26,458 nt of DNA, taken from positions 1 through 26,458 of the IMG/VR virus record IMGVR_UViG_3300031511_000041; one strand, given 5' to 3'. Under the pieces are notes generated by a model. That model was not told the origin of the DNA, made no database searches, and saw only the letters and a list, made by a program, of their open reading frames with translations. The stretch's first letter is position 1, and every line of letters starts with the position of its first letter. Below, in pieces: positions 1 to 26,458 of this stretch. The stretch comes from a virus (lineage: Duplodnaviria; Caudoviricetes). The position numbers and the translations under genes were made by a program.

Positions 1-2172
1 ATGAAAAACTTTGGGCCTTATATCGAACCTATGGTTTTGACATTTACCAAGGACACATTAACTCTTATAACTGGAAAAAATGGAATTGGCAAAACTATGA
101 GTCTAGATTCAATTCCATTTACATTCTTTGGTATGACATCAAAGAAAGCAAAAGGTGATGATGTAGTTAATAATGTTGTCGGTAAAAATTGTAAAACATG
201 GGTTAAGTTTGCAACAAATGGAGATCAGTATAAAGTAACACGTTATCAAAAATATACAAAATATGGTAATACAGTAATCTTAAATAGAAATGGAAAAGAT
301 ATTAAAAAAGGTCACAAGGAAGTAGTTCCAGAAATTGAAAAATTAATATGTCCCCAAAAATCATTTATGAATACTTTAATGTTTGGTCAAAAGATAAAAG
401 ATTTCTTTACAGATTTAGTTGATTCAGATAAAAAAGAAATTTTCAGATTGATTTTAGGACTAGAAAAATATATAGTATATTATTCAAAAGTCAGTGAAGA
501 AGTTAAGATTTTTAAAGATGCAAAGTTGGATATAGAAACAGAAATTAAAGTTCAAAAAGGAATACTTGCGAACGTTATATCAGATATTGAACGATATAAC
601 AGTGACGTAAAAAATTTTAATATACAAAAAGAATCTGATTTAGAAGAACTTGATAGATCAGTTACAAATACACAAAGACTTTTGAATAAATGGAATGCTG
701 ATCTAGAAAGTGAAGAATCTAAAAAGTTTAGAACTATGGAAGACATTTTGTCTGAATTAAATAAAACTCAAAACGAAATAGACTCTATTGATAAAGATAT
801 AAACACAAAATTAAAAGAATTAGATGCACAAAGAAGTGCTAAAGTTTCTGAGTTAAATGATGAAGCAAATACACGAAAAAATCAAATAACAAATACCACA
901 ATAGAGAAAACAGATGAAATACAAATACAAAAAGATAACATTACTGAACAGATAAATAACTGCAAAACAAAATATCAAAATAAAGATCACGAGATAGTTT
1001 TACAAATAAACCATTTACATTCACAAGTTGAAAAGTTTTCAGAAAGAGTTGATGAAATAAAATTTAACGTTTTAGAATCTGATATTGCTGAATGTCCAAC
1101 TTGTGAGCAAAGTGTTGATGAATCTATCAAAGAGACTTTATCTAATAAATGTAATACTTATAACGCTGAAATTGAAAAATATAATCAAGAAAAAGAAGAG
1201 CTACAAATTAGAAAAAACAATTTCAGTATTACTTATAAGGAAGAGTTAGATGCTTTAAATAAAACACTTTCAGTTATTAAAGAAGAACTTACTAATACTA
1301 TAAATGAAAGTGAGCAAAGAAAACAAGAAATTGATACCAAACTTTCTGAATTAGTTCGACAAGTCGAAAGTGTCGTCTATGATAAAAAAGGAGAAATAGA
1401 ACAAGAGGGAGAAATATTAAAAGCTGATTTAGAACAAAGAAAATCCCAAATTATTACTGAAAAAGATAACAAAGAAACATCCAATGACTTTATCAATACT
1501 GTTAAGCAGACTATACAATCATTGGAGGGAGATTTAAAAGCTCTTGAAAATCAAATTAAAAATAAGAATGAAGATGAGTATGATAGAAACGGAACACAGT
1601 TAGCAAGATACCAAAATATAAAAGGTTCATGTGAAAAGACTATATTAGATAACCAAGAACAATTAGGCATAATAGATAAAAAATTAGCAGTATATGAATT
1701 TTGGAAAACAGCATTTTCTTCAACTGGAATACCGTCAATGCTTATTGATGATTCAATCCCATTTATGAATAAGAAAATAGCAGAGTATTTAGATTTTCTT
1801 ACTAATGGTAGATACATTGTTTCTTTTGATACTCAAGACACAACTAAAGCAGGAGAGTTCAGAGATAAAATTGCTGTTCATGTTCTTGATATAGAAACAA
1901 AAGCAAACTCAAGAGTTCAGCTATCAGGCGGTCAAACTAGAATAGTTGACATTGCTACAATTTTAACTCTTGGAGATCTTCAATCAAATATTCAAAATGT
2001 TAAATTTAATTTTTTAATATTCGATGAAATATTTGATGCATTAGATTATGAAAATGCAACTTATGTATCAAAAGTATTAAATAAATTTAAACTTGGAAAA
2101 TCTATCTATGTTATATCGCATCAGATTCAAGATCAATTAGAAGCTGATGAACATTTACAATTCGGAGCATAA
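1..2172 (+). CDS. sbcC: SbcC/Rad50/T4 gp46-like SMC-family ATPase (recombination nuclease subunit); possibly missing a few N-terminal residues at the window edge
   Basis: Walker A GKNGIGKT, long coiled coil with central zinc hook CPTC, signature LSGGQ, Walker B/D-loop LIFDEIFDALD, H-loop ISH. The KNF motif normally follows a first beta-strand, so the true start may lie upstream. Confidence 0.92.
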   Translation: MKNFGPYIEPMVLTFTKDTLTLITGKNGIGKTMSLDSIPFTFFGMTSKKAKGDDVVNNVVGKNCKTWVKFATNGDQYKVTRYQKYTKYGNTVILNRNGKDIKKGHKEVVPEIEKLICPQKSFMNTLMFGQKIKDFFTDLVDSDKKEIFRLILGLEKYIVYYSKVSEEVKIFKDAKLDIETEIKVQKGILANVISDIERYNSDVKNFNIQKESDLEELDRSVTNTQRLLNKWNADLESEESKKFRTMEDILSELNKTQNEIDSIDKDINTKLKELDAQRSAKVSELNDEANTRKNQITNTTIEKTDEIQIQKDNITEQINNCKTKYQNKDHEIVLQINHLHSQVEKFSERVDEIKFNVLESDIAECPTCEQSVDESIKETLSNKCNTYNAEIEKYNQEKEELQIRKNNFSITYKEELDALNKTLSVIKEELTNTINESEQRKQEIDTKLSELVRQVESVVYDKKGEIEQEGEILKADLEQRKSQIITEKDNKETSNDFINTVKQTIQSLEGDLKALENQIKNKNEDEYDRNGTQLARYQNIKGSCEKTILDNQEQLGIIDKKLAVYEFWKTAFSSTGIPSMLIDDSIPFMNKKIAEYLDFLTNGRYIVSFDTQDTTKAGEFRDKIAVHVLDIETKANSRVQLSGGQTRIVDIATILTLGDLQSNIQNVKFNFLIFDEIFDALDYENATYVSKVLNKFKLGKSIYVISHQIQDQLEADEHLQFGA

Positions 2173-2173
2173 A

Positions 2174-2572
2174 ATGAAAATAAAGGTAGGTTTTATAACA
2201 AATAGTTCTTCATGCACATTTATTATATTAGATATTTATAAAAATAGAAACCTTAAAGAAATGTTAAAAAAATATGATGAAGAATTTTCTGAGTTTGATC
2301 TAATATATAATTATAATTATTTTAATTCAGATGAAATTGAAGAAATTAAAACATTTAGTAATTATGGAGAAGAGCTTGATTGGATTCAAAAGGTTTCTGG
2401 ACCGGTTTACGGTAGATTTGGAAATAAATATATAGATATAATAAAGAGTGTAAAAGAAGGAAAAAATCTTCACTATATTACTGTAGATGAAGTTATGGAT
2501 CTTGAACAATTTGCTCAAGACACAGATGGATTAGAATTAGTATATTCAGGACATTGGGAGTATGATAAATGA
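2174..2572 (+). CDS. Hypothetical protein with N-terminal MKIKxGFITNSSS motif
   Basis: Start moved from 2147 to ATG 2174, which has GGAG at 2164-2167 and sits 1 nt after the sbcC stop. The N-terminus MKIKVGFITNSSSCTF matches a motif I recognise from uncharacterised phage proteins. Confidence 0.75.
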   Translation: MKIKVGFITNSSSCTFIILDIYKNRNLKEMLKKYDEEFSEFDLIYNYNYFNSDEIEEIKTFSNYGEELDWIQKVSGPVYGRFGNKYIDIIKSVKEGKNLHYITVDEVMDLEQFAQDTDGLELVYSGHWEYDK

Positions 2573-3624
2573 GTAAAATTCATATAGTAAATTGGTTGCT
2601 AACAAGGAAGTGTAATTTAGATTGCGATTATTGTGCTATAGTAAAAAATTATAGAAATAAACCAGAAGAATATCCTGATATGGCTCATTACTATAAAAAC
2701 GAAATGTCAACTAACTATGTTAAAAGTGTTCTTATGAAGTTTAAACAACATAATCCAGAAGCATTTCATATATTTTATGGTGGAGAGCCATTATTACGAA
2801 AAGGACTTTCAGAAATAATAAATTATTGCAATGACTTTAATATTTACTATACAATAATCAGTAATAACACGCCACAAATACAACCATTAATAGAAAAACT
2901 ATTTAGAGAAACAGAATATATTCAAGGGTTTACAAGTTCTGTTGATCCGGTTATAAGCTCAAATTTAAAAGGTGATAGATTCAAAAAAAGTGTTGAAGGC
3001 TTTAATCAACTCATTGAAATAAAAAGGCAGGGTTTAGTTAAAGATGTTGTTGCTGAAATAACTGTTATGAAAAATAATCTTAATAATCTAGTTGATCTTA
3101 TAACAGTTTTAAGTGATAACGGAATAAATAGCGATATTACTTTTATTGATACAGCTAAAAGTTCATATTATGATTTTTCAAATATAACAGATAAAAATCT
3201 TTTAGTTACAAAAGAAGAAGCAAAACCAGTGATAGATAAACTTCTAAATAGTAGTTTAAATATTCACATGAAAGAAAAACTATTGCCGATGATCTATGAA
3301 TCATTACCGTCAGATATGGATTGTGGGATTCAAAAACGATTACATAATGTAGCCATTGATGCTGATGGTTCTGTTAGATTATGTTTGCGAATACGTGGAG
3401 TTTATACGCCAAACCATATATATGCACATAAACTATTTGCAAAAGATGATATAACTAAAGTATCTCCATTTGCTGAAGTAGCAATTGCAAAAGATAAAAA
3501 AGATTACTGTAAGTTATGTAATCATACGTGCTATTTAATGAGTCAAATTATTGATGATAAACAGTCACAATCATTTGATTTAGTTCATAAAAATATTAGA
3601 GGAGGAATTATAGATGGCAGCTGA
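2569..3624 (+). CDS. Radical SAM protein with C-terminal Cys-containing (SPASM/twitch-like) extension
   Basis: CxxxCxxC motif CNLDCDYC, GGEPLL motif, C-terminal C...IDADGSVRLC...CKLCNHTC. ATGA overlap with the upstream gene. Confidence 0.9.
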   Translation: MSKIHIVNWLLTRKCNLDCDYCAIVKNYRNKPEEYPDMAHYYKNEMSTNYVKSVLMKFKQHNPEAFHIFYGGEPLLRKGLSEIINYCNDFNIYYTIISNNTPQIQPLIEKLFRETEYIQGFTSSVDPVISSNLKGDRFKKSVEGFNQLIEIKRQGLVKDVVAEITVMKNNLNNLVDLITVLSDNGINSDITFIDTAKSSYYDFSNITDKNLLVTKEEAKPVIDKLLNSSLNIHMKEKLLPMIYESLPSDMDCGIQKRLHNVAIDADGSVRLCLRIRGVYTPNHIYAHKLFAKDDITKVSPFAEVAIAKDKKDYCKLCNHTCYLMSQIIDDKQSQSFDLVHKNIRGGIIDGS

Positions 3625-3946
3625 TGAAGATATTATTTCGAGCGCAATTGATTTTTGGAATAAGCTCTATGGTGCCAAAGAAGCAAAAATTCGATTTACA
3701 AAAAAGAGTGATGGAACAATAAGGACTATGAGAGCAACTTTAGACTTCGCTCAAATCCCAAAAAACAAAGTTCCAAAAAAAGTTAATATGTCAAAAATAT
3801 TAACTCTCCTTCAAAAGAGTGGAATTATTAATGTTTATGATCTTGATAAAAAAGATTGGAGATCAATTCCATTTCAAAATGTAGATTGGGTTGAGATTGG
3901 CAAAAGGCATTATATTATTAGACCTTATACAGGAAGGAAAACTTAA
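3614..3946 (+). CDS. WYL_2/DUF2693-like Sm/SH3 beta-barrel protein
   Basis: F-T-K-K-x-D-G-T-I-R-x-M-x-A-T-L and VYDLDKKDWRS motifs. SD GGAGG at 3601-3605. Confidence 0.7.
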   Translation: MAADEDIISSAIDFWNKLYGAKEAKIRFTKKSDGTIRTMRATLDFAQIPKNKVPKKVNMSKILTLLQKSGIINVYDLDKKDWRSIPFQNVDWVEIGKRHYIIRPYTGRKT

Positions 3947-4341
3947 TGAGTTCAATTCTTGATAAAATGATAGAACAATTGAAAACAAATAATCTAACTG
4001 AACAAGTTAGAAGTTTATGTGATAAAATTTATGAAGAAGAAAAAGATAAACAAATTTATAGAAAACTTCTTCCAAAAGGAGCAACAAAATTCTTAGAACT
4101 ACAAGTTCCAGGAAGAAATGAACGAGAAGTTGGTTTTTTAGCTCTAGAGCGAGAAGATGAAAATAAATATATAATTGTATATTCTACTATCTCAAAGACA
4201 GTTGCAGAAGAAAGTTTAAATTCAATAGTAACTACAGGAATATCTCCAAAGCGAATAAAAGTGTGGGTAGTTGTTGATACTAACCCAACAAAAATTTTAA
4301 CCAATTATGCACAAAAAGTGAAACTACTAAGAGGTGAATAG
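3946..4341 (+). CDS. Hypothetical protein
   Basis: 131-aa ORF coupled by a TAATG overlap upstream and a TAGTG overlap downstream. No recognisable motif. Confidence 0.75.
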   Translation: MSSILDKMIEQLKTNNLTEQVRSLCDKIYEEEKDKQIYRKLLPKGATKFLELQVPGRNEREVGFLALEREDENKYIIVYSTISKTVAEESLNSIVTTGISPKRIKVWVVVDTNPTKILTNYAQKVKLLRGE

Positions 4342-6881
4342 TGGCAAACAATAATCTTTTTGAAGAAATTGTAATAAATCCAACCTACTCAAGACTTGTT
4401 TTATCTGAAGCAATGAAAAAAGATTTTAAAACAACAGAACCGAAAGCAGAGAAAAAAGTATTTCTTACTAATGATTTCGTAAATCGAATAACAGACTCTC
4501 TAAGTTCTTCAAATCAAGTTCTTCCACCAAACTGTAGATACACAGAAAGAGTTGGAAGATATACTATTGTTCTTATTGAAGAACCGCCTTCATTTAGAAC
4601 TATATCATTGGAACATTGTGATACTTCATATTATAAAGAAAATTTAAGAAAAAAAGGTGTTTTAGAAGCATATGGGTATAAAAACTTTAATAGGTCAGCT
4701 AATGCTAAATTTAATTTGGCGTTTCCATATGTTATTTACTTATTTATAATTCAAGATGGATTTAATTTTGTTGGAGGAAATGTTTTCTTTAGAACAGCTC
4801 AGTTATCAGGTTTATCTGATCTTCTTTTTAAATCTCCATTAACGAATATTAATAGTGACCAAGAAGTTTGTTTTGGCGGGGGAATAAGAGGATCATATCA
4901 ATCTTTATATGCCACCGTTCAAAATACAATTTCTGTATGGTGGAATGCTGAATTTAATGATGATTATACAGCAAACTTTTCAAAATATAGGAAAGTGCCC
5001 ATTATTAATAATTATTTGGAATGGGAATACATGTCCAAAAATGATCCAATGTTTATCTTTAGCGTTGATTGGATTCCTTATGAGAAAAATATTTATAAAT
5101 CTATCCAAGAATTAAAATCGAGATACAGAATAAGTTCTGACCAAGGTCTGACTTATCAAAATATGGTCAGTATATTTTCAAGGCCATCTAGTTCTGGAAT
5201 TTCAGAAAAAGTTTCCCCTAGATCAAAAACAACCCAAACTTTATATTATGATATAGCTCAAACTGTATATTTAACAGATGAGATAATTCTGAATGTTGGA
5301 GATCCAGTTGTTTTAAATGATGGAAAAGTTGGTTATATATATTCGTTTGTGGGTTTTGTAAATGGTGGGGATATCAAATATGTTCAAATAGAATGCGATG
5401 GAAGATTTTATACATTAAAATATAATTTTGCATTTAAAAAATTCATAGCAGATCAAATACAAAAATACAGATATAAACAGGAAATAACATTAGAAAATGG
5501 AGAAGTTATAAAACCTAATGATATTATTGAGATAGACATTAATGGTACAAAAGCATATAAACATGTAGACTATATTAGAATCTGTAGAAGAGGTGGAGAA
5601 AAAGAACAATATGAAATTAAAGCTGATGGTTTGTTTTATTTTGCAGATAAATTAAATGCTACTGTTCTAAATGTTAAGAATCCAGAAATATTTGGAATAA
5701 AATTGTCTAAGGATAAAAAGTATCTATATCTTAGACGAGGTACTAAGAATGGAGCAATTATAGGTATTAGTCTAGTTAAATATAAGAAAATTTCTCTATC
5801 CAGTAATAATCTATATGCAACATTTGAAACATTAGATAAAAGAGTTGGAACATATGAAGAACGTTGTATATTATCAAAGACATATACTGTACCACCAATT
5901 ATTGATGTTGATGAAGTGAGACCTATAGACTCCATTTTTAGAGTTGGAAGAAAAATATATTCTATTACTATAGGTGGAGAACATAAAACAGGTCTTGCTT
6001 GGTCACATAGAGGAAATATATATTATGAAAATTATTATACTTTATCACCTGCTCCATTTGCTTCTATTGAACAACTTATAAAAGATGATGTATTTTCAAT
6101 TGACGGTCCTGATTTTAAAACAGAATTTAAAGTTGGAGATAACGTAATCGTAGCAAACTGGTCAAATCCTATTGATGTTCTTAATGTCAAAACATTAATT
6201 GGATTTAAGATCGATTCATCTCAAAAAACTCTTTCTTTTGTTCTTCAAAGTAAAGATGGAACAGTGAGTGAAGAAGTATATATCGACCACAAATATTCAC
6301 AAATAAAAACTGGCTATATAAGACGAGTGGTTACTAAATTTGAAAATCTGGAAGTTGGTACAAAAATTATTGCAAAGAAAACTGGGATTGCATGCTTTCC
6401 AAAGAAAGATGTAAATATTGTTGTAGCAATTATTGCTGATAGCCCAAATGAACCATTAGTATTATGTTCAAACGGATGCACATTATGGTATAGCACAATT
6501 ATGAAAAACTTTGAACAGATACCACTAAAATCTAAAAAGTGGGAAACAATGAATCATGTCCCTCTTGATGTTAATAAGATTAAATTTCAATCTGGCGATA
6601 TTATAAACGGCAGAAGTGATTACAATCAACATTGTGGTTATATAATTTTTGATCCAGCACCTACAAGATTTTTAAAATGCGCTATGCTGGATTTATATGG
6701 TACTGGTCAAGAATTTCTAACATTTGATAACTATTTTATGGCAGATGCGATGTTCGATTGTATTCCATTACCAAGAATTTCTGCAGCTAAACAAGCTAAA
6801 ATGGAAACTATAAATGGTTTTTATGATTTTCATGGTGGAGTAATAGAAAATCCAGAAAGCTGGTTAACTTTTTTAAAATAA
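4341..6881 (+). CDS. Large multidomain protein with N-terminal prokaryotic E2 family D-like (PRTRC protein B-like) domain and C-terminal SH3/KOW-like repeats
   Basis: LAFPYVIY...LFKSPLTNINSDQEVCFG...WWNAEFNDD resembles the Prok-E2_D pattern P-x-x-N-[IV]-x5-[VI]-C-x-G followed by FWxSxF. Candidate catalytic Cys177. GTG start with GAGGTG SD. Lies next to JAB, E1 and Ubl genes. Confidence 0.72.
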   Translation: MANNNLFEEIVINPTYSRLVLSEAMKKDFKTTEPKAEKKVFLTNDFVNRITDSLSSSNQVLPPNCRYTERVGRYTIVLIEEPPSFRTISLEHCDTSYYKENLRKKGVLEAYGYKNFNRSANAKFNLAFPYVIYLFIIQDGFNFVGGNVFFRTAQLSGLSDLLFKSPLTNINSDQEVCFGGGIRGSYQSLYATVQNTISVWWNAEFNDDYTANFSKYRKVPIINNYLEWEYMSKNDPMFIFSVDWIPYEKNIYKSIQELKSRYRISSDQGLTYQNMVSIFSRPSSSGISEKVSPRSKTTQTLYYDIAQTVYLTDEIILNVGDPVVLNDGKVGYIYSFVGFVNGGDIKYVQIECDGRFYTLKYNFAFKKFIADQIQKYRYKQEITLENGEVIKPNDIIEIDINGTKAYKHVDYIRICRRGGEKEQYEIKADGLFYFADKLNATVLNVKNPEIFGIKLSKDKKYLYLRRGTKNGAIIGISLVKYKKISLSSNNLYATFETLDKRVGTYEERCILSKTYTVPPIIDVDEVRPIDSIFRVGRKIYSITIGGEHKTGLAWSHRGNIYYENYYTLSPAPFASIEQLIKDDVFSIDGPDFKTEFKVGDNVIVANWSNPIDVLNVKTLIGFKIDSSQKTLSFVLQSKDGTVSEEVYIDHKYSQIKTGYIRRVVTKFENLEVGTKIIAKKTGIACFPKKDVNIVVAIIADSPNEPLVLCSNGCTLWYSTIMKNFEQIPLKSKKWETMNHVPLDVNKIKFQSGDIINGRSDYNQHCGYIIFDPAPTRFLKCAMLDLYGTGQEFLTFDNYFMADAMFDCIPLPRISAAKQAKMETINGFYDFHGGVIENPESWLTFLK

Positions 6882-6892
6882 GGAGGATTTAA

Positions 6893-8392
6893 TTGTTTAA
6901 TATATATGTGAATGACAAAAAAGATGTATTGCCGGAAGATGATATATGTTATATTGTAGCTAAAGAGGGAATATATCTTAAAAAGAAAATTGGAATAATG
7001 GAGAGTATTGCTCCAGTTGATAAAATATCAACTCTAGAAAGTATTACATCGTCAGCAAAAATGCATATCAAAAAAATACCATCTACTTCATTTGCTAAAA
7101 TAGTAGACTTTTTTAAAGAAGTTCATAAAGCATATTATAGTGAAGCTATTGTTCTACTATTTTACCAAGAAGACACACAAAAATATAGAGTTGTTCCTCC
7201 GCATCAAAAAGTATCAGCTGGAAGTGTTGATTATGATCGCATAACTCTTGATGGGTGGAATCTTATTGGAACCATTCATAGTCATGGATCAATGTCAGCT
7301 TTTCATTCTGGAATTGATGATACTGATGAAAATACTTTTGATGGATTACATATTACAATAGGAAACGTAAATAGTGCCGCTAATGATTTTAGCATTTCAG
7401 CATCAATTGTTGCAAATGGTTTTCGTGTTATAGTTGAACCAGAAGAATATATTGATGGTATAAAGAAAACTGTTGATATTGATAAGCAAGAACCATTTTA
7501 TTATTCACGTTCATATAAATACGTTCAAGGACAAGGATTAGTTATTGATGACAAGAAAAGTAAAAAATCTTTTCGTGGAATATTTGATAAACGATATGTT
7601 AGCATCGCAGCACCAAGTAAAAGTATATCTAACCCAAATTGGATGAAAGTTGTTGAGAAAGGCGGGTACCAATGGAATCGCGGAAGAACTAATTTTAATA
7701 CCACGAATAGATTTGGTTTTGATAGATATGCTGGCGGTTTTGGTGGAAACGGTTGGGGTGGTCATTATGATCCGCATGCTTGGAGCCAACGTAATCCTAA
7801 TGCTCTTGAACATCAAGTAAAAAATCAAGTAATTATTGATAATACAAATATTGATAATGATGACTCAATACCATGTATGACATGTAAATATCGAAATGAA
7901 AAACTATTAGCTGAAGAAACATGCGATCTTGATGAACCAATCTATCAATGTACAAAATGTGATACTTTACTTAAAGAAGATGACCTAACTGAAGAGATGT
8001 GTTGTCCAGAATGTAAAACTGGAAATCATCTAATTCTAATTGATGATAATGATTTAGATGATAAATATATAAAAGACATCTCTTCTGTTAATCATGTGAG
8101 TGGTTTTTATACATGTCCTAATTGTAAAGTGAGTTATATGCGTGATGAATCTGTTATTGAATGTCCTTATTGTAAATTTAATGCTGATGAATGTGACAAA
8201 GAAAGTGAAACAGAAACACAAATGTCAACTGATTCTGGACAATATCTTGGTGATATGAATGATAATGTACATGAAACTGTTATAGAACAGGCACAAGGTA
8301 CAAAAATTCCTGACCCAAAACAACAAACCCTTCCACTACAATCTAAAGATGGAAGCTTAATGTCAATGTTCAAAAGAGTATTCAAAAAATGA
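6893..8392 (+). CDS. JAB/MPN+ metallopeptidase (PRTRC protein A-like) with Gly-rich linker and C-terminal zinc ribbons
   Basis: Catalytic E in YSEAIV, then PHQKVSAGSVDY, JAMM motif IHSHGSMSAFHSGIDDTDE and GLHITIG. Five CxxC motifs in the tail. TTG start with AGGAGG at 6881-6886. Confidence 0.88.
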   Translation: MFNIYVNDKKDVLPEDDICYIVAKEGIYLKKKIGIMESIAPVDKISTLESITSSAKMHIKKIPSTSFAKIVDFFKEVHKAYYSEAIVLLFYQEDTQKYRVVPPHQKVSAGSVDYDRITLDGWNLIGTIHSHGSMSAFHSGIDDTDENTFDGLHITIGNVNSAANDFSISASIVANGFRVIVEPEEYIDGIKKTVDIDKQEPFYYSRSYKYVQGQGLVIDDKKSKKSFRGIFDKRYVSIAAPSKSISNPNWMKVVEKGGYQWNRGRTNFNTTNRFGFDRYAGGFGGNGWGGHYDPHAWSQRNPNALEHQVKNQVIIDNTNIDNDDSIPCMTCKYRNEKLLAEETCDLDEPIYQCTKCDTLLKEDDLTEEMCCPECKTGNHLILIDDNDLDDKYIKDISSVNHVSGFYTCPNCKVSYMRDESVIECPYCKFNADECDKESETETQMSTDSGQYLGDMNDNVHETVIEQAQGTKIPDPKQQTLPLQSKDGSLMSMFKRVFKK

Positions 8393-9072
8393 ATAAGATG
8401 AATATTGTAATAATTGGGTTGGGAGGCGTTGGCTCAAATTTAGCTGAACGTCTATGTAAATTTTTGAATTATTCAAAAGATATTGAAGCAAATATTCTAT
8501 TAGTAGATGGAGATCATTACGAACTAAAAAATTATGAAAGACAAGAGTTCAACTCCATTGGTAATAAAGCTGAAGTAAAAGCTATAGAGCTAGAGATGAA
8601 ATTCTCAAATATTTCATTTAATACATCCACTTCATATATAAATGAAACGAATGTAGCAGAATCTATTAAAGAGGGTAATGTTATATTCATGTGCGTAGAT
8701 AATCATAAATCCAGAATGATAATAAATAATTATTGTAAAAATTTAAAAGATGTTACTTTAATTTCTGGGGGAAATGAATTAACGGATGGCAATGTACAAC
8801 TTTATGTCAGAAAAGGAGGGAAGAATATTACGCCAGACTTATGTACATATCATCCTGAAATTGCAAATCCTGAAGATAAATTACCTGACGAAATGTCATG
8901 CGAGGAACTAGCACAGTCCGCGCCACAATTGTACTTTACAAATGTAATGGTTGCAACCTATATGTGTTGTATGTTTTATAACTCAGTTATAAAACAGAAA
9001 AATGAGCGCTCTGAAGTTTATTTTGACATGTTATCAATGTCTTCAGATGCTAAAGTTCGAACAGTAAAATAG
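8389..9072 (+). CDS. ThiF/E1-like ubiquitin-like protein activating enzyme
   Basis: GLGGVG nucleotide-binding loop, DGD-x5-N-x2-RQ, NKAEV, CVDN-x3-R, GN, and SCEE...QLYFTN with candidate catalytic Cys171, as in PRTRC-type ThiF. Confidence 0.92.
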   Translation: MNKMNIVIIGLGGVGSNLAERLCKFLNYSKDIEANILLVDGDHYELKNYERQEFNSIGNKAEVKAIELEMKFSNISFNTSTSYINETNVAESIKEGNVIFMCVDNHKSRMIINNYCKNLKDVTLISGGNELTDGNVQLYVRKGGKNITPDLCTYHPEIANPEDKLPDEMSCEELAQSAPQLYFTNVMVATYMCCMFYNSVIKQKNERSEVYFDMLSMSSDAKVRTVK

Positions 9073-9115
9073 TGAACTCGAGTCACAAAAAACAAAACGA
9101 AAGGAATTTTTTATA

Positions 9116-9592
9116 ATGAGTAGAAAATTTACCAGAGAACAATTGGAAGCCAAAAGAGACAAAGAACTGAAACGTATGTGCGCAAATGAACTGGGTATGC
9201 CAGGTATGAGCAAGAAACGCAAGAATGAGGTTATTGAAGCCATCCTTGCAAAGTTTGGTGGAAGCGGAAGCGGAACAGCAAGTGTTACCAAAGCTGAAAA
9301 ACCAACTCCTTTGAGCGGTATTGAGTATACAGCTCGAGCTCATATGTCCAAACCAAACGCAGACTTTGGTTTCAAAACATCTACAACAGTTCAGGTATCT
9401 TGCGGTGCCAGTTCTGGAGCTTTTCCGGTTGCCGGCCGTACGGTTAAAGAAGTCGGTGAGTTCCTTCGGGAAGTTCTTAATGTGGACAAACTTTCAACAG
9501 GTCTTGTCAACGGTTCAGCTGCTAACGCAGATTATCAGCTAAAACCAGGTGATAAACTTGAATTCCTGAAACCTGCTGGCAGAAAGGGATAG
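9116..9592 (+). CDS. Ubiquitin-like (beta-grasp) protein with N-terminal Rho-N/HeH-like domain; C-terminus ...KPAGRKG
   Basis: N-terminal LEAKRDKELKRMCANELGMPGMSKKRKNEVIEAIL fits the Rho-N/HeH pattern. The C-terminal ~70 aa (TVKEV...LVNG...LKPGDKLEF) fits a ThiS/MoaD/Ub fold and ends in GxKG. SD AAGGA upstream. Confidence 0.85.
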   Translation: MSRKFTREQLEAKRDKELKRMCANELGMPGMSKKRKNEVIEAILAKFGGSGSGTASVTKAEKPTPLSGIEYTARAHMSKPNADFGFKTSTTVQVSCGASSGAFPVAGRTVKEVGEFLREVLNVDKLSTGLVNGSAANADYQLKPGDKLEFLKPAGRKG

Positions 9593-9610
9593 TTGTAGTA
9601 TTTAAATAAA

Positions 9611-9640
9611 ATTGGGGGGAAGAAATTCCCCCCAATATTT
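9611..9640 (+). terminator. Stem-loop after the Ubl gene (terminator/attenuator or mRNA stabiliser)
   Basis: Perfect 11-bp stem ATTGGGGGGAA / TTCCCCCCAAT with a GAAA loop, followed by only a short ATTT tract. Confidence 0.7.
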
Positions 9641-9667
9641 CAAGTATGTTGAAAGGAGATTGTTTGT

Positions 9668-10579
9668 GTGTATAGAACTGTGACAGTAATTGGGTTAGGA
9701 ACCCTTGGCGGATTTTTATGTAAACATCTGTCAGAAGTTGAAAATGTCAAAGAGTTGATTGTTGTTGATTATGATATAGTTGAAAGCAGAAATGTATATA
9801 GATCTGTTTATAAACCCACTGATGTTGGGGATTACAAAGTTAATGCTTTAGCGAATCTTTTAGATGATTATGTTGCTGTCACCAAAATAAAAACTCGTTA
9901 CATTGAAGGAGAAACTAAACTACCAAAAAGTGACTTAGTAATAGATTGTAGAGATGTTGTTTGTGATAGACAAAATGAAATTGATGTAAGATTTTATATA
10001 TCTCATAAAACTCTTATTATAGATTGTAGAAAGAAAGTAGAAAATATTTGTAGTTATCAAGGAGGATATATTACTCAGCTTAATAAAAGCGAAATAAGTA
10101 AGGCTGCTTTCTTTGCAACACAAACTATTTTAAGCGGACATCTTAATAAATTAATGAAAAATAATATGATTCAAAAAATTGATTTAAATTTAATTTCATC
10201 TGTTATGGACAAAAATATACAAAGCAGTTTAGAAAATAAAATAGATATTATTTATGAAATGGCAGATAATTCAAAACGACTTCAGTGTATTGAAGAAAAT
10301 ATAAATCCAATTTTAAATTTAAATAAAAAACAAAATGTTGATGTATTTGTTGGAGGAAAATCTAATTATGAAATATTGACAAGGCGTCAATTTCCAGAAG
10401 TAGCTAAGACAAAATACCATTTGGTTCCTCAAAATTCATTACTAACATCTGGGGATGTAATTGGAAAATTAACATCGATTGTAAAACAACAGCCAGGTAT
10501 AACCAATTTTATAATTGCTGTAGTACATGAAAATGGTAAATCATATGTGGAGCTACTAGAAGAAACAGGAGCTGCATAA
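9668..10579 (+). CDS. Second, divergent ThiF/E1-like protein with uncharacterised C-terminal region
   Basis: VIGLGTLGG, VVDYDIVESRNVYRS, DVGDYKVNAL and DLVIDCRD cover the adenylation domain. GTG start with AAGGAG at 9653-9658. Confidence 0.82.
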   Translation: MYRTVTVIGLGTLGGFLCKHLSEVENVKELIVVDYDIVESRNVYRSVYKPTDVGDYKVNALANLLDDYVAVTKIKTRYIEGETKLPKSDLVIDCRDVVCDRQNEIDVRFYISHKTLIIDCRKKVENICSYQGGYITQLNKSEISKAAFFATQTILSGHLNKLMKNNMIQKIDLNLISSVMDKNIQSSLENKIDIIYEMADNSKRLQCIEENINPILNLNKKQNVDVFVGGKSNYEILTRRQFPEVAKTKYHLVPQNSLLTSGDVIGKLTSIVKQQPGITNFIIAVVHENGKSYVELLEETGAA

Positions 10580-11025
10580 TGAATTTTAACAAACCAACAC
10601 TTAAAATAAGTTATGGAAGTCAAACAAATGGTTATGATATTAGATATATATATGTTGACAAAATAATCCCAAATCGGATTATAAAGAATAAAAGATTGTA
10701 TAAAATTACTTATCTAGATGAATTTTATCATATTAATGCTGTTCATTTTTTAGTTAGCAAAAATACAATAAATGGAAAAGAGAACGTGATAAAAATAACA
10801 TTAGATGGCTTTCATCCAAATACACTTAGAAATACAGCAAATGAATATTGCTTACAAGATAAAGATAAAGGTTCACTATTTATAGAAACTTTCTTTGATA
10901 GAATGATTGCGAATATTCATAACTATTATCTTGATAGTTGTATTTTTGAACCGCCCACTGATATGTTACAATATGAAAGAATGAGATCAATGTATGTACA
11001 ACTAAATGGAGATGAATATGAATAA
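10579..11025 (+). CDS. Putative E2/UBC-like protein (HPN-x9-C)
   Basis: FHPNTLRNTANEYCL resembles the UBC active-site motif (H79-P80-N81, C91). The 148-aa size fits a UBC domain. Coupled to the second E1 by TAATG. Confidence 0.55.
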   Translation: MNFNKPTLKISYGSQTNGYDIRYIYVDKIIPNRIIKNKRLYKITYLDEFYHINAVHFLVSKNTINGKENVIKITLDGFHPNTLRNTANEYCLQDKDKGSLFIETFFDRMIANIHNYYLDSCIFEPPTDMLQYERMRSMYVQLNGDEYE

Positions 11026-11230
11026 ACCATCGGAGCTTGAATTGTATCTATTAAAAATAGTAAGGTCTGAAGTAGAAAAATTAGGACTTGAATTAAAGGA
11101 GCGTGAAGCTAAACAAATAGTAAATGCTATCATGCCACAATTAGATACTCTAGTATCAAAACGAGTAAAACAACATTTTATAGAGTTAGCTGACTTTATA
11201 AAAGTAAAATTTAAAGATGGAGGAGATTAA
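11018..11230 (+). CDS. Small helical hypothetical protein
   Basis: ATG 11018 preferred over 11006 because GGAG lies at 11008-11011. The ORF fills the gap before rpoC. Confidence 0.7.
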   Translation: MNKPSELELYLLKIVRSEVEKLGLELKEREAKQIVNAIMPQLDTLVSKRVKQHFIELADFIKVKFKDGGD

Positions 11231-11236
11231 AAATAT

Positions 11237-13885
11237 ATGCCAGGATTGCTTAATTATGATGAATATTGTAAAGACCTAGAGGAAGTGACCTCTCTAAAAG
11301 TATTTGATAAAAAGAAATTTCATCCACAAGGATTATTCTCTGAGCAGATCTTCGGACCAGTTAAGAATTATACTTGTCAATGTGGAACATATTATGGAAT
11401 ATCAAAATCTGGAGGAGCATGTAGTACATGTGGAGTTGATATTGTGAATAGTGATGAACGAAGAAAAAGATTCGCAAAGATAGCTCTACCCCTTCCAGTA
11501 GTTAATCCATTATTTTATGATCTACTTTGCGAAGTTGGTGGTAAAACTTTAAAAAGTGCTATAGATCAAATAATGAGAAATGAGAAAAGTTATATGTTTA
11601 TGGATGGAGTCGATCATGTTATTAGGACAGATGGCGAAATGCCTACTGGCGTTAAAGTTTATGAAAAAACTGATGCAATTCTAAAGTTGATTACAGACAT
11701 TGCAACAGAAAATAAAGACTCTGTAGAATGGGGGCATATCTATAAAAACTTGAATAGTTTAATTTTAACACACATAATAGTTTTGCCACCTGAACTACGA
11801 CCATCTTCATCTTCAGGTGGAAAGCATTTAATGGATAAAATTAATAGATTTTATGTCCAGATCTTAACAAAAAAAGATATAATGAAAGATACAATTCTTA
11901 ATATTGTTAAAGATAAAAAAATATATTACACTTATTTTAAACAGTTACAAAAAGACGTAAATGAACTATATCACGAAATACTAAAGAAGATGGCGAAAAA
12001 AGAAGGATTGATAAGGGGAAACATTTTAGGAAAAAGAATTGATTTCTCAGGCAGAGCTGTTATCATACCTGATCCGACATTAAAACTTAATGAATGTGTT
12101 TTGCCTTATGCAATGATTTTAGAAATTTATAAACTTCCAATTGCAAAACGAATTATTGAAACAGGAAAATTTAAACTCTTAAATAAAGCAATTGATTTTG
12201 TTGATCGTTGTATTGAATTTAATTCTCCTGTATTGTTTAACATATGTGAAGAAGTAACTAAAGATGAAGTTTGTATGTTAAACAGACAACCAACTCTACA
12301 TAAACTTGGTATGTTATCATTCAATATAAAAATATCATTAGATAAAGTTATAAAGATTCATCCGCTAGTTTGTGCTCCATTTAATGCTGATTTTGATGGA
12401 GATCAAATGGCTGTTTATGTTCCAGTATCACCAGAAGCAAAAGCAGAAGCGAAATTTAAGATGTCTATTGAAAACAATCTTCATAGTCCAGCAAATGAAA
12501 ATTTAACAACTACACCAAATCAAGATATTGTTTTAGGAATATATTACTTAACTTCAGGAATGTTTGAAGGCGAAGATGGTTTTAAAATATTTAATGAGTG
12601 CTTGCCATCTGATCACGAAGAAATTACAGACGTAGTTGATAAAAGAAAATTAATGGAAATCTTAAATAACATTAAAGATACATATCCAAGTAATGTAACA
12701 GTTGAAGTATTAGATAATATTAAACGAATAGGATTTAAATATGCAACGCTTTATGGTTCTACTCTTTCTCTTGATGACTTCTATATTGAAGACGCTATTG
12801 AATTTAAACAACAGTTATTTCAAGGGAAAATTAAAGATCAATTAGTTGCTCTGTCAGATCCAAAAGTTGATAATTTTTTAAAAGAGCGTTTTAAATACTC
12901 TTATATGATTGAATCTGGAGCACGAGGTAGTTGGGATCAAGCAAAACAGATGTTATTAACTAGAGGATTTATTTCAAATTTTGATGGTGAAATTTTACCA
13001 GAACCGATTAAACATAGTTTAACAGAAGGCTTAAATGAAGAAGAATTTTTCTATTCAACTTACGGTTGTAGAAAAGGTCTTCTTGATGTTGCTTTAAATA
13101 CAGGTACTAGTGGATATCTTTCAAGAAAATTAATTTTCACTTGCGCTAATCTTCAAATTGATGATTGTCTTGAAGATTGTGGGACAACTGACTTTTTGCA
13201 AGTTAATGTTGGTAGTGAAAGAAAAGCAAGAATGTTAATCAATAGATATTATTTAAATGATGGCAAATTAGATTTGATTACAAGAGATAATTATATGTCA
13301 TTAATTGATAAGACTATTGAAATACGAAGTCCCATACTATGCAAATCTCCAACTATATGTCACACATGCTATGGAGAACTTTACAAGAGATTAAATAGTC
13401 GTTTCATTGGAATACTTGCTGCGCAGACATTAGGTGAGCGTGGAACACAATTAGTTTTAAGAACATTCCATACTTCTGGTTCTGCTAAAATTCATGGAGA
13501 ACAAAGTGATTATGGAATGAGGCAACAAGATATTATTGGCGATTTAGCTAGTGTATCAAAAATGCTTCATAAATTTGAAGGAAAAACTTATACTGAAATA
13601 GTAAAAGAGTTATTTGCAGTTTATGATAAAGACATTTATCACGTTCATTTTGAAGCAGTTGTTGCTCAGTTAATGTGGTCTCAATCTACAAAATGGAGAT
13701 TGCTTGATGATAGAGATAAAATCAAACCAACTTTCTATAGTATTCAAAGTGTTCCAAATAAAGAATCTTGGATTTTAGCTATGGCATTTTCAAATCCAAA
13801 GAGAAGCATTTTGCAGGGTATCTTATATAAAGGTAGATATTCTGGTATAATGGATAAAATTTTAAAAGGAGAACGGATTTCGTGA
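11237..13885 (+). CDS. rpoC: DNA-directed RNA polymerase beta-prime-like subunit (phage-encoded, compact)
   Basis: GLFSEQIFGP, zinc finger CQC...CSTC, LGKRIDFSGR, NRQPTLH, catalytic NADFDGD, bridge helix RKGLLDVALNTGTSGYLSRKL, trigger loop GERGTQLVLRTFH. SD GGAGGAG. Confidence 0.97.
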   Translation: MPGLLNYDEYCKDLEEVTSLKVFDKKKFHPQGLFSEQIFGPVKNYTCQCGTYYGISKSGGACSTCGVDIVNSDERRKRFAKIALPLPVVNPLFYDLLCEVGGKTLKSAIDQIMRNEKSYMFMDGVDHVIRTDGEMPTGVKVYEKTDAILKLITDIATENKDSVEWGHIYKNLNSLILTHIIVLPPELRPSSSSGGKHLMDKINRFYVQILTKKDIMKDTILNIVKDKKIYYTYFKQLQKDVNELYHEILKKMAKKEGLIRGNILGKRIDFSGRAVIIPDPTLKLNECVLPYAMILEIYKLPIAKRIIETGKFKLLNKAIDFVDRCIEFNSPVLFNICEEVTKDEVCMLNRQPTLHKLGMLSFNIKISLDKVIKIHPLVCAPFNADFDGDQMAVYVPVSPEAKAEAKFKMSIENNLHSPANENLTTTPNQDIVLGIYYLTSGMFEGEDGFKIFNECLPSDHEEITDVVDKRKLMEILNNIKDTYPSNVTVEVLDNIKRIGFKYATLYGSTLSLDDFYIEDAIEFKQQLFQGKIKDQLVALSDPKVDNFLKERFKYSYMIESGARGSWDQAKQMLLTRGFISNFDGEILPEPIKHSLTEGLNEEEFFYSTYGCRKGLLDVALNTGTSGYLSRKLIFTCANLQIDDCLEDCGTTDFLQVNVGSERKARMLINRYYLNDGKLDLITRDNYMSLIDKTIEIRSPILCKSPTICHTCYGELYKRLNSRFIGILAAQTLGERGTQLVLRTFHTSGSAKIHGEQSDYGMRQQDIIGDLASVSKMLHKFEGKTYTEIVKELFAVYDKDIYHVHFEAVVAQLMWSQSTKWRLLDDRDKIKPTFYSIQSVPNKESWILAMAFSNPKRSILQGILYKGRYSGIMDKILKGERIS

Positions 13886-14097
13886 CAGTAGAAGATATAA
13901 AGAACGATTTATTAAAGAGATTTCTTGAAGATAGGTTAGATAATTTTTCGTTAAGTAAACCAACATATCGTTTGGATAATCAAGAAACTTATATAGAATA
14001 TTTTCCAGAAGATGCTGAAATAATTGATGATATCTCAAGCTTCAGAATTGCTGAAGATGTTACTGGAAGCATTATATGGGAGGCAAAGAGAGAATGA
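13882..14097 (+). CDS. Small acidic hypothetical protein
   Basis: GTGA overlap with the rpoC stop, an AGGAG SD upstream, and an ATGA overlap with the next gene. Confidence 0.6.
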   Translation: MTVEDIKNDLLKRFLEDRLDNFSLSKPTYRLDNQETYIEYFPEDAEIIDDISSFRIAEDVTGSIIWEAKRE

Positions 14098-14276
14098 GAG
14101 ATCCAGCAAGAATTGAACCAATTCTAAAAAACATAAGAGAGATTTGGACTAAAAATCCAGATCTTAGATTAACGCAACTTATAATGAATGCTTTAGCTAT
14201 AAATTATGATCCATATTTTATTGAAGATGATGATTTGCAACAAGCATTGGAAGATTATAAAAAACAATTTAAATAG
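14094..14276 (+). CDS. YihD/DUF1040-like small protein
   Basis: MRDPARIEPIL...IWTKNPDLRLTQL matches the MRDPxRI...W...PDLRLxQL pattern common in phages. Start moved to ATG 14094 (ATGA overlap). Confidence 0.7.
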   Translation: MRDPARIEPILKNIREIWTKNPDLRLTQLIMNALAINYDPYFIEDDDLQQALEDYKKQFK

Positions 14277-14287
14277 GGAGGACGCCT

Positions 14288-17287
14288 TTGAACATAATAA
14301 ATCCAAATTTTAAACTTCAAGATGCGAATAACATCTTTAACTTAAGAAAAGCAGAATACGAACAGATAATACCTATTGCAAGGCAAATTCTTGAACCAGT
14401 TAGAGAATTAGGTTTTGAAATTATTGAACTGGAATTGCGAGATTCAAGATTTTCATCTGGCGAATTATCAAAAACAATAAAACAATCTTTAGTAATAAAG
14501 ATTCAGAAGAATACGTCAGTAATAGATTTAAGCATGTTTATTCCAAAGCTGTTAGACAATAATTATATGGTTATCAACAAACGAAAAAAGATACCGCTAT
14601 TTCAATTGTTTGATATCCCAATAGTTACTAGAGGAAACTCAATTAAATTACGAACCAACGTAGCAACTCTAATGGTTGTTAAACAAAAAGAATCTCCTTA
14701 TATTTACGTTAGTTTTCTAGGAAAAAAATTACCATTATCATTACTAATGATGGCATACTATGGGCCAGATAATCTTACTGATCGTTATGATTTATTAAAT
14801 TATAAAGCTCCTATAAATCCATCACTTTTTGAGTATCTAATAACAGATCTTTCTGAAATGCTTAGCGAGTCAAAAGGATATACTCAAGATGATTTTATTC
14901 ATGAAGTTGGAAGAGTATATTCAAAATTTAATGCAAAATCAAAAGGTCTTGATATAATGTATGCTCTTGATTTAATTGCAAAAGTAGATGTTATGACTGC
15001 AAGATTTTTGCAAACTAATTGTATAATGGAAGAATTACTATTAGCTATTAATGATGAGGTCTATGATGATACATTATTTACAAATAAACGAGTGAGATGT
15101 TTTGAATATTTATTATTTTCAAAACTATCTAAGATTGTTTTTGACTTATGTTTTTCAAACAGAACAACAAAACAACCAAAGTTTAATATTAACTCAACTC
15201 AGTTACTTTCCGAATGTAATGTATCAGACATAGTTCAGTTTGATTTTTCAATTAATCCTCTTGAAGAGCTTACAAAATTATCAAGGATTAGTCTTCTAGG
15301 TCCAGGTGGTTTTAAGAGAGAAAATATTCCAAAACATTTAAGAGATATTTGCCCAACAATGTTTGGACGAGTATGTCCTGTTGATACTCCAGATAGAGAT
15401 AATTGTGGAGTTTTACAAAATTTAATTCCAAATACTATTTTGGATGAAAATATGAAATTTGATAGTAAGTATCTTTCTAAACAACCAATTTCAATTCCTG
15501 TTTCTATGGTTCCATTTTTAGAACATGATGACCAAACAAGACTTCAAATGGCTTCGTCACAAATGCGGCAAGCAATTCTTTTAAAGAACTTTGATGAACC
15601 CATGATTAAATCTGGATGTGAACATTTATATACTGATCAAACTCAGTTTATAAAACGAGCAAAGAAAAATGGTGAAGTAGTTCATATAGATAATAAATAT
15701 ATAATTGTTATATATGACGATAGCCAAGCAGATATCTTTGATATTGGATATCGAAAAATCTATGTTGAGCATATGGACTTTATGAATATATATGTTAAGC
15801 CAGGAGATAAGTTTAAAGCTGGAGATATTCTTGCTGAAAGTAATTTTTGTAAAAATGGAAGTATTAATATAGGCAAAAATTTACTAACTGGCGTTATGGT
15901 TCATTATGGTAATAATTATGAAGATGGTATTGTTATATCTGATCGTTTAGTTGATGAAGATCTAATGACATCAATTCATTTTAAAGATCTATCATTTACA
16001 TTACCCCCAAATAAAGTTCTGTTATCATTAAGTGACAAAGAATATAAACCATTACCAAATGATTTTGAAACTATTACCACTGGACAACCCTATGCAAGAA
16101 TTAAAAGTTTATCTTCTGAAGATCTGTATTCAGTTTTTGGTGAAGAAGTAAAATTAGAAGCTGAGAGAAGTTTTATTATTTCAGAAGTAAAATTATATGC
16201 AAACTCTTGGAATGATGAAGTTCCAGAATATAGTAGCTGGGTTGAATCGCAAGTTAAAAAACAGCAAGATCAGGAAAAATTTCTTGCAAAAATATTACGA
16301 GATAAACTTTCAAAAGACGAAGCAAATAAGTTTATCAAAGAACGAAATCTTGATTTGTTTTCTCATGTGGGAAAATATAAAGAAAAGAAAGAAAAAATAA
16401 ATGGTATTCTTATCAAAATGATAGGTGTTCATTTTAGAAAAATTAAATGTGGAGATAAGATTGCCAATCGCCATGGTAACAAGGGAGTTATAAGCAGGAT
16501 TGTTCCACATGAAAAAATGCCGCAACTTGAAGATGGAAGGCATTTAGATATATGTATAAATCCTTTAGGTAGTATATCAAGGATGAATATAGGTCAGTTA
16601 TTTGAATTACAATTATCAGCATCACTTGGAGATCTAAAAAAGAATTTAAGTAGTATGATAGATGAATCAGCCGAACAAGAACTAATAAGAGAATATCTTA
16701 TTGATTTTATTAAGTTAATTGATAAAACAAATGGACAATGGTATAGTAATCAGTTTGTGGAACAATTACCTGAAAAAATTACAAAAGAATTTATTGATAG
16801 TTTAACATTAATTCAAGCTCCATTTGATTCTTGTAACTTGAAAGATTTACACAATGCTTTAACTTATACTGGAACACAATTTAAGCAAAAAGTTTATGAT
16901 CCACTTTCTAAAGTAAATTTGTTAAATCCGATAGCAGTTGGTTATATTTACTTCTTTAGAATGGTACATATTGCTGAAGAGAAATTAGCAGCACGAGGCA
17001 TTGGAACATATGCAAAAAGAACATTGCAACCACTCGGAGGCCGAAAAAATAAAGGTGGTCAACGATGCGGTGAAATGGAAACTGCTTGCTTAATTGGACA
17101 TGATGCTCCAGTAAATCTTTTAGAGTTCTTAACAACAAAATCTGATTGTATTGATCTAAAAAATAATTACATACGAAGTTATATAGATCCAAATAGTATA
17201 GATGAAACCAAAGAATTAAGCACAAAACCAGAATCAGTAAAATTACTTGATTCATATCTCACAGTAATTGGTGTAGATCAAAAATGA
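14288..17287 (+). CDS. rpoB: DNA-directed RNA polymerase beta-like subunit (phage-encoded)
   Basis: SRISLLGPGG, GRVCPVDTPD, PFLEHDDQTRLQMASSQMRQA, GNNYEDGIVIS, GDKIANRHGNKGVIS, NPLGSISRMNIGQ, GGQRCGEME. TTG start with GGGAGG SD. Confidence 0.97.
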   Translation: MNIINPNFKLQDANNIFNLRKAEYEQIIPIARQILEPVRELGFEIIELELRDSRFSSGELSKTIKQSLVIKIQKNTSVIDLSMFIPKLLDNNYMVINKRKKIPLFQLFDIPIVTRGNSIKLRTNVATLMVVKQKESPYIYVSFLGKKLPLSLLMMAYYGPDNLTDRYDLLNYKAPINPSLFEYLITDLSEMLSESKGYTQDDFIHEVGRVYSKFNAKSKGLDIMYALDLIAKVDVMTARFLQTNCIMEELLLAINDEVYDDTLFTNKRVRCFEYLLFSKLSKIVFDLCFSNRTTKQPKFNINSTQLLSECNVSDIVQFDFSINPLEELTKLSRISLLGPGGFKRENIPKHLRDICPTMFGRVCPVDTPDRDNCGVLQNLIPNTILDENMKFDSKYLSKQPISIPVSMVPFLEHDDQTRLQMASSQMRQAILLKNFDEPMIKSGCEHLYTDQTQFIKRAKKNGEVVHIDNKYIIVIYDDSQADIFDIGYRKIYVEHMDFMNIYVKPGDKFKAGDILAESNFCKNGSINIGKNLLTGVMVHYGNNYEDGIVISDRLVDEDLMTSIHFKDLSFTLPPNKVLLSLSDKEYKPLPNDFETITTGQPYARIKSLSSEDLYSVFGEEVKLEAERSFIISEVKLYANSWNDEVPEYSSWVESQVKKQQDQEKFLAKILRDKLSKDEANKFIKERNLDLFSHVGKYKEKKEKINGILIKMIGVHFRKIKCGDKIANRHGNKGVISRIVPHEKMPQLEDGRHLDICINPLGSISRMNIGQLFELQLSASLGDLKKNLSSMIDESAEQELIREYLIDFIKLIDKTNGQWYSNQFVEQLPEKITKEFIDSLTLIQAPFDSCNLKDLHNALTYTGTQFKQKVYDPLSKVNLLNPIAVGYIYFFRMVHIAEEKLAARGIGTYAKRTLQPLGGRKNKGGQRCGEMETACLIGHDAPVNLLEFLTTKSDCIDLKNNYIRSYIDPNSIDETKELSTKPESVKLLDSYLTVIGVDQK

Positions 17288-17430
17288 GCGGCTGTCTATA
17301 TAAATGGTATGTTTGGACTTCTTCGACTGATTCTTCTTATATATCTAAAGAAAAAGAAAAAGAAGATCCAGACATACCAGAAGCAAATTTAGATCCAGTA
17401 ATGTTTGATCCGGAGAATTTAGTATGCTAG
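17284..17430 (+). CDS. 48-aa acidic small protein not in the ORF track (MSGCLYKWYVW...PVMFDPENLVC)
   Basis: Translated by hand. ATG 17284 overlaps the rpoB TGA, and TAG 17428-17430 overlaps the next start. It exactly fills an otherwise empty gap. Confidence 0.55.
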   Translation: MSGCLYKWYVWTSSTDSSYISKEKEKEDPDIPEANLDPVMFDPENLVC

Positions 17431-17687
17431 AAACACGTCATTGCCCAGAATGTGGGGCGGAAATTATATTTGATTATGAAACTCCAACTAAATCATATAG
17501 AATTACAGATGGAGAAATATGCAGAGATGACAATAATTTGTCAGATAATCCAGAGTTAAATCCATATTGTTCTAACGATAAAACACATAAGATCGAACCA
17601 GAAGATATTAAAGAATCCCAAGAATTTTGGAGTTGGTCTAATGGAGTATATATGGATTTTATTGATAGAGGTATATATGACCAATAA
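17424..17687 (+). CDS. Small zinc-ribbon-like protein
   Basis: CPECG near the N-terminus and C-x5-H (CSNDKTH) later. GGAG SD at 17412-17415. Confidence 0.65.
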   Translation: MLETRHCPECGAEIIFDYETPTKSYRITDGEICRDDNNLSDNPELNPYCSNDKTHKIEPEDIKESQEFWSWSNGVYMDFIDRGIYDQ

Positions 17688-18525
17688 AACTTGTTTACCA
17701 GATATTCAATGTTCAGAACCAAACATTAATATTCCAATACAGCAAGTAGGTGTTGAGAATATTGAGGTTCCTTTTAAATTAGAATTTAGAAGTGGCGGAT
17801 TTTGTCAGCTAAATGCTAATGTGTCAATTAGAACCAATTTGGACAAAGATACAAAAGGCATATCAATGTCCAGATTGCTTCTAACATTAAAACCATATTT
17901 AGATTTGCCTTTAAAGCATGTTCTAATTAAACAAATACTTGAAGATTTGCGAAATAATATTGGAAGTACAGCTAGTTACATGAAGTTTGATTTTAGAATG
18001 CCATTAATTAAACAGTCAATTACGTCAGACAATAAATTTCCAATCTATTATAAATGTAGGTTTGAAGGACAATTAGAAGATAATAATTTCAGATTTTTTC
18101 AAGGAGTTATTATTCAATACGCATCATATTGTCCATGTTCAGCTGAACTTTGTAAACATTTAGAAGATAATAAGTCAAAAGGATATCCGCATAATCAAAG
18201 ATCGTTTGCAGATATCCTTATAGAAGTTCAGCCACCATTGTATGTTTGGCTTGAAGATATTATTGAAACAGTTGAAACAAAGATTAAAACCTTGCCATAT
18301 CCTGTAATAAAAAGAGTTGATGAACAAGAAATTGCTAGAGTAGCAGCAGAAAATCCTATGTTTGTTGAAGATTCAATTCGTTTAATTTCAGTTGCTTTAA
18401 ATGAAATGAATTTATATGATTGGATTGTAAAATGCAAACATGAAGAATCTATTCACACTTCTGAAGCAATAGCTATTAATTGGAAAGGTATAGCGGGAGG
18501 TTTTAGTGGGAGGAGATTTGTGTGA
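17677..18525 (+). CDS. folE2: GTP cyclohydrolase I, type IB (FolE2/MptA family)
   Basis: LPDIQ, IQQVGV, KGISMSR, CPCS, PHNQRS, KRVDE, NPMFVEDSIR, EESIH. Start moved to ATG 17677 (GAGGT SD). Confidence 0.93.
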   Translation: MTNKTCLPDIQCSEPNINIPIQQVGVENIEVPFKLEFRSGGFCQLNANVSIRTNLDKDTKGISMSRLLLTLKPYLDLPLKHVLIKQILEDLRNNIGSTASYMKFDFRMPLIKQSITSDNKFPIYYKCRFEGQLEDNNFRFFQGVIIQYASYCPCSAELCKHLEDNKSKGYPHNQRSFADILIEVQPPLYVWLEDIIETVETKIKTLPYPVIKRVDEQEIARVAAENPMFVEDSIRLISVALNEMNLYDWIVKCKHEESIHTSEAIAINWKGIAGGFSGRRFV

Positions 18526-19235
18526 TAAATCCATGTATCTCTTATGGTATAACGAAAGAAAATCGAAACCATAACAAATATCAGATAGAAGACTTACCAT
18601 GCGATATTCAGTTATCTATTTTTCATTATAAAGATGAATTTCTTATAAATAAGGAGAAGATTCTTGATGAAATAGAAAAGAATGGAAATAAAATAAAAGT
18701 TGTTCACATGCCCCTTGATACTCTTAAAACTCCATTAAAAGAGATTGAGTTTTTTGTAAGTGATATATATGTACGTTCAGGTTGTGATAAGTATGTATTG
18801 CATCCTAACAAGGGAATAGAATATTTTCTAAATAACTATAAGTTTAGAACTCCAGAAAAATTTTGTCTTGAAACATTTGCATGGAAAAAGAAAAAGGTTT
18901 TTAGAACACCATTAGAGATAATAGATATTTGCAATAAACTTATAAACGTATCAATGACTATAGATACTGCTCATATAGAGCCAATATGGTTTGACCATAA
19001 AATTATGTCACATTTATTAAAATATACAAAAATAATTCACTTATCTAATCGTTGCAAAGAGTTAGGACCTCATATACCATTTAATCATCCAAAGGGTGAA
19101 CTAAAGTTAATTAAATTTGTAAACGATTTGAAATATAGGTATAAATGGAGCGGAGACATTGTTTTAGAGTACATGCCAGAATATTCACATAAGATAATCA
19201 AGAATGTAATGTTTCTGAAAAAATTGGTGGAATAA
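18522..19235 (+). CDS. Xylose isomerase-like/AP endonuclease 2 TIM-barrel metalloenzyme
   Basis: Metal-ligand motifs in the expected order: VVHMP, VLHP, CLET, IDTAH, IHLSN, HIP, VLEY. Confidence 0.75.
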   Translation: MINPCISYGITKENRNHNKYQIEDLPCDIQLSIFHYKDEFLINKEKILDEIEKNGNKIKVVHMPLDTLKTPLKEIEFFVSDIYVRSGCDKYVLHPNKGIEYFLNNYKFRTPEKFCLETFAWKKKKVFRTPLEIIDICNKLINVSMTIDTAHIEPIWFDHKIMSHLLKYTKIIHLSNRCKELGPHIPFNHPKGELKLIKFVNDLKYRYKWSGDIVLEYMPEYSHKIIKNVMFLKKLVE

Positions 19236-19810
19236 TGGAAAAATTATCTTGGGAGAAATTTAGCAATACAGAATATTATCAAGGGTTTTGTTATAGAATG
19301 CCAGGTGGAAACTTTATGCATAAAAGAACCATTGAATCCATGGAAGATTCAACAATGCAGCATTGGAGAAAAGGTGATCTAGTACAATTTTTTAATGGTA
19401 TTTTACCTTCTTTAAGAGATAAAACATGGTGGAGTTGGTTTACTAGAGGAAAAGTTTTTAAAAAATTCTTAAAACAAAATCCGTCCATTAGAGATATAAG
19501 AATACCTTTTTATGCAATAAATGAATATGGATTAATAATTGGTAGATATAAAAAGACTAAATATTTTGATTGTAGAGATGATCTTAAATTTTATAATTAC
19601 GGTTCAGTAATTATGTTATTAACAGGATCAAAACCTGGTCGTATAAAGAGATGTTATGGTTCTACTTTGTTTAATAAAATAAGTTCATATCCACATGAAA
19701 AAATTCCACCTCAGTTAAAACAGTTTGAGAAATTTATAAAACATAATGAAGATTCAGATGAATCTAGAAATTACTTTGTGTCTAAAGTTTATAGTTATTT
19801 TAACAAGTAA
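19235..19810 (+). CDS. Basic hypothetical protein
   Basis: 191-aa ORF, TAATG-coupled. No recognisable motif. Confidence 0.7.
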   Translation: MEKLSWEKFSNTEYYQGFCYRMPGGNFMHKRTIESMEDSTMQHWRKGDLVQFFNGILPSLRDKTWWSWFTRGKVFKKFLKQNPSIRDIRIPFYAINEYGLIIGRYKKTKYFDCRDDLKFYNYGSVIMLLTGSKPGRIKRCYGSTLFNKISSYPHEKIPPQLKQFEKFIKHNEDSDESRNYFVSKVYSYFNK

Positions 19811-19818
19811 GGAGACAA

Positions 19819-20163
19819 ATGGACATAGAAACATTGATGAAAATTTATATAAAAGAACGAGAGTATCAAAAAAATTGTTTCGGTGAATATAAAGATATGA
19901 ACTCTCTAAATTTTGCCAGTTTTCTAAACTTTATAAGGCAATATCTAAATAAGTCAGAAAAAGCGTACGCTGAAAAATGGGATTCTGAACTACCAGGCTG
20001 GTTAGTTATGTGTGACGAAATGCATGAAGGAACAGGACCTGCAGATGCTTATGAACAATTAATAAAACTATTTGCATTAGCAGGAGCAGCATTAGAAACA
20101 TATACAGAACTCGATCCAGAAAAATGGAGGGCGAACCCCGATGAAGGAAAAAAATGGAAATAA
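19819..20163 (+). CDS. Hypothetical protein, possible MazG-like all-alpha NTP pyrophosphatase fold
   Basis: EREYQKNCFG...EQLIKLFALAGAALE resembles the phage ERxRQxxKWG...ELIQVAAVAVAxxE pattern. SD AAGGAG. Confidence 0.5.
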   Translation: MDIETLMKIYIKEREYQKNCFGEYKDMNSLNFASFLNFIRQYLNKSEKAYAEKWDSELPGWLVMCDEMHEGTGPADAYEQLIKLFALAGAALETYTELDPEKWRANPDEGKKWK

Positions 20164-20176
20164 AGGAGATAGTTTT

Positions 20177-20905
20177 ATGCAACCACAGGAAAATTTATCA
20201 AACATGCTTAAGCATGGAGTGACTGAAGAACGAGTTACTTTTAACGAAGATCAAGTAACCGAATCTACAGCTCCCAGCGAAGAAGTATCAAATGAGTCAA
20301 TGGATCCAATTTCAGTTACTTCACTATCAAACTGGTTTGATTCAAATGTAAATAATTTTCCAAACATTAGGAAACCAACCATGTCAGTAACTGGCGTTGA
20401 TCCTAATGAACAACTCATTATTACAGTTCTGGTATCTAACGAAGGTGGAGTAGAAAAACGAAAGATAGTTGTATATGATGACGCTCATATACAACCAGTT
20501 TTAAATATACCAGCTGTAGATATGCAAATATATAATAATGGTTTTAGAATTATTTATAATTATGGAAATGGTATCTATATAAAAGGATATGGAATAAGAA
20601 CTGGTTTATTTACTGTATTTTGTTATGATATTAATAATATTCTAGTTCCATATGCAACCGTTAGGATAAAGAAACGTGACACAGATATTGATGTACTACA
20701 AAAAGATCCAGAGTATGTTCGCCAAAAACTTACTGAAACTCTTGACTTTGAAGCACTTCAGTTGAGATATAAACAAAGTGCAAAGACAGAAGGATTTAGA
20801 ACAAACTTTGATGCTATAAAATGGCTAGTTGAAAGACAGGGAAGTATCGAAGATGTACATCATCATATTCAGATTGATAATGTAATTATTGATACTTTAG
20901 AATAA
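20177..20905 (+). CDS. Hypothetical protein with acidic, probably disordered N-terminus
   Basis: Start moved to ATG 20177 (AAGGAG at 20163-20168). No recognisable family. Confidence 0.75.
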   Translation: MQPQENLSNMLKHGVTEERVTFNEDQVTESTAPSEEVSNESMDPISVTSLSNWFDSNVNNFPNIRKPTMSVTGVDPNEQLIITVLVSNEGGVEKRKIVVYDDAHIQPVLNIPAVDMQIYNNGFRIIYNYGNGIYIKGYGIRTGLFTVFCYDINNILVPYATVRIKKRDTDIDVLQKDPEYVRQKLTETLDFEALQLRYKQSAKTEGFRTNFDAIKWLVERQGSIEDVHHHIQIDNVIIDTLE

Positions 20906-20913
20906 CAAGGAGA

Positions 20914-20951
20914 TGAGTGAGTAGATTAATTTCTTCTCACTCACTTTTATT
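20914..20951 (+). promoter_or_regulatory. Hairpin between an SD-like AAGGAG and the next ATG (terminator and/or split-RBS element)
   Basis: TGAGTGAG (20914-20921) pairs with CTCACTCA (20936-20943) and is followed by CTTTTATT. Confidence 0.55.
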
Positions 20952-21686
20952 ATGAAATTAAATAAAAATCTTAAGCTCGTACTTCAGAATGTTTATCTTT
21001 ATGATATTGAAGCATGCCATTATACTATTCTAAATAATCTTGGATATGATTTGACTGGAATTGATCCAAATGATAAACTTGGTAGAAATATTGAAATTGG
21101 TAAAATGATGAAAAAGAATCCAAGACTGATATCTCTTTTGAGAAATACAACTGAGTCAGTAATTAATGATTATATTTCTAAAAATAATATACTAGAAGAT
21201 GATATTGTTATTAGGCAATATGATGGTTTGTTATTGACAAGAAAAATACAGCATACAAACATTGGACATATCCCGCTAGAATGTAGAAAAACATTTGAGA
21301 TATTTATATCATCAATCAATAGAAATAAGTATATAGCATTGGATCAAACCTCTAAGGTAGCGATTAAGGGGGTTTCAAATCGGTATGAATATATGGATAA
21401 CCTTTATCTAAAACTATGTAAAATAGTAGCGTTGGCGATTAAAGAGTCGATATTTAGAAACCTTCAAAGAATCAAAGATGAAATTATTAACGGAAATAAA
21501 CCTGAGATGTATGCGGTTCCAAATAGACGAAATAAATTTACAATTTTTCTTAAGGATTATGGAGAAATAGAAGTTTCAAAAAGTACAATCCGAATAATGG
21601 ATCCAAGTGAAATTGATAGGAATAAATATTTTCAATATTATATAGAGCCATTTACAAAAAGTATTGTATATGAGCTTGTGAGGTAA
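20952..21686 (+). CDS. Minimal family B DNA polymerase-like protein (palm/fingers/thumb only)
   Basis: Motif A-like YLYDIEACHYTI, motif B-like KLGRNIEIG (KxxxNxxxG), motif C-like IRQYDG, then NKY and IKGV. No exonuclease domain. Confidence 0.6.
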   Translation: MKLNKNLKLVLQNVYLYDIEACHYTILNNLGYDLTGIDPNDKLGRNIEIGKMMKKNPRLISLLRNTTESVINDYISKNNILEDDIVIRQYDGLLLTRKIQHTNIGHIPLECRKTFEIFISSINRNKYIALDQTSKVAIKGVSNRYEYMDNLYLKLCKIVALAIKESIFRNLQRIKDEIINGNKPEMYAVPNRRNKFTIFLKDYGEIEVSKSTIRIMDPSEIDRNKYFQYYIEPFTKSIVYELVR

Positions 21687-21688
21687 GA

Positions 21689-22291
21689 ATGATTTTAAAC
21701 ATTGCAGCAGGAAAAACACAACCCCTTTTTGACGTTATTAAACATAAACATTATATAGTAAATGTTGATCTGGAATATTTTAATTCTGAAACCCCTGAGT
21801 TTATTGAAAATTATGCAAAACAAATAGAATCACAAAACGTTCCATTGGTTCGTAATACAAATGTGTATTGTAATTATGATATTTTTAAATTTATGGAACG
21901 AACAATATTATATTTTGAAAATGTTTGTATATATAGATTTCTAGAACATGTTTCATTTACTCAGATTCCATATTTTATTTATCTAGTTTCAACAATAACA
22001 AAAGAAGATAGTATTGTTGATGTTATAGTACCAAATTACGAAACTCTTGCTAAGATGATTTTAGCAGAAGATATTGGTGCAGAATCTCTAAGTAATTTTG
22101 AAGCAGATAATATTTTATTAACAACTGAACTTCTGAACGAGCCATCATGTCCACATGCTTCAATATGGACTCCGCAAAGAGCAAAATATTTTTGGGAACT
22201 TGAAGGAAGGTTTAAAGTTGTTAATCTAGATCCTCAGTTTACTTTTGATGGTAGAAATATTTATATACGAATAATAGCAAGGAGATTATAA
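21689..22291 (+). CDS. Class I SAM-dependent methyltransferase-like protein
   Basis: ILNIAAG (motif I-like), VNVD, YRFLEHV, VIVPN, and H-x3-WT, as in Methyltransf_11-like phage proteins. Confidence 0.65.
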   Translation: MILNIAAGKTQPLFDVIKHKHYIVNVDLEYFNSETPEFIENYAKQIESQNVPLVRNTNVYCNYDIFKFMERTILYFENVCIYRFLEHVSFTQIPYFIYLVSTITKEDSIVDVIVPNYETLAKMILAEDIGAESLSNFEADNILLTTELLNEPSCPHASIWTPQRAKYFWELEGRFKVVNLDPQFTFDGRNIYIRIIARRL

Positions 22292-22584
22292 TGGTATTAA
22301 TAACTGAAGGAAAGACTTCTCCTCGAAGGAATTCGCTTCATAGTAGAGTATATACTAGCACTTTTCTACTTAGTTTAGATTATAAAAACAATGTACATGT
22401 ATTAAAAGATAGATTTCAGTCACCTAATCATCAACCACTTAGTGAAGAAGAAACTATTAAAGCAGTTGTACGTATATTAGTTGGTCAAAAATTTAAAGAT
22501 AATCTAAAGATGTTTAAAGAAGGTCTGCAAAAAGAGCTAACAATATCAATACAAAAAATAATGAAAGAAGGTGTCAATAGATGA
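22291..22584 (+). CDS. Hypothetical protein
   Basis: 97-aa ORF coupled at both ends (TAATG, ATGA), with an AAGGAG SD. Confidence 0.7.
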   Translation: MVLITEGKTSPRRNSLHSRVYTSTFLLSLDYKNNVHVLKDRFQSPNHQPLSEEETIKAVVRILVGQKFKDNLKMFKEGLQKELTISIQKIMKEGVNR

Positions 22585-23498
22585 GAAACTCATTTCAAGA
22601 ACGAGCAGCAGAAATGGGCCTTAATGATTCTCTAAGCTATAAGGGACTATTTAGTTATAGTGATCAGTTTGTAGAGGTTATTTATAGACAATTAACAACT
22701 ACGGTAATATTTGATGACCAAGAAAAGCATAAAACTGATGGCTCCACGGTTCCGATAATGGGTATTTATATAAAACCGCACGAGCTAACTGATTATTTAT
22801 ACTGTGGTTATGTTTCAGATTTATATCAGTTTATTGGAAATAATATTCTAATTGAACAAATTAAAAGTGCTATTAATCAAGTTGGCCTGCCAGTAGTCAG
22901 TGAAAATCCTTTATTTAGCTATAATCGTGCAAGGATGCGAAATGAAATAATTATAAGCAGTAGTTATCGAACGTCACATGGCGATGTTCTCCCAGTTCTA
23001 ATTGTAGAAAATAGCTATGATGGAACAAAGGCAGCAACTGTATCATTTGGAATATCAACTATATATAATAATCATCCTATAGTATTTTCATTTACACTTG
23101 GTTCAATGCGACAAGTTCATATTCAAAATGCTAATACAACAATGGCTTCTGTAGTCTCATCATATATGGAGATATTTCAAAATAATATACTTGATATGAT
23201 TGAACAAAGTTTTCAAAGTAAATTGACAGCAGAACAAATGCTTGGAACTCTTGATTTAATAGAGAAAATTGGTAAACGAAAACGTGAAGATATATCTAAG
23301 CTTCTTCAAGAACTAAATCCATCTAAAGAAGGAGAGGAACCACCGCTACCATCTGCATGGCAAATGTTTTTAGCAATTGTAAGATATAGTAGTCTTGAAC
23401 CAAATTTAAATTCAAAACGACTTCTTGAAAATGCAGCTGAAAGTGTACTTGTTATACCAACTAGGATGTATGACGTGTTAAATCGTCTTTCATCATAA
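22581..23498 (+). CDS. DUF932/DUF945-like protein
   Basis: VSDLYQFIGN and LIVENSYDGTKA resemble the VSxxY...N and NS[HY]DG motifs of this family. C-terminal SAWQMFLAI helix. Confidence 0.55.
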   Translation: MRNSFQERAAEMGLNDSLSYKGLFSYSDQFVEVIYRQLTTTVIFDDQEKHKTDGSTVPIMGIYIKPHELTDYLYCGYVSDLYQFIGNNILIEQIKSAINQVGLPVVSENPLFSYNRARMRNEIIISSSYRTSHGDVLPVLIVENSYDGTKAATVSFGISTIYNNHPIVFSFTLGSMRQVHIQNANTTMASVVSSYMEIFQNNILDMIEQSFQSKLTAEQMLGTLDLIEKIGKRKREDISKLLQELNPSKEGEEPPLPSAWQMFLAIVRYSSLEPNLNSKRLLENAAESVLVIPTRMYDVLNRLSS

Positions 23499-23540
23499 AC
23501 TCCGTTGCTTGGTTTGATTCCGCCAAGGGGAAAAAGAATT

Positions 23541-23584
23541 TGGGTAAGGTATAGATTCTGCCTTACCCACCTCTCCTTTTTTTT
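23541..23584 (+). terminator. Rho-independent terminator
   Basis: Stem TGGGTAAGG(TA) / (TG)CCTTACCCA at 23541-23569, followed by CCTCTCC and an 8-T tract. Confidence 0.75.
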
Positions 23585-23585
23585 G

Positions 23586-23600
23586 GAACAAAATATAAAG
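23586..23600 (+). promoter_or_regulatory. Candidate phage late-promoter motif, copy 1 (GAACAAAATATAAAG)
   Basis: 13/15 identical to the element at 24873-24887. Lies immediately after the terminator and upstream of a putative structural gene. Confidence 0.4.
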
Positions 23601-23637
23601 AACATTACTAAAATTTTTTTTGTAAGGAAATTTATAA

Positions 23638-24873
23638 ATGGTAGAGAAAAGCAGATATTGGACACCAAATCGTACTTATGAGTTTATATTAAAAATTGGT
23701 GATATAGATATCACGAATGACCTTCATAGAGTAAGTATCCTTTCCTCAATAGATGTTCCATATCAAACTGTAGTAATAGATCTTATAATAGACCCAAATG
23801 ATATACTACTCGATCAAATATATGGACAAAAACCTCTTAAGTTAACTTCTAACTTACTTGCTACAGATCAGTATGTTATGGAGAGTATAGATTTTGAGCT
23901 TATGTATTTATCATCTGATCTCCCAATTAACCAAAAAGCAACAATAGCTGATGGAGTACAAAAAGATCGAGCAGAAGTTTCTATAGTCACTGTTGTTAGA
24001 AAACCATATAAAACTATGAACTACTTTGTTAATGATATTAGTCACGGAACAACTATAGATAATGTAATTCAAAATTTAGTATCTAAAACTGGTGCAACAT
24101 TAAAGATGGATACAGCTGGAAGGAATACGCAAGTAATTGACCAAATTTTAATACCTCCAGCAACATTATATAAAACAATTATGTATCTAAATTCAACTTT
24201 TGGAATTTACAATGGAATGCCATCAGTTCATTGTTCACATGATAATGTAGTACACATTAAAAATCTAACAAAAAAAATGAGCGACTCTCAAGCATTTACT
24301 GTTTATCAATTTGCTTTAGATTCTGACAATCTAGACTTGATAAATAAAGCAGACAACGGAAAGAATTTTTATACAAGACGAGATATTGATACAATGTATA
24401 AAGGAAATTCAGTGTTTGGAGTTTTAGCACCAAAAATGAATTTTGTAGTAAAACCCAGAGATAGATTATCATATACAATACCAATCACATTAGAAACATT
24501 TGCCAAAACATATGGACTTATTTCAAAAAACAATAAAATATTTTTTGATAAAACAGCTATCTCTTCTGATTCTAGAATAACAACATATAAAGATCATACA
24601 GGATATGAGTTGGATAGTACTTTTATAAACTCTAATATTTCAAAAAATATAAGCCATATTACTGAAACGTCAGTAGTAGTTGAACAAAGTATGAGGTTAT
24701 TAAACTTAATGAAAGTCGGTGAATCAGTACAACTGATCTCAAGGAATACTGAAACAGCACCAGTAACCGGTCGCTATATCTTACATAGAAGCGAATTAAA
24801 ATTTACAAAAGCAAGAGATTGGTCATCAAGTGGACTATTGACTTTGATTCGAACTAATAGATCAGGGAAGTAG
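23638..24873 (+). CDS. Putative virion structural protein (baseplate hub/tail-like)
   Basis: 411-aa, beta-rich, Thr/Ser/Asn-rich. The C-terminal VGESVQL...GRYILHRSELKF...LTLIR resembles the end of gp27/GpD-like hubs. Lies next to the terminase. The functional call is tentative. Confidence 0.45.
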   Translation: MVEKSRYWTPNRTYEFILKIGDIDITNDLHRVSILSSIDVPYQTVVIDLIIDPNDILLDQIYGQKPLKLTSNLLATDQYVMESIDFELMYLSSDLPINQKATIADGVQKDRAEVSIVTVVRKPYKTMNYFVNDISHGTTIDNVIQNLVSKTGATLKMDTAGRNTQVIDQILIPPATLYKTIMYLNSTFGIYNGMPSVHCSHDNVVHIKNLTKKMSDSQAFTVYQFALDSDNLDLINKADNGKNFYTRRDIDTMYKGNSVFGVLAPKMNFVVKPRDRLSYTIPITLETFAKTYGLISKNNKIFFDKTAISSDSRITTYKDHTGYELDSTFINSNISKNISHITETSVVVEQSMRLLNLMKVGESVQLISRNTETAPVTGRYILHRSELKFTKARDWSSSGLLTLIRTNRSGK

Positions 24874-24887
24874 AACAAATAATAAAG
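24873..24887 (+). promoter_or_regulatory. Candidate phage late-promoter motif, copy 2 (GAACAAATAATAAAG)
   Basis: Near-identical to 23586-23600 and located in the short gap before the terminase ATG. Confidence 0.4.
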
Positions 24888-24900
24888 GATAATACAAATT

Positions 24901-26458
24901 ATGGCTAAAAGACCATCACAATTAAAAAATTTAACAAATAAATATGTTGCGGAGTTCTTACAATGTAGAGCAAGTTTTGATTACTTTGTAAAAAATTATG
25001 TTTATATAGAATTACCTGGTAGAGATGTTATTCTTTCGCCATATAAAAAACAAGTAGAACTTATTGATTTAATTGAAATGCAAAAATATGTTATTGTTTT
25101 AAAGAGTAGGCAGATCGGTATTTCTACTATTGTTCAAGCATATGCTGCTTGGTTATCCGTGTTCTATGATAATGTTGTTATTGGAATTATTTCAAAAGAT
25201 GGTGCTGAGGCTACTGATTTTGCTAGAATAATTCGTGGCATGATTGAAAAACTTCCTGAATGGATGAAACCTCCAGGAGGACTTCTTGGTCGTGGTTTTG
25301 CTAAACGAACTGAACGGTCATTTATTTTAACTAATGGAAGTAAAGCATACGCTTCTCCAGTAAATCCAAATGCTCCAGATAAAACTCTTCGAGGTAAGGC
25401 TATTACATTTTTGGTTATTGATGAGGCAGCATTTGTTAATCACATTGAATCAGCGTGGACATCAATGGTTCCAGCATTATCTACTAACCAGATGCAAGCT
25501 AAAAAAGCTGGGATCCCATTTGGTACTATGGTTCTTTCAACACCCAATAAAACGGTTGGTATTGGACAATGGTATTTTAGTAGATATATGAAAGCTATTT
25601 CCGGTGAAGATATTTTAAAACCATTTGTAATTCATTGGAAAATGATTCCAGAATTGGCTGAGGATCCAGGTTGGTATAAAACTCAATGTGAGTTATTTGA
25701 CAATGATCCAAAGAAAATTGCTCAGGAGTTGGAATTAAAATTCTTGCCAACTGAAGGTAGTTTCTTTGAAGCAGAAACAGTTGAGAAAATGCAAAATTCT
25801 GTCGAGAAGCCAATTGAAAAACTTCAATTGTTTAATGGGCAGATATGGAAATTCGCTCAACCAGTATCTGGAAACTATTATATTATTGGAGTAGATACTG
25901 CACCAGAACATGGTGAAGATAAATCAGCTATTACAGTATGGGATTATAAAACTTTAGAACAAGTTTGGGAATATCAGGGCAAATGTAAAGTAATGGATTT
26001 TATTAAAGTAGTAAAAGTAGCAGCTGCAACATATCCAGGATTAATAGTTGTAGAATCAAACTCAGTTGGTAATCAAGTTGTTGAACATATAAATGCTAGT
26101 GAATATGGGCATATGTTATATAAAGAAAAAAGAGGAAAGAACACACATATTCCTGGTTTAGCAACAACTCCAAAAACTAGACCACTAATGATCGACGCTC
26201 TTTACTCTTATATAACTGAGTTTCCAGAATCAATTAAATCAGAACGATTAGCACTTGAACTGACCGGACTTGTTTCAAAGAAAAGTGGAAAAGTAGAAGC
26301 TGATACAGGTTGTCATGATGATATTGCTTTAGCAACTGCTTTATGTATGTATGTCCGAAAATATGATCCACCAGTATTAATAGACTTTACCAGTACCCCA
26401 ACAATGGCAGGAGATCTTAAAGATGTAATTAATCTCAATGATCCAGAAACAAGTACTG
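24901..26458 (+). CDS. terL: Terminase large subunit (T4 gp17-like), 3' end beyond the window; not in the ORF track
   Basis: Translated by hand from ATG 24901 with no stop to the window end: Walker A LKSRQIGIST, Walker B LVIDEAAF, coupling motif LSTPN, QELE, nuclease IIGVDTA, VVESN and CHDDIALA. Confidence 0.95.
   Translation, partial: MAKRPSQLKNLTNKYVAEFLQCRASFDYFVKNYVYIELPGRDVILSPYKKQVELIDLIEMQKYVIVLKSRQIGISTIVQAYAAWLSVFYDNVVIGIISKDGAEATDFARIIRGMIEKLPEWMKPPGGLLGRGFAKRTERSFILTNGSKAYASPVNPNAPDKTLRGKAITFLVIDEAAFVNHIESAWTSMVPALSTNQMQAKKAGIPFGTMVLSTPNKTVGIGQWYFSRYMKAISGEDILKPFVIHWKMIPELAEDPGWYKTQCELFDNDPKKIAQELELKFLPTEGSFFEAETVEKMQNSVEKPIEKLQLFNGQIWKFAQPVSGNYYIIGVDTAPEHGEDKSAITVWDYKTLEQVWEYQGKCKVMDFIKVVKVAAATYPGLIVVESNSVGNQVVEHINASEYGHMLYKEKRGKNTHIPGLATTPKTRPLMIDALYSYITEFPESIKSERLALELTGLVSKKSGKVEADTGCHDDIALATALCMYVRKYDPPVLIDFTSTPTMAGDLKDVINLNDPETST

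Follow-up and report, generated by a model that had tools for sequence, protein, structure and literature searches.

Related systems

Bacterial ubiquitin-like systems mostly lack E3 ligases, and how their targets are chosen is an open question. In Bil and Bub, which are sets of E1, E2, ubiquitin-like protein (Ubl) and JAB peptidase with no E3, the E2 has been proposed to choose the target (relevant passages of PMC10557695 and PMC11601596). UBE2O, a eukaryotic E3-independent E2/E3 hybrid, is built of five SH3-like domains and a UBC domain (PMC12818219; PDB 7yw1); it and BIRC6 are the only E3-independent E2s considered in the pertinent part of that paper. Prok-E2_D (PF14460), or PRTRC protein B (TIGR03737), belongs to operon type 6d of Iyer et al. 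2006 (PMC1779556), whose passages on this type place a His downstream of the Cys as absolutely conserved. The mReC phages are described as carrying beta/beta' RNA polymerase (RNAP) genes together with a terminase (Weinheimer and Aylward 2020, pertinent parts of PMC7481178).

The DNA analysed here, a stretch of 26,458 nucleotides referred to below as the window, belongs to a large phage genome. Like mReC phages, it combines genes for beta and beta' with markers of Caudovirales, and it encodes a giant E2 of 846 aa (4341..6881 on the + strand, as are all window features given below in this form). The protein resembles UBE2O in having a UBC domain and tandem SH3-like domains in one chain, the phage barrels being those of a predicted model. 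In UBE2O, however, the barrels are N-terminal and the UBC domain C-terminal, an order that is reversed in the giant E2 (E2 at residues 58-256, barrels at 315-833); the SH3-like domains number five in UBE2O and a likely six here; and a conserved acidic pocket faces the catalytic Cys of UBE2O, whereas the conserved charges of the phage barrels, counted along the sequence, lean basic. No sequence match between the two was detected, and the giant E2 domain is of the prokaryotic family D type. The likeness is best read as convergent, with UBE2O the closest working analogue; with UBE2O and BIRC6 the sole E3-independent E2s considered in the source just cited, a phage barrel E2 would be their convergent prokaryotic counterpart.

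With PRTRC B the giant E2 shares an E2-D-like domain, a conserved Cys and an operon that includes a JAB (PRTRC_A-like), a ThiF E1 and a Ubl. The preliminary description of the window had held that PRTRC-type E2s are usually small single-domain proteins, and the TIGR03737 model does indeed span 228 positions, against 846 aa here; the giant E2 also lacks a conserved His after its Cys. ParB is the partner to be expected of a PRTRC cassette, going by the family name; none was found among the 25 window proteins, and the giant E2 is, in contrast, a phage core gene. Bil and Bub are host defences with small E2s, whereas the giant E2 system is phage-encoded. Bub works through oxyesters at an E1 Tyr and an E2 Ser and Bil has a tandem IAD-AAD-CYS E1; here both E1 and E2 have an invariant Cys, and the E1 is of the single-domain Cys type. 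Among prokaryotic E2s of the D type the giant E2 is a variant, likely to be E2/E3-hybrid-like but distinct from UBE2O, canonical PRTRC-B and Spt5 (see below).

The giant E2 family

The E2 (UBC-fold) domain, Prok-E2_D-like, was found at residues ~58-256 (4512..5108), close to the 55-260 originally proposed. Its predicted active site, Asn169 ... Cys177 (4845..4871), is invariant: both residues are present in 212/212 aligned homologs (the alignment consists of the fetched homologs of 780-1000 aa, other lengths being excluded). No His-dominated column appears across 178-214 of this alignment; the conserved columns C-terminal to Cys177 are W201, F205, N206 and D208. Profile matches to the named families are faint. 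The window protein scores 18.1 bits with PF14460 against a cut-off of 25, which is passed by 10/45 homologs in a set partly picked for that label; TIGR03737 gives weak matches to 16 of 44, the best at 19.8 bits, and none of the 44 comes near its cut-off of 131.

The family is large. A search of 50%-cluster representatives returned 779 matches; 113 homologs are 26-50% identical and mostly full-length, and full-length homologs in the loci described below measure 802-888 aa. A search for short proteins related to the E2 domain drew 95 candidates, 0 of them at E<=0.001. Pattern or BLAST-type searches, of limited reach, confirmed no relatives in GTDB genomes (54 pattern matches, 0 confirmed), in INPHARED phages or, with the E2 part as query, in plasmids. 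One homolog (P0009), on a 255-kb contig, is labelled as coming from a Thorarchaeota MAG; the contig is probably viral and binned with that MAG. The first four BFVD rows matching the giant E2 model are other viral proteins, with lengths of 241 aa (TM 0.60 by target) and 438-621 aa; they may represent additional members of the phage E2-D type whose tails differ. An assembly artefact is unlikely, because in four other runs the gene, as far as they cover it, is free of indels and joints. There was no RNA data set among 24 runs, which has no bearing on expression.

The predicted barrel tail

A short motif had been seen to recur five times after the E2 region, and all five copies are in place and conserved. 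A looser form at the five sites is kept in 148-207 of the 212 homologs, and in 69 homologs that are <30% identical the strict motif occurs on average 2.4 times, against 0.37 by chance. (A shuffle test gave 0/20,000, a figure that is inflated because the pattern was itself derived from the tested sites.) The AlphaFold model, which is confident (pLDDT 92), makes the tail almost all-beta with repeated beta-barrels, as the preliminary description had anticipated, and points to six likely SH3-like barrels, one of them missed by the motif; four segments match SH3-like folds directly, a fifth does so by profile and the last via one weak match. Predicted barrel 1, with a helix (5283..5468, residues 315-376 by DSSP), has its motif at 317, with G320 in 207/212 and D321 in 201/212 homologs. 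Barrel 2 (5472..5669, residues 378-443, motif at 390) and barrel 3, the one missed by the motif (5670..5921, residues 444-527), are followed by a beta-rich connector by DSSP (5928..6110, residues 530-590) that is variable, with low conservation and no separate fold match. Then come barrel 4 (6111..6332, residues 591-664, motif at 596), barrel 5, the most conserved part (6333..6563, residues 665-741, motif at 670, with basic K675, K688 and K689), and a probable barrel 6 (6570..6839, residues 744-833, motif at 749), which includes a conserved P811-R812.

That these are repeats in sequence as well as fold holds for one pair. Barrels 1 and 4 show clear profile kinship (77% by hhalign; 13% when compared as halves), but most pairs show no similarity, with 4/21 above 15%. 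Since clear kinship is limited to barrels 1 and 4, the repeats are read as old and diverged; a simple recent duplication was rejected, profile similarity being absent in most pairs.

The tail had also been described as a tandem of KOW/SH3-like barrels. The SH3-like part of that proposal is borne out by the model; no KOW profile match was found in Pfam scans of 46 proteins or in the fold searches. Tandem KOW-like barrels are present as a fold, which is common to Tudor, BAH and SH3 domains. The Foldseek list is headed by Spt5 at TM-scores of 0.17 or less, and BAH and Tudor matches equal or exceed those to KOW; UBE2O, MIB1 and HERC2 are among the weak matches. No NGN domain was found in the Pfam scans of 46 proteins or in fold searches, the N-terminal region matching E2s instead. 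Foldseek with the 660-846 model gave 0 matches at E<=0.001, residues 580-846 found no usable match in the ESM Atlas (best 0.83), and Spt5, NusG and UBE2O were absent from PDB sequence searches with three profiles (A1, A4, A5; E<=10 for UBE2O). The PDB sequence searches also gave a match to Protein M (E 0.007-0.03), which was disregarded since it did not recur in the structure searches.

Conservation in the tail peaks at residues 660-760, where it equals that of the catalytic core, and at P811-R812. The conserved charged positions comprise 11 basic and 7 acidic ones, counted along the sequence. Barrels 1-3 are the fastest-changing part measured (mean identity 27.6%). The pair C709/C713 was considered as a HECT-like second site and rejected: it is not invariant and is missing in two loci of a diverged sub-lineage (L122/L123).

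The first module

In relatives of mReC phages the gene order E2-JAB-E1-Ubl-ThiF2-E2b-RNAP is fixed. The main comparison covers 59 IMG/VR loci and the window, 60 in all, some of the contigs being near-duplicates; JAB, E1, Ubl, beta' and beta were each called in 59/60. Upstream of the E2 lies a gene for a 131-aa protein of no assigned family (3946..4341; in 57/60 loci), whose stop overlaps the E2 start. The ESM Atlas provides a weak nuclease-like lead only, and prediction of its complex with the full giant E2 scored 0.01 against a mark of 0.32, which says nothing for or against an interaction. Just upstream of the giant E2, some loci have an insert that encodes a Rho_N-like domain on its own, followed by a long acidic tail (L037:9528-9965; also L040, L049, L050 and L056); it resembles the Ubl N-terminus.

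Downstream, the JAB peptidase (6893..8392; PF14464 E 2.8e-6, with PRTRC_A below cut-off) has a Zn-ribbon/acidic extension and conserved H-x-H, S and D columns. The extension varies, the protein totalling 297-627 aa with 0-9 CxxC motifs, and long forms have a C-terminal IPxP motif plus a basic amphipathic tail. The IPxP motif was considered as a ligand of the barrels and set aside, being present in 34/55 rows and in 0/16 of the shortest JABs. The E1 (8389..9072; PF00899 E 2e-21) is a single ThiF domain, 224-246 aa across loci, with an invariant Cys in an SCEE motif. The Ubl (9116..9592) has a Rho_N-like N-terminus (E 6.9e-6) and a ThiS-like domain (E 0.017), and ends in KG, which is terminal or near-terminal in 58/59 Ubls and followed by a short extension in 22/58. 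Catalytic positions of E1, JAB and Ubl are kept across loci.

Directly 3' of the Ubl stop codon, a GC-rich hairpin (9611..9636), usually without a T-run, closes the first module. It is at or below -13 kcal/mol in 52/52 distinct Ubl loci; of 11 other genes, ten are followed by such a hairpin in 0-2 cases and beta' in 12/55. It might terminate transcription by the phage RNAP or stabilise the mRNA. A sigma-70 scan was at chance level (76 vs 73).

The second module and the RNAP genes

Beyond the hairpin lie a second ThiF-like protein, whose C-terminus is conserved and has GAA as its last residues, and a small E2-like protein with an HPN...C motif (9668..11025), a separate module whose two members covary in rate at 0.57; rate covariation and the hairpin both split the operon in two. 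Between Ubl and second ThiF, three gene families without Pfam match occur in 22, 8 and 8 of the 60 loci (for example, L002:14155-14721). A 74-aa gene separates the small E2-like gene from the RNAP beta' and beta genes (11237..17287, by Pfam), whose downstream position is fixed.

The proximity of the RNAP genes, and Spt5 as first match in Foldseek, would fit a dock of the Spt5/NusG-KOW or CarD/Mfd/UvrD-RID type, by which the barrels would tether the E2 to the phage or host RNAP elongation complex and couple tagging to transcription. Spt5/DSIF, the KOW strings of NusG and the RNAP-interaction domains of CarD, Mfd and UvrD have tandem or single SH3-like barrels and are top Foldseek rows for the giant E2, but a high rank for Spt5 is what one would expect of any string of such barrels, and the low TM-scores and the BAH and Tudor matches noted above also count against a dock. 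Unlike Spt5 and NusG, moreover, the giant E2 has an E2 as its N-terminal domain, no KOW profile match and no covariation with RNAP: across 36 loci and 69 branches, barrels against beta/beta' parts gave -0.06 to -0.28, whereas the controls were recovered at 0.36-0.57 (the second module; beta/beta' at 0.37-0.42; E1/Ubl at 0.36). From phage to phage the barrels share 28-40% identity and RNAP 66-70%, and the conserved hairpin parts the first module from the genes adjoining RNAP. Because the covariation test is noisy, with residuals that lean negative, it lowers this reading modestly only; on the whole we consider such a dock unlikely.

The window also encodes SbcC, WYL_2 and a terminase large subunit (TerL, weakly PF03237), as well as FolE2 (17641-18525) and a radical SAM enzyme (2569-3624) adjoining the operon; PTPS lies upstream in relatives (L005:1113-1550). 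Together with the ThiF/ThiS-like pair, the Rho_N-like domain of the Ubl and the basic barrels, these enzymes could be taken to mean that the operon moves sulfur or a tag onto nucleic acid, in DNA or tRNA modification, with barrels that bind nucleic acid. FolE2, PTPS and radical SAM, however, presumably fit a separate 7-deazaguanine DNA modification route. There are 0 desulfurase, rhodanese or thiolase families among the 25 window proteins, a thioester-type Cys is kept in both E1 and E2, and sulfur-carrier pathways are described as having no E2s (relevant passages of PMC10557695), all of which makes this reading improbable.

Distribution

Loci with 9 kb upstream of RNAP were drawn from the best 80 of 300 matches to a beta' query (53-100% identity), and in this RNAP-anchored set E2 and barrels share one ORF in 50/51. 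The 51st has a diverged 1228-aa form with barrel motifs visible by eye; this is the form of the sub-lineage of L122 (2257-5943) and L123, in which the barrels have internal insertions and the Ubl linker is acidic. On metagenome contigs, 57/60 barrel ORFs whose start lies within the contig are fused to an E2, and barrel ORFs are followed by JAB in 67/68 cases and by beta' in 34/34. Two cases appear unfused: L160, which has one in-frame stop, and L216, which looks chimeric; L189 lies at a contig edge. The three sets overlap, and distant mReC members are outside their reach. Two contigs named in the mReC annotation table (supplement 4 of PMC7481178) carry the operon, and their beta' proteins share 67.6% and 68.4% identity with that of the window; the carriers of the giant E2 are probable relatives of mReC phages.

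Counter-defence genes are patchy in distribution, whereas presence and order of this operon are fixed in the loci seen, among replication and transcription genes. That the system serves counter-defence or assembly, tagging a virion or host defence protein or acting as a decoy for host Bil/CBASS conjugation, is on this account highly improbable, even if barrels 1-3 change as fast as they do and those bacterial E1-E2-Ubl systems that have been characterised function in conflict with phages (according to the passages of PMC11601596 concerned).

Proposed mode of action

The reading that we prefer, and regard as evenly balanced, is that the giant E2 is a phage E2/E3 hybrid that binds its own target via the barrels; because its layout resembles that of UBE2O, it likely selects targets without a separate E3 ligase. 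The preliminary suggestion that the tandem barrels recognise substrates in place of an E3 is partly supported. The JAB would trim the Ubl to its terminal Gly, where there is an extension; the ThiF E1 would adenylate the Ubl and hold it on the invariant Cys; the Ubl would be handed on to Cys177 in a thioester relay; and the barrels would keep the target beside Cys177 for direct transfer. Since the conserved charges of the barrels lean basic and the tag has a Rho_N-like domain, the target would most likely be an acidic or nucleic-acid-bound protein.

Alternatively, the barrels may act inside the cascade, binding Ubl, E1 or JAB and activating or organising E2~Ubl, the catalytic half of what an E3 does, with the target read by the E2 domain. 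Conservation of residues 660-760 at the level of the catalytic core is what a conserved partner would call for, the C-terminal barrels have their best covariation outside the protein with E1 (0.27), and SH3-C of UBE2O is reported to bind ubiquitin (pertinent part of PMC12818219). Covariation with Ubl is nevertheless -0.04 and -0.08, and PRTRC_B-type E2s, whose E1, JAB and Ubl partners are of like kind, manage at about 228 aa, so that the relay can do without the additional 580 residues; we hold a purely internal role to be rather unlikely. Equally doubtful is a more elaborate form of the preferred hybrid, a UBE2O-like E2/E3 enzyme built independently by this lineage from a prokaryotic E2 and Spt5-like barrels, which would ride transcription complexes and attach a nucleic-acid-binding Ubl tag as a core phage step.

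Significance

The words 'ubiquitin', 'ThiF' and 'JAB' are absent from the main text of PMC7481178 as available, and its supplement 4 has automatic domain labels only, with no KOW label; the matching passages of PMC7824862 contain no phage E1-E2-Ubl system. A literature search that covered few subscription journals turned up no publication describing such an operon in a phage, and an E2 fused to SH3-like barrels was found only for UBE2O. Within that coverage, the barrel architecture of the giant E2 and its comparison with UBE2O were not found in print and are new here. In this family an E2 carries a candidate specificity module that is separable, spans 580 residues and exists in hundreds of natural variants, and all parts of the system are small enough for expression in E. 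coli. For the phages themselves, the operon would imply that protein tagging is a core function in a deep-branching, RNAP-encoding lineage.
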